DNA from: Rhodospirillales bacterium
Lineage (GTDB): Bacteria > Pseudomonadota > Alphaproteobacteria > Rhodospirillales > JASLLV01
Direction: 5' to 3'
Length of the DNA stretch: 45,450 nt
NCBI GenBank assembly: GCA_030746935.1
Contig: JASLLV010000001.1
Span: 1-45,450, forward strand
In this document: positions 1 to 45,450 of the stretch, piece after piece
Layout: each line of letters opens with the position of its first letter
How positions within the stretch are numbered: the first letter of the stretch is position 1
The notes under the pieces: model-generated
Told to the model about the DNA's origin: nothing
Databases searched by the model: none
What the model saw: only the letters and a program-made list of their open reading frames with translations
Made by a program: the position numbers and the translations under genes

Positions 1-59
1 GTGATGTCCTCCTTGAACAGGATCATCATCATCGGCAAAAATGCTGAACAGAAAATTAA

Positions 60-680
60 TGGGTCCTGACCCTAGTCATCGCCGCCAGCTTCACCTTCCT
101 TGCCGAACAAGGCGCCCAGCCCGAGGCCTTCGGCAGCATTCCCGCCGCCATCTGGTGGGCCGTCATCACCATGACCACGGTGGGCTACGGCGACGTCGTA
201 CCCGTCACCGTGCTCGGCAAGATCCTCAGCGCAGTGCTCGGCGTCATCGGCGTCGGCATGGTGGCTCTACCGGCCGGCTTGCTCGCGTCTGGCTTCATGG
301 GCGCCGTACGGCGGCGCCGGATCGAATACGAAGGCGAGGTTGCCAAGGCGCTCAAGGACGGCGTGCTCACCCAAGACGAGATACAGATCCTCGCGCGATC
401 GCGCGAGACCCTTGGCGTCGGCAACGAAGAGGCCGAGACGGTGCTGCACGAGGTCGCGAGAAGCATTCGCGAACGCGTCGGCGTGTGCCCCCATTGCGGT
501 GAGCCTTTGCACGAACGCCGTGCCGAACCGCGCGCGCCCGAGCCGGCGCCAGGCGAACGGCGGCGAGGACGCAGGGCCGCCGACTGCGGCGAGGCCGAAG
601 CCGCGACCGGCGATGCGCGCTATTTCCGAAGGGGTTCGGACCTCGACAAGGGCGGCGGAGGGCCCCCAGCCTCGTCGTGA
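60..680 (+). pseudogene. K+ channel remnant lacking its 5' part (end of outer helix, pore helix, TVGYGD filter, inner helix, cytoplasmic tail)
   Basis: Frame 3 is open only from nt 60, after an in-frame TAA at 57-59. It reads WVLTLVIAASFTFLAEQGAQPEAFGSIPAAIWWAVITMTTVGYGDVVPVTVLGKILSAVLGVIGVGMVALPAGLL. There is no ATG/GTG/TTG between nt 60 and the ATG at 171, and that ATG lies inside the selectivity filter, so the pore cannot be made from any usable start. The upstream 59 nt are AT-rich and unrelated. Confidence 0.55.
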
Positions 681-704
681 CCGTCGCGCGCTCGTCGGCG
701 CGTC

Positions 705-2531
<1,827 letters not shown>

Positions 2532-2685
2532 CGCCCCCCCTCAGCGCCCGTTTGCCCGGGGCGGACCCGGCGGCGCGGTCGATCCGGCTTGCCCTGCGGT
2601 GATTGATTCTCGCTTTCGCGTGAAATGCACGAAACGGAGCGGCGATGCAAGGAAAACGGACCGTGACGCCGCCATCGTGTGGGCC

Positions 2686-3423
2686 TCAGGCGAAGCGCGC
2701 CCGCGCGTCCCGGGCGAGCGCCGAAAGCGCATCGCGGCAGGCGGCGGCGGCGCTTACCGGAATCGGGAAAGGCAGGCGCGCGTAATTGGGCCCCCGCCGC
2801 AAATCGATCCCTTCTGGATCCACCCCGATCACCCGCCAGCCGTCGCCCTTGCGCCCGAGAAGGGCACGTGCATAGAGCCCGACGAGGTCGGCGTGGTCTT
2901 CGTTCATGTGTTCGATCACACCCGCCTCGCTGGTCGCCATCGCCGCCGGTCCGGGGCCGCCGAGGACGAGATCGCGGCCTTCGATCCACGCGGCCTTCGC
3001 GAACCCGCCCACGTAGCGGGCGCGGCTCACGGTCATGCGGTAAAAGTTGAAGTCCGCGAAGCCGGCGTACGATCGCGCTTCCGGGTGGCGCGCGAGGAAC
3101 CGCCGCGCGTGGCGCTCGTCGCGGGTGGGCTTCACCCGCCCCATCAGGCTCACGCGGGCGCCGGTCTGCGGGTTCTTGAGACCGTTCGCCGCCCCCACCA
3201 ACAATGACGCGCACCGGTTCGCGTGGATGTTACGGGTGTGGTCGGCAAGCTCGGAGAAGAGAAAGATCGGGCTCGCGTCCATGTCCCAGCCAAGCGTGAC
3301 GAGCGAAGCGAACGGAAAGCCAGCACCCTTGCGTCCACTCGCCTCGGTGGCGAGCGCGCCGGCGCGCGCGCCTCGCATCAGCGCCCGCACCGAAGCCGCG
3401 TCGGGCGTGAACGCGCGTCTCAC
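2686..3423 (-). CDS. HugZ/HutZ-like pyridoxamine-5'-phosphate-oxidase-fold protein with a C-terminal DUF2470-like domain (putative haem-binding or haem-degrading)
   Basis: 245 aa. The N-terminal split-barrel-like part reads GALATEASGRKGAGFPFASLVTLGWD...IFLFSELADHTRNI, and the C-terminal part reads VIEHMNEDHADLVGLYARALLG...WRVIGVDPEGIDL. The GTG start at 3421-3423 overlaps the TGA of the upstream CBS gene (GTGA). Confidence 0.6.
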   Translation of the reverse strand: MRRAFTPDAASVRALMRGARAGALATEASGRKGAGFPFASLVTLGWDMDASPIFLFSELADHTRNIHANRCASLLVGAANGLKNPQTGARVSLMGRVKPTRDERHARRFLARHPEARSYAGFADFNFYRMTVSRARYVGGFAKAAWIEGRDLVLGGPGPAAMATSEAGVIEHMNEDHADLVGLYARALLGRKGDGWRVIGVDPEGIDLRRGPNYARLPFPIPVSAAAACRDALSALARDARARFA

Positions 3424-3833
3424 TCCTGGGGCTCGTCGCCGATGTGACGCAACACCATGTCGCGTAGCGTCACGATGCCCACCGGGCGGCGCTCGTTGTC
3501 CAGCACCAGGGCGCGCGTGAGCTGGAACCGCGTCAGCAGGCGGACGGCATATTTGATATCCATCTCGGCGGGCAAGGTCAGGACCGGCTTGGTCATGACC
3601 TCGTAGACGTTGACCCGGTCCGACGAGCGGTCCATTCCGATCACCTCGCGGGCAATATCGGTGACCACCAACAGACCGAACTCGTCCGCCTCGTCGCGGC
3701 GCTCGACCACGAGCGAGCTGACGCGGGCCTCGCGCATGATCGCGACCGCCTCGCGGACGGTGGCGGTGCGGCCGATGGTGCGAACCTCGGGCGTCATGAC
3801 CTCGCGGACATGAATGGGGCCATCGGCGCTCAT
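3420..3833 (-). CDS. Stand-alone CBS-pair protein
   Basis: 137 aa starting at the ATG at 3831-3833 (MSADGPIHVREVMTPEVRTIGRTATVREAVAIMREARVSSLVV...VYEVMTKPVLTLPAEMDIKYAVRLLTRFQLTRALVLD). It contains two CBS motifs. The longer 273-aa ORF in the track is an Arg-rich extension that overlaps the PII-like gene. There is an ATGA overlap with the PII-like gene at 3830-3833. Confidence 0.8.
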   Translation of the reverse strand: MSADGPIHVREVMTPEVRTIGRTATVREAVAIMREARVSSLVVERRDEADEFGLLVVTDIAREVIGMDRSSDRVNVYEVMTKPVLTLPAEMDIKYAVRLLTRFQLTRALVLDNERRPVGIVTLRDMVLRHIGDEPQE

Positions 3834-4180
3834 AGCTGGGCCTCGATTTCTTCGAGCAACGTCGGCGCCTGGGTCTTCAGGCCCTCGGCGTCCTCGATGG
3901 CGAGTTGAAAGGCGATGCCGCTTCCCGGCTCTTCGTCGAACTGTCCCGCCTTGGCAATGGTCTCGAGGATCTCGCGCGCGCGCTGTTGGGCGACGAGGAA
4001 CAAAAGGACGTCCCTTTGCCCCGTCAGGTCCAGCCCAAAAAAGGTCTTGTCCGGCTTCAATCCCTCGCCGCGGCCGCTCGTAATCACGGTCGCCCCGGTG
4101 GCGCCGGCGTCTCGGGCCGCGTCGATGACGGCGTCGGTCTTTTCGTCGGACACGAGCGCCACGATCAGCTTTAGATTCAT
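3830..4180 (-). CDS. PII-like signal-transduction protein (not GlnB/GlnK type)
   Basis: 116 aa: MNLKLIVALVSDEKTDAVIDAARDAGATGATVITSGRGEGLKPDKTFFGLDLTGQRDVLLFLV. Its length and beta-alpha-beta pattern fit the PII fold, with a Gly-rich loop at the T-loop position. There is an ATGA overlap with the upstream DUF1538 gene at 4177-4180. Confidence 0.7.
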   Translation of the reverse strand: MNLKLIVALVSDEKTDAVIDAARDAGATGATVITSGRGEGLKPDKTFFGLDLTGQRDVLLFLVAQQRAREILETIAKAGQFDEEPGSGIAFQLAIEDAEGLKTQAPTLLEEIEAQL

Positions 4181-4962
4181 TGGATCTCCTCCGCGTCATG
4201 CGGTCGGCGCAGGCTGCGGAACACCTCCGACAGCATGGCATACCCCAACACCGAAATAATGGGAAACACGCTTGCGAACGCGATCAGGCCGAACCCGTCG
4301 ATCAACGGGCTGCGGCCCGGGATCGCGGTGGCGAGCCCGAGCCCGAGTGCAGCGACGACGGGCACGGTCACGGTCGAGGTGGTGACGCCCCCGGAATCGT
4401 ACGCCAGGGCGACGATCGTGCGAGGCGCGAAGATGGTCTGGACGATGACGATCGCGTAGCCAGCCATGATGTAGTACGCGAGTGGGGTTCCGGTCACGAT
4501 CCGAAAAGTCCCCAGCGCCACACCGACCGCGACCCCGACCGCGACCGCGATCCGCAAGCCCCAGCCGTGGACGGCGCCACCCGAGACCCCTTCGGCCTTC
4601 AGTCCGACGGCGATCAACGACGGCTCGGCAAGCGTGGTCGCGAACCCGATCGCGGCAGCGAAGACGTAGACCCAGACGAAGCTCCACCACTCGGCGGGAC
4701 CGCCCGCGGGCGCGCCCACCAGATCGCGAGCCGTCAGTTGCGTCGCCATGGCTTCGCCCAACGGGAACAACGCCTTCTCGAGCCCCATCAGGAACAGTAC
4801 CAGCCCTGCCAGCACGCAAACGCAGCCCACCACGGTGCGGCGCAGGTGCGGCGGCGGGCGGCGAATGATCAGGACCTGGAAGGCGACCAGCAGGGCGACG
4901 ATCGGCGCGACGTCGAGAAGGGTCGCGACGCTTGTCTCGAGGGCGTGTCCGAGAGTGGCCAC
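4177..4962 (-). CDS. DUF1538-family polytopic membrane protein (paralogue B)
   Basis: 261 aa and hydrophobic throughout. It has the motifs GLEKALFPLGEA and [46 protein letters not shown]. The GTG start at 4960-4962 lies 9 nt after the stop of paralogue A, with the SD GAGGGG in between. Confidence 0.7.
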   Translation of the reverse strand: MATLGHALETSVATLLDVAPIVALLVAFQVLIIRRPPPHLRRTVVGCVCVLAGLVLFLMGLEKALFPLGEAMATQLTARDLVGAPAGGPAEWWSFVWVYVFAAAIGFATTLAEPSLIAVGLKAEGVSGGAVHGWGLRIAVAVGVAVGVALGTFRIVTGTPLAYYIMAGYAIVIVQTIFAPRTIVALAYDSGGVTTSTVTVPVVAALGLGLATAIPGRSPLIDGFGLIAFASVFPIISVLGYAMLSEVFRSLRRPHDAEEIQ

Positions 4963-4971
4963 CGGCGCCCC

Positions 4972-5727
4972 TCAGACCACCATGCCGAAGACGAGGACGA
5001 ATATCATCGGCGCCAGGCTCGCGAACGCGATCAGTCCAAAGCCGTCGATCATCGGACTTCGCCCGCGGATGGCGCTGGCGAGGCCGACGCCAAGCGCCGT
5101 CACCAGGGGGACCGTAATGGTCGAGGTGGTGACGCCGCCGGAATCGTAGGCGATCCCGACGATTTCGGGCGGCGCAAACGCGGTCAGGGCGATGACGAGT
5201 AGGTATCCGCCGACGATAAGGTAGTGGATCGGCCAGCCCTTGATGATTCGCACCACGCCGACCACCAGGGCGACGCCGACCGCGACCGCGACCGTGAGCC
5301 TGAGCGCCAGCGCATAAGTCCCCTTGGCCTCGCCCGTTCCGGCGATGACACCGGCCTCGCTGGCGGCGGCGGCCTTTGCGGCGACCGCGTTCAGGACCGG
5401 CTCGGCGACCGTAGTGGCGAAGCCGAGCCCGAACGCGAACGTCAGCAACACTGCCAAGCTTCCCTTGCGGGCGAACGCGTTCGCGAGCGCCTCGCCCAAG
5501 GGAAACAATCCCATCTCGAGGCCGTATACGAACAGCGCCAGGCCCAGGACGACGAAGACGACCCCGAGAAGAATCCCGTCCAGGTCCGGCAGCGGCTGGC
5601 GAAACAGCAACGCCTGGAACAAAACCACGACGACGACGATCGGCGTCAGGTCCCGGACCGCGCCTGCCAGCCGGCGAAAAAGGCCTCGAGCGATGGATTC
5701 CATGTGAAACGCAGTCTTTGCGGGCAT
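4972..5727 (-). CDS. DUF1538-family polytopic membrane protein (paralogue A)
   Basis: 251 aa. It has the motifs [12 protein letters not shown] and [46 protein letters not shown], which are clearly paralogous to the next gene. An alternative start is the ATG at 5703 (MESIARG...). Neither start has a good SD. Confidence 0.7.
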
Positions 5728-5778
5728 CCGGAGATTGGAGAGGCCCGCCGACGCCCGTGCCGGGCCGATCGGGGCGGC

Positions 5779-6459
5779 TCAGTCCTGTCCCAGTCTCTTG
5801 TACACGTGCCCCCCGAGACCGCCAAGGATCAACCAGAAAAGCGCGGTCGCGACGAGCGAGGCGGCCGCGAACTCGGCCGCGAGCGCGGCCGGCACCGCCG
5901 ACGCTTCGACTTGGACGTGGGGCGCGCCGACGAGATGCGGCGCGGCCACGATCATGGCGCCCAGAAGCCGAAACCCGATCCGGCGCGCAAGAAACAACAA
6001 CCCAAGCCCGGCCGCCGTGCAAACCGCGGTCGCCAGCCACCAGATTTGCCGCTCGAGCACCGGCGCCGATTCGATTCCCGGCAGCTCCGGCGGCAGACCC
6101 AACGCCGGCGCCGCCGAAAACGCGGCGAAACCGCCCAGGCCCCAAAGCAGCCCGCGCCCGAGATCGACGTCGCGCCCGCTAAGCGCGATCGCGCCGAGAA
6201 GCGCCAGTGCGAAGCCGACCCCGAGGGCGATGTCGGCGATCAGCGTTACCATCGCGCGCCGATCGAGCGGGCTTCCGAACGCCTGGCCCTCGGCGCTGGA
6301 ATCGGCAGCGTCATGGGCATGCGCCGCGGCCGCTTGCGCGTGCTCGTAAGTCTCCGCCTCGAGGATCAGAGGAACCACCTTCAGCGTATGGGCGCCCCAG
6401 GTGAAAAACCCGGCGGCCGCGCCCGCGATCAGCGCCGCGCCGACGATACGCCCGAACAC
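5779..6459 (-). CDS. cbtA: Predicted cobalt transporter subunit CbtA
   Basis: 226 aa membrane protein with a His-rich periplasmic segment (YEHAQAAAAHAHDAAD). It lies directly downstream of cbtB and of a cobalamin riboswitch. Confidence 0.75.
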   Translation of the reverse strand: MFGRIVGAALIAGAAAGFFTWGAHTLKVVPLILEAETYEHAQAAAAHAHDAADSSAEGQAFGSPLDRRAMVTLIADIALGVGFALALLGAIALSGRDVDLGRGLLWGLGGFAAFSAAPALGLPPELPGIESAPVLERQIWWLATAVCTAAGLGLLFLARRIGFRLLGAMIVAAPHLVGAPHVQVEASAVPAALAAEFAAASLVATALFWLILGGLGGHVYKRLGQD

Positions 6460-6469
6460 CTAGCACCCC

Positions 6470-6667
6470 CTAGTGACAGGGAAGGGCGAAGGCGTGGCGG
6501 GCGTCGTGGGCCGCGTCGTGAAGGGTCGCGGGCGCCGCGAATCCGGCGACGAAAACGATGAACGTCCCGAGGACGATCGCGAGAATCGGCGGAAATGCGG
6601 CGTATGAGCTGCGCCGCAAGCGATCGGCGGCGGCGGTTGAGCGCTCGCGGCTGGCGGAAAGAATCAT
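6470..6667 (-). CDS. cbtB: Predicted cobalt transporter subunit CbtB
   Basis: Small one-TM protein ending in the His-rich tail HDAAHDARHAFALPCH, which is typical of CbtB. I prefer the ATG at 6665-6667, because GGAGG sits 7 nt upstream of it. The track's start at 6682 lies inside that SD. Confidence 0.75.
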   Translation of the reverse strand: MILSASRERSTAAADRLRRSSYAAFPPILAIVLGTFIVFVAGFAAPATLHDAAHDARHAFALPCH

Positions 6668-6766
6668 GATCTCGGCCTCCATTCAGCAAGACAACGTTCC
6701 TTGTCACCGCGAACGGAAGACCCGCCCCTTGGGAATGCCCCGTCCCGAGGGATCACGATGACCCGT

Positions 6767-6951
6767 GGTGGCCGGTCTCCTGGCTCGCGGCTCGGTGCCG
6801 GCCCGCCGCCTTCCCAACGCCCCGATGGGGCCTCAGTGGCCGCATGACGCACCGGCTCGCCGCCTACAGTTGCGGGGTCAGCCTCGGCTTGAGGGCAAGT
6901 TTCCGCGCCCCTGACCGCGTTCCCGTTTCATCTCCTTCGCGAAGAGCCACC
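6767..6951 (-). promoter_or_regulatory. Cobalamin (B12) riboswitch aptamer; the expression platform continues to about 6683
   Basis: Read on the minus strand: B12 box AGCCAGGAGACCGGCC (6785-6770); GCCACUG (6840-6834); CCCGCAACUGUA; GGGAAGGC; AACGGGAAC. The closing P1 helix pairs GGUGGC (6951-6946) with GCCACC (6772-6767). In the platform, GGUCUUCC can pair with the cbtB SD region GGAGGCC. Confidence 0.85.
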
Positions 6952-6957
6952 GATTTG

Positions 6958-6987
6958 ACTATAATTCGGCCACAATTGCCCCGTCAA
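6958..6987 (-). promoter_or_regulatory. Sigma70-like promoter for the riboswitch/cbtB transcript
   Basis: On the minus strand: TTGACG (6987-6982), an 18-nt spacer, then TATAGT (6963-6958). The -10 element ends about 7 nt before the riboswitch P1 helix. Confidence 0.5.
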
Positions 6988-7076
6988 ACCATCGCGCAAG
7001 CTGGCGGCCCTGACGCGCGGCGGGCGTTGGGGCAGCGGCGCATCCGGGGCGTGAACCGAGGGGCAGGGTTCGCATC

Positions 7077-7778
7077 ATGACGCGTACGATCGCTCTCGTG
7101 GACGACGACCGCAATATCCTCGCCTCCGTTTCCATGGCGCTGCAGGCCGAGGGGTTCGAGGTCTACACCTACTCGGGCGGCGAAGAGGCCCTTGACGGCT
7201 TGGACCGGCGGCCCGCCGACCTCGCCATCCTCGACATCAAGATGCCGCGCATGGACGGGATGGAGCTTTTCAACCGGCTTCGGCGCAAAAGTGCTACGCC
7301 CGTGATCTTCCTAACCTCCAAGGACGACGAGATCGACGAGATGTTGGGGCTCCGCATGGGGGCGGACGACTACATCACCAAGCCCTTTTCCCAGCGTTTG
7401 CTGATTGAGCGGGTCCGCGCCGTTTTGCGCCGCCACGAGCGCGCGCGCCCCGAGGCCGGTGGCGATGGTGACGGCGAGGTCGTCCGCCGCGGCGAGCTGG
7501 TGCTCGATTCCTCGCGCCATCTCTGCACTTGGCGGAATGAGGCCGTCAACCTCACCGTTACCGAGTTCCTGTTGGTCAAGTCGCTCGCCAACCGGCCCGG
7601 CCACGTCAAGAACCGCGACCAGCTGATCGACGCGGCATACGGCGAACAGATCTATGTGGACGACCGCACCATCGACAGCCACATCAAGCGCCTGCGCAAG
7701 AAGTTTCGCGACGTCGACCCCGCGTTTGCGCAGATCGAGACGCTCTACGGCATCGGCTACCGCTATCGCGATGGCTGA
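7077..7778 (+). CDS. chvI: OmpR-family response regulator ChvI
   Basis: 233 aa. It has [25 protein letters not shown]...[57 protein letters not shown]. It is followed by the chvG-like kinase and hprK, as in other alphaproteobacteria. Confidence 0.85.
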
Positions 7779-7807
7779 GGCCCGCGGGCACGCCTGAGGG
7801 CGGCGCC

Positions 7808-9436
7808 ATGAACGCCAAGATGCGTCGTCGCCGGCGGGGCCGCGCGGTCTCGCCGATCACGCTGCGCATTCTCGCCGTCAACGTCCTTGCGCTCGCGATC
7901 CTGCTCGCCGGCATCCTCTATCTCGACGAGTACCGGCGCAGCTTGATCGAAAGCGAGCTCGCGGCGCTCGGCGTCCAGGCCGAATTGTTCGCCGCCGCAT
8001 TGGGTGAAGGCGCGATCGACCTGGCGCCGGCGGCGACCGAAGGCGAAGGTACCGAGCGGTTGGCACCCGAGGCCGCGCGCCAGATTCTCAGGCGGATGGC
8101 GGAAACGTCGGGCACTCGGGCCCGGCTTTTCGCCGGTGATGGCGGTTTGCTGGTCGACAGTCGCGAGCTCGCGGCGCCCACGGGCAGCGTCGAGATCGAG
8201 GAGCTTCCGCCGCCCCGGGCAGACACCGGGTTCGCGCACGCCCTTTCCGAGCTGTTCGACCGGGCCGTCAACTGGATTCCCGGCACCGGCGACATGCCAC
8301 CCTATCGGGAAAACGCGCCTCAGGCCGCGAGCGACTACGACGAAGTGGTCCAGGCGCTGGGCGGCGAGGCCGCCGGCGCCGCGCGCAGCGACGCCCGGGC
8401 GGGCATGATCATCAGTGCCTCGGTTCCGGTCCAGCGATACAAACGGGTGCTGGGCGCGTTGATGCTGTCGAAGGATTCGCGCGACATCGAGGCGGCGCTC
8501 TTAGACGTGCGCGTCGGCATTGTCGAGGTGTTTGCGGTCGTCCTCGGCGTGACGGTCCTACTATCGCTCTATCTCGCCGGAACCATCGCGCGGCCGATTC
8601 GGCGCCTCGCTGCCGCCGCCGAAAGGGTCCGCGCCCAGCCCAAACACCGCCATGCGATCCCCGATTTCGCGCACCGCGACGACGAAATCGGCGAGCTGGC
8701 CGACGCACTTCGCGACATGACCGAGGCGCTCTGGCAGCGCATGGACGCGATCGAGCGGTTCGCCGCCGACGTCGCCCACGAGATCAAGAACCCGCTCACC
8801 TCGCTCCGCAGCGCGGTCGAGACCGCGGCGCGCGTGACGGACGCGGACCAGCGCCGGCGCCTGTTCGCCATCATTCTCGACGACGTGCAGCGACTCGACC
8901 GGCTGATCACCGACATCTCGCACGCATCCCGGCTGGACGCCGAGCTGTCGCGCGCCGAGACCGGACCCGTCGACGTCGCCGGAATGCTGGCGACCCTGGT
9001 CGCGGTCCACGGCACCACCATCTGCGAAGGCGCGCCCCGATTGCGCCTCGCGTCCGAGAGCTGCGGAGGCTTCGTTGTCAACGGGATCGAGGGCCGCCTA
9101 GTCCAGGTATTTCGCAACCTGATCGCCAACGCCGACTCGTTCAGCCCGCCCGGTGGCCTCATCACGCTGGACGCGCGCAAGGAATACGGCGCCGTCACCG
9201 TCCGCGTCGAGGACGAGGGCCCAGGCATCCCCGACGGCAAGGAAGACGCGATCTTCGAGCGCTTCTATTCCGAGCGCCCATCGGGCGAGAAGTTCGGTAT
9301 CCACTCCGGTCTCGGGCTTAGCATCTCGAAGCAAATCGTCGCGTCCCACGGCGGCACGCTGACGGCGGAGAACATCCGCGACGATTCGGGGCACGTCCGG
9401 GGCGCCCGGTTCACGGTTCGCCTGCCGACCGATTAG
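7808..9436 (+). CDS. chvG: Sensor histidine kinase ChvG/ExoS/BvrS type
   Basis: 542 aa with two TM segments flanking a periplasmic domain. It has a HAMP domain, an intact H-box FAADVAHEIKNPLTSL, an N box (FRNLIANADSF) and G boxes (DEGPGI, GLGLSI). Confidence 0.8.
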   Translation: MNAKMRRRRRGRAVSPITLRILAVNVLALAILLAGILYLDEYRRSLIESELAALGVQAELFAAALGEGAIDLAPAATEGEGTERLAPEAARQILRRMAETSGTRARLFAGDGGLLVDSRELAAPTGSVEIEELPPPRADTGFAHALSELFDRAVNWIPGTGDMPPYRENAPQAASDYDEVVQALGGEAAGAARSDARAGMIISASVPVQRYKRVLGALMLSKDSRDIEAALLDVRVGIVEVFAVVLGVTVLLSLYLAGTIARPIRRLAAAAERVRAQPKHRHAIPDFAHRDDEIGELADALRDMTEALWQRMDAIERFAADVAHEIKNPLTSLRSAVETAARVTDADQRRRLFAIILDDVQRLDRLITDISHASRLDAELSRAETGPVDVAGMLATLVAVHGTTICEGAPRLRLASESCGGFVVNGIEGRLVQVFRNLIANADSFSPPGGLITLDARKEYGAVTVRVEDEGPGIPDGKEDAIFERFYSERPSGEKFGIHSGLGLSISKQIVASHGGTLTAENIRDDSGHVRGARFTVRLPTD

Positions 9437-9512
9437 GGCGTTCCGCCGGCGCAGCATCCGTGGCCCGCATCGGTTGACAGCCGCCTGGCGTCGTCACAGG
9501 CTTCGCCCCATC

Positions 9513-9947
9513 ATGGTTCGCGTTCACGCAACCTGCGTCGCCGTCGACGGGAATGGCGTGCTTTTGCGCGGCCCGCCGGGATGCGGAAAATCGGATTTGG
9601 CGCTGCGCCTGATCGATACCGGCGCGCGCCTGGTCGCGGACGACCAGACCGAGCTTCGGCTGAGCGCCGACCGCCTCGAAGCCTTTCCGCCACCCGCGAT
9701 CGCCGGCTTTCTCGAAGTCCGCGGCGTCGGCGTGGTGCCGATCGACAACCTGCCTTCGGCCCTGCTTTCCGTGGTCGTCGATCTGGTCGCGAGCGACGCG
9801 GTCGAGCGGGTTCCCGAGGCAGAAAGGTGCGTCTACCTCGGGGTGGCGATTCCCCTGTTCCGGCTTTCGCCGTTCGAGGCGTCGGCGCCGGCCAAAGTTC
9901 GCCTTGCCGTCAAGGCCGCCACTGGCCTAATAATGCCCGTTCCATGA
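9513..9947 (+). CDS. hprK: HPr kinase/phosphorylase, short alphaproteobacterial form
   Basis: MVRVHATCVAVDGNGVLLRGPPGCGKSDLALRLID (Walker A)...FLEVRGVGVV. I prefer the ATG at 9513 over the track's upstream TTG at 9474. Its stop overlaps the rapZ ATG (ATGA at 9944-9947). Confidence 0.85.
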   Translation: MVRVHATCVAVDGNGVLLRGPPGCGKSDLALRLIDTGARLVADDQTELRLSADRLEAFPPPAIAGFLEVRGVGVVPIDNLPSALLSVVVDLVASDAVERVPEAERCVYLGVAIPLFRLSPFEASAPAKVRLAVKAATGLIMPVP

Positions 9948-10930
9948 GCGAGCGGGTCTCCACCGTCACGCCGAAGGGACGCCGGAGGCGGGCTCGCCCC
10001 GACGCCCCGACGCCCCCCGCGGGCGGCAACCTCCGGGTCCTGCTGGTCACCGGAATGTCTGGGGCCGGCAAGACGTCGGCGCTCAAGTCCCTGGAAGATC
10101 TTGGATACGAGGCCGTGGACAACCTCCCGTTGACCCTGTTGCAAAGCCTGGTTCTGCCGCGCCGGCCGGAGTGCGCGTCAGCGCAGGATTTAAAGCCGGT
10201 CGCGATCGGCGTCGACGTTCGCACCCGGGATTTCGGGGTCGCGCCGATCATCGGGGAAATGGACCGTTTGTCGGCCGAGCCCAGGATCGACGCGAGCGTC
10301 CTGTTCCTGGACTGTGACGACGAGGAGCTGATGCGGCGCTACGCGGAAACGCGCTACCGCCACCCGCTCGCCCTCGACCGCCCGATTCGCGACGGCATCG
10401 ACCACGAACGCCGCTTGGTTGCGGGCCTGCGCGACTGGGCCGACGTGGTGGTCGACACCACCGGCCTCGATCTCGGGTCCCTCAAACGCGTCCTCGACGG
10501 CCACTTCGGCGCCGGCGCCGGCGAGCGCCTCAGCATCTTCGTTACCTCGTTCTCTTTTCGCCGGGGATCGCCGCGCGAGGCCGACCTGGTTCTCGACGTC
10601 CGCTTCCTCTCCAACCCCCACTACGAGCCGGCGCTGCGTCTCCTGGACGGCCTTGACGCCGCGGTGGCAACCTTCATCGAGCGCGATCCCGGCCTCGCGC
10701 CGCTGTTCAACGGCTTGACCGGGATGTTGTCCGAGCTCGTGCCCCGCTATGCCGCCGAGGGCAAGAGCTACCTGACGGTCGCACTCGGGTGCACGGGCGG
10801 GCGTCACCGATCGGTCTTCGTGGCCGAGCGGCTGGCGGCCTGGCTCGCGAAACAGGGCGGAACCGTGCGCGTACACCATCGCGATCTCGACGCGGACACG
10901 CCCGCCATGGGAGGCGCTGAGACGTCATGA
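9944..10930 (+). CDS. rapZ: RNase adapter / nucleotide-binding protein RapZ (YhbJ)
   Basis: It starts MSERV..., then LRVLLVTGMSGAGKTSALKSLEDLGYEAVDNLP, FLDCDDEELMRRYAETRYRHPL, CTGGRHRSV. The longer ORF from 9581 is an out-of-frame overlap with hprK. Confidence 0.85.
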   Translation: MSERVSTVTPKGRRRRARPDAPTPPAGGNLRVLLVTGMSGAGKTSALKSLEDLGYEAVDNLPLTLLQSLVLPRRPECASAQDLKPVAIGVDVRTRDFGVAPIIGEMDRLSAEPRIDASVLFLDCDDEELMRRYAETRYRHPLALDRPIRDGIDHERRLVAGLRDWADVVVDTTGLDLGSLKRVLDGHFGAGAGERLSIFVTSFSFRRGSPREADLVLDVRFLSNPHYEPALRLLDGLDAAVATFIERDPGLAPLFNGLTGMLSELVPRYAAEGKSYLTVALGCTGGRHRSVFVAERLAAWLAKQGGTVRVHHRDLDADTPAMGGAETS

Positions 10931-11334
10931 TCGGAATCGTGATCGTTACCCACGGCCGGCTTGCCGACGAGCTGGTGGCGGCCATGGAACACGTGGTCGG
11001 CCCCCAGGGCAAGGTGGCGACCGTTTGCATCGCGCCGAACGATGATATCGAAGAGCGGCGCACCCAAATACTCGATAGCGTCGCCGACGCCGACGAAGGC
11101 GCGGGCGTCGTTCTTCTCACCGACATGTTCGGAGGCACGCCTTCGAACCTCGCCATCTCCATCATGGACAAGGCCAATGTCGAGGTGATCGCGGGCGTAA
11201 ACCTGCCGATGCTGATTAAGCTCGCCAGCGTTCGCGAAACCGAGTCCCTCGCCGCTGCCTCGACCAGCGCCCAAGAGGCGGGACGCAAGTACATCAACAT
11301 CGCGTCCAGCCTGCTCGATCAAAAGCGCGAATGA
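10927..11334 (+). CDS. PTS EIIA component, mannose family
   Basis: 135 aa: MIGIVIVTHGRLADELVAAMEHVVG...VLLTDMFGGTPSN. It has ATGA overlaps with both neighbours. Confidence 0.85.
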   Translation: MIGIVIVTHGRLADELVAAMEHVVGPQGKVATVCIAPNDDIEERRTQILDSVADADEGAGVVLLTDMFGGTPSNLAISIMDKANVEVIAGVNLPMLIKLASVRETESLAAASTSAQEAGRKYINIASSLLDQKRE

Positions 11335-11636
11335 CCGAAGATGGGCGACAACCGCGACGCAAGCCGCGTGTGCGTCGGCATCGAATCGCGATCGGCAACA
11401 GGCGCGGCCTTCACGCCCGCGCCGCCGCCCTGTTCGTCAAGACGGCGTCCGCCTTCGACGCCGAGGTGACGGTGCGCAAGGACTCCGACACCGTATCCGG
11501 GATCTCCATCATGGGGCTTATGATGCTGGCCGCGGGCCACGGCAGCGAGATCACGCTTATCGCCAAGGGACCCGAGGCCCAACAAGCCATTCGCGCGCTG
11601 TCCGCGCTGATTGAAGCCAACTTTCAAGAGGAGTGA
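11331..11636 (+). CDS. ptsH: HPr/NPr phosphocarrier protein
   Basis: 101 aa. The active-site His context is GNRRGLHARAAALFVK, and SIMGLMMLAAGHGSEITL is also present. Confidence 0.8.
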   Translation: MTEDGRQPRRKPRVRRHRIAIGNRRGLHARAAALFVKTASAFDAEVTVRKDSDTVSGISIMGLMMLAAGHGSEITLIAKGPEAQQAIRALSALIEANFQEE

Positions 11637-11681
11637 GGTCGTGGATCTCGAATCGCACGCAGCCGCCAAGAGGAAGACCGC

Positions 11682-12977
11682 ATGAACGCCGAGACCGATT
11701 ACCGGATCGCCGACATCGAACTTGCCGAGTGGGGACGGCGAGAGATTGCCATCGCCGAGACCGAAATGCCGGGCCTGATGGCGCTTCGAGACGAGTTCGG
11801 CAAGAAAAAACCCCTCAAAGGCGCCCGCGTGACCGGATGTCTGCACATGACCATCCAGACGGCTGTGCTCATCGAAACCCTGGTCGAGCTCGGGGCCGAG
11901 ATCCGGTGGAGCTCGTGCAACATCTTCTCGACTCAGGACCATGCCGCCGCCGCGATCGCGGCGCGCGGTATTCCGGTGTACGCATGGAAAGGCGAGACCG
12001 AGGACGAGTATTGGTCGTGTATCGACAGCACCATCGAAGGTCCCGGCGGCTGGCGCCCGAACATGCTGCTCGACGACGGCGGCGATTTGACGCTGATAAT
12101 GCACGAGCGCCACGCCGAGCGGATGACCGAGGTGCGCGGCCTGTCCGAGGAAACCACCACCGGCGTCCACCGGCTTTACGAGATGGAGCGCGAAGGCCGG
12201 CTCCTGGTGCCTGCGTTCAACGTCAACGATTCGGTCACCAAGTCGAAGTTCGATAACCTGTACGGGTGCCGCGAAAGCCTGGTGGACGGGATCAAGCGCG
12301 CCACCGACGTCATGCTCGCGGGCAAGATCGTAGTGGTCTGCGGTTATGGCGACGTTGGCAAAGGATGCGCGCAGGCGCTTCGCGGCCAGGGCGCCCGAGT
12401 CCTAATCACCGAGATCGACCCGATCTGTGCGTTGCAGGCCGCCATGGAGGGATACGAGGTGGTCGGCATGGACGAGGCTGCGGCCGCCGCCGACATCGTC
12501 GTGACCGCCACCGGAAACATCCGGGTCGTCACCATCGACCACGTCCGGCGAATGAAGGATCGCGCGATCCTGTGCAACATCGGCCACTTCGATAAGGAGA
12601 TCGAGGTGGATGCGCTTCGCAACTATAAGTGGCACAACGTCAAACCCCAAGTCGACGAAATCGAGTTTCCGGACGGCAAGCGCGTAATCCTGCTCGCCGA
12701 AGGCCGCCTCGTGAACTTGGGGTGCGCGACCGGGCACCCAAGCTTCGTCATGAGCGCGTCGTTCACCAACCAGGTCCTCGCGCAGATCGAGCTATGGACC
12801 AATGCCGAAGCCTACGAGAACAAGGTGTACGTGCTTCCCAAGCACTTGGACGAGAAGGTCGCTCGGCTTCACATCGAGAAACTGGGAATCGCGCTGACGC
12901 GGCTGTCACCCGAACAGGCCGACTACATCGGCGTCCCCCTCGACGGACCCTACAAGCCCGATTATTACCGATACTAG
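11682..12977 (+). CDS. ahcY: Adenosylhomocysteinase
   Basis: 431 aa: [31 protein letters not shown]...[16 protein letters not shown]...[13 protein letters not shown]...NIGHFDKEI. Confidence 0.97.
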
Positions 12978-13136
12978 AGCGCGATCTGGTCTGAGGGCCG
13001 CAGCCCCTCCTCTCCAAGCCGCTCGCTACCGACAGTCGCGGCCGCCCACCCCCGGAACCGCCATCGTCGCTTGTCGGGGCCTGCCTGTGGAGAATAAGAT
13101 TCACCGTCGCGCATCCGCTGAGGCATCGGTTCCGCA

Positions 13137-15458
13137 ATGGCCACGTTCACGGCCTTCCTGATTGGCGTCCTGTGTCCGGTGATCGCCGTATTGCCGCTTC
13201 TGTTGCGGCTGCGCCGCCGACTTGACGAGGCCGACGACCGTGTGCGCCGCCTTGAAGCGGAAACCGAGACCGAACGCGGAATCGTCGCCGCCGTGCCGGA
13301 CGGTGTCTTCACGTGGCACCACGAAAGCGGCCACGAAACCTGTTCCCGACGCCTTGCGGTGCTATTGAACCTCGGCGCCGGGACCCAGTCCACATTTGCC
13401 GACGTTCTCGGCTGCTTCGAGGACGATGCGGCGGACGCGTTGATGCGCGCGGTCGATGATCTCAGGGGCCGGGGCGCCGCCTTTGAAATCACGCTGCCGC
13501 TAGCCCGTGCCGACCGGTCGGTCCTGGCGGCCGGCTCGCGGGCGGTGCATGCGGATGACGGGCGAATTCTCGCCGACGTTCTCTGGATTCGCGACGCCGG
13601 GACCGCGCGGACCCCATCTCCGGGCCCGGAAACGGCGACGACGTCGATACCCGAGGCGAAGGACGACGGGCTGCGCGAGATATTCGATTCCGTGCCCCTG
13701 CCACTTTGGCTTCGCGACGAGGACCTTTCGGTCTCGCTCGCGAGCCCGGCCTCGGCGGGCATCGCGGAATCCGCGCCGGCGACCGCGCTCGCCGCCCGCG
13801 CCCGCGGCGAGAGACGGCGACTTACCGAGCGCGTCACCCTTGCCGGCGCCCAAGGGGAACGAGTTTTCGACATCTCGGAAGCACCGGTCGACGGCGGCCG
13901 GCTTTCCCTCGGCATGGCGCTTGCGCCGGCACCGGAAACGACCGCCCACGAAGCGGCCGAGGCCGTCGCACCCGCCCAGGTGCTCGAGAATCTGTCGACC
14001 GGCGTCGCCGTGTTCGACGATGATACCCGGCTCGCATACTTCAATCCGGCGTTCGCGTCCCTTTGGACGCTGGATTCGGACTGGCTCGCGATGCGGCCTC
14101 CGTACGGAGACATCCTCGAACGTCTCCGCGCCCAGCGCCGCCTGCCTGAATACGCCGATTTCAAGGCGTTCAAGGAGGAACAGCTTGGCCAGTTCAGCGG
14201 CCTAAACGCGCCCGCGGCAACCTTGATGCACCGCCCCGACGGCGCGACGGTGCGCGCCCTCGTCGCACCCAGGATCGGCGGCGGCCTACTGGTGACCCAC
14301 GAAGATTTGAGCGAACGGCTCGCGCTCGAACGATCATTCAGCGAACTCACCGCCGTCCAACGCGAGACGATCGACAATCTCCACGAAGGTATCGCCGTCT
14401 TCGGCAGTGACGGGCGCCTCAAGCTCAGCAACCCGGCCTTCCGGGCACTTTGGAACCTGGACGCGGCGCTGAAGGCGGACGAGTTCCACATCACCGACTT
14501 CGTCGCGCGGATGAGACCCTTCCTGGCACCGGACGCGGCCGATTGGTCCGAACACGGACGCCGCATCACCGCGCGCCTGATCGGACACGAACGCTCCACA
14601 GGGCGCCTGATTCGAGGCGACGGGGCGGTGATCGACTACGCCAACGTACCGCTTCCCGACGGCGCGCTTTTGATCAGCTATCTGGACGTGACCGACGGCG
14701 TCAAGGTGGAGATGGCGCTGAGACAACGCACCGAGGCGCTTCAGGAGGCCGACCGGTTGAAGTCCGAATTCATCGCCAACGTGTCCTTCGAGGTTCGCAC
14801 CCCATTGACCACGATCATCGGCTTCTCCGAGCTTCTCGCAGACGAGCAGTTTGGCGCCCTCAACCCCCGGCAGATGGAGTACGCGAACGGAATCCACAGT
14901 TCCGCTACGGCCCTTATGGGAGTCATCTCCGACACCCTGGATTTGGCCATGATCGAGGCCGGCATGATGCGCCTGGAGCTTGATGCGGTCGACATCCACG
15001 CCATGCTGGTGGGCGTTCTCGGCCTGGTTCGCGAACGTGCGCGGCACAAGAGCTTGAACCTCGAATTCGACTGCCCGATCGAAGTTGGCTGGATCATCGC
15101 CGACGCCAAGCGCCTGAAACAGGTAGCATTCAATCTGTTGAGCAACGCCGTCACCTTTACGCCGGCGCGCGGGACCATCCGCCTGTCGGCGGTCCGCGAG
15201 GAGCCCGAGGTCGTGATCCGCGTCGCCGATTCGGGCCCCGGCATCGCCGCGGCCGATATGACACGCGTCTTTCAGCCGTTCGCGCAGGCGACGACCGGTT
15301 CGGAGTCGCGGGGTGCCGGCCTGGGGCTTTCGCTGGTCAAACAGTTCGTCGAGCTGCACGGCGGGCGCGTTCGACTCGATTCGGCGCCCAAACGAGGGCT
15401 CAGCGTGTCGCTGTTCCTTCCCGCTTTCGGCCCCGCGGCCGACGACGCGGAAGCGTGA
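13137..15458 (+). CDS. divL: Membrane-tethered multi-PAS DivL-like pseudo-histidine kinase (Phe at the phospho-acceptor position)
   Basis: 773 aa with an N-terminal TM segment and repeated PAS-like segments. The DHp H-box reads EFIANVSFEVRTPLTT, so F551 (codon TTC, 14787-14789) replaces the His. The CA domain has N, G1, F and G2 boxes (NLLSNAVTFT, DSGPGI, FQPF, GAGLGLSL). The position downstream of ahcY matches my recollection of rhizobial divL. The gene name is an inference. Confidence 0.6.
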   Translation: MATFTAFLIGVLCPVIAVLPLLLRLRRRLDEADDRVRRLEAETETERGIVAAVPDGVFTWHHESGHETCSRRLAVLLNLGAGTQSTFADVLGCFEDDAADALMRAVDDLRGRGAAFEITLPLARADRSVLAAGSRAVHADDGRILADVLWIRDAGTARTPSPGPETATTSIPEAKDDGLREIFDSVPLPLWLRDEDLSVSLASPASAGIAESAPATALAARARGERRRLTERVTLAGAQGERVFDISEAPVDGGRLSLGMALAPAPETTAHEAAEAVAPAQVLENLSTGVAVFDDDTRLAYFNPAFASLWTLDSDWLAMRPPYGDILERLRAQRRLPEYADFKAFKEEQLGQFSGLNAPAATLMHRPDGATVRALVAPRIGGGLLVTHEDLSERLALERSFSELTAVQRETIDNLHEGIAVFGSDGRLKLSNPAFRALWNLDAALKADEFHITDFVARMRPFLAPDAADWSEHGRRITARLIGHERSTGRLIRGDGAVIDYANVPLPDGALLISYLDVTDGVKVEMALRQRTEALQEADRLKSEFIANVSFEVRTPLTTIIGFSELLADEQFGALNPRQMEYANGIHSSATALMGVISDTLDLAMIEAGMMRLELDAVDIHAMLVGVLGLVRERARHKSLNLEFDCPIEVGWIIADAKRLKQVAFNLLSNAVTFTPARGTIRLSAVREEPEVVIRVADSGPGIAAADMTRVFQPFAQATTGSESRGAGLGLSLVKQFVELHGGRVRLDSAPKRGLSVSLFLPAFGPAADDAEA

Positions 15459-15479
15459 ACGAACCGACCGCAGGCGGCC

Positions 15480-16103
15480 TCAACGACAGGGTAGGGCCGC
15501 GTAGTACGCGGCCAGCGATTCGACGTCGGATTCCGCGACCACCGTGGCCGGCGAAGCGATGCTCGGATGGGTCCGCCGTTTCGCCCCGCCGGCGCCACGC
15601 TGAACGGAGGCGGCGTCGCCGAAATTTCGCATCTGTATGGCCAGGTAGCGGGCATTCTGACCGGCGAGGTTGGGAACCATGGGTTCGGCACCGATTCCGC
15701 GCCCGCCATGGCAGACCGCGCACCCTGCCGCCGCCTGCGGTGGCGCGGGCAGATCGTCGTTCGGCGCCGGACCGCACGATAGGCGAGAAAAGTGGGCCGC
15801 CAAGTCCTCGATCGCGTCGTCGCCCAAATCCGTCGCTTCGTGATTCATGGTCGGGTCGCGGCGCTCGGCGCGCCAGTACGGATTGTCCGAGACGAACCGC
15901 CGTTTGCGGAAGTCCCAGAGCTGGGCGACGAGATAGTCGCTCGGCTGGCCGGCCAGATTCGGAATACGGGGATCGGTGCTCCGTCCGTCTCGGCCGTGGC
16001 ACTGGACGCATTGATCGGCAAGCGAAGCCGCGGGATCGGCAGCCGGAGCGGGCGTCGCGAGCGCGAGGGCGATCAAAAGGACGAACGACCCTATCGCGAT
16101 CAT
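15480..16103 (-). CDS. Periplasmic dihaem cytochrome c (c4-like)
   Basis: 207 aa from the ATG at 16101-16103. It has a signal peptide, MIAIGSFVLLIALALATPAPA/AD, and two CxxCH motifs (CVQCH, CAVCH). The track's 435-aa ORF adds an N-terminus that runs antisense to tsaE. Confidence 0.8.
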   Translation of the reverse strand: MIAIGSFVLLIALALATPAPAADPAASLADQCVQCHGRDGRSTDPRIPNLAGQPSDYLVAQLWDFRKRRFVSDNPYWRAERRDPTMNHEATDLGDDAIEDLAAHFSRLSCGPAPNDDLPAPPQAAAGCAVCHGGRGIGAEPMVPNLAGQNARYLAIQMRNFGDAASVQRGAGGAKRRTHPSIASPATVVAESDVESLAAYYAALPCR

Positions 16104-16253
16104 GGATCGAGAACCTCGCCGGTCACGGTGGCGGGAGCGGTCCCGGACGCGAACAATGGAACCTCGCCGGCTTGCGATCAAGGCCGCCGGTAGCGCCGGG
16201 ACGCGAGCGACGGCCGGTTGCCCGGTCTTCGGCGCGCGCGTAAAAAGTGACCC

Positions 16254-16754
16254 ATGGCCGAGGGCCGCCCCAAGGAACGGACGATCGAGCTGGATCTGAA
16301 TGACGAGCGGGCGACGGTGGACCTCGCCGCGGCCCTCGCCGGCGTCGCGCGCGTGGGCGACGTGATCGCGCTGAGCGGCGAGCTTGGGGCCGGCAAGACG
16401 GTGTTCGCGCGCGCCTTCGTCCGGGCACTGAGCGACGGTCCCGGCGGCGACCGGCGCGAGGTTCCGAGCCCTACCTTCACGCTGGCCCAGGCCTACGACT
16501 GTGACGCGGGCACGGTCCACCACTTCGATTTCTACCGTCTCTCCAGACCTGAGGAGGCGTGGGAGCTCGGGATCGAGGATGCCTTCGCCGACGGCATCTC
16601 GCTCGTCGAATGGCCCGAGCGGCTCGGCCCGGAGCTGCCCGTGACGCGCCTCGAGGTCACCTTCTTCTTCGCCGACGATCCGAACGCGCGGATCGCCCGG
16701 ATCACGGCCCGCGACGACTGGCGGGCGCGGCTGCGGGAGGCGGGAATTGACTGA
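16254..16754 (+). CDS. tsaE: tRNA t6A37 biosynthesis ATPase TsaE
   Basis: 166 aa: LSGELGAGKTVFARAFVRAL, PSPTFTLAQAY, HFDFYRL, LVEWPERL. Confidence 0.85.
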   Translation: MAEGRPKERTIELDLNDERATVDLAAALAGVARVGDVIALSGELGAGKTVFARAFVRALSDGPGGDRREVPSPTFTLAQAYDCDAGTVHHFDFYRLSRPEEAWELGIEDAFADGISLVEWPERLGPELPVTRLEVTFFFADDPNARIARITARDDWRARLREAGID

Positions 16755-17790
16755 CCCCCCTTCCCGCGCCGCCCGAGACAAGCACATCCAGGTGTTCCTT
16801 GTTCGTGCGGGTTGGGGGAAGGCAAGGCGCGCGCCGCTCGCCGGCGACGCCTCGTTCCGCCGCTATGAGCGTCTCGAGGGTGCAGGGGCGCGCGCAGTGC
16901 TGATGGACGCGCCGCCGCCCCACGAGGACGTAGCCGCGTTCCTGGCGATCGCGCGGCACCTCGTCGCCCTCGGATTCAGCGCCCCCCGGATATATGCCGA
17001 CGACGTGGGTGCCGGGTTGGTGCTGCTCGAGGATCTGGGCGACGACACCTTTACACGGGTGTTGGCCGGGCCAGACGGGGGCGTGGCCGAGAAGTCGCTT
17101 TACGCGCTCGCCGTCGATCTTCTGGTGGATCTGCACCACCGGCCCGCGCACCTGTCGATCCCCGCCGGCCTCGCCGACTATGACTCGGACGCGTTGCTCG
17201 AAGAGGCGATGCTGCTGATCGAGTGGTACTTGCCGGTGGTCCGCGGAGCCCGGGCCGATGCCGATCAAAAGCGCGCCTACGAGCAAGTCTGGCGCGAAGC
17301 CTTCGCGTCGGTCCCCGACGGTCCCCGAACCCTCGTCCTTCGAGACTTTCACGTGGACAATCTGATCCGGATTCGCGATCGGCGGGGAATCAGCGCCTGC
17401 GGCCTCGTCGATTTCCAGGACGCGCTGGCCGGGCATCCGGCCTATGATCTCATGTCGCTTCTCGAGGACGCGCGCCGCGACATCGCTTCGGATCTCGCCG
17501 CCGCCATGCGCGAACGCTACGCTCGCGCCTTTCCCGATTGCGACCGCGCCGACTTCGACACCGCGTACGCGGTACTCGGGGCGGGGCGCCACGCGAAGGT
17601 CATCGGCATCTTCACGCGCCTTTCCCATCGCGACGCCAAGCCGGGCTATTTGGCGCACATCCCGCGCGTCTGGCGGCTATTGGAGGGTTCGCTCGCGCAC
17701 CCCGCGCTCTCGGCCGTCAAGGAATGGATGGATCGCCACCTGCCCGCGCAGCACCGCAAGGTTCCGCCATGCCGGGCAGTGGCGGAGTAG
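16747..17790 (+). CDS. Aminoglycoside-phosphotransferase-fold kinase, AmgK-like (anomeric MurNAc/GlcNAc kinase)
   Basis: 347 aa: LAGDASFRRYERL...LRDFHVDNLI...VDFQDA. The TTG start overlaps the end of tsaE by 8 nt. It is paired with a MurU-like gene. Confidence 0.6.
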   Translation: MTDPPSRAARDKHIQVFLVRAGWGKARRAPLAGDASFRRYERLEGAGARAVLMDAPPPHEDVAAFLAIARHLVALGFSAPRIYADDVGAGLVLLEDLGDDTFTRVLAGPDGGVAEKSLYALAVDLLVDLHHRPAHLSIPAGLADYDSDALLEEAMLLIEWYLPVVRGARADADQKRAYEQVWREAFASVPDGPRTLVLRDFHVDNLIRIRDRRGISACGLVDFQDALAGHPAYDLMSLLEDARRDIASDLAAAMRERYARAFPDCDRADFDTAYAVLGAGRHAKVIGIFTRLSHRDAKPGYLAHIPRVWRLLEGSLAHPALSAVKEWMDRHLPAQHRKVPPCRAVAE

Positions 17791-17792
17791 AG

Positions 17793-18563
17793 ATGCAGCG
17801 GGTGTCGCCGCGGGGCGCCGCCGAAAACGTCCGGGCGAGGCCCGAGCGCGCCATGATCCTCGCCGCCGGAAAAGGGACGCGCATGCGTCCGCTTACCGAA
17901 TCGACGCCGAAGGCGCTGATCGAGGTCAGCGGCAGGACCATCGTGGATCGGACCGTCGACCGGCTGCTTGAGGCCGGCGTCAAGACGATCATCCTCAACC
18001 TCCACCATCTCGGCGAACAGATCGAGGCGCACCTTGACCGCCGCAACGACGCCACGTTCCTGTTCTCGCGCGAGCCGGAGCTTCTGGATACCGGAGGCGG
18101 CGTCGCCAACGCGCTCGAGTTGCTGGGCGCCGAGAGATTTTGGGTCGTCAACGGCGACGTCCTTTGGCTGAACGCCGGCGAAAGCGCGCTCGGCCGCATG
18201 ATCCGGGCGTGGGACGATACGCGCATGGATGCACTCCTGCTTCTCCATTCCACGATCGAGGCCTACGGATATTCGGGCCGCGGCGATTTCTTCGTCGATC
18301 CGGCCGGACTGGTCGATCGAAGGCTCGAGAACGAGGTCGCGCCCTTCCTCTTCAGCGGCATCCAGATCCTGCACGAACGACTTTTTCACGGCGTCGACGC
18401 CCCGCGCTTCTCGCTCAACCTCTTGTACGATCGGGCGATCGCCGAGCGGCGCCTTCACGGCGTCGTGCACGACGGAGAGTGGTTTCATATCGGAACGCCG
18501 GCGGGCCTCGCCGAGGCGGAGGAATTCCTGAACGTATCGTTTCCCGGAACCCGGCACCGATGA
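17793..18563 (+). CDS. Nucleotidyltransferase, MurU-like (MurNAc-1-P uridylyltransferase)
   Basis: AMILAAGKGTRMRPLTESTPKALIEV...NGDVLW. The start is the ATG at 17793, or alternatively the ATG at 17853. Its stop overlaps the addB ATG (ATGA at 18560-18563). Confidence 0.65.
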   Translation: MQRVSPRGAAENVRARPERAMILAAGKGTRMRPLTESTPKALIEVSGRTIVDRTVDRLLEAGVKTIILNLHHLGEQIEAHLDRRNDATFLFSREPELLDTGGGVANALELLGAERFWVVNGDVLWLNAGESALGRMIRAWDDTRMDALLLLHSTIEAYGYSGRGDFFVDPAGLVDRRLENEVAPFLFSGIQILHERLFHGVDAPRFSLNLLYDRAIAERRLHGVVHDGEWFHIGTPAGLAEAEEFLNVSFPGTRHR

Positions 18564-21538
18564 GCAAGAAACCCGAGCGCGCAATGCGGCCCCGCATCTT
18601 CACGATCCCGCCAAGCCATGGCTTCGTCGACGCGCTTGCCGCCGGCATCTTGCGGGGCGCCGGCGCAGACCCCTTCGCGCTTGCCAGAATGCGCGTGCTT
18701 CTGCCGACGAGGCGCGCGTGCCGCAGCCTGCGCGACGCCTTTTTCCGGGCCAGCGGAGGGCACGCCACGTTGCTTCCGAACCTGACGCCGATCGGCGATC
18801 TCGACGAGGACGAGATAGCGATCTCCGCGATCGGCGACGAAACCGGGGCCTCGGACGCGCCGTTCGATCTGCCGCCCCCCATCTCGGGCTTGCGCCGGCA
18901 GCTCCTGCTGACGCGCCTGGTGTTGGCGTTCGAGAGACGCAACGCCTCGCCCGACCAGGCGGCCCGACTTGCGGCCGAGCTCGCGCGCCTGCTCGATCAG
19001 GTCCAGACCGAGCGCCTGTCGCTTGCCGACTTGGGCGATCTCGTTCCCGATCGGTACGCGGCCCATTGGCAAATCACCCTTTCGTTCCTGAGGCTTTTGA
19101 CGGAACGCTGGCCGGAAATTCTCGCCGAAGAGGACTGCCTCGACCCCGCCGATCGGCGGAACCGGGTCCTCGAGGCGCAGGCCGAGCGTTGGCGCGTCGA
19201 GACACCCGAGGTGCCGGTGATCGCCGCCGGATCCACGGGAAGTATCCCGGCGACCGCCGATCTCTTGGGGATCGTCGCACAACTGCCGAATGGCAGCGTG
19301 GTGCTTCCGGGTCTCGATCTCGACGCTGGGCCTGAGGCTTGGAGCGCGCTGGAACCGTCGCACCCGCAGTACGGGATGGCGAGACTGCTGAGCCGCCTCG
19401 GGATCACGCGCGACGAGGTCGCACCCTGGCCGGAGCTCGAGGGATCGGCGCCCTACCCACCGGAGTCGCGGGCCCGACTGATCAATCTGGCGCTGCGCCC
19501 CGCGGCGGCCACGCGCGACTGGCTCGGTGAAAGCGGGGCCCATGCCGATGCAGTGTCCGGGGTCACCCGGATCGACTGTCCCGGGCCCCAAGAGGAAGCC
19601 GGGGTCGTCGCCCTCGTCTTGCGAGGCGCCCTCGACGTGCGCGGGCGGACCGCCGCCCTCGTAACCCCGGACCGCGATCTTGCCCGCCGGGTCGCGTCCG
19701 AGCTCGGGCGCTGGGGAATCGAGATCGACGATTCCGCCGGCCGGCCACTCGCGCAGACGCCGCCGGGTTCGTTCCTGAGACTTAGCGCGCGCATGGTGGC
19801 CGAGCGTTTCCAACCGGTTCCCCTTTTGGCCGTACTCAAGCATCCGATCGCCACCCTGGGACGGCCGGCGGCCGAGTTGCGCGCGCTCGCCCGGCGTCTC
19901 GAACGCGCCGCGCTTCGGGGACCGCGGCCGCGGCCGGGCCTCGCGTTTCTGCGCAGGACGACGAAGGGCAATGCGCCCGAGCTCAAGGCCTTGATCGGCG
20001 AGCTCGAGCGCGCGTCTGGCGACTTCGCGCGCGCGCTCCGGCGACGCTCGGTTCCGTTCACGAGCCTCGTCAGGGCGCACGTCGAGATGGCGGAAGCCCT
20101 CGCCGCTTCGGAATCGGGCGGTAGCGAACGGCTGTGGCGGGGCGAGGCGGGCGAGGCGGCGGCCGAATTCGTCGCCGAACTGATCGAGAGCGCCAGCGCG
20201 GTCGGCGCGATCCCCGGCGCAAGCTACCCGGCATTCTTCGATTCCTTGATTGCCGAGCGGGTGGTGCGGCCGCGCTGGGGACGGCATCCGAGGCTCGCCA
20301 TCTGGGGGCTGCTCGAGGCGCGCCTGCAACACGCCGACGTCCTGGTGCTTGGCAGTCTCAACGAGGGGACTTGGCCGCCCGAGGCCCACGCGAATCCGTG
20401 GATGAGCCGTCCCATGCTGGCGGACTTCGGCCTGCCGCTTCCGGAGCGCCGAATCGGCCTCGCCGCGCACGACTTCGTCCAAGCCTTCTCGGCACCCGAG
20501 GTGTACCTGACCCGCGCCGAGCGCGTCGAAGGGACCCCGACGGTTCCCTCTCGATGGCTGCTTAGACTCGAGACCCTGTTACGCGGGTCCGAGGCCGAAT
20601 TGGCGCTTGCCGCCGGCAAGTCCTGGCTTCCGTGGCAGCGCCACCTCGACCAGCCCGACACCGTCGCGGCGGCGCCCCGCCCGGCCCCCGCGCCGCCCGT
20701 TGCCGTACGACCGCGATCGCTTTCGGTGACCCAGGTCGAGACCTGGATGCGCGATCCGTACGCGATATATGCCCGATACGTGCTGGGCCTGAGGGCGCTG
20801 GAGCCCCTCGACGCCGATCCCGGGACTGCCGAGTACGGAAACTCGATCCACCGCGCCCTCGACGCATTCTTGAGAAAAGGCCCCGAGCTTGACGCCGACG
20901 GCGCGCTTCATGCGTTGATCGAGGCAGGACGGCGCGTGTTCGGCCCGGCTCTCGAACGTCCCGGTGTCTGGGCGTTCTGGTGGCCCAGGTTCGAACGCAT
21001 CGCGCATTGGTTCCTCGACTTCGAACGCCAACGCACCAGCGACGTCCGCGAGCGGCGATGCGAAGTCGAGGGCACGGTCGTGGTGGCGGGACCGGCCGGC
21101 CCCTTCACCCTTACCGCGAGGGCCGATCGGATCGATCGGCTGGCCGACGGCTCTCTCGCCATCATCGACTACAAGACGGGGGCAATTCCGAAGCTGGGCG
21201 AGGTCGCAGCCGGTTTCGCGCCGCAGCTTCCCCTCGAAGCGGCGATCGCGCATGCGGGCGGATTCAAGGGTATCGCGCGATCGGATGTGTCTTCGCTCGA
21301 GTTTTGGCGGCTCACCGGCCGCGAACCCGCGGGCGTGGTCACGACGGCCGGCGATGATCCAAGGGTGTTGGCCGAGAACGCCCTTGCGGGGCTCACGGCG
21401 CTGATCGCCGTCTTCGACGATTCCGAGATCCCCTACGAAGCGCGACCGCGACCGGCTGCGGCGCCGCGGTTCGGCGACTACGATCATTTGGCGCGGATCA
21501 AGGAATGGTCGGCCGCGGGCATGGACGAGAGCGAATGA
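18560..21538 (+). CDS. addB: Double-strand-break repair protein AddB (alphaproteobacterial type)
   Basis: 992 aa from MSKKPERAMRPRIFTIPP. It has a C-terminal PD-(D/E)xK nuclease motif, LAIIDYKTG. It is paired with addA. Confidence 0.85.
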   Translation: MSKKPERAMRPRIFTIPPSHGFVDALAAGILRGAGADPFALARMRVLLPTRRACRSLRDAFFRASGGHATLLPNLTPIGDLDEDEIAISAIGDETGASDAPFDLPPPISGLRRQLLLTRLVLAFERRNASPDQAARLAAELARLLDQVQTERLSLADLGDLVPDRYAAHWQITLSFLRLLTERWPEILAEEDCLDPADRRNRVLEAQAERWRVETPEVPVIAAGSTGSIPATADLLGIVAQLPNGSVVLPGLDLDAGPEAWSALEPSHPQYGMARLLSRLGITRDEVAPWPELEGSAPYPPESRARLINLALRPAAATRDWLGESGAHADAVSGVTRIDCPGPQEEAGVVALVLRGALDVRGRTAALVTPDRDLARRVASELGRWGIEIDDSAGRPLAQTPPGSFLRLSARMVAERFQPVPLLAVLKHPIATLGRPAAELRALARRLERAALRGPRPRPGLAFLRRTTKGNAPELKALIGELERASGDFARALRRRSVPFTSLVRAHVEMAEALAASESGGSERLWRGEAGEAAAEFVAELIESASAVGAIPGASYPAFFDSLIAERVVRPRWGRHPRLAIWGLLEARLQHADVLVLGSLNEGTWPPEAHANPWMSRPMLADFGLPLPERRIGLAAHDFVQAFSAPEVYLTRAERVEGTPTVPSRWLLRLETLLRGSEAELALAAGKSWLPWQRHLDQPDTVAAAPRPAPAPPVAVRPRSLSVTQVETWMRDPYAIYARYVLGLRALEPLDADPGTAEYGNSIHRALDAFLRKGPELDADGALHALIEAGRRVFGPALERPGVWAFWWPRFERIAHWFLDFERQRTSDVRERRCEVEGTVVVAGPAGPFTLTARADRIDRLADGSLAIIDYKTGAIPKLGEVAAGFAPQLPLEAAIAHAGGFKGIARSDVSSLEFWRLTGREPAGVVTTAGDDPRVLAENALAGLTALIAVFDDSEIPYEARPRPAAAPRFGDYDHLARIKEWSAAGMDESE

Positions 21539-24500
21539 CGGCCAATCCCAGCACCGCGGCGGAAGAGAGCCAGCGCCGGGCCGCGGACCCCGCCACCTCG
21601 ATCTGGGTCGCAGCTTCGGCGGGCACCGGAAAAACCAAGGTCCTGACGGACCGCGTGCTCAGCCTGCTGCTCGCCGGCACCCCACCGCAAAAAATCCTCT
21701 GTCTCACGTTCACCAAGGCCGCCGCGGCCGAGATGGCGACTCGCATCGCCGATCGCCTGGGCGGGTGGGCAACGGCATCGGAGGACAAGCTTTCGCACGC
21801 CATCCACGAGATTTTGGGGCGCAAGGCGGATGGGCCGACGATCGAGCGGGCGCAGCGGCTGTTCGCAGACGTGCTCGATACCCCCGGCGGGCTCGGCATC
21901 CAGACAATCCATGCGTTCTGCCAGTCCCTGCTCCGGCGCTTTCCCCTGGAATCGGGCATCGCGCCGCACTTCACGGTGATGGACGAGCGCGACGCCGCCG
22001 AAATGCTCGCCGGCGCCCGCGACAAGGTGCTGGCCCGGGCCCGCGACGGCGAGATGGATCTGGCCGAGGCTTTGGCGCGAATCGTGCGGGACATCCACGA
22101 AACCACCTTTCCCGAGCTGATGGCGGAATTGGCCCAGGGTCGGGTGAAGCTCGAACGGCTGATCCGGCGGTGCGGCTCGCGCGCGGAGGCCGCCGCATGG
22201 GCGTTCCGCCGGCTCGGGATCGAGATCGGCGAGACGCCCGAGAGCGTCGTCCGGGCGGCCTCAGCCGACGACGCGTTCGACGCGCTGGGCTTGCGCGTCG
22301 CGGTCTCGGCACTGGCCGACGGAAGCCCGCGCGACGCCGAGCGCGGCGGCGTCATCGCCGAGTGGACCGCAGCACCCGTGGACCAAAGGGAACGTGCCTA
22401 TTCCCAATACGCGGGCGCGTTCCTGAGCGGGATCGCCTCGGCCGAACCCGCGCGTGTCCGAAAAACCCTGATCACAAAGGCCGCGGCGCAAAAGGCGCCT
22501 GGCGCACACACCGTCCTCGGCGTCGAGGCGGAGCGACTGGTCGCGGTCGAGGCGAAGCGTCGCGGCGCGTGGACGGCGATGGCGACGGACGCGATTCTTG
22601 GCCTCGGCGAGTCCTTGCTGGCCGAATACGCCGCCGAAAAGGAGCGCCGGGCGCTGCTCGACTACGACGACCTGATCGTCGGCGCGCGCACCCTGCTGGA
22701 GCGGCCGGGGCTAGCGCCCTGGGTGCTCTACAAGCTCGACGGCGGCATCGACCACATCCTCATCGACGAGGCCCAGGACACCAATCCCGAACAATGGCGG
22801 GTGATCGCGGTCCTGGCCCAGGAGTTCCTGTCTGGCGAGGGGGCGCGCGACGGCACGCGCACCGTGTTCGCGGTCGGTGACGTCAAGCAATCCATCTTTA
22901 GCTTCCAAGGCGCCGACCCGAGCGCCTTTGAGCGCATGCGCGAGCACTTCGCCGCGGGCGTCAGGGCGGCGCACGGAAGTTGGGACGAGGTCGAACTCGG
23001 CGTCTCCTTCCGCTCGACGCCGGCGGTGCTGGACGCCGTGGATCGTGTGTTCGCCGGCACCGACGCCCGGCGTGGGGTGGCGCTCGACGGCCGCCGCATT
23101 GCCCATCGGGCCGCACGCGACGGCGCCGGCGGCCTCGTCGAGCTGTGGCCACCTGTCGAACAACGCCCCACGGACACGCCGACGCCCTGGAAACCCCCCA
23201 TAGACAGGATACCGGGCGACGACGTCGAAGCACGCCTGGCACGGCTGGTGGCGACGCGCATCCAGCGGATGGTGCAGGGCGTCGAGATGCTGGGATCCCA
23301 AGGCCGGCCGATCCAGGCTCGCGACATCATGGTCCTGGTACGCCGACGCGGCCGCTTTGGCGAAGAACTGGTTCGCGCCCTGAAGGAACGCGGCGTCGCC
23401 GTCGCCGGCGTCGACCGCATGGTGCTGACCGAGCAGATGGCGGTCATGGATCTGATCGCCCTTGGGCGCTTCGCGCTGATGCCCGACGACGACCTGACGC
23501 TGGCCACCGTCCTCAAGGGGCCGTTGATCGGGCTCGGCGAGGACGATTTGTTCGCCCTCGCTCATGGGCGCGAGGGGCGCCTGTGGGATGCGCTTCGCGC
23601 GGGCGCCGGCGAGGCGCAGTCCTTCGCCGACGCGTACTCCCAGCTCACGCACGTGCTTGCCCGCGCCGACGCGACACCGCCGTACGAGTTCTACGCCCAC
23701 ATCCTGGGTCCCGGCGGCGGCCGCGAGAAACTTGTCGCCCGGCTCGGCTTTGATGCCGAAGATCCCATCGCCGAGTTCCTGGATTGTGCTCTGGTTTTCG
23801 AACGCTCTCGCGCCCCGTCGCTCGAGGACTTCCTCCACTGGCTCGAGGCGGGCGCCATAGAGGTCAAGCGAGACCTGGAGCGCGAACGTCGCGACGCCGT
23901 CCGGCTGATGACGGTCCACGGCGCCAAGGGGCTTCAGGCGCCGATTGTCTTTCTGCCCGACACCATGCAGGTGCCGGCGAAGACGCCGAGGCTGTTGTGG
24001 ACCGGCAATGAGGCCGGATCGGTCGGCGCCGAAGGTCCACTGCTGTGGCCCCCGTCCCGCGCCGCGGAGGACCCCGTGTGCGTGGCCGAACGCGGCCGTC
24101 TTGCGGACCGCCGGGACGCCGAGCACCAACGCCTTCTCTACGTTGCCATGACCCGGGCCGAGGATCGCCTGTACGTCTGCGGCTGGTCGCGCAAGCGCGC
24201 CGCGCCTGAGGGATGCTGGTACAACCTGATCCAAAGGGGTATCGAGGACGCGGCCACCACCGAGCACGACGAATTCCTCGCTCGCGCCGACGAAATCGAC
24301 GCCGCGAACGTCTTGCGCCTCACCTCGATGCAAGTGGCACCACCACCCGAGACCGCGCCGCCCGCAACGCCCGAGGACGCAGACACGCTGCCCCCGTGGG
24401 CCACGCGCCCTGCACCGGCAGAGACGGCGGGCGGGCGGCCCCTCGCGCCGTCTGTGGATTGGGGGGACGAGCCGCCCGCGTTCTCGCCGCTCGAACCCGA

Positions 24501-25002
24501 CGGCGGCGCGCGGTTCAAGCGCGGTCGCCTGATTCACTCCCTGCTCCAGCACCTCGCCGACGCGGACCTAGGCGCGCGCGCGTCGGTGGCCGCGGCGTAC
24601 TTGGCCCGAGGCGCGTTCGCATTGACGCCCGCCGAGCGTGAAGAGATCGCCTCGGCGACGCTGGCGGTGCTGAACGACCCCGAGTTCGCTCCACTTTTCG
24701 GCCCCGGCTCCCGCGCCGAGGTTCCCCTCGTCGCCACCGTGGGCGAACACCTGGTCTCGGCGCGCCTGGACAGGCTTTTGGTCGAACCCGAGACGGTCAA
24801 GGTAGCCGACTTCAAGACAAATCGCGCACCGCCTGCTGACGCAGATGCGGTGCCGGTGGCTTATCTCCGCCAAATGGCCGTCTATCGCGAGGCCCTGCGC
24901 CAAATTTTCCCCGAAAAGCGGGTGCGCTGCGCGCTTCTGTGGACCGACGTGCCGCACTTGATGGCGTTGCCGGAGTCCCTGCTGGACGCACAGCTTCCTT
25001 GA
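21535..25002 (+). CDS. addA: Double-strand-break repair helicase-nuclease AddA
   Basis: It starts at MTANPS, with an ATGA overlap with addB. It has UvrD-type motifs (VAASAGTGKTKVLT, ILIDEAQDTNPEQW, VGDVKQSIFSFQGA, TVHGAKGLQAP, LLYVAMTRAEDRL) and a C-terminal nuclease motif (VADFKTNR). Confidence 0.9.
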   Translation: MTANPSTAAEESQRRAADPATSIWVAASAGTGKTKVLTDRVLSLLLAGTPPQKILCLTFTKAAAAEMATRIADRLGGWATASEDKLSHAIHEILGRKADGPTIERAQRLFADVLDTPGGLGIQTIHAFCQSLLRRFPLESGIAPHFTVMDERDAAEMLAGARDKVLARARDGEMDLAEALARIVRDIHETTFPELMAELAQGRVKLERLIRRCGSRAEAAAWAFRRLGIEIGETPESVVRAASADDAFDALGLRVAVSALADGSPRDAERGGVIAEWTAAPVDQRERAYSQYAGAFLSGIASAEPARVRKTLITKAAAQKAPGAHTVLGVEAERLVAVEAKRRGAWTAMATDAILGLGESLLAEYAAEKERRALLDYDDLIVGARTLLERPGLAPWVLYKLDGGIDHILIDEAQDTNPEQWRVIAVLAQEFLSGEGARDGTRTVFAVGDVKQSIFSFQGADPSAFERMREHFAAGVRAAHGSWDEVELGVSFRSTPAVLDAVDRVFAGTDARRGVALDGRRIAHRAARDGAGGLVELWPPVEQRPTDTPTPWKPPIDRIPGDDVEARLARLVATRIQRMVQGVEMLGSQGRPIQARDIMVLVRRRGRFGEELVRALKERGVAVAGVDRMVLTEQMAVMDLIALGRFALMPDDDLTLATVLKGPLIGLGEDDLFALAHGREGRLWDALRAGAGEAQSFADAYSQLTHVLARADATPPYEFYAHILGPGGGREKLVARLGFDAEDPIAEFLDCALVFERSRAPSLEDFLHWLEAGAIEVKRDLERERRDAVRLMTVHGAKGLQAPIVFLPDTMQVPAKTPRLLWTGNEAGSVGAEGPLLWPPSRAAEDPVCVAERGRLADRRDAEHQRLLYVAMTRAEDRLYVCGWSRKRAAPEGCWYNLIQRGIEDAATTEHDEFLARADEIDAANVLRLTSMQVAPPPETAPPATPEDADTLPPWATRPAPAETAGGRPLAPSVDWGDEPPAFSPLEPDGGARFKRGRLIHSLLQHLADADLGARASVAAAYLARGAFALTPAEREEIASATLAVLNDPEFAPLFGPGSRAEVPLVATVGEHLVSARLDRLLVEPETVKVADFKTNRAPPADADAVPVAYLRQMAVYREALRQIFPEKRVRCALLWTDVPHLMALPESLLDAQLP

Positions 25003-25090
25003 CGGCGACTGGACGCCTTCCTAGATTCTTGAAAGGGCGCGACGAAGACGCCAGTGCCGGCCGGCCGGAATTGGGCGAAACCGTTACGGG

Positions 25091-25417
25091 ATGAACATGA
25101 TGCAGAAGCAGGTTACCGACGACTCGTTCGAAACCGACGTAATCAAGGCGGACATGCCGGTACTCGTCGACTTTTGGGCGGAGTGGTGTGGGCCGTGCAT
25201 GCAGATCGCGCCGGCGCTCGAAGAACTGGCAACCGAGTTGGGCGAAAAGGTCACCGTGGCTAAAGTCAACATCGACGAGAACCCCGCGACCCCGACCAAA
25301 TACGGGGTGCGCGGTATTCCGACCCTCATGCTCTTCAAGGACGGCCAAGTGGCGGCAACCAAGATCGGCGCGCTGCCGAAGGGAAAGCTGCTCGAGTGGG
25401 TGGAATCGATCATCTGA
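25091..25417 (+). CDS. trxA: Thioredoxin
   Basis: 108 aa: [18 protein letters not shown]...[15 protein letters not shown]. Confidence 0.97.
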
Positions 25418-25441
25418 CGCGCCGAGAAGCGCGTTGACGTC

Positions 25442-25476
25442 GAAGGCTCGCCGCAACGGCGGGCCTTTCATTTTTC
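25442..25476 (+). terminator. Rho-independent terminator of trxA
   Basis: The stem pairs GAAGGCTCGCCG with CGGCGGGCCTTT around a CAA loop (about 12 bp, including G-U pairs). It is followed by TCATTTTT. Confidence 0.7.
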
Positions 25477-25494
25477 GAGTTCGAAGGCCGTCGT

Positions 25495-26781
25495 TCAGCC
25501 GTTCTCGGCGAGAACCTCTCCCGCCAGATAAAGCGAGCCTGTGATCAGGACGCGCGCGGGCTGCGATCCTTGGCCGACAACTGAGCGAAGTGCCGCGCCG
25601 ACGCTCGCGCACGCTTGGGCGTCGAGGCCCAGGCGCCGGCCCGTCTCAGCCAGCGCCGCGGGATCGCGGCAAGTCTCGTGGCCCGGAATTGCAACCGTGC
25701 GCAACCGCTCCAAATGAGGCGCAATCGGGCGCAGGAATCCTTCCGCGTCCTTGGTCTCCATCATACCGACGATCAAATGCAGCGGCTTCTCGCACCATGC
25801 CCGCGCCTGAAGGGCGAGTGCGGCGCCCGCAGCCGCGTTATGACCGCCGTCGAGCCAGAACTCCCAATCCCGGGGCAGGATGCGCGCCAGCGGCCCCGCG
25901 ACAAGCATCTGGAGCCGGCCCGGCCAGACGGCCCGGATCAGGCCTTGCCCGATCGCTCGGTCGGGAACCGTGATCCCCGGGAGGATCTCCGTACAGGCGA
26001 TCGCAAGGCCGGCATTCGCCACCTGATGCGGCCCCGCCAGCGCCGGGGCGGGCAGCGCGAGACGCCTCGAGCGAGAACGATAGACGATGCCCCCGCGCGT
26101 CGCCCGCACCCGCCAGTCGGCGGGCGCGCGGAACAGGGACGCGCCCCGCGTACGCGCGCGTCTCGCGATCACGCGTGACGCCGCCACCGCCTGCGCCGCC
26201 ACGACGCACGCGACGCCGCGCTTGAGAATGCCCGCCTTCTCGCCGGCAATCGCTCTCAACGACTCGCCGAGATAGCCCTGGTGGTCGATCGAGATCGGAG
26301 TCAACGCCGTCAGCGCCGGCCGGGCGATCACGTTGGTCGCGTCCAGGCGGCCGCCGAGCCCGGTCTCGAGCAAGGTGACGTCGGCGGGGGCGCGCGCGAA
26401 GGCGAGCATGGCGGCGGCGGTGGTGATCTCGAAGAACGTGATCGGGTCTTCGCCGTTCACCGATTCGCATTCCTCGAGAAGGGCGATCAGCGCATCGTCG
26501 CCGATGGGACGCCCGGCGACCGAGATGCGCTCGTTGAAGCGAACGAGATGCGGCGAGATGTAGACGTGGCAGACGAGTCCCGCCTCTTCGAACATGGCCC
26601 TCAGATACGCGAGCACCGATCCCTTGCCGTTGGTTCCGGCGACATGGATCACCGGTGGCAGTGCGCTTTGCGGATTGCCGAGGCGGCCGAGCAGCGTCCG
26701 CACCCGCCCGAGCGACAGATCAATGACCTTGGGATGCAGGCGGTGCAGGCGTTCGAGAACGGCGTCCGGCCCGCGGTTCAC
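25495..26781 (-). CDS. folC: Folylpolyglutamate synthase / dihydrofolate synthase
   Basis: PVIHVAGTNGKGS, HVYISPHLVRFNERI, DGGHNAAAG. I prefer the GTG start at 26779-26781 (VNRGPDAVLERL...), because the longer ORF overlaps the 3' end of accD. Confidence 0.85.
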   Translation of the reverse strand: MNRGPDAVLERLHRLHPKVIDLSLGRVRTLLGRLGNPQSALPPVIHVAGTNGKGSVLAYLRAMFEEAGLVCHVYISPHLVRFNERISVAGRPIGDDALIALLEECESVNGEDPITFFEITTAAAMLAFARAPADVTLLETGLGGRLDATNVIARPALTALTPISIDHQGYLGESLRAIAGEKAGILKRGVACVVAAQAVAASRVIARRARTRGASLFRAPADWRVRATRGGIVYRSRSRRLALPAPALAGPHQVANAGLAIACTEILPGITVPDRAIGQGLIRAVWPGRLQMLVAGPLARILPRDWEFWLDGGHNAAAGAALALQARAWCEKPLHLIVGMMETKDAEGFLRPIAPHLERLRTVAIPGHETCRDPAALAETGRRLGLDAQACASVGAALRSVVGQGSQPARVLITGSLYLAGEVLAENG

Positions 26782-26810
26782 AACTTGCTCGCCTTGCGCG
26801 CGCGCCGAGC

Positions 26811-27806
26811 TTAGGGCGCCGCCGCGCCGCCGCCGGCCGGCGGCGTGTCCGGCGTATCCCACTCGTTCCCGTCCTTGTCCCCGGCCCGCGAGGAAACTCC
26901 GACCGCCAGCCGCGCCTCCCCTGGTTGGGGCGGTGCGCCCTCGCTGGCGGCCTCGTCCCGCTGGACGCACAACAGTCCGATGACACGAACCAACGTATCG
27001 CGCAGCTCGCTTCGGTGGACCACCATGTCGATCATGCCGTGGTCGAGCAGGTATTCGGCCTTCTGGAAGCCCTCGGGCAGCGTCTCGCGGATGGTCTGCT
27101 CGATGACGCGGCTGCCGGCGAAGCCGATGATCGCACCCGGTTCCGCGACGGCGACGTCGCCGAGCATGGCGAACGAGGCCGAGACGCCGCCCGTGGTCGG
27201 ATCGGCAAGAACCGTGACGTAGGGGAGCCCCGCTTCCTTGAGCTCTTCGATGGCGACGGTGGTGCGCGCCATCTGGACGAGCGAGAGAATACCCTCCTGC
27301 ATACGTGCGCCCCCCGAGGACGAAACCACGATCAGCGGCGTCCGCTCGGCGATCGCCAACCGGCTGGCGGCGACCAGTCCCTCGCCGACCGCGATCCCCA
27401 TCGAACCGGCCATGAAGTCGAAGTCGAGGACCGCGACGACCACGCGATTCCCGCCCATCGTCCCGTCGGCAACGATGAGCGCGTCCGACCCGCCGGTCTT
27501 GGCGCGGGCTTCACGCAGACGGTCGACGTATTTCTTGCGATCCCGGAACCTGAGCGGGTCGACGACGGTATCGGGCAGCGCGAGCGCCGTGTAAGCGCCC
27601 TCGTCGAACAGCATCTCCAGCCGGACGGCGGCTGCGATCCGCATGTGGTGGCCGCAATGCTGGCAGACCCAGAGATCCCGCACGAGGTCGCGGTGGAAGT
27701 TCATCTCGGCGCAACCCGGGCACTTGTGCCAAAGGTTCTCGGGTATCTCGCGTTGGCCAACCAAGCGGCGGAGCTTGGGGCGGACGAAATTGGTAAGCCA
27801 GTTCAT
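26811..27806 (-). CDS. accD: Acetyl-CoA carboxylase carboxyltransferase beta subunit
   Basis: [11 protein letters not shown]..., with the Zn-ribbon CPGCAEMNFHRDLVRDLWVCQHCGHH and GGARMQEG. The ATG at 27804-27806 overlaps the trpA stop (ATGA). Confidence 0.95.
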   Translation of the reverse strand: MNWLTNFVRPKLRRLVGQREIPENLWHKCPGCAEMNFHRDLVRDLWVCQHCGHHMRIAAAVRLEMLFDEGAYTALALPDTVVDPLRFRDRKKYVDRLREARAKTGGSDALIVADGTMGGNRVVVAVLDFDFMAGSMGIAVGEGLVAASRLAIAERTPLIVVSSSGGARMQEGILSLVQMARTTVAIEELKEAGLPYVTVLADPTTGGVSASFAMLGDVAVAEPGAIIGFAGSRVIEQTIRETLPEGFQKAEYLLDHGMIDMVVHRSELRDTLVRVIGLLCVQRDEAASEGAPPQPGEARLAVGVSSRAGDKDGNEWDTPDTPPAGGGAAAP

Positions 27807-28678
27807 CGCGATGCACTCCATTTCCGCGCCGACGCCCCGGTCGGCGGGCGGGCGGGCGCGCGGACCGCGGTCGCGAGCTCGCCCACGAAACCCAGGACCG
27901 CGGGCACCAGATCATCGCCCGCGCGGCCGTGGGCGTCCAGATGACCCGCAATCCGCTCGACGATCGCCGAGCCGACCACGGCAGCGTCGGCGACACCGGC
28001 GATGGTCGCGGCTTGTGCGGGGGTCTTGATCCCGAACCCGACAGCGACCGGTAGCGACGTGTGTTTGCGCACGCGCGCCACCGCCCGGGCAACCGCGTCC
28101 GTACTCGCCCTCTTGGTGCCGGTGATTCCGGTAATCGAGACGGCATAGGCGAACCCGCCCGCATTCTCGAGAACCCGGGCCATCCGGTCCTCTCCGGTCG
28201 TCGGCGCAACCAGGAAGATCACGTCGAGACCCGCGGTCCGGGCCGCGACGGCGAGAGGGTCCGCCTCCTCGGGCGGCAAATCGACGACGATCAGGCCGTC
28301 GACGCCCGCGTCCCGGGCCTCGGCCACGAAGGCATCGAGGCCGAACGCATATACAGGGTTGGAGTATCCCATCAACACCACCGGGGTCCGCGAATCCTCC
28401 GCCCGAAAATCCCGGGCGATCGCGAACGTCGTCGCCATAGTGGCGCCGGCCGCCAGCGCCCGGCTCGAGCTCGCCTGGATCGCCGGACCGTCGGCCATGG
28501 GATCGCTGAACGGTATACCGAGCTCGATCACGTCGGCGCCGCTTGCCGCAAGCCCGCGAACGATCGCGAGCGAGGTCGCGCGGTCCGGATCGCCGGCGGT
28601 GACGAAGGTAACGAGGCCGCAGCGCCCTTCGTCGGCGAGGCGGGCAAACTGCTCGGCAATGCGCCCCGGCGCGCTCAC
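27803..28678 (-). CDS. trpA: Tryptophan synthase alpha chain
   Basis: [12 protein letters not shown]...[20 protein letters not shown]...GFGI. The GTG start at 28676-28678 overlaps the trpB TGA (GTGA). Confidence 0.95.
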
Positions 28679-29892
28679 GCGTCCTCCTCCGCCGCCGCCA
28701 GCCGGCTCACGTTTTCGAGGTCCTTGTCGCCACGTCCGCTCAACGATACGACCACCAAGTCCCCGGGCGAGAGAGTGGCGGCGAGCTTGCGTGTCTGGGC
28801 CAGAGCATGGGCGGTCTCGAGCGCCGGGATGATACCTTCGAGGCGCGTGCACAGATGAAAGGCCTCGAGGGCTTCGTCGTCGGTGACGGCGACGTATTCG
28901 ACCCGGCCCGCGTCCTTGAGCCACGAGTGCTCGGGACCGACGCCCGGGTAGTCGAGGCCTGCCGAGACCGAATGTGCCTCGAGGATCTGGCCATCGGCGT
29001 CCTGGAGAAGATAGCTGCGGCTTCCGTGGAGGACGCCCGGGCGTCCGCGGCTGAGCGTCGCCGCGTGTTCGGGCGTGTCGATTCCCCGGCCGGCGGCCTC
29101 GACCCCCACCATGCGCACGCTCGCCTCGTCAAGGAACGGATGAAAGAGGCCGATCGCGTTGGAGCCGCCGCCGACGCAGGCGACTAGAACGTCCGGCAGC
29201 CGGGATTCCGCGGCCCAAATCTGGTTTCGAACTTCGAGCCCGATGCACGCCTGGAAATCGCGCACCATCATCGGATAGGGGTGCGGGCCGGCCACCGATC
29301 CGATCACGTAAAAGGTTGTGTCCACGTTCGCCACCCAGTCGCGCAGCGCCTCGTTCATGGCGTCCTTGAGGGTCGCCGAGCCCACCTCGACGGGGCGCAC
29401 TTCCGCGCCTAGCATCTTCATGCGCGTGACGTTGGGCGCCTGGCGCTCGATATCGACGGCGCCCATGTAGATGGTGCAGGGGATGTCGAACAGCGCGCAG
29501 ACGGTGGCGGTGGCGACGCCGTGTTGACCGGCGCCAGTCTCGGCGATGATCCTTCGCTTGCCCATGCGCCGGGCGAGAAGGGCCTGGCCGATGCAGTTGT
29601 TGATCTTGTGGGCGCCGGTGTGGTTCAGGTCCTTGCGCTTGAAGTAGATCTTGGGCCCGCCGAGGTGCGCGGTCAGCCGCTCGGCCGGATAGAGCGGGCT
29701 CGGCCGGCCGGCGTAGTGGGTCAGGTAATGGTCGTTCTCGCGCGCGAACGCCGGGTCGGCCGACGCCTCCGCATACGCGCGTTCGACCTCGAGCACGAGC
29801 GGCATCAGGGTCTCGGCGACGTAGCGGCCGCCGAATTCGCCGAAATGCCCCTTTTCGTCGGGACCCGCGCGATAGGTGTTGAGCTGTTCCAT
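28675..29892 (-). CDS. trpB: Tryptophan synthase beta chain
   Basis: It starts at the internal ATG at 29892 ([31 protein letters not shown]), with [11 protein letters not shown] and GGGSNAIG. Confidence 0.97.
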
Positions 29893-29977
29893 CGTCGAAT
29901 CGAGGGTACGTCCGGGCTCCGGGACTATAATGCGATCCGCGACGGCGCGCAGTACCGACGTGGCGGGGGCGCGGGCG

Positions 29978-30622
29978 TCACAGCCGCTGGGCCGCGGCCA
30001 GAAATTCGCGAATCTTCTCCGGATTCTTGACGCCGGGCCGATCTTCGACGCCCGACGACACGTCGAGTGCCTCAGCACCGGTCACCCGCACGGCCTCGGC
30101 CAGATTCGCCGCGCTCAGCCCGCCCGCGAGCAGCCACGGCAGCCGCCACGTCATCCCTGCAAGCAGATTCCAATCGAGGGGCCGGGCGTTGCCGCCGGGG
30201 CGGTCCGCGCCGGCGGGCGCCCGGGCGTCGAACATAAGCCGGTCGGCGACCTCTTCGTAAGCGTGGGCGCGGGCGAGATCGCCCGGACCCGCAACGCCGA
30301 TCACCTTGATCACCGGGAGGCCGAATAGCGCGCGCACATCGCGGACCCGGGCAGGCGTTTCGCTTCCGTGCAGCTGCAGCATGTCGAGGGGAGCCTGGGC
30401 CAGGATCGCGCGGATCACGTCGTCTTCGGCGTCGACCACGAGCCCGACCTTGGCGACGCCTTCGGGAACGTCTTGGGCAAGATCGGCGACCTGGGACGCT
30501 TCGACGTTTCGTGGCGAGGGTGGAAAGAAGACGAACCCGACGAAACGCGCACCGCCCTCGACCGCGGCGGCAAGGGCCGCGGAGTCGCGAAGACCACAAA
30601 TCTTGACGTCGACGGACATCAC
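29978..30622 (-). CDS. trpF: Phosphoribosylanthranilate isomerase
   Basis: 214 aa: VKICGL...[11 protein letters not shown]...LQLHGSE...LLAGGL...DVSSGVE. The start is GTG at 30622 or ATG at 30619. Confidence 0.9.
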
Positions 30623-30768
30623 GTTAACGAATTAACCGTTTAAGCAATTCCATCGCGCACCCGCTGGCGGTCGCTCCAATCTTGCGATGCCGTGGGTGGC
30701 GGGCTGGCGTTGGGGCCAGTGCGTTTCCACGGAAGCGGACAGAGTATCAGCCCGGCGGCGACGCACCT

Positions 30769-31704
30769 TCACGTCCGCTGCAAGGCGAGGCTTGCCGCGG
30801 CCAAATCCTCAGCCGCCGCGCCGACGGACTTGAACAGCGTGATCTCTTCGGCGCCTTCGCGGCCCGCTGACGCGCCCCGGACGAGATCGAACAGATCGCC
30901 TTGGATGTCTTCGGCGGAGATTACGCCGTCGTTGATGGGCATCACCACGTCGCCGCCTTCGATGAGTGCGCCGCCGCGGGTATCGACGAAAACCCGCGCC
31001 CGGCGAACCGCTTCGTCGTCGGATTCGCGCATGTCGGGCCGGTAGGCGCCGACGAGGTCCACGTGCTGGCCCGGGCGCAGCCACTTGCCGAGTACGAGCG
31101 GCTCGGTCGACAGGGTGGCGCAGGTGATGATGTCGGCCTCGCCGACGCCGTCTTCGAGGCTTTGCACCGCGCGGGCCGCGAACGACTCTCCCGCCATGCT
31201 TTCGGCCAACCGCTCCGCCTTCTCGGGCGTGCGCCCCCAGATGGAGACCGTTTCGATCGGTCGGACGGCGGCGTGGGCGCGGATGAGGTGTGGCGCGAGC
31301 GTTCCGGTACCGATCATCAAATGGTGCGCGCTGTCGGCCCGCGAGAGATAGCGAGACGCCAGCGCCGACGCCGAGCCCGTGCGCCGCGCCGTCAGCTCGG
31401 CTCCGTCGATCAGCGCGAGCGGCGCGCCCGTCTCGCCGTCGAGCACCATGTAGGTGGCGTTGACCGACGGCAGCCCGCGCGCAACGTTGCCGGGAAAAAT
31501 CGATGCCACCTTGACGCCGATGAACGCGCCGGCGCGCCACGCCGGCATGAGAAGGAGCGTCGCTTCCGGCTGATCCTCCAGCACTATGGAGTGGTGGTGG
31601 CGGACCGGCACCGTGCATTCGATTGCAAACATCTCGCGGATGTGCTCGACCAGCGACGCATAGTCGAGTACGGGTCCGAGCTCATCCGCCGAAATGACGC
31701 GCAT
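30769..31704 (-). CDS. Ornithine cyclodeaminase / mu-crystallin family protein
   Basis: 311 aa: LLLMPAW...IGVKVASIFPGN...TARRTGSASALASRYL...IGTGTLAPHLIRAH. Confidence 0.75.
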   Translation of the reverse strand: MRVISADELGPVLDYASLVEHIREMFAIECTVPVRHHHSIVLEDQPEATLLLMPAWRAGAFIGVKVASIFPGNVARGLPSVNATYMVLDGETGAPLALIDGAELTARRTGSASALASRYLSRADSAHHLMIGTGTLAPHLIRAHAAVRPIETVSIWGRTPEKAERLAESMAGESFAARAVQSLEDGVGEADIITCATLSTEPLVLGKWLRPGQHVDLVGAYRPDMRESDDEAVRRARVFVDTRGGALIEGGDVVMPINDGVISAEDIQGDLFDLVRGASAGREGAEEITLFKSVGAAAEDLAAASLALQRT

Positions 31705-31718
31705 CCCGCTCGTCCGGC

Positions 31719-32129
31719 TCAGGCCGCGGCGCTCGTCGTGGGAATCGTCCGAACCACGGCGCGCTCGTTCCCGGTCTCGGCGTCACGCTCTTGGCGCGCG
31801 ATCCGCTCCCTGGCATCCGTGAGGGCGCGCGACAAGCGGTCCACGTCGCGAGCGGCATGGCGCGCGCGGCGCCGGACTTGGACGCCCGCGAGCCACGAGA
31901 GGAACCCGCCGAGCACGAACCCGCCGAAGGCCGAGGCCAGCACGAGCTCGAAGACCCGAATCTCAAGCGGGTATTCGAACGGCCAAAGATCAATCTGAAC
32001 GGGACCCCGGTTGGCGGACGAAAAGACGATGGCGGCGACGGCGATCGGAGCCGCTACGGCCCAGAAAGCGAGTTTGCCGGCGATTTTGCGGGCACGCCCG
32101 CGCACGCGCGGGCTATCGTGGCTCGGCAT
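31719..32129 (-). CDS. LapA/DUF1049-domain inner-membrane protein
   Basis: 136 aa with two TM helices separated by NRGPVQIDLWPF, followed by a charged coiled tail. It sits immediately downstream of ihfB. Confidence 0.6.
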   Translation of the reverse strand: MPSHDSPRVRGRARKIAGKLAFWAVAAPIAVAAIVFSSANRGPVQIDLWPFEYPLEIRVFELVLASAFGGFVLGGFLSWLAGVQVRRRARHAARDVDRLSRALTDARERIARQERDAETGNERAVVRTIPTTSAAA

Positions 32130-32135
32130 GGCCCG

Positions 32136-32420
32136 TCATCGCTCGGCGTTGAGCAACTCGCGCAACTGCTTTCCCGTCTTGAAGTAGGGAATGTGTTTGG
32201 CCGCAACGTGGACCGCCTCGCCGGTGCGCGGATTGCGTCCGATCCGGGCGCCGCGCGCCTTGGCCGAAAATGCTCCGAATCCACGCAACTCGACACGGTC
32301 GCCGCGAGCCAGCGCCGCCGTGATCTCCTCGAAGATGGTGGTCACGATGCGTTCCACGTCCCGTTGGTACAGGCGGGGATTGGCCTCGGCGAGACGTGCT
32401 ATCAATTCTGACTTGGTCAT
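32136..32420 (-). CDS. ihfB: Integration host factor beta subunit
   Basis: 94 aa: [12 protein letters not shown]...[28 protein letters not shown]. Confidence 0.9.
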
Positions 32421-32477
32421 GTGAGCCGATTCCCTCTCCTGCCCGTTCTTCGGGGCGCCGGCGCCGCGATCGACCGG

Positions 32478-33431
32478 TTACAAGAGATCAGGGTGCCAAA
32501 GGGAAACGAGGCCGTCAAGCATAAGCCGTTCAGAAAACAGTGTTTTTCCAAACACACCTTCGACGATGCCGTCGAGGAAACGGATCTCATCGTCGATGGT
32601 CACATCCTCGATCGGCAATGTTGTGGGGATGTCGCGGAACTCGTGCAACCACGCGCGCGCGTCTGCCTCGCCGCCGAGCGCGTCGATGAGGCCGTGGGCG
32701 TGCGCCTGGCGGCCAGAAAACACCCGCCCGTCGGCGAGCGAGACGGCCTTTTCGGGCGCAAGCGTTCGCCGCTCCGCCACCGTCTGAACGAAGAGTTCGT
32801 GCAGATCCAGGATCACGGTCCGGGTCACTTCGCGGGCCTCGGGCGAAAACGCCTCGAAAGGATTCGGTTGCGCCTTCAGCGGCCGACTTTTCACGATCTC
32901 CGGCTTGACGCCGAGTTTGTCGAGCAGCCCGGTGACGTCGGCCGCTTGCAAGATGACGCCGATCGAACCGGTCAACGTCCCCGCACGACCGACGATGTAG
33001 TCGGCACCGAGAGCGACGAAGTAGGCGGCCGAGGTCGAAAGCTCTCCCATGATCGCGACCACCGGCTTTCGTTCCGCCACGTGGCGCAAGGCGTGGAACA
33101 GGGTCTCGGCGCCCACCATGGTTCCGCCCGGCGAGTCGATGCGCACCAAGAGCGCGCGCGCGTGCGAATCGTCGGCAAGATCGGAAAGCGCCCGTTCGCG
33201 CCAAGGGTCGTCGAGGATAAAGCCGCTCACTTCGAGGCGGGCAACGTAATCGGGTGCGAACGGAACTCCGCCGCGTCCCGCGACCGCGACGACCGCGGCG
33301 ACGATCGCGACCACCGCGCCAACCCGCCAGAAGGTGAGGCTGCGCTTCAGTCGACGCCGGTCGATCACTTGGTCGGCATCCAACGTCATCTGGAATCTCC
33401 GGAACGCGGGCCTCGCAAGCGTCGCCGGCAA
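32478..33431 (-). CDS. sppA: Signal peptide peptidase SppA (36K type, S49 family)
   Basis: LVRIDSPGGTMVGAE...STSAAYFVALGADYIVGRAGTLTGSIGV. An alternative start is MTLDADQ (ATG at 33389). Confidence 0.8.
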   Translation of the reverse strand: MPATLARPAFRRFQMTLDADQVIDRRRLKRSLTFWRVGAVVAIVAAVVAVAGRGGVPFAPDYVARLEVSGFILDDPWRERALSDLADDSHARALLVRIDSPGGTMVGAETLFHALRHVAERKPVVAIMGELSTSAAYFVALGADYIVGRAGTLTGSIGVILQAADVTGLLDKLGVKPEIVKSRPLKAQPNPFEAFSPEAREVTRTVILDLHELFVQTVAERRTLAPEKAVSLADGRVFSGRQAHAHGLIDALGGEADARAWLHEFRDIPTTLPIEDVTIDDEIRFLDGIVEGVFGKTLFSERLMLDGLVSLWHPDLL

Positions 33432-33486
33432 ACCGGCCCAGGGCCGAACCGCGAGGGTGGCCCGAGCTCTCGCCGGCCCGGTCGGA

Positions 33487-35673
33487 TCAGGACTCGGGCT
33501 CGGCGGCGTCCCCTTCGGCTTCGTCGGCCGGGGCCTCGGCGGCGTCCTTTCCGGTGACCTTTGCCGCAGCCCCGGTCGCGGCCTTCGCCTTGGACCCGCC
33601 CTTGCTTCCGGCGCCGGCCTTGGAGCGAGGTTTCTCCTTCTTCTCCGCCTTCTTCACCGGTTTCGCCACCTTGGCCGGTTTGTCCTCCGTCTCCGCAGCT
33701 TCTTGTTTCCCGGGCTCGGGTGCCGGTTCGGCGTCATCAGCCGCGTCCGCATCACCGGTTTCGGCCGCGTCAGGCGCGTCAGCGACCGCCGCCTTCGACT
33801 CTTTCTTCTTTCGAGTCGTCTTCCTCGCTTTCGGTTCGGGGTCGCCCGCTTCGAGTGCGGGCGCTTCGGGCACCTCGGCGGCCTCGGTGGCCTCGGCCTG
33901 CGGCGCCTCGGTCTCCTCGCTCGCTTCGTCGCGCTCCCCGGCGTCCCGTTTCTCCCGGATGGCGGCGCCCAGGATGTCGCCGAGGCTGGCCCCGGAATCG
34001 GACGAGCCGTAATCGGCCATGGCCTTCTTTTCTTCCTGGACCTCGCGCGCCTTGATCGAAAGCACGAGCCGCCGGGCGCCGCGGTCGACCTGGGTGATCT
34101 TGGCGTCGACTTTTTCCCCGGCTGCGAATCGGTCGGGTCGCTGCTCGTTGCGGTAGCGAGACAGGTCCGACTTGCAGATGAAGCCGTTGATGCCCTCGCC
34201 GACCGTCACCTCGATCCCGCCGTCGACAACGGCCGCCACCGTGCTGGTCACCACGGCGCCCTTCTTCAAGGCTTCGATCCCCGATTCGAAAGGATCGTCG
34301 GTGAACTGCTTGATGCCGAGCGAAATGCGCTCCTTTTCCACGTCGACGTCGAGGACCTTCGCCTTGACAACGTCGCCCTTCTTGTAGCTGGCGATCGCGT
34401 CCTCGCCACGCTGGCTCCACGAAAGGTCCGAAAGATGCACCATGCCGTCGATGTCGCCGGTCAAGCCGATGAACAGCCCAAATTCGGTGATATTCTTGAC
34501 CTCGCCTTCGACTTCCGAGCCCACCGGATGACTCTCTTGGAAGTCCACTCTCGGATTCGGCAGGCACTGCTTCAGGCCGAGGCTGATGCGGCGCTTCTCG
34601 GGATCGGTGTCGAGCACCATCACCTCGACCTCCTGGCTGGTCGAGACGATCATGCCCGGCTGGACGTTTTTCTTGGTCCAACTCATTTCCGAGACGTGCA
34701 CCAGGCCTTCGACGCCGGGCTCCAATTCGACGAAAGCGCCGTAATCGGTGATGTTGGTGACCCGGCCCTTGAACCGGGTGCCGGGCGGATACTTGGCCCG
34801 GATGCCTTCCCACGGGTCCGCTTCGAGCTGCTTCATGCCGAGCGAGATGCGCTGGGTTTCGGCATTGAAGCGCACGACCTGGACCTTGACGGTTTGTCCG
34901 ACCTGCAAGGCCTCGGACGGATGGTTGATCCGCTGCCAGGCGATGTCGGTGACGTGGAGAAGCCCGTCGACACCGCCCAGGTCCACGAACGCGCCGTAGA
35001 CGGTGATGTTCTTGACGATTCCCTCGAGAGCTTGGCCTTCGGCGAGGTTCGCCACCAACTCCGCACGCGCCTCGGCCCGCGCTTCCTCGAGCACCGCGCG
35101 GCGCGAGACCACGATGTTGCCGCGCGCGCGATCCATCTTCAGGATTTGGAACGGCTGCGGCGTTCCCATGAGGGACTGGATGTCGCGCACCGGGCGGATG
35201 TCTACCTGGCTGCCGGGCAGAAAGGCCATGGCGCCCGATAGATCGACGATGAAGCCGCCCTTGACGCGGCCGAAAATGCTGCCAGTGACCCGTTCGTTAT
35301 CTTGGAAGGCCTTCTCCAGCTCTGTCCAGGCCTCTTCGCGCCGCGCCTTGTCCCGGCTTAGCGACACGATTCCATCACGGTCCTCGTAGCGTTCGACGAA
35401 GACGTCGACCGTGTCGCCCTCGTGAATATCGAGCTCCTCGCCGGCCGTCGCGAACTCCTTCAAGGAAACGCGGCCCTCGGACTTGAGACCGACGTCAATG
35501 AGAGCCACGTCGTCGTCGATGCTGACGACGGTGCCCTTGACCACCCGGCCCTCGAAATCCTCGTGCTCGCGCAAGGATTCCGCCAAAAGCGCGGCGAAAT
35601 CCTCGGTAACGGCGGGAGACGTCTCCCCGGTACCCGAAGCGGCGGCTTCGGTATCGGCGTTTGCGGATGCCAT
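33487..35673 (-). CDS. rpsA: 30S ribosomal protein S1 with a long low-complexity C-terminal extension
   Basis: 728 aa with six S1 repeats (for example GRVVKGTVVSID, GQALEGIVKNITVYGAFVDLGGVDGLLHVTDI, GTRFKGRVTNITDYGAFVEL). A roughly 156-aa tail rich in Ala, Glu, Lys, Pro and Asp follows ...GDILGAAI. Confidence 0.95.
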   Translation of the reverse strand: MASANADTEAAASGTGETSPAVTEDFAALLAESLREHEDFEGRVVKGTVVSIDDDVALIDVGLKSEGRVSLKEFATAGEELDIHEGDTVDVFVERYEDRDGIVSLSRDKARREEAWTELEKAFQDNERVTGSIFGRVKGGFIVDLSGAMAFLPGSQVDIRPVRDIQSLMGTPQPFQILKMDRARGNIVVSRRAVLEEARAEARAELVANLAEGQALEGIVKNITVYGAFVDLGGVDGLLHVTDIAWQRINHPSEALQVGQTVKVQVVRFNAETQRISLGMKQLEADPWEGIRAKYPPGTRFKGRVTNITDYGAFVELEPGVEGLVHVSEMSWTKKNVQPGMIVSTSQEVEVMVLDTDPEKRRISLGLKQCLPNPRVDFQESHPVGSEVEGEVKNITEFGLFIGLTGDIDGMVHLSDLSWSQRGEDAIASYKKGDVVKAKVLDVDVEKERISLGIKQFTDDPFESGIEALKKGAVVTSTVAAVVDGGIEVTVGEGINGFICKSDLSRYRNEQRPDRFAAGEKVDAKITQVDRGARRLVLSIKAREVQEEKKAMADYGSSDSGASLGDILGAAIREKRDAGERDEASEETEAPQAEATEAAEVPEAPALEAGDPEPKARKTTRKKKESKAAVADAPDAAETGDADAADDAEPAPEPGKQEAAETEDKPAKVAKPVKKAEKKEKPRSKAGAGSKGGSKAKAATGAAAKVTGKDAAEAPADEAEGDAAEPES

Positions 35674-35694
35674 TATGTTGCGGTCCTCTGTCCT

Positions 35695-35748
35695 CTCTGT
35701 CGTCTCGTTCGACTCTGTCGTCTCGTTGGTCCTTGTCGTCCCGTTCGA
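35695..35748 (-). repeat. Three tandem 18-nt direct repeats in the rpsA 5' leader
   Basis: On the plus strand the copies are CTCTGTCGTCTCGTTCGA (35695-35712), CTCTGTCGTCTCGTTGGT (35713-35730) and CCTTGTCGTCCCGTTCGA (35731-35748). A partial copy, CCTCTGTCC, lies at 35685-35693. The nearest copy is 21 nt upstream of the rpsA ATG (35673). Confidence 0.8.
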
Positions 35749-35870
35749 CCGGCCTCAGCGCCCGGATTTCCGGTGCCGGTTCTCAGCGATCGCCCTTTTG
35801 CGGACGCGGCCTCCGGGGAACGTGTCGGGGCGGCGATCTCCGGGATCTGATCGCGTCGGGTTCCCAGGTT

Positions 35871-36548
35871 TCAGCCCCGGCGCGTATAGTCCCGCGAGGT
35901 GATCACGTCAAGCGCCGTGGCGAAGACTTGATCGGCGCTCAGAGCACCAGTATCAATCACGATCGCGTCGTCGGCCGGCACGAGCGGGCCAAGCTCGCGG
36001 CCTCGGTCGCGTGCGTCCCGCTCCTTCATATCCTTCAAAACGCGGCTATGTATAGCGGCGTGCCCAGTCTCCCGCAACTCCTTAACGCGGCGGCGCGCAC
36101 GCACTTCGACGCTGGCGGTGACGAAAAATTTGACGTCCGCGTCCGGGCAAACGCGGGTACCCACGTCGCGGCCGTCGAGCACGGCGCCTTTGGCGCCCGC
36201 CGGCGGGTTCCGGGCGAAGTCGCGTTGAAAGTCGAGAAGGACGGCCCGCACCTCGGGCAGCGCACTGATCCGCGAGGCCAAATTCGCGCTCGCCTCGGAG
36301 CGGAGCTCAGGATCTACGAGGTCCGAAACCTGGATTGCGCGCGCCGCCGCGCTGGCGTCGGAGACGTCGTCGTTGTGGGCTCCGGCGCGTAGCAACCTGA
36401 GCGCGACTGCGCGGTACAGTGCCCCGGTATCGAGCACCGCGAGCCCGAAATGGTTGGCGAGCCGGCGAGCCAGCGTGCCCTTGCCGGCGGCCGCGGGACC
36501 GTCGATGGCGATGACCTTGGACCGGGACGGAGGATCCGGCGCGCTCAC
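35871..36548 (-). CDS. cmk: Cytidylate kinase
   Basis: VIAIDGPAAAGKGTLARRLA...LDTGALYRAV. The GTG start at 36546-36548 overlaps the aroA TGA (GTGA). Confidence 0.95.
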   Translation of the reverse strand: MSAPDPPSRSKVIAIDGPAAAGKGTLARRLANHFGLAVLDTGALYRAVALRLLRAGAHNDDVSDASAAARAIQVSDLVDPELRSEASANLASRISALPEVRAVLLDFQRDFARNPPAGAKGAVLDGRDVGTRVCPDADVKFFVTASVEVRARRRVKELRETGHAAIHSRVLKDMKERDARDRGRELGPLVPADDAIVIDTGALSADQVFATALDVITSRDYTRRG

Positions 36549-37876
36549 GCCGGCGCTTCCGAGATCCGGGCGCCGATACCGTTCATCAGGTCCACGAACC
36601 CCGGGAAGCTGGTGCGGATGGGATCGGCGTCGTCAATGGCAACCGGGGCATCGCTCGCACAGCCAAGAACAAGAAACGCCATCGCGATACGGTGGTCCAA
36701 GCGCGCCTTCACGGTGGCGCCGCCGGCGGGCGGACGGGCGGAGCCGTGGATCGCGAGCGCATCGTCGCTCATCTCCACCTCGACACCGCACGCGCGCAGG
36801 CCTTCGGCGATAGCTTGCAGGCGGTCGCTTTCCTTGACCCTGAGCTCGCCCACGTCGCGCATGCGGCTCGTGCCCTCGGCGCAGGCCGCGGCGACGGCAA
36901 AGACGGGAAACTCATCGATCATGGCGGCGACCCGGGCGGCCGGCACGTCGACGCCCCGAAGCGGCGCGGCGCAGGCGCGCAGATCGGCAACCGGCTCGCC
37001 GGCATCCACGCGCCGGTTCTCGAGGGAGATGTCGGCGCCCATCTCGCAAAGGGTCTCGAGAAGGCCCGTGCGCAGTGGGTTGACCCCTACGCCGGAGAGC
37101 CCAAGTTCCGAGCCCGGCGTGATCAACGCCGCCACGAGGGGAAAGGCCGCCGAGGAGAAATCACTGGGAACGGCGAGGGGAGCGGGGTTCAGCTCGGGCT
37201 GGCCGCGTACCGAAATCCAGCACCCGGCACGATCGGGCGCCGCATCCGACCACACCTCGGCGCCGAAGTGCCGGAGCAGCGTCTCCGTGTGGTCGCGGGT
37301 GGGGCGGCTCTCAAAGACGCTGGTCACGCCGGGCGCGTTGAGCCCCGCAAGCAGCACTGCCGACTTCACTTGGGCCGACGCCACCGGCATCTCGTAAGAT
37401 ACCGGGACCGGGTCTTGGGCGCCCACAACCGCGATCGGAAGGCGCCCGCCCGTGCGCGCTGTGAACACCGCCCCCATTGGGCGCAGCGGCGCCATCACCC
37501 GCTCCATGGGCCGGCGGCGGAGAGATTCGTCGCCGCTGAGGAAGCTCGCGAACGGCTGCGACGCGAGAAGCCCCATTAACAGACGCGCGCCAGTGCCGGA
37601 ATTGCCAAGATCGAGAACCGATTCCGCTTCCGCAAGGCCGCCGACGCCGCGTCCCAGCACCCGCCACACGCCGTCCGGCTGCCGCGCCACGTCGGCACCG
37701 AGACCCCGCAGAGCGCTCGCGCTCGCCATCACGTCCGCGCCCTCGAGAAGACCAGTGATCCGGGTCTCGCCCACGGTCTGGGCGGCAATCATCCACGCCC
37801 GGTGCGAGATCGACTTGTCTCCGGGAACTTGCACCTCGCCCGCGATACCGTCGCCGCGTCGCGAGACCAGCGCCAT
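36545..37876 (-). CDS. aroA: 3-phosphoshikimate 1-carboxyvinyltransferase (EPSP synthase)
   Basis: 443 aa from the ATG at 37874-37876 (MALVSRRGDGIAGEVQVPGDKSISHRAWM...LDLGNSGTGARLLMG...DHRIAMAF). Confidence 0.95.
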   Translation of the reverse strand: MALVSRRGDGIAGEVQVPGDKSISHRAWMIAAQTVGETRITGLLEGADVMASASALRGLGADVARQPDGVWRVLGRGVGGLAEAESVLDLGNSGTGARLLMGLLASQPFASFLSGDESLRRRPMERVMAPLRPMGAVFTARTGGRLPIAVVGAQDPVPVSYEMPVASAQVKSAVLLAGLNAPGVTSVFESRPTRDHTETLLRHFGAEVWSDAAPDRAGCWISVRGQPELNPAPLAVPSDFSSAAFPLVAALITPGSELGLSGVGVNPLRTGLLETLCEMGADISLENRRVDAGEPVADLRACAAPLRGVDVPAARVAAMIDEFPVFAVAAACAEGTSRMRDVGELRVKESDRLQAIAEGLRACGVEVEMSDDALAIHGSARPPAGGATVKARLDHRIAMAFLVLGCASDAPVAIDDADPIRTSFPGFVDLMNGIGARISEAPA

Positions 37877-38061
37877 GGCGCTTTGCCTTTCTCTGGCCAA
37901 ATCCTGCGCGGCGTCTCTATCACGTCCCGCCTGCCGGCGATAGGGAGCGAACGGACGGGGTGTCCCGCCACGGCGGCCCATTTTTCGTTTTGACACCGGC
38001 GGTGGATCGTGGCAATTGGCTCAGCCCGTTCGAGACCGCGCCGGCAAATCGGAGGTGGGTT

Positions 38062-38445
38062 GTGACGAAGCCGCAGTGGGGAACCAAGCACGTCTGCGAC
38101 AATTGCGGCGCGCGGTTCTACGATTTGAACCGCAGTCCGGCAACCTGCCCCATGTGCGACACCGTCCGGACCACGGGCAGATCTTCGAAACCAAAACGCA
38201 AGGCCGGTACGCCGCTGGTGATCGAGGAAACGGAAACGGAAGCGTCGGTCGACGGGGAAGAGGTTCCGGTGGACGGCCTCGACGACGGCGAGAAGGACGA
38301 GGCCGACAAGGACGAAGAGGGCGACGAGGTGTCGGAGGACAACGCCGACAAGGTCGAGGCCGACAAGAACGACGCCGACGAAGAGGATGAGGCGGACGAC
38401 CGGGGCGACGACGCCGAACCGGGCGACGATGCGGATCGCCCCTGA
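38062..38445 (+). CDS. TIGR02300 (FYDLN_acid) family protein: N-terminal zinc ribbon plus acidic tail
   Basis: The GTG at 38062 is preceded by GGAGG (38051-38055). The product reads KPQWGTKHVCDNCGARFYDLNRSPATCPMCDT, followed by an Asp/Glu-rich tail. Confidence 0.75.
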   Translation: MTKPQWGTKHVCDNCGARFYDLNRSPATCPMCDTVRTTGRSSKPKRKAGTPLVIEETETEASVDGEEVPVDGLDDGEKDEADKDEEGDEVSEDNADKVEADKNDADEEDEADDRGDDAEPGDDADRP

Positions 38446-38478
38446 CGTCGCGTAGCGGCCGGGGCGACACCTTTTTCC

Positions 38479-38508
38479 TTGCGCGCCGCCGTTTCGGGCC
38501 GGTAATTT
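38479..38508 (+). promoter_or_regulatory. Possible sigma70-like promoter of tRNA-Ala
   Basis: TTGCGC (38479-38484), an 18-nt spacer, then TAATTT (38503-38508). The -10 element ends 21 nt before the tRNA 5' end. This rests on motif reading only. Confidence 0.3.
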
Positions 38509-38529
38509 TCGAGCCAGGATGCGCCGGAT

Positions 38530-38605
<76 letters not shown>

Positions 38606-38610
38606 ATCAT

Positions 38611-38646
38611 ATCAATGGCTTAGCCTGGATTGGCTAAGCCATTGAT
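38611..38646. repeat. Perfect 15-bp inverted repeat (hairpin) 5 nt after tRNA-Ala; possible bidirectional terminator
   Basis: ATCAATGGCTTAGCC (38611-38625), loop TGGATT, GGCTAAGCCATTGAT (38632-38646). It is AT-richer than its surroundings, and there is no U-run on either strand. Confidence 0.6.
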
Positions 38647-38752
38647 CGTTCAACCCCGGGACAAAACTTTTCAACCGTCGTCGCGCCCGAGAGGGCGTAC
38701 CGCGTCGATCGGGCCCGGGCCGCAATCGGCGGCGTCGGACGAGGGTGCGACC

Positions 38753-39667
38753 TCATGCACCTGGCGGTGGAACGGCGTCGCGGGCACCCCTTGGGCGGCC
38801 TTCGCGAATGGCGAGATAGGTGCCGGCAGTAAAGATCATGGCGCCGCCGACCCACGTCCAGATCGAAGGCGCCTCGGCGAAGATCAGGTAGCCGACGATC
38901 GCAGCCCAGATGAGCCTCGTGAAGTCGAACGGGAGCAAGACGGTGAGGTCCGCCTCCTTGATCGCCTGGTTGAAGCACAAATGGACGAGCGTGGCGAACA
39001 CGGCGATGGCGGCGAGCCAGGCGAGCTCGACGAGGGTCGGGGTTCGCCAGAACGGGATCGCCGCGATCAATGCGATCGGCGCGATGAACAGGGCCCCGTA
39101 AAAAGTGATGCCGATGGCCGAATCGGTGCGCGAAATTATCTTGACGACGATCATGGTGACGCCCCAACCGAGCGCACCGCAAAGCGCCAGGATGGACCCG
39201 AGTTCCACGTCGACCACACCGGGGCGCAGGATAAGCCAGGTTCCCGCGATCCCGACGGCAAGCGCCGTGATGCGTCTAACGCGGATTACCTCGCCCAGCA
39301 CGACCACCGCGGTCACGGTGGTGAACAACGGCGCCGTGAAGCTGAGCGCCGAGATTTGGGCGAGTGGGATCATGACGAGCGCCATGAAGAACGACAGTTG
39401 AGCGCAACCGTTGATCAGGCCGCGAAGCATGTGCAGGCCGAGGCGCGGGGTCCTCAAGTGCCGCAAACCGCGGCGCAGGACCACGGGCGCGAGCATAAGC
39501 AGGCTGAAAACGGTGCGAAAAAAGTTGATCTCGAACGGATGGAGATCGGCCCCGAGCAAACGGACCAGGGTCATCATGGCGGTGCCCATCAGTCCGGCGA
39601 GCAAGATGAGCCCTATGCCCCTGAGGGTGCCCGGTAATTCGCCGAACCATCTTAACGCAGCGCGCAC
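38753..39667 (-). CDS. DMT-superfamily (EamA-like) transporter
   Basis: 304 aa with about ten hydrophobic helices arranged as two EamA-like halves. Confidence 0.8.
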   Translation of the reverse strand: MRAALRWFGELPGTLRGIGLILLAGLMGTAMMTLVRLLGADLHPFEINFFRTVFSLLMLAPVVLRRGLRHLRTPRLGLHMLRGLINGCAQLSFFMALVMIPLAQISALSFTAPLFTTVTAVVVLGEVIRVRRITALAVGIAGTWLILRPGVVDVELGSILALCGALGWGVTMIVVKIISRTDSAIGITFYGALFIAPIALIAAIPFWRTPTLVELAWLAAIAVFATLVHLCFNQAIKEADLTVLLPFDFTRLIWAAIVGYLIFAEAPSIWTWVGGAMIFTAGTYLAIREGRPRGARDAVPPPGA

Positions 39668-39984
39668 GGGCAGCCTCTCGGTGCGAGCGGCCGGGATTCG
39701 GCCGCGCTTATTGTGACAGCGATGGGCCGATCAGTCTCGGGCACGGCAGCCCGCGGGCGCGGAAACCGGCGATTCGTTCTGTCCAAAGCCCACAGTCCCG
39801 TATCGATCAGCCTCTCGTGACACCCAGGAAGGACGAACGTCCCTCAGCCTGAACGCGCGGGGGACCCACTCCCGGATCGCTCAATGGCGGCCCTCATGGA
39901 AGCCCGGAATGGCGCGTCGGATGGCGCGGGGCATTCGGCCTGGACTTCCCCGACCCCGACGGACGGCCCAACCGCAGGGGGCCC

Positions 39985-40015
39985 TAAGCGGAGCGTGCAC
40001 CGATCACGCCCCGCT
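39985..40015 (-). terminator. Hairpin 13 nt downstream of the LLM oxidoreductase gene (weak terminator candidate)
   Basis: AAGCGG-A-GCGTG, a 7-nt loop, CACGC-C-CCGCTT. No U-tract follows it on the minus strand. Confidence 0.3.
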
Positions 40016-40027
40016 TGCCGCTGCCCC

Positions 40028-41026
40028 TCAACGAAAGTGTGTGAGCACGTCGCGCCCGAGGATACGCACAGCGTCGAGCGGGTCCGGGCCCAAGGGCGGT
40101 CCGAAGCTCAGGTGCTGCGCCCCGGCCGCCACCAAGGGCTCGAGCCGGGCGATCACGTCCCTACCCTCGCCCACGACTCCCATGCGCATCATGCGCTCGT
40201 CCGCCTCCACCAGCCGGCAGGCCTTGTCCGTGTCGCGCTCGGTCATTATCGCGTACTCGATGATGTCGAAGTCGGCCGCCGCCAGTCCCAGCCGCCCGAG
40301 GATCAGGGGGCTGAAGGCGCGCCCGTAGTAGGCAATCTTCTCGGCGAGCACGCGCCTCGCCGCCGCCCGGTCGTCGGCGAGCGAGACCCAGATGCAGACT
40401 GCGACGTCCAAGGGCCCCAAGGCGGGGTCGCGGCGGGCCTCGCCTTCGGCGATCAGGGGGCGGGCGGCGAAATAGTGCTCGGGCGGGAAGAGAAGGGGCA
40501 AAACGCCGTCTGCGAGCTCGCCCGCGAGCGCCAGCATCCGAGGCCCCATGGCCCCAAGATAGATCGGGGTCGAGCGCGGCGGCGCGAACCGCAAATACGC
40601 TTCCTCGGTCCACTCCAGGAACCCGCCCTTGATGGGCGCGCGCTCGCCCGCGAGCAGCGTCCGGATGGCGCCGATGGTCTCGCGCATCACCGCGAGCGGG
40701 CGGGCCGGGCGGATGCCGATCCATTTCAAGAAGTCCGGGGCCCCGACCGAGAGCCCAAGGTTGAAGCGGTTTCCCGAGACCTCGTCCATGGTCGCGGCGA
40801 GCATGGCGAGCTCGCTCGCGTGGATGGTGTAGGGGTTGAGGATGCCCGAGCCCACCTCGATGCGCCGGGTTGCCGACGCCATGGTGGCCAGCACCACCGG
40901 CGCCGAGCGCATAAAGAGGTCGTCGCTGACCCAGATCTGGTCGAAACCCGCGTCCTCGGCGGCGTGCGCGAGCGCCACATAGGCGGCCGGCGCGAGGTCG
41001 TTGTTGAGTCTAAGGCTGAAGCGCAT
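40028..41026 (-). CDS. Luciferase-like (LLM class) flavin/F420-dependent oxidoreductase
   Basis: 332 aa from the internal ATG at 41026 (MRFSLRLNNDLAPAAYVALAHAAEDAGFDQIWVSDDLF...LGLSVGAP...IYLGAMGPRMLALAGELADGV). Confidence 0.8.
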   Translation of the reverse strand: MRFSLRLNNDLAPAAYVALAHAAEDAGFDQIWVSDDLFMRSAPVVLATMASATRRIEVGSGILNPYTIHASELAMLAATMDEVSGNRFNLGLSVGAPDFLKWIGIRPARPLAVMRETIGAIRTLLAGERAPIKGGFLEWTEEAYLRFAPPRSTPIYLGAMGPRMLALAGELADGVLPLLFPPEHYFAARPLIAEGEARRDPALGPLDVAVCIWVSLADDRAAARRVLAEKIAYYGRAFSPLILGRLGLAAADFDIIEYAIMTERDTDKACRLVEADERMMRMGVVGEGRDVIARLEPLVAAGAQHLSFGPPLGPDPLDAVRILGRDVLTHFR

Positions 41027-41423
41027 CGCCGGCGCCGACGACTGCTTCGGCTTCGATCTCCACGAGGTGCTCGGGCGCCGCCAGCCTCGCTTCCACCAGC
41101 GTATTGGCGGGGCGGATCGGGGCGAAGGTTTCGCCGTGGACCCGGGCCACCGCTTCCCAGTGGGCAATGTCGCTCACATAGACGCGAGTGCGAACCACGT
41201 CCGTCATCCGCCCGCCAAGATCGTTAATGGCCTTTTCGATCCGCCCGAGGATGAACCGGGCCTGGGTGGCCGCATCACCCGCACCGACGACGCCGTCCGG
41301 TCCTGTGGCGGTGGTGCCCGAGACCAAGATCCGCTCGCCGATCCGCACCGCGCGTGCGTAACCGCCGATCTCCTCCCAATGGGTGCCGGTGCCGACCCAG
41401 CGGCGTTCGCCGGTTTCGCTCAT
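41010..41423 (-). CDS. RidA/YjgF-family protein
   Basis: 137 aa from the ATG at 41421-41423 (MSETGERRWVGTGTHWEEIGGYARAVRIGERILVSGTTA...TRVYV...PANTLVEA). Its 3' end overlaps the LLM gene start by 17 nt. Confidence 0.85.
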   Translation of the reverse strand: MSETGERRWVGTGTHWEEIGGYARAVRIGERILVSGTTATGPDGVVGAGDAATQARFILGRIEKAINDLGGRMTDVVRTRVYVSDIAHWEAVARVHGETFAPIRPANTLVEARLAAPEHLVEIEAEAVVGAGDALQP

Positions 41424-41496
41424 GCGACGCAGGCACGCTCCAGCGCGCCCTGGACCAGGTGTTTGATCCGCTCCATCGCCGCTCGCAAGCGGTCGA

Positions 41497-41736
41497 TCAA
41501 CCGCCGCCGTCGGGGCGGCGGCCGGATACCAGCCAGCCAATGAACCCGGCGACAACGCCGATCATGACGAAGATCCAGTAGAGCAACAGGGGCGCATCGG
41601 TGGTCTCGGCCACCACGTCGACACCGGGTGTGCCCATGTGCGGTCCCATGGGACCGATGACGAAGAGCGGGATGGCGAAGGCAACGGCGAGCGCAGGCCC
41701 CCCCCAACGCAACAACAAAGCAAGCCACTTCGGCAT
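41497..41736 (-). CDS. Hypothetical small membrane protein (two predicted TM helices)
   Basis: 79 aa: WLALLLRWGGPALAVAFAIPLFVIG and LLLYWIFVMIGVVAGFIGWLV. I recognise no family. It lies directly downstream of the UPF0182 gene on the same strand. Confidence 0.4.
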   Translation of the reverse strand: MPKWLALLLRWGGPALAVAFAIPLFVIGPMGPHMGTPGVDVVAETTDAPLLLYWIFVMIGVVAGFIGWLVSGRRPDGGG

Positions 41737-41853
41737 GTCGTTTGATCCCCCTCGCCCTCAATCCAGGTTTCGTTCCGCCGAGTCGGGCGATTCGGCGCAG
41801 GAGACTATCACGAACCGGCTCGGGCAAACAAATAGCCCGCGGCACCGGCGCCG

Positions 41854-44625
41854 CTATTCCTCAAGTAGGAGCTTCAACGCCTGCATGGCGCGTCCGAACG
41901 CATCCCAATTGCCGTCGCGGAGCGCCTTTTCCGCCTCCAGGAGCGCCTCGCGGGCCGCGGGCCGCGAGTCCGGTGCGCCCGGCGCCAGTCCCGCCGCCAG
42001 GCCCGGCCGTGAAGGCGTTCGGCCGAAGACCGAGGCGACCGCCTGTTCCAGCGTCGGCTCCATGGCGATCCGGTCCCCGTCGCTGACGATGACCCTTTTC
42101 AGTTGCGGAATGTCGGTCCCCTCGGCGATCAGGTAGACGGGCTTGACGTAGAGGAAGGATTGCTCGATCGGAATGACCAGCAGGTGGCCGCGGATCACGC
42201 GCGAGCCCCGCTGGTCCCAGAGCGAGATCTGCTGCGAAATCTGGGTGTCCTGATCGATCATCGCCTGCACCTGGATCGGGCCGAGGATCAGACGTTCCTT
42301 GGGCAGCTTGTAGGCGATCAGCTCGCCGTATCCGGGAAAGTCGCTGCGCGCCGCGATCCAAGCGATCATGTTGTCGCGGTTTGCGGGCGTCATCGGCGTC
42401 ATCAGGAGGAACTGCACGCGATCTTCGCCGAGCAACTTCATGAGCACGAAATAGGGCGACATATGCTGCTGGACGCCGTACTCGTCGCCGAGCGCGTGGA
42501 TGGGCCTAAGCGACATGGGTTTGAAACCCTGGATCTGGCGCGGCACCTCCCAGACGTCCTCTCCGTTGTAGAAGACCTGCGGCGCCGTCATGTGGAAGGT
42601 GCTGTATTTCTCGACTTGCGCCTCGAACAGGTCCTGCGGGTAGCGAAGATGCCTTCTCAAGCCATCCGGCATCTCATTTAGGGGCCGGAATAGCACCGGT
42701 AGCGCGGCGCGATAGGCGCCCAGCACCGGATCTTCGGGGTCCATGACGTAGATCGCGACCTCGCCAAGATAGGCGTCCACGATCACCTTTACCGAATTTC
42801 GGATGTAGTTGTGGTGGTCGCGATAGGGCTCGGAATAAGGGTAGGTTTCGGAAACGGTGTAGGCGTCCTGGACCCAGAACAACCGGCCGTCGGAAAGGAC
42901 GAGATAGGGGTCGCGGTCGAGTGCCAGGAACGGTGCGACCCGTCGCACCCGGTCCTGAACGTCGCGCCAGAACTGGATCCGGCTGTCCGCGGTAATGTAC
43001 GACGTGAGCAGGATGCGGACGTCGAACTGGTGGAACGCGAAGAGCGCGCGCCTGAAAAACGAACCCAAACTGACACCGCCCGAGCCGTCGTAGTGCGCGT
43101 ACACGTTTGCGTCGCCGCGTGGGTGGTTGAACTCTTTGACCGCGGTGTTGACGATCCGGTAGCCGTACATGTTCTCGCCGTAGTAGATCGCGGGCTGGTC
43201 GACGGCGATCCCGTCGTCGCTCTTGGGCGGAACGTCCCGGATCACGAGAACCGGCGCGCCTTCCTCCGTCTTCTTCGCGGCCAGGCTCATGGCGAGGCCG
43301 TAGCCGTGTGTGTATTGGAGGTGCCGGTTGACCCAGGTTTCGGCCTTGGCTGGAAGCTGCCCCGAAAGCTCGCGCGCGGACACCATCACCTGGCGGTAAT
43401 CAGCGCCGATGCGGTAGCGGTCGACGTCGACGTCGTAGAATTCGTAGTAGGTGCGGATCTGCTGGAGCTGGCGGAAGGTCTGGCTCAGGGGCTGCCAGTC
43501 CCAAAGGCGGATGTTGTCTATGGTCTCGTGGTTGCGCGCGAGCGCCGCCGGCGCAAGCCGCTCGGTCACGTCGTAAGTGCGCTCCACCACCTGATCGAGC
43601 CCGAACGCCTGGCGCGTGAAGCGGATGTTGTGGCGCAAGTACGGCGCTTCGAGCTCGAGTTCGTTGGGCTCCACCTCGAAGACCTGGACCAGCCACGGCG
43701 CCGCAAATATGCCGACGACCAGGATGACGACGTAACCGCCGACCGTGACCAACGACATGCCGAGCTTTCTCAGCACCGGCGGGACAAGCACCGCGAGGGC
43801 GAGCGCGAGCGTCGCCCCCACCATGACCCAAAGCGCCGGGCGCATAATGACGACGTCCGTATAGCCGGCGCCGAAGACCGCGCCACGTTCCGAAAGAAGA
43901 AGCTCGAACCGGTCGAGATGGAAGCCCCAGGCGAGTGCCACCAAGAACAGCGCAACGTTTGCGGCCGCGTGCCGAAGGGCGTCGGCCGGCGCCTCGATCC
44001 CGTCGCGCCAGTGGAACCGGATCACCCCCGCATACATGTAGGCCGCGACGACCGCCGCCGTTCCGATCAAGGTGGCCGCGAGGACGGCGTCCTGGATCAG
44101 TTCAAGGAGGGGGACCACGAACACGTAAAACCCGATGTCGTGGCCGAAGATAGGGTCCGAGGTTCCGAACTGCTGGGAGAAGCGGAACAAAAGCAGCCGT
44201 TCCCAATGATTGTAGAGGACGGCGCCGAATGCGAAGGCGGCGATGGTCGAGAGCGTGGCCAGCGCGTAGCGCAGATCGCCGGCAAAAGCCCCGGTCGGCT
44301 GCGCCGCGCGCCCGTCGCGCACGGCGGCGAACGGGCCGCCGGGGGTCGCGCGGCGAGAAAACAGGCTCAGAAGCGCCCCCAAAAGAGGGCGGAAATCGAG
44401 GCGCCGCGAGACCAACCGGAGGTTGATCCAGACGTAGAAAAAGACGGGAACGAACGCGAACAGGAAGAACCCGAGCTTCATGGAGCGGATGGACCAGAAG
44501 ACGCTCGCGTAGCCGAGCGTCTCGAGCCAAAGGTATTCCGCCGCCCAATCGGCGAGCATGAACGCGCCCACCAGGAGCGCGAGCCCCGCGGCGACGACAA
44601 TTATGGCCTTGGCTTGAAACGGCAT
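41854..44625 (-). CDS. UPF0182 (COG1615) family large membrane protein
   Basis: 923 aa with an N-terminal block of about seven TM helices. A large soluble region follows, with family-typical segments (RLWDWQPL, FYDVDVDRY, HLQYTHGYG, IYYGE, PYLVLSDGRLFWVQDAYT, MSPYFVLMKL, NMIAWIAARSD, LYVKPVYL). Confidence 0.75.
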   Translation of the reverse strand: MPFQAKAIIVVAAGLALLVGAFMLADWAAEYLWLETLGYASVFWSIRSMKLGFFLFAFVPVFFYVWINLRLVSRRLDFRPLLGALLSLFSRRATPGGPFAAVRDGRAAQPTGAFAGDLRYALATLSTIAAFAFGAVLYNHWERLLLFRFSQQFGTSDPIFGHDIGFYVFVVPLLELIQDAVLAATLIGTAAVVAAYMYAGVIRFHWRDGIEAPADALRHAAANVALFLVALAWGFHLDRFELLLSERGAVFGAGYTDVVIMRPALWVMVGATLALALAVLVPPVLRKLGMSLVTVGGYVVILVVGIFAAPWLVQVFEVEPNELELEAPYLRHNIRFTRQAFGLDQVVERTYDVTERLAPAALARNHETIDNIRLWDWQPLSQTFRQLQQIRTYYEFYDVDVDRYRIGADYRQVMVSARELSGQLPAKAETWVNRHLQYTHGYGLAMSLAAKKTEEGAPVLVIRDVPPKSDDGIAVDQPAIYYGENMYGYRIVNTAVKEFNHPRGDANVYAHYDGSGGVSLGSFFRRALFAFHQFDVRILLTSYITADSRIQFWRDVQDRVRRVAPFLALDRDPYLVLSDGRLFWVQDAYTVSETYPYSEPYRDHHNYIRNSVKVIVDAYLGEVAIYVMDPEDPVLGAYRAALPVLFRPLNEMPDGLRRHLRYPQDLFEAQVEKYSTFHMTAPQVFYNGEDVWEVPRQIQGFKPMSLRPIHALGDEYGVQQHMSPYFVLMKLLGEDRVQFLLMTPMTPANRDNMIAWIAARSDFPGYGELIAYKLPKERLILGPIQVQAMIDQDTQISQQISLWDQRGSRVIRGHLLVIPIEQSFLYVKPVYLIAEGTDIPQLKRVIVSDGDRIAMEPTLEQAVASVFGRTPSRPGLAAGLAPGAPDSRPAAREALLEAEKALRDGNWDAFGRAMQALKLLLEE

Positions 44626-44727
44626 GAGCGGGCGGATCGTCCTGATCGCCGCCAGCCTACCACGAACGATGCCGGGAACGCGACGCCGCGCGTTTTCCGG
44701 GCGCGCCCGGTGTTCCGGCCCACACCC

Positions 44728-44756
44728 TTGACGGCAGTCAATCCGCGACCGATATA
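44728..44756 (+). promoter_or_regulatory. Sigma70-like promoter of the Hsp20 gene
   Basis: TTGACG (44728-44733), a 17-nt spacer, then GATATA (44751-44756). TATAAA at 44753-44758 is an alternative -10. It stands out in GC-rich surroundings. Confidence 0.5.
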
Positions 44757-44764
44757 AACGCGCG

Positions 44765-44866
44765 GCGCCGGCGACGTCCGGCCGCGAGCGGGCGGGTGCC
44801 TGAGCCAGGGCCCGAAGCCTGCCGGTCGCAAAGACCCTGCTCGTCTAACCATGAGGGGGATGGACC
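44765..44866 (+). promoter_or_regulatory. ROSE-like RNA thermometer in the Hsp20 5' UTR
   Basis: The terminal hairpin pairs CCCUGCUCG (44835-44843) with UGAGGGGG (44852-44859, the SD). The pairs are C35-G59, C36-G58, C37-G57, U38-G56, C40-G55, U41-A54, C42-G53 and G43-U52. G39 is bulged and the loop is 8 nt. The ATG is at 44867. The 5' boundary is inferred from the promoter. Confidence 0.5.
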
Positions 44867-45334
44867 ATGACCCGTCTTTCGATCTTCGATAGCCCCTTGC
44901 TGCTTGGTTTCGACAACTTCGAGCGCATCCTCGACCGTGTCTCGAAATCGTCCGCCGACGGCTACCCGCCGTACAACATCGAGCAGACCGGCAAGAACGG
45001 CCTGCGCATCACCCTGGCCGTTGCCGGCTTTTCCGAGGACGACCTCGGCGTCACGGTCGAGGACAACCAGCTCGCGGTCAGCGGCCGCGGCAGCGAGGAC
45101 GAGTCCGACCGCGTCTATCTGCACCGCGGTATCGCTTCGCGTCAGTTCCAGCGCAACTTCGTGCTCGCAGACGGTATCGAGGTGGTCGGCGCGGTCCTGG
45201 AAAGCGGGCTCTTGCACGTGGACCTCGAGCGCCGGGTCCCCGAACCGACCACGCGCACCGTCAAGATCGAGACGCGCGCCGCGGCCGCCAAGGCCGCACC
45301 AAAACGCACCAGGACGATCGACGTCGAATCCTAA
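44867..45334 (+). CDS. Small heat-shock protein, Hsp20/IbpA-like (alpha-crystallin domain)
   Basis: 155 aa: PPYNIEQTGKNGLRITLAVAGFSEDDLGVTVEDNQLAVSG...YLHRGIASRQFQRNFVLADGIEVVGAVLESGLLHVDL. Confidence 0.9.
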   Translation: MTRLSIFDSPLLLGFDNFERILDRVSKSSADGYPPYNIEQTGKNGLRITLAVAGFSEDDLGVTVEDNQLAVSGRGSEDESDRVYLHRGIASRQFQRNFVLADGIEVVGAVLESGLLHVDLERRVPEPTTRTVKIETRAAAAKAAPKRTRTIDVES

Positions 45335-45443
45335 TACTGGCGCCCGGTCCGGTGTCGACTAAGCGGACATTGCGCTAGGGTCAGCACTCATTAACCATTA
45401 GGTGATTCAATGACCTGGAACCTGACAGAGGAGGTTTTGGGTC

Positions 45444-45450
45444 ATGAGAG
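45444..45450 (+). CDS. First codons of an unidentified gene running off the window
   Basis: An ATG at 45444 lies 9 nt after the SD GAGGAGG (45428-45434). Only 7 nt of the gene are visible. Confidence 0.3.

Follow-up and report, generated by a model that had tools for sequence, protein, structure and literature searches.

Described systems

PII proteins are trimers. Apart from those in nitrogen control, the most familiar PII-like partner of a transporter is SbtB, of the bicarbonate system. In Firmicutes, the PII-like protein DarA/PstA and the CBS pair DarB/CbpB are the two stand-alone receptors of c-di-AMP, in the control of K+ and osmolytes.

Work on Halomonas zhaodongensis in 2017 identified its DUF1538 pair, UmpAB, as a Na+(Li+,K+)/H+ antiporter (PMC5484666). 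It is a heterodimer whose antiport is pH-dependent, with a K0.5 of 0.26-0.46 mM at pH 9 (PMC5484666). Functional data on DUF1538 come from this one protein pair, by E. coli KNabc complementation and in everted vesicles, and the pair is active in E. coli without PII and CBS partners (PMC5484666). Such partners are thus not needed for transport. The publication itself is silent on PII or CBS genes, on membrane orientation and on regulation. Its UmpAB clade, at an identity of at least 54%, takes in Vibrio and Methylococcales (PMC5484666); loci from both groups in the present set carry PII and CBS genes. DUF1538 is also one of the Pfam features that best predict the pH optimum for growth, together with Mrp, Trk and Kdp (PMC13255231), which is circumstantial support for a cation/proton reading of the family.

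Gene layout

The window is the whole stretch of DNA that was analysed, 45,450 nucleotides from a Rhodospirillales bacterium. On its minus strand, positions 3420-5727 hold four genes that encode two DUF1538 paralogues, a PII-fold protein and a CBS pair (Table 1). A spacer of 9 nt (GGGGCGCCG) separates the stop codon of the umpA-like gene (TGA, 4974-4972) from the GTG of the umpB-like gene. A putative Shine-Dalgarno sequence, GAGGGG, overlaps that stop codon. ATGA overlaps join the umpB-like gene to the PII-like gene (4177-4180) and the PII-like gene to the CBS-pair gene (3830-3833). A preliminary description of this DNA had reported these four near-gapless genes with their 9-nt gap and two overlaps, and all are in the sequence. 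A third stop/start overlap, GTGA at 3420-3423, leads from the CBS gene to a fifth gene. The true start of the umpA-like gene is probably the ATG at 5703, giving 243 aa, since a 2-nt indel lies between the two ATGs in the nearest relative and orthologues are about 244 aa long.

Table 1. Features of the locus and its flanks.
Feature	Position	Strand	Length	Evidence
umpA-like (DUF1538 subunit A)	4972..5727	-	251 aa as annotated	PF07556, NCBIfam NF041627
umpB-like (DUF1538 subunit B)	4177..4962	-	261 aa, GTG start	PF07556, NCBIfam NF041628
Non-canonical PII-like gene	3830..4180	-	116 aa	Pfam P-II, AF2, Foldseek
Stand-alone CBS-pair (Bateman) gene	3420..3833	-	137 aa	Pfam CBS x2
HugZ-like fifth gene (CREG/PNPOx beta-barrel + DUF2470)	2686..3423	-		Pfam PF13883, PF10615, PF01243
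cbtA, putative cobalt transporter gene	5779-6459	-		Pfam CbtA 5.5e-41
cbtB, putative cobalt transporter gene	6470-6682	-		Pfam CbtB 5.8e-17
Cobalamin riboswitch before cbtB	6753-6966	-		Rfam RF00174, 92.3 bits
Sigma-70-like promoter before cbtB	6987-6958	-		10/12 positions matched

The membrane subunits

Both membrane proteins match Pfam DUF1538 (PF07556) in full length, over profile positions 1-211 and above the gathering cut-off of 22.6 bits (umpA-like: 3.5e-65, 219.7 bits; umpB-like: 8.4e-66, 221.7 bits). They are 50% identical to each other. The motifs on which their paralogy had been proposed are found in both: the first, which reads GLEKALFPLGEA in one of the proteins, and the stretch that begins DSGGVTTST. 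Invariant acidic and polar motifs, AEP and Y-D-S-G-G-V-T-T-S, lie at helix breaks.

The NCBIfam models for UmpA (NF041627) and UmpB (NF041628) tell the two adjacent genes apart. The umpA-like protein scores 335.6 bits with UmpA and 164.4 with UmpB, and the umpB-like protein 302.7 bits with UmpB and 199.8 with UmpA. These scores lie below the equivalog cut-offs (490 for UmpA, 500 for UmpB), so that function is transferred here across about 50-60% identity. Ten gammaproteobacterial orthologues likewise stay under the cut-offs, at just 361-401 bits. The preliminary description had assigned no substrate to the pair. Given the Halomonas antiporter, that statement is outdated: the window pair matches models of a family with a known substrate, though under equivalog level, and such a match was one of the outcomes that the description had listed as refuting its proposal.

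The window pair resembles Halomonas UmpAB in consisting of two DUF1538 paralogues (about 250 and 260-270 aa) from adjacent, stop/start-coupled genes, with seven predicted membrane segments per subunit. The insertions agree as well, in loop III-IV of A and loop II-III of B, as does the hydrophilic C-terminus of B. Antiport itself was measured on the Halomonas pair. The physiological substrate could differ from that of Halomonas UmpAB.

Membrane topology

The two subunits show opposite positive-inside bias at homologous loops. Mean K+R in UmpA vs UmpB is 3.10 vs 0.59 at the N-terminus, 0.36 vs 2.73 in loop 1-2, 0.94 vs 0.00 in loop 4-5, 0.28 vs 1.00 in loop 5-6 and 0.04 vs 4.77 in the C-terminal tail. 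This bias predicts an inverted heterodimer of 7+7 transmembrane segments. The charges indicate that UmpA would have its N-terminus inside and its C-terminus outside, while the basic C-terminal tail of UmpB is predicted to be cytoplasmic. Fused DUF1538 forms have short acidic linkers. The AF2 model of UmpA (pLDDT 87.4) has no significant match among solved structures in the PDB.

The PII-like protein

The 116-aa protein belongs to the PII superfamily by both profile and fold. It matches Pfam P-II (PF00543) with 40.9 bits against a cut-off of 25. Its AF2 model (pLDDT 86.5) is beta-alpha-beta-beta-alpha-beta plus a C-terminal helix, with T and B loops (E3-11, H12-25, E31-36, loop, E56-64, H65-79, E88-94). 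Foldseek matches the model to GlnB, GlnK and SbtB at probability 1.0 and TM of about 0.6-0.67.

The canonical PII signatures of PROSITE are taken to be Y-[KR]-G-[AS]-[AE]-Y for the T-loop uridylylation motif and [ST]-x3-G-[DY]-G-[KR]-[IV]-[FW] for the B-loop. Both GlnB/GlnK signatures are absent from the window protein. Its T-loop is GRGEGLKPDKTFFGLDLTG and its B-loop EEPGSGIAFQ, in which S replaces D and I replaces K. In the family to which it belongs, the loop is short and invariant (R-G-E-G-x3-K-T-F-F-G-L). The glycine scaffold and T29 are retained. Of the Mg-ATP/2-oxoglutarate ligands Q39, K58, K90, R101 and R103, only K58 is matched, by the near-invariant R56; the other four fall at positions that are variable or non-basic in the family. 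The ligand might not be a nucleotide.

The protein is probably a trimer. The mismatch between a trimeric PII protein and a pseudo-twofold dimeric transporter is counted against the gated-transporter reading given below.

Identity with SbtB or another carboxysome-associated PII protein was rejected, as every locus has DUF1538 neighbours and not sbtA or dab. SbtB is absent from the matches of the PII-like profile in the PDB at E <=0.01; it appears for the model as a generic Foldseek fold match, at rank 50.

The CBS-pair protein

Two matches to Pfam CBS (PF00571; 74.9 bits) make the 137-aa protein a Bateman module. In a search of the family profile against the PDB, the CBS domain of CBS-CP12 (5nmu) was best (E 8.9e-36, 126 bits), with residues 6-128 aligned to residues 4-126 of 5nmu; pairwise, the window protein is 33% identical to that domain. 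The second CBS motif retains the ribose-phosphate motif G-I-V-T-x-x-D. The CBS domain of CBS-CP12 is specific for AMP, with no binding of ADP, ATP or cAMP, and acts on the soluble enzyme PRK (PMC6142219). The window protein was rejected as a CBS-CP12, since it stops after the CBS pair, at 137 aa, without a CP12 domain. With this protein, all the Pfam matches expected from the preliminary description (two DUF1538, PII-like, CBS pair) had been obtained.

Conservation of the module

The order UmpA-UmpB-PII-CBS is kept in 68 of 74 evaluable species-representative loci, and the PII gene is present in 72 of the 74. Carriers of the full module include Alpha- and Gammaproteobacteria, Nitrospirota, Chloroflexota, Desulfobacterota and others. 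Of the 68 loci, 60 have a 4-nt overlap between the PII and CBS genes, and five an overlap of 1 nt. The PII-like protein is exactly 116 aa long in 64 of the 68 loci with CBS; in the four loci that lack CBS its length is 109-126 aa. Genes that flank the module are not conserved, the commonest family being an amidase (8/74 loci). This recurrence of gene order and coupling far exceeds chance.

The link to PII extends beyond the close relatives, with a PII-like gene or domain adjoining or fused to DUF1538 in 11 of 12 distant loci examined. On Methylocystis and Chelativorans plasmids two DUF1538 genes are followed by PII, and in five Clostridia a fused double DUF1538 is followed by tandem PII. Distant cluster representatives show the same DUF1538-PII pairing. 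Natural A-B-PII triple fusions form a clade (P0362, P0370, P0389, P0495), and one DUF1538 clade carries a C-terminal cytidylate-kinase-like P-loop domain in place of PII.

A lack of conserved co-occurrence had been named as grounds for giving up the original proposal. The census shows the opposite. The core of the proposal is upheld: a DUF1538 permease of two different subunits, to which a PII-like and a CBS protein are dedicated. Treating both as partners of DUF1538 needs one restriction: PII alone is family-wide, and the CBS gene is limited to the UmpAB-like clade. No description of a partnership of UmpAB with PII-like and CBS proteins was found in the literature searched. This partnership of a UmpAB-type exchanger spans many bacterial phyla.

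A proposed gated cation/proton antiporter

The reading favoured here, which is considered fairly probable, is a cation/proton antiporter whose gating depends on PII-like and CBS proteins that sense adenylates. We infer its substrate in this organism and its ligands, and likewise which components touch each other and in which direction regulation runs.

The four genes would form one functional unit. The UmpA-like and UmpB-like proteins would assemble into a heterodimeric secondary transporter of the UmpAB family, with seven passes each in opposite orientations, and would exchange Na+, K+ or Li+ for H+, by homology with the sole characterised member. The PII-like and CBS proteins may be cytoplasmic, post-translational regulators, made in fixed proportion through their overlapping genes. 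The proposed mechanism is modelled on GlnK-AmtB and SbtB-SbtA: the PII-like protein would dock on the transporter from the cytoplasm, close to UmpB's basic C-terminal tail, and there block or open it. Which of the two happens may depend on energy status, read from adenine nucleotides by the PII-like and CBS proteins together.

Genomic context and other substrates

The HugZ-like gene that follows the CBS gene is limited to the window's close relatives (L001-3) plus L010 and L018. It is lineage-specific and lies outside the conserved module.

On the other side, cbtB-cbtA lies directly upstream of the umpA-like gene, with a gap of 51-75 nt, and contains a TIGR02458 match of 201.5 bits, above that model's own cut-off. 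No terminator-like fold is found in the cbtA-umpA gap, and the cbtBA and umpA-like genes may be on one transcript. This neighbourhood, with its cobalamin riboswitch, bears on the possibility that a module of this same architecture has a physiological substrate other than an alkali cation, either bicarbonate (in an SbtA/SbtB-like carbon uptake) or cobalt or another metal, with UmpAB antiport as a side activity. Such a substrate is unlikely. The cbtBA adjacency, which speaks for a metal, is confined to the window, L001-3 and L010 (where the gap is about 730 nt), all of one Rhodospirillales lineage, and no riboswitch is found upstream of umpA in 22 loci scanned. The Co/Ni link once suggested for the locus depends on a lineage-specific adjacency.

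For bicarbonate there is the precedent of SbtB. Chemolithoautotrophs and methanotrophs are numerous among the carriers (Thiomicrorhabdus, Beggiatoa relatives, Gallionellaceae, Nitrospirales, Methylococcales), an apparent enrichment; however, the marine heterotrophs Vibrio, Shewanella, Colwellia and Thalassotalea carry the module too. No solved fold links DUF1538 to any substrate class, which leaves room for other substrates, but no carboxysome, RuBisCO or metal theme emerges from the flanks of 74-80 loci, and the sub-millimolar affinities of UmpAB (PMC5484666) argue against a side activity.

Other modes of signalling

The signal could also run in the reverse direction. The transporter would then be a membrane anchor or sensor (a "transceptor") that sequesters or releases the PII-like and CBS proteins for other cytoplasmic targets, as with GlnK and SbtB. 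PII proteins are typically multi-target, the CBS domain of CBS-CP12 has a soluble target in PRK (PMC6142219), and UmpAB transports without partners (PMC5484666). This reversal is nevertheless quite improbable. In every neighbourhood examined the partners are encoded solely with DUF1538, and no other conserved neighbour points to a second target. Moreover, one clade has its PII domain in the same polypeptide as the transporter, and tandem PII lies beside the fused transporter in Clostridia; a domain permanently tethered to the transporter does not shuttle to other targets.

Very improbable is sensing of a cyclic dinucleotide such as c-di-AMP, rather than AMP, ADP or ATP, in the manner of DarA/PstA and DarB/CbpB. 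The formal parallel is a stand-alone PII-like protein and a stand-alone CBS pair beside a K+/Na+ transporter, and SbtB is described as binding c-di-AMP (PMC8654305). Against this, the window CBS protein reaches 20.5 bits with the CbpB model (NF041630; cut-off 125), the window PII-like protein has no Pfam match to the DarA/PstA family, and the ligand of the closest CBS relative is AMP, not cAMP. Proteobacteria, which make up most of the carriers here, are not generally known to have diadenylate cyclases.

Comparison with known systems

Antiparallel pairs. Pairs derived from dual-topology ancestors (SMR YdgE/YdgF, Fluc/CrcB, DUF606) likewise have adjacent paralogous genes with opposite K+R bias, and fused single-chain forms in other lineages. 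Their subunits make 3-5 membrane passes, whereas UmpA and UmpB would make seven each in a predicted 7+7 inverted unit, and the predicted subunit fold is without significant PDB match.

CBS modules. MgtE, ClC, OpuA/OpuC and CNNM/CorC also tie a nucleotide- or ion-sensing Bateman module to a transporter. In those systems the module is part of the transporter chain or of its ATPase, whereas the window locus encodes it as a protein of its own, in a gene that overlaps the PII gene. Cyanobacterial CBS-CP12 (5nmu; PMC6142219) has a CBS pair of equal length, but its partners are thioredoxin or PRK, while the genomic partners of the window protein are a PII-like protein and a transporter.

PII-gated transporters. 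As in GlnK-AmtB and SbtB-SbtA, a small PII-fold gene lies directly downstream of a membrane transporter gene and co-occurs with it family-wide, and a conserved T-loop could insert into the transporter's cytoplasmic face. The T-loop is 3-5 residues shorter than in GlnK and SbtB systems (an alignment-dependent figure), and equivalents of Q39, K90, R101 and R103 and the uridylylation motif are lacking. The transporter here is a DUF1538 heterodimer in place of a homotrimer, and the CBS pair, encoded in a gene coupled to that for PII, adds a third component. A cation/proton exchanger UmpAB gated by these two proteins would thus be a variation on the AmtB-GlnK and SbtA-SbtB theme.

The four-gene module

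The four genes of the module, in a 45,450-bp contig from an uncultured Rhodospirillales bacterium, are tightly coupled. The TGA stop codon of the umpA-like gene is followed after 9 nt by the GTG start codon of the umpB-like gene, with the sequence GAGGGG spanning the stop codon. The next two junctions are ATGA overlaps, at 4177-4180 (umpB/PII) and 3830-3833 (PII/CBS). This arrangement, reported in the preliminary description, is present in full in the ORF list and the sequence, and the domain calls made there (two DUF1538 proteins, a PII-like protein and a CBS pair) are right by Pfam search. UmpA and UmpB of the window are 50% identical. Their reading frames are listed in the table, although the true start of UmpA is more likely to be the ATG at 5703 than the one listed, since in the closest relative a 2-nt indel lies between the two ATGs and orthologues have a length of about 244 aa.

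Features in and around the module (positions in the window)
Feature	Position	Strand	Remarks
Partial K+-channel gene	171-680		Ion_trans_2; at the start of the window
Alphaproteobacterial synteny	705-12977		pckA / chvI-chvG / hprK-rapZ-EIIA(Man)-NPr / ahcY; surrounds the module
HugZ-like gene	2686-3423	minus	CREG/PNPOx barrel + DUF2470; GTGA overlap at 3420-3423 with the CBS stop codon
CBS pair	3420-3833	minus	137 aa; two Pfam CBS motifs
PII-like	3830-4180	minus	116 aa; Pfam P-II 40.9 bits (cut-off 25)
umpB-like, DUF1538	4177-4962	minus	261 aa, GTG start; Pfam DUF1538 8.4e-66
umpA-like, DUF1538	4972-5727	minus	251 aa; Pfam DUF1538 3.5e-65
Cobalamin riboswitch and sigma-70-like promoter, then cbtB-cbtA	5779-6987	minus	riboswitch 92 bits; immediately 5' of umpA

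A scan of one genome per GTDB species gave at least 594 DUF1538 relatives, of which the best 80 loci were retained. Their UmpA proteins are 59-70% identical to that of the window, and they span Alpha- and Gammaproteobacteria, Nitrospirota, Chloroflexota, Desulfobacterota, Acidobacteriota and Magnetococcales. The window proteins were searched against all ORFs of these loci, and the 74 with enough downstream sequence were evaluated. The order UmpA-UmpB-PII-CBS on one strand is found in 68 of the 74; the CBS gene is absent from four, and UmpA stands alone in two. Of the 68 full modules, 60 have a 4-nt overlap between the PII and CBS genes and five a 1-nt overlap; in most loci the UmpA and UmpB genes also overlap, by 4 or 1 nt.

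The length of the PII-like protein follows the presence of the CBS gene. A length of exactly 116 aa is shared by 64 of the 68 CBS-bearing loci; in the four CBS-less loci the lengths are 109, 122, 124 and 126 aa and the C-termini are altered. The co-variation points to joint action of the two soluble proteins.

No conserved genes flank the module (the most frequent family occurs in only 8/74 loci), and a close relative carries the bare four genes in a different genomic context. The four genes thus form an autonomous unit. A scan of 22 loci found no conserved regulatory RNA 5' of umpA.

Two loci show local peculiarities. In a 5.3-Mb genome (locus L004, 3937-7998), an IS1595-family element and a DDE_Tnp_1 transposase interrupt umpA and umpB while PII and CBS are intact; the sister contigs L005 and L006 carry the module undisrupted. 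In a Nitrospirales genome (L016), a c-di-GMP-I-GGC riboswitch (8633-8709, 72 bits) lies just 3' of the module, before the next gene.

Identity of the membrane proteins

The preliminary description held that no substrate was known for DUF1538 proteins. This is out of date: UmpA and UmpB, the two subunits of a "Na,Li,K/H(+) antiporter", each have an equivalog model in NCBIfam (cut-offs 490 and 500), and these models stem from Meng et al. 2017 (PMC5484666). The first gene scores 335.6 bits on the UmpA model versus 164 on UmpB, and the second 302.7 bits on UmpB versus 200 on UmpA. Both fall below the strict cut-offs, but because each is best on its own model, the orthology is subunit-specific.

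The characterised proteins come from Halomonas zhaodongensis. Its two DUF1538 genes, when co-expressed, rescued E. coli KNabc; UmpA and UmpB co-immunoprecipitated, and everted vesicles showed Na+/Li+/K+:H+ antiport with K0.5 of 0.26, 0.46 and 0.41 mM at pH 9 (PMC5484666). The publication mentions neither PII nor CBS proteins nor membrane orientation. Since the Halomonas pair transports in E. coli without them, the PII-like and CBS proteins would be regulators rather than core subunits.

Halomonas UmpAB shares one clade with Vibrio and Methylococcales homologues (PMC5484666), and loci from both groups in the present scan have PII as well as CBS genes. A profile of Oceanospirillales UmpA proteins matched only other gammaproteobacteria, the Halomonas umpAB locus not being among the matches. 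A 2026 study (PMC13255231) counts DUF1538, together with Mrp, Trk and Kdp components, among the Pfam features that best predict optimal growth pH. This is circumstantial backing for a role in cation/proton homeostasis.

Predicted transporter architecture

The AlphaFold2 model of UmpA (pLDDT 87.4, pTM 0.77) contains nine helices. Two invariant motifs, AEP (108-110) and DSGGVTTS (195-202), lie at helix breaks. In secondary transporters, breaks of this kind are a typical feature of ion-binding sites, a role that the two motifs may have here. Foldseek comparison of the model with the PDB gave nothing significant (best E ~1, TM-scores of 0.25 or less), and the UmpA sequence found only chance-level matches there; the fold is without a solved relative. 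ZIP, ClC and BetP appeared as weak top Foldseek matches and were not used as fold relatives.

Orientation was approached by counting lysine and arginine in homologous loops of 81 UmpA and 22 UmpB sequences.

Mean number of K+R per segment in UmpA and UmpB
Segment	UmpA	UmpB
N-terminus	3.10	0.59
Loop 1-2	0.36	2.73
Loop 4-5	0.94	0.00
Loop 5-6	0.28	1.00
C-terminal tail	0.04	4.77

The two patterns are mirror images. Together with seven membrane passes in each protein, this predicts that UmpA is N-in/C-out and UmpB N-out/C-in, so that the pair would form an antiparallel 7+7 heterodimer. Fused forms agree with the inverted topology: their domains are joined by short acidic linkers, their C-terminus is basic, and a fused PII domain is attached to the B-type half at its C-terminus, for which a cytoplasmic location is predicted.

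Genomic surroundings and the question of substrate

The module appears to have been inserted between pckA and chvI. The spacer between cbtA and umpA is 51-75 nt long and holds no terminator-like structure; its folding is not significant (z-score 0.54) and supports no claim of a terminator or an attenuator. Given this short gap, the module and the HugZ-like gene could be read from the B12-controlled promoter.

Among rival substrates, cobalt would be suggested by this layout, and bicarbonate is another that can be considered. The riboswitch-cbtB-cbtA-umpA order of the window recurs in the related loci L001-3; in L010 the riboswitch scores 121 bits, but the cbtA-umpA gap is about 730 nt. Among the related loci, the HugZ-like gene was detected only in Rhodospirillales (L001-3, L010, L018). 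By this distribution cbtBA and the HugZ-like gene are lineage-specific additions. Neither a conserved riboswitch (22 loci scanned) nor a thematic neighbour accompanies the module, which argues against both cobalt and bicarbonate, and monovalent cation/proton antiport remains the preferred activity.

PII partners across the family

DUF1538 is a small family: an exhaustive profile search of 1.84 billion cluster representatives gave 3,390 clusters at E<=1e-3 and 2,022 at <=1e-10. Comparison of its loci indicates that the link to PII is family-wide and the link to CBS clade-specific. All of the distant DUF1538 genes found on plasmids or chromids (33-47% identity) have a PII gene downstream of them. 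In Methylocystis and Chelativorans, for instance, a gene for a PII protein of 112-122 aa comes after two DUF1538 genes. Five Clostridia (L088, L089, L091, L092, L093) encode a double-DUF1538 chain of about 500 aa and, after it, a tandem PII of about 222 aa. The resulting 2:2 ratio of DUF1538 to PII domains hints that the CBS pair of Proteobacteria may stand in for a second PII domain.

The partner can also be covalently attached. Among the best 150 cluster representatives, 66 have one DUF1538 domain, 70 have two, and eight carry a fused PII domain. P0362 (659 aa) is a complete A-B-PII fusion (Pfam P-II 37.6 bits); P0370, P0389 and P0495 have the same linker and type of PII, which marks a genuine clade rather than an artefact of gene calling. 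Other distant representatives have the order A-B-PII-CBS, or a fused transporter followed by tandem PII. In L094, a 701-aa DUF1538 fusion is followed, with a 14-nt overlap, by a 360-aa protein (6093-7175) that has no Pfam match and scores 25.6 bits on the profile of DUF1538-associated PII proteins; it looks like a highly diverged multi-PII protein.

Eleven of the 12 distant loci thus have a PII-like partner, which may be encoded separately, be a tandem protein or be part of the transporter chain as a fused domain. The co-occurrence of DUF1538 with PII-like or CBS genes, expected from the preliminary description, therefore holds in these as it does, for the full module, in the close loci. The twelfth locus encodes P0363 (L099, 3501-5675), a fused double DUF1538 found on seven contigs. 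It has no PII neighbour at its locus and carries a C-terminal cytidylate-kinase-like P-loop domain, an alternative nucleotide-binding appendage on the same transporter.

Several candidate fusions were set aside. Most of P0121 to P0130, which came from the first profile search, are truncated or frameshifted gene calls. P0388 (L101, 764-1975; 403 aa) has an A-type N-terminal half, continues as B-type after an identical GGVTTSTVTVPLVAALGIGLA stretch and ends in a fused PII domain. This A/B chimera probably arose by recombination or from a repeat that collapsed during assembly, and was not counted; it shows that assemblers can be misled where the motif DNA of the two paralogues is nearly identical. 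The Borrelia membrane protein BB0017, which also has a PII-like domain, is an unrelated YitT/DUF2179 member.

Some 30 further representatives with fused DUF1538 (600-740 aa), in addition to P0390 and P0400, contain an insert of 100-200 aa between the domains or inside the second; these inserts have no Pfam match.

The covalent fusions also bear on whether the DUF1538 transporter acts as a transceptor. They join sensor to transporter in one chain and so make that role the disfavoured one relative to control of transport by the PII-like protein.

The PII-like and CBS-pair proteins

The model of the PII-like protein has the classic PII fold with a C-terminal helix. Its match to GlnB, GlnK and SbtB structures is only generic (TM ~0.6). 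Against solved PII proteins, the family profile scores no more than 29 bits, and its hits do not include SbtB. The protein keeps the glycine scaffold and T29 and has Arg in place of K58. Counterparts of Q39, K90, R101 and R103 are missing and there is no uridylylation motif, so that 2-oxoglutarate sensing is unlikely. The T-loop is shorter and almost invariant (R-G-E-G-x3-K-T-F-F-G-L).

Public databases label this gene and its relatives (P0001-P0120, P0001 being identical to the window protein) "P-II family nitrogen regulator" or "nitrogen regulatory protein PII", and the membrane genes only "DUF1538". The context and the missing 2-oxoglutarate/ATP residues make the former label probably misleading.

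The CBS family profile scores 126 bits on the CBS domain of Microcystis CBS-CP12 (5nmu) and 76 bits or less on any other structure. CBS-CP12 binds AMP specifically (PMC6142219). The window protein is 33% identical to that CBS domain and keeps the ribose-phosphate motif G-I-V-T-x-x-D in its second CBS motif. From this kinship and motif, the best guess for the ligand is AMP or a related adenosine compound. Signalling by c-di-AMP through the PII-like or CBS proteins finds no support, as the models of the c-di-AMP receptors CbpB and DarA did not match the window proteins.

Proposed function and comparison with known systems

The best-supported proposal, drawn by analogy with GlnK-AmtB and SbtB-SbtA, is that the activity of an UmpAB-type monovalent cation/proton antiporter would be set post-translationally by PII-like and CBS proteins reporting adenylate status. 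If true, this would be one of the few cases in which energy state directly controls a cation/proton antiporter. An UmpAB assay system exists (E. coli KNabc, everted vesicles), so the regulatory hypothesis is directly testable.

PII proteins are among the most widespread signal processors. To our knowledge, only a few of their transporter targets are understood, chiefly AmtB and SbtA. The DUF1538 module offers a new, clearly defined target family, for which gene overlap, partner co-variation and natural fusions provide genetic evidence. It is also of interest for membrane-protein evolution, as separate inverted pairs, double fusions and transporter-sensor fusions occur within one fold that has no solved relative.

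A transporter under PII-family control is a known theme. In the searchable literature, as far as its text is accessible, no DUF1538-PII link appears; also absent from it are the PII/CBS partnership and its extent across the family, the natural fusions and the predicted inverted topology. Taken as a whole, the following picture is a tentative one, somewhat more open to doubt than to acceptance. DUF1538 proteins would be structurally unprecedented 7+7 inverted ion transporters, almost all with a dedicated PII-like partner. In the widespread UmpAB clade, an AMP-sensing CBS protein and the PII-like protein would form a ternary switch with the transporter, tying Na+/K+/H+ (pH, salt) homeostasis to energy charge. 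After AmtB-GlnK and SbtA-SbtB, this would be a third partnership between a PII protein and a transporter, and a phylogenetically broad one.

Follow-up and report, generated by a model that had tools for sequence, protein, structure and literature searches.

A cobalamin riboswitch-cbtBA unit with a lineage-specific DUF1538 neighbor behind a chvI-adjacent promoter in a Rhodospirillales bacterium

The window (the whole 45,450-nucleotide stretch of DNA that was analyzed, from contig JASLLV010000001.1 of a Rhodospirillales bacterium) carries on its minus strand a cobalamin riboswitch followed by cbtB, cbtA, two DUF1538 genes, genes for a PII-like and a CBS-pair protein, and a gene for a HugZ-like protein. 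The two DUF1538 genes with the PII-like and CBS genes are referred to here as the module. From cbtB to the HugZ-like gene, the successive junctions on this strand are gaps of 8, 75, and 9 nt and then three 4-nt overlaps. The features named in a preliminary description of this DNA all lie on that strand and were found at, or a few bases from, the positions that it gave.

Transcription of the row would start from a promoter, designated P (6958 to 6987, minus strand), which has a -35 hexamer TTGACG (6987-6982), an 18-nt spacer, and a -10 hexamer TATAGT (6963-6958), as had been described beforehand. It is directed away from a chvI-like response regulator gene (7077 to 7778, plus strand; profile match), which is divergent from it and is followed by chvG (7808-9436). 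Promoter P is a 10/12 match and the sole minus-strand sigma-70-like match between 2400 and 7200, where 0.3 matches would be expected on both strands combined, in a scan that, like the terminator scan used below, is crude for an alphaproteobacterium with 67% GC. The spacer of P contains an invariant TTGTGGC-NN-AA block, and the motif TTGTGGC-NN-AATTATAG is invariant across 11 aligned loci; the hexamers and their spacing are the same in two related loci, L001 and L007. Compared with known ChvI/BvrR boxes, the block showed no clear match to TTGC-N3-GCAA, GCC-N8-GCC, or the BvrR boxes, and it could not be identified as one of them. P is orthologous in 17 of 17 chvI-adjacent loci, the window included, and chvI adjoins it in every locus that carries it; homology among these loci stops just past the -10 hexamer. 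In one of them (L015), P lies about 30 nt upstream of the DUF1538-A start codon, so that it would there be the module's own promoter. The alignments indicate that one orthologous P drives whichever cassette stands first in the chvI-adjacent loci of this Rhodospirillales group. Given its position beside chvI and its invariant operator-like block, P may be controlled by ChvI.

The aptamer of the cobalamin (AdoCbl-type) riboswitch occupies 6753 to 6966 (minus strand). Its match to Rfam RF00174 covers model positions 1-189 of 189 with 92.3 bits (gathering score, 31.5; E = 1e-21), and the B12 box AGCCAGGAGACCGGCC (6785-6770) and the conserved core GCCACTG (6840-6834) are both intact, which bears out the earlier report of a complete aptamer with a B12 box. 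P1 of the aptamer starts at about 6951, the predicted transcription start. Rfam identified orthologous aptamers in L001 to L003, L007, and L175. The expression platform (6668 to 6752, minus strand) was delimited from fold predictions and contains an anti-Shine-Dalgarno (anti-SD) segment, CUUCC (6719-6715), which in these folds pairs alternatively with the cbtB Shine-Dalgarno (SD) sequence or, within GGGCGGGUCUUCCGUUCGCGGU, with the B12-box strand. Folded alone, the platform is predicted to sequester both the SD and the AUG of cbtB; in a longer fold, the anti-SD segment is paired with the B12-box strand. The platform is kept in L007 with different, compensating bases relative to the window clade, the equivalent pairing there being UCCGUU:AACGGAGG. 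No U-tract terminator was found in the expression platform by the scan for terminator-like sites. As judged from the modeled folds, the riboswitch is translational and able to switch between two predicted structures. Because it would sequester the SD and AUG and the platform has no recognizable terminator, any effect on the distal genes must come via polarity, and the riboswitch alone is predicted not to turn off their transcription.

The aptamer stands directly 5' of genes matching PF09489 and PF09490, and its assignment to cbtBA in the preliminary description was correct. cbtB (6470 to 6667, minus strand; 65 amino acids [aa]; PF09489, E = 6e-17) scores 62 bits against Pfam CbtB (cutoff, 27) and falls slightly short of TIGR02459 (58.8 bits; cutoff, 64.4). 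Its start is most likely the ATG at 6667, 8 nt past the sequence GGAGG (6680-6676) that had already been proposed as its SD; gene calls in relatives are likewise 65 aa long, as from this ATG, and the first in-frame ATG (6682) overlaps the SD. cbtA (5779 to 6459, minus strand; 226 aa; PF09490, E = 6e-41) begins with a GTG 8 nt past the cbtB stop and scores 141 bits against Pfam CbtA (cutoff, 30.7) and 201.5 bits against TIGR02458 (cutoff, 182.9). The NCBIfam CbtA and CbtB models themselves carry the label "proposed." The cbtAB genes are classic predicted cobalt importers regulated by B12 elements, as established by comparative genomics. By profile match and position, cbtBA in the window is a pair of predicted cobalt-uptake genes under a B12 riboswitch. 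The arrangement shares with other cobalamin riboswitches heading cbtAB the full-length B12-box aptamer directly 5' of cbtB-cbtA and the sigma-70-like promoter. However, it differs from them in that five genes not known to belong to B12 regulons come after cbtA with no intervening punctuation and in that the promoter is common, by orthology, to riboswitch-free loci.

Two ATG codons, at 5727 and 5703, are candidate starts of DUF1538-A; they lie 51 and 75 nt past the cbtA stop codon (5781-5779). The true start is almost certainly 5703, since most homologs are 244 aa long and cover 97% of the 251-aa open reading frame. The resulting 75-nt spacer (5704 to 5778, minus strand) is C-rich in part. As originally described, it holds a GC hairpin, GCCCG-GCA-CGGGC (5765-5753), and lacks a U-tract, a -35/-10 pair, and an SD. 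The stability of this hairpin does not exceed that of shuffled sequence (z = +0.6 and +0.9), and a conserved post-stop terminator was rejected on the basis of z values of -1.3 to +1.6 in six lineages. The sigma-70 and terminator scans found neither a promoter-like nor a terminator-like site on the minus strand of the spacer, in agreement with the claim that no punctuation precedes the DUF1538 genes, and no minus-strand terminator-like site at any junction from cbtB to the HugZ-like gene. A by-eye check for a leaderless-mRNA promoter at the ATG at 5703 revealed no -10-like hexamer. The 3' part of the spacer is conserved only inside the window clade, throughout which DUF1538-A lacks an SD, and no element upstream of DUF1538-A is common to loci with differing upstream neighbors.

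DUF1538-A (4972 to 5703, minus strand; 243 to 244 aa; PF07556, E = 4e-65) and DUF1538-B (4177 to 4962, minus strand; 261 aa; PF07556, E = 8e-66) are annotated as UmpA-like and UmpB-like membrane subunits. They are followed by genes for the PII-like protein (3830 to 4180, minus strand; 116 aa; PF00543, E = 3e-10; 40.9 bits, with a cutoff of 25) and the CBS-pair protein (3420 to 3833, minus strand; 137 aa; two PF00571 domains, E = 6e-21, with supporting synteny). Everything in this stretch had been called translationally coupled. DUF1538-A and DUF1538-B are separated by a 9-nt gap, and the three junctions after them are 4-nt overlaps (ATGA at DUF1538-B/PII and PII/CBS and GTGA at CBS/HugZ-like). 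The DUF1538 family had also been taken as uncharacterized, and this is not wholly so: UmpAB of Halomonas zhaodongensis, a DUF1538 pair, is an Na+(Li+,K+)/H+ antiporter, as shown for the Halomonas pair expressed in Escherichia coli KNabc (PMC5484666). The best profile is UmpA for gene A (NF041627, 336 bits; cutoff, 490) and UmpB for gene B (NF041628, 303 bits; cutoff, 500), and by these subthreshold scores the two are relatives of the UmpAB family and not equivalogs. Like UmpAB, the window pair consists of two adjacent paralogous DUF1538 membrane proteins, one A type and one B type. The two systems differ in that PII-like and CBS genes follow here, whereas the text of that study (PMC5484666) contains neither "P-II" nor "CBS." By analogy, the module is most likely a nucleotide-regulated cation/proton transporter, an UmpAB-like function extrapolated from one heterologous-expression study to proteins with profile scores below the equivalog cutoffs.

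The HugZ-like gene (2686 to 3423, minus strand; GTG start) encodes a 245-aa protein with a PNPOx-type split barrel and a DUF2470 domain (PF13883, PF01243, and PF10615); profile searches also return CREG/PNPOx plus DUF2470 domains. Its best sequence relatives in the PDB are PA4388 (2e-29), MSMEG_6519 (2e-21), which is heme binding, and Arabidopsis AT3G03890/HOZ (4e-17). The split barrel and DUF2470 domain are shared with HugZ/HutZ and with the PA4388/MSMEG_6519/plant HOZ group, but in contrast to the HugZ/HutZ heme oxygenases, the window protein scores far under both equivalog cutoffs (27 bits against TIGR04109 for HugZ, with a cutoff of 240, and 23.5 bits for HutZ, with a cutoff of 225). These matches place it in the wider PNPOx-like plus DUF2470 group, a heme-binding family. 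The gene is attached to the module in the window and its closest relatives. The downstream boundary of the unit is pckA (705 to 2531, minus strand; GTP-type phosphoenolpyruvate carboxykinase; PF00821 and PF17297). The 154-nt spacer before it carries a conserved TTGCAT element (2650-2645), which is common to L001 to L003, L165/L166, and L168 and was missed by the sigma-70 scan.

A survey of about 175 related loci showed that the two DUF1538 genes, PII, and CBS occur together in about 170 loci across phyla; the PII-like gene follows DUF1538-B in nearly all surveyed loci, and the CBS gene likewise follows. About 160 loci have the module without cbtBA, and CbtA/B lie upstream of it in only 4 of the 129 loci having at least 1.5 kb of upstream sequence. 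The upstream neighbors of the module vary even among close relatives. Cobalamin aptamers were matched by Rfam in 5 of the 55 related loci scanned, always directly 5' of cbtB. The Rfam scan was added because our own covariance model (R1) was built from few related aptamers; R1, which gave 160 bits to an aptamer outside its training set, found none in about 173 loci beyond those 5' of cbtB, with the limitation that distant riboswitches may escape a model whose training set was only 4 aptamers, all related, with an effective sequence number of 0.78. A check proposed earlier, whether B12 riboswitches recur upstream of DUF1538 genes elsewhere, was thus carried out on related loci and came out against such a linkage: an aptamer directly upstream of DUF1538 was absent from the 55 loci scanned with Rfam and from the approximately 173 scanned with R1.

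The cassettes that fill the chvI-pckA slot, where P stands, vary among the loci of this group. Seven loci (L015, L107, L115, L118, L122, L145, and L158) have the module only and four (L171 to L174) have cbtBA only; in the latter four, P is the same but only the first 70 to 90 nt of the aptamer remain after it, with no Rfam match. Two others (L007 and L175) have cbtBA, then a PCuAC gene on the opposite strand between cbtA and DUF1538, and then the module. Direct adjacency of cbtA and DUF1538 was found in the diverged lineages L002/L003, L084, and L167, with remnants in L001, and is absent in 11 related loci carrying the HugZ-type module. A further filling of the slot is cbtBA with the HugZ-like gene directly after it, in two contigs lacking DUF1538. 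In L001, cbtA is frameshifted and the junction is rearranged, with the module intact; we considered and rejected this locus as proof of ancestral separation, as the stretch running from the 3' end of cbtA through the spacer into the 5' end of DUF1538-A occurs there three times, the mark of a secondary rearrangement. Neighbor-joining trees, whether from DUF1538-A alone or from a concatenation of the four module proteins, were star-like and gave no resolution for or against a single clade of cbtBA-linked loci. Gene content and order across these loci indicate that the two DUF1538 genes with PII and CBS are an autonomous module and that the pairing of cbtBA with it is a lineage-specific juxtaposition of independent cassettes, as opposed to a general link with B12. 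The locus is an ordinary riboswitch-cbtBA unit with a lineage-specific neighbor.

The reading that we prefer, with a probability of roughly 0.55, is that the window holds a stack of cassettes behind one conserved promoter, the distal genes being reached by read-through. P would drive the first cassette in the chvI-pckA slot, which in the window is the riboswitch with cbtB-cbtA. The riboswitch would work as a translational OFF switch: with B12 bound, the aptamer would hold the B12-box strand, leaving CUUCC free to pair with GGAGG, and the cbtB AUG would also be buried; expression of cbtA would follow that of cbtB by close coupling. The second cassette would be the UmpA/UmpB-like pair with the PII-like and CBS proteins and the attached HugZ-like protein, and transcription from P would run through the 75-nt junction into it. 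Because this junction has no terminator or recognizable promoter, read-through from P into the module is probable. It is also favored by the orthology of P, the sole recognizable promoter of the row, with the promoter that drives DUF1538 directly in cbtBA-less relatives. The latter argument is no more than suggestive, as it equally "predicts" that pckA depends on P. A response of the five distal genes to B12 is a further step toward which we are somewhat skeptical: B12 could lower the module mRNA by an indirect route only, with the untranslated cbtBA segment either giving rise to Rho-dependent polarity or being degraded. Translational riboswitches often reduce mRNA via Rho, as in E. coli thiM (Bastet et al. 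2017, PMC5499598). The window resembles those systems in its predicted SD/AUG-sequestering platform without an intrinsic terminator, and the same logic would let a B12 signal reach downstream genes; it differs from E. coli thiM and the others in that its host is an uncultured Rhodospirillales metagenome-assembled genome. The seven-gene B12-responsive unit first envisaged therefore survives in part: the row has no punctuation and the adjacency recurs, but the switch appears to be translational and aptamers are found only 5' of cbtB.

A rather unlikely alternative, which nevertheless has to be weighed, is that there are two units, with P and the riboswitch serving cbtBA only, transcription from P mostly stopping by Rho or at an atypical terminator before 5703, and the module being expressed from an unrecognized promoter in the cbtA 3' end or the spacer. 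The module's autonomy in about 160 loci and its variable upstream neighbors are consistent with such an arrangement, as is L001, where it is intact behind a rearranged junction and a frameshifted cbtA. Where the opposite-strand gene is interposed, as in L007 and L175, transcription of the module cannot depend on that of cbtBA, and a promoter of its own exists at least there. The pckA spacer served as a control and shows that the consensus scan can overlook real promoters: since the conserved element there was missed, an unrecognized promoter ahead of DUF1538-A is possible. The untranslated, partly C-rich spacer also counts for this reading. However, the spacer has neither a promoter-like nor a terminator-like site, in six lineages the post-stop hairpins fold no better than shuffled controls, and loci with different upstream neighbors share no element upstream of DUF1538-A. 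Moreover, in loci without cbtBA the module has P as its promoter, the spacer is short, and the adjacency persists in several diverged lineages.

It was further proposed that the distal genes have a role in the homeostasis of cobalt, corrinoids, or tetrapyrroles. In its full form, this reading would make the module and the HugZ-like protein part of a functional seven-gene B12 regulon, placed behind the riboswitch for that role. The unpunctuated layout, the repetition of the adjacency in the window clade, L084, and L167, the heme-binding family of the HugZ-like protein, and the two DUF1538-lacking contigs with its gene directly after cbtBA would all suit this proposal. We nevertheless regard it as improbable. 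An aptamer occurs directly upstream of DUF1538 in no surveyed locus, and the module and cbtBA are independent of each other within the same slot; given these two findings, the functional proposal has no comparative support. The only characterized DUF1538 pair is a cation/proton antiporter (PMC5484666), our full-text literature searches returned nothing tying DUF1538 or UmpAB to B12, and in L171 to L174 the aptamer has decayed while cbtBA is kept. Those same four loci, with aptamer fragments behind the same promoter, are what might suggest that the riboswitch is a decaying relic regulating nothing and that the whole row is constitutive from P. This is very hard to credit for the window, whose aptamer matches the whole model with 92 bits and has GCCACTG and the B12 box intact; in addition, compensating changes between the window clade and L007 preserve the SD-sequestering platform.

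More tentatively still than read-through itself, we hypothesize that the locus records a regulatory capture, in which a riboswitch-cbtBA cassette was inserted between a promoter and its operon, such that the module and the HugZ-like gene would have become B12 repressed via Rho polarity and cobalt uptake would have come under an envelope/acid-stress promoter. The sister lineages would then represent other stages: the module by itself, cbtBA by itself, decay of the aptamer, or renewed separation by an opposite-strand gene. If both read-through and polarity hold, this would be a natural example of a riboswitch gaining targets by insertion behind an existing promoter. The locus also cautions against inferring function from proximity to a riboswitch, as the comparative data here separate adjacency from shared function.

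The two DUF1538 genes with PII and CBS, as a widespread, autonomous transporter module with a fold that has no solved relative, are a better study target than the B12 link. DUF1538 gave no sequence match in the PDB and no significant Foldseek match (best E value, 0.76; TM score, <0.3), and weak Foldseek matches to ZIP transporters were set aside as no evidence. The AF2 model of DUF1538-A has a pLDDT of 88.7 and is all helical.

The promoter, cobalamin aptamer, cbtBA pair, unpunctuated spacer and coupled downstream genes of the preliminary description were confirmed in the sequence with four corrections. The source contig belongs to an uncultured Rhodospirillales metagenome-assembled genome (protein homolog P0001, 100% identity). 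The sigma-70-like promoter TTGACG-N18-TATAGT (6987-6958, minus strand) was the single minus-strand match in a scan of 2400-7200. It leads into a full-length cobalamin aptamer (6966-6753, minus strand; Rfam 92.3 bits against a gathering score of 31.5, E 1e-21) that carries GCCACTG at 6840-6834 and a B12 box at 6785-6770, both on the minus strand. On the same strand follow cbtB (PF09489), cbtA (PF09490), two DUF1538 genes, a PII-like gene (PF00543, E 3e-10), a CBS-pair gene, a gene for a PNPOx-like plus DUF2470 protein (HugZ-like) and lastly pckA; chvI-chvG-hprK starts at 7077 on the opposite strand. The start of cbtB is most likely the ATG at 6667, 8 nt past GGAGG, which yields a 65-aa product matching the gene calls of relatives. 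The minus-strand spacer between the cbtA stop (5781-5779) and DUF1538-A contained no terminator-like or promoter-like site when scanned, and the GC hairpin reported there is present (5765-5753) with a stability no greater than that of shuffled sequence. Two minus-strand ATGs had been offered for DUF1538-A, of which 5703 is almost certainly the start and 5727 is dropped, since 244 aa is the length of most homologs. DUF1538-A and DUF1538-B are separated by 9 nt, and 4-nt overlaps occur at the B/PII, PII/CBS and CBS/HugZ-like junctions. DUF1538-A has no Shine-Dalgarno sequence (5704-5726, minus strand) throughout the window clade; one is present in the cbtBA-free loci L015 (AAGGA) and L107 (GAAGGA) and also in L167.

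As a unit, the riboswitch and cbtBA are genuine and of an ordinary kind. A terminator scan found no intrinsic terminator between the aptamer and cbtB, and the predicted folds point to a classic translational OFF design. In the expression platform folded alone, GGUCUUCCGUU pairs with GAAUGGAGGCC, burying the Shine-Dalgarno sequence, and UCGUGAUC pairs with GAUCAUGA, burying the AUG; this is the state that would be expected once the aptamer closes around B12. In the longer predicted fold the B12-box strand GCCGCGAGCCAGGAGACCGGCC pairs with GGGCGGGUCUUCCGUUCGCGGU instead, leaving the Shine-Dalgarno sequence free. In L007, a related locus with 70% identity in DUF1538-A, the equivalent UCCGUU:AACGGAGG pairing is kept with different bases. 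Such a riboswitch would gate cbtB directly and cbtA through close coupling. Genes 1 to 4 kb downstream would be reachable only by Rho-dependent polarity or mRNA decay, a route that we purely infer here and that translational riboswitches of E. coli commonly take (PMC5499598).

A recurring linkage of B12 riboswitches with DUF1538 genes did not emerge from the comparison with other genomes. We collected 175 related loci (3 close homologs, 80 from GTDB, 80 from metagenomes, 7 intermediate relatives and 5 from the CbtA side), a survey limited to homologs that share 59% identity or more with the DUF1538-A query. By tblastn synteny, DUF1538-A, DUF1538-B, PII and CBS form a module kept in nearly every locus across Alpha- and Gammaproteobacteria, Nitrospirota, Chloroflexota and Desulfobacterota; where 1.5 kb or more of sequence upstream of DUF1538-A was available (129 loci), only 4 loci had cbtA or cbtB there. 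At the Rfam gathering threshold, 5 of 55 related loci had a Cobalamin match (L001, L002, L003, L007 and L175), every one immediately 5' of cbtB, and none of the 55 had an aptamer directly 5' of DUF1538. A narrow covariance model of our own, built from four of these five aptamers, gave the untrained L175 aptamer 160 bits and found no further aptamer in ~173 loci. A literature search for DUF1538 or UmpAB together with B12 riboswitches or cbtAB returned no connecting paper. Other regulatory elements lie directly downstream of the DUF1538-PII-CBS module in a Nitrospirales locus (c-di-GMP-I-GGC riboswitch, L013 8633-8709, 72 bits) and a Methylococcales locus (cspA thermoregulator, L026 8256-8638, 87 bits); presumably they belong to the next genes.

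The chief interest of the locus is evolutionary, as cassettes are stacked behind a fixed promoter. Layouts of the slot from the divergent chvI to pckA were compared in the Rhodospirillales group whose module has the HugZ-like gene. Riboswitch-cbtBA, module, HugZ-like gene and pckA follow one another in the window, L002 and L003, and in rearranged form in L001. In L007 and L175 an opposite-strand PCuAC copper-chaperone gene separates riboswitch-cbtBA from the module, so there the two cannot be one designed operon. Seven loci (L015, L107, L115, L118, L122, L145 and L158) have module, HugZ-like gene and pckA without cbtBA; two contigs have cbtBA, HugZ-like gene and pckA without DUF1538; and L171-L174 have cbtBA and then pckA only. 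The same slot thus holds cbtBA without the module and the module without cbtBA, and relatives at 72 to 74% identity carry module, HugZ-like gene and pckA behind still other upstream neighbors. In two short contigs, L084 and L167, cbtA is followed directly by DUF1538-A (gaps of ~84 and 134 nt), and this adjacency recurs in several diverged lineages. Neighbor-joining trees were too star-like to tell whether the linked loci are one clade. L001 was considered as an ancestral "separate" state and rejected: its cbtA, though of full length, carries a frameshift, and there are three copies of the junction (end of cbtA, spacer and initial ~50 nt of DUF1538-A) at 4988-5152, 5563-5729 and 6843-7046, two copies being 100% identical and the third 75% identical. 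Triplication and frameshift could partly be an assembly artifact of this low-coverage contig (12.9x in its name).

All 17 chvI-adjacent loci, the window included, share the same promoter element, always directed away from chvI: TTGAC(G/C), a spacer with invariant TTGTGGC-NN-AA, and then TTATAG(T). Between riboswitch-bearing and riboswitch-free loci homology ends right after the -10, and aptamer P1 starts ~6 nt further on. In L015 DUF1538-A has an AAGGA Shine-Dalgarno sequence of its own and its start codon lies ~30 nt past the element, which there is evidently the module's promoter. The element that the preliminary description placed ahead of the riboswitch is therefore the slot's resident rightward promoter, orthologous in riboswitch-free loci, and drives whichever cassette is first. 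In relatives that lack cbtBA the module depends on it, regardless of the direction in which the slot evolved. Four of the loci, L171-L174, carry a decayed riboswitch: in L171 (4703-4800) and L173 (4705-4800) the same promoter is followed by just the first 70 to 90 nt of the aptamer, which retain …CTCTCCGCTAAGGTGGAT…ACGGAAAC…; the deletion has removed the B12 box together with all that lay 3' of it, and cbtB-cbtA are intact. These remnants gave no Rfam match and 11 to 14 bits with our covariance model. The invariant block TTGTGGC-NN-AATTATAG, in spacer and -10 of all 17 loci (window 6959-6975, minus strand; L001 3852-3869; L007 4063-4080; L015 5926-5943; L107 4849-4866; L115 4816-4833; L118 4642-4659; L171 4686-4702; L175 4479-4495), is conserved far above the needs of a -35/-10 pair and has the look of an operator; in reverse complement (GCCACAAT) it is only loosely similar to published ChvI/BvrR boxes.

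The missing punctuation, the short spacer, retained adjacency and promoter orthology together make it likely (probability roughly 0.65) that the five genes behind cbtBA are cotranscribed from the shared promoter. Promoter orthology by itself is only suggestive of read-through into the window module, because the same logic would make pckA depend on this promoter, yet pckA has an element of its own. This element, GTTT(T/C)C(C/G)-TTGCAT, was missed by the consensus promoter scan, is common to L001-L003, L165/L166 and L168, and is probably the -35 region of a pckA promoter (TTGCAT at 2650-2645, minus strand, in the HugZ-like/pckA spacer, 2532-2685); among the related loci compared, no comparable shared element was seen upstream of DUF1538-A. 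That these five genes also respond to B12, as in the proposed seven-gene unit, is possible through polarity only, and overall somewhat less likely than not. The slot possibly includes a case of regulatory capture.

The earlier suggestion that the HugZ-like protein or the DUF1538 module serves the homeostasis of cobalt, corrinoids or tetrapyrroles is improbable, and the comparative evidence lends it no support. Nor is DUF1538 wholly uncharacterized, as the pair UmpAB of Halomonas zhaodongensis is a heterodimeric Na+(Li+,K+)/H+ antiporter (PMC5484666). The best NCBIfam matches of the window proteins are UmpA for DUF1538-A (336 bits, below the equivalog cutoff of 490) and UmpB for DUF1538-B (303 bits, below the cutoff of 500). 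DUF1538-A (4972-5703, minus strand) has a confident AlphaFold model (pLDDT 88.7) and matched no solved structure significantly by sequence or fold (best Foldseek E 0.76, TM below 0.3); there appears to be no solved relative for this transporter family, which is very widespread. The HugZ-like protein does not reach the cutoff of the HugZ or the HutZ equivalog model; PA4388, MSMEG_6519 (heme-binding) and plant HOZ are relatives.

The slot always ends in a PEP carboxykinase gene, which comes in two unrelated types: GTP type (PF00821) in the window clade (705-2531 in the window) and many relatives, and ATP type (PF01293) in L167 (3610-5217), L171-L174 (L171 6032-7642; L173 5750-7360) and the contigs of protein homolog P0141, a nonorthologous replacement at a fixed position. 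Four riboswitch-free loci, L118 (~4830-4925) and, at equivalent positions, L122, L145 and L158, carry a small hydrophobic ORF (…DPMLIGLGVLSLIVAAFFSFQSF*) with no tblastn similarity to CbtB; it is located between DUF1538-A and the conserved promoter. Between cbtA and pckA, L171 has a MITE-like insertion of ~290 nt (~5740-6010) whose terminal inverted repeats are long (TCTATCTGGCTAATATTGATACACTCTGA … TCAGAGTGTGTCAATATTAGCCAGATAG); it is absent in L173.
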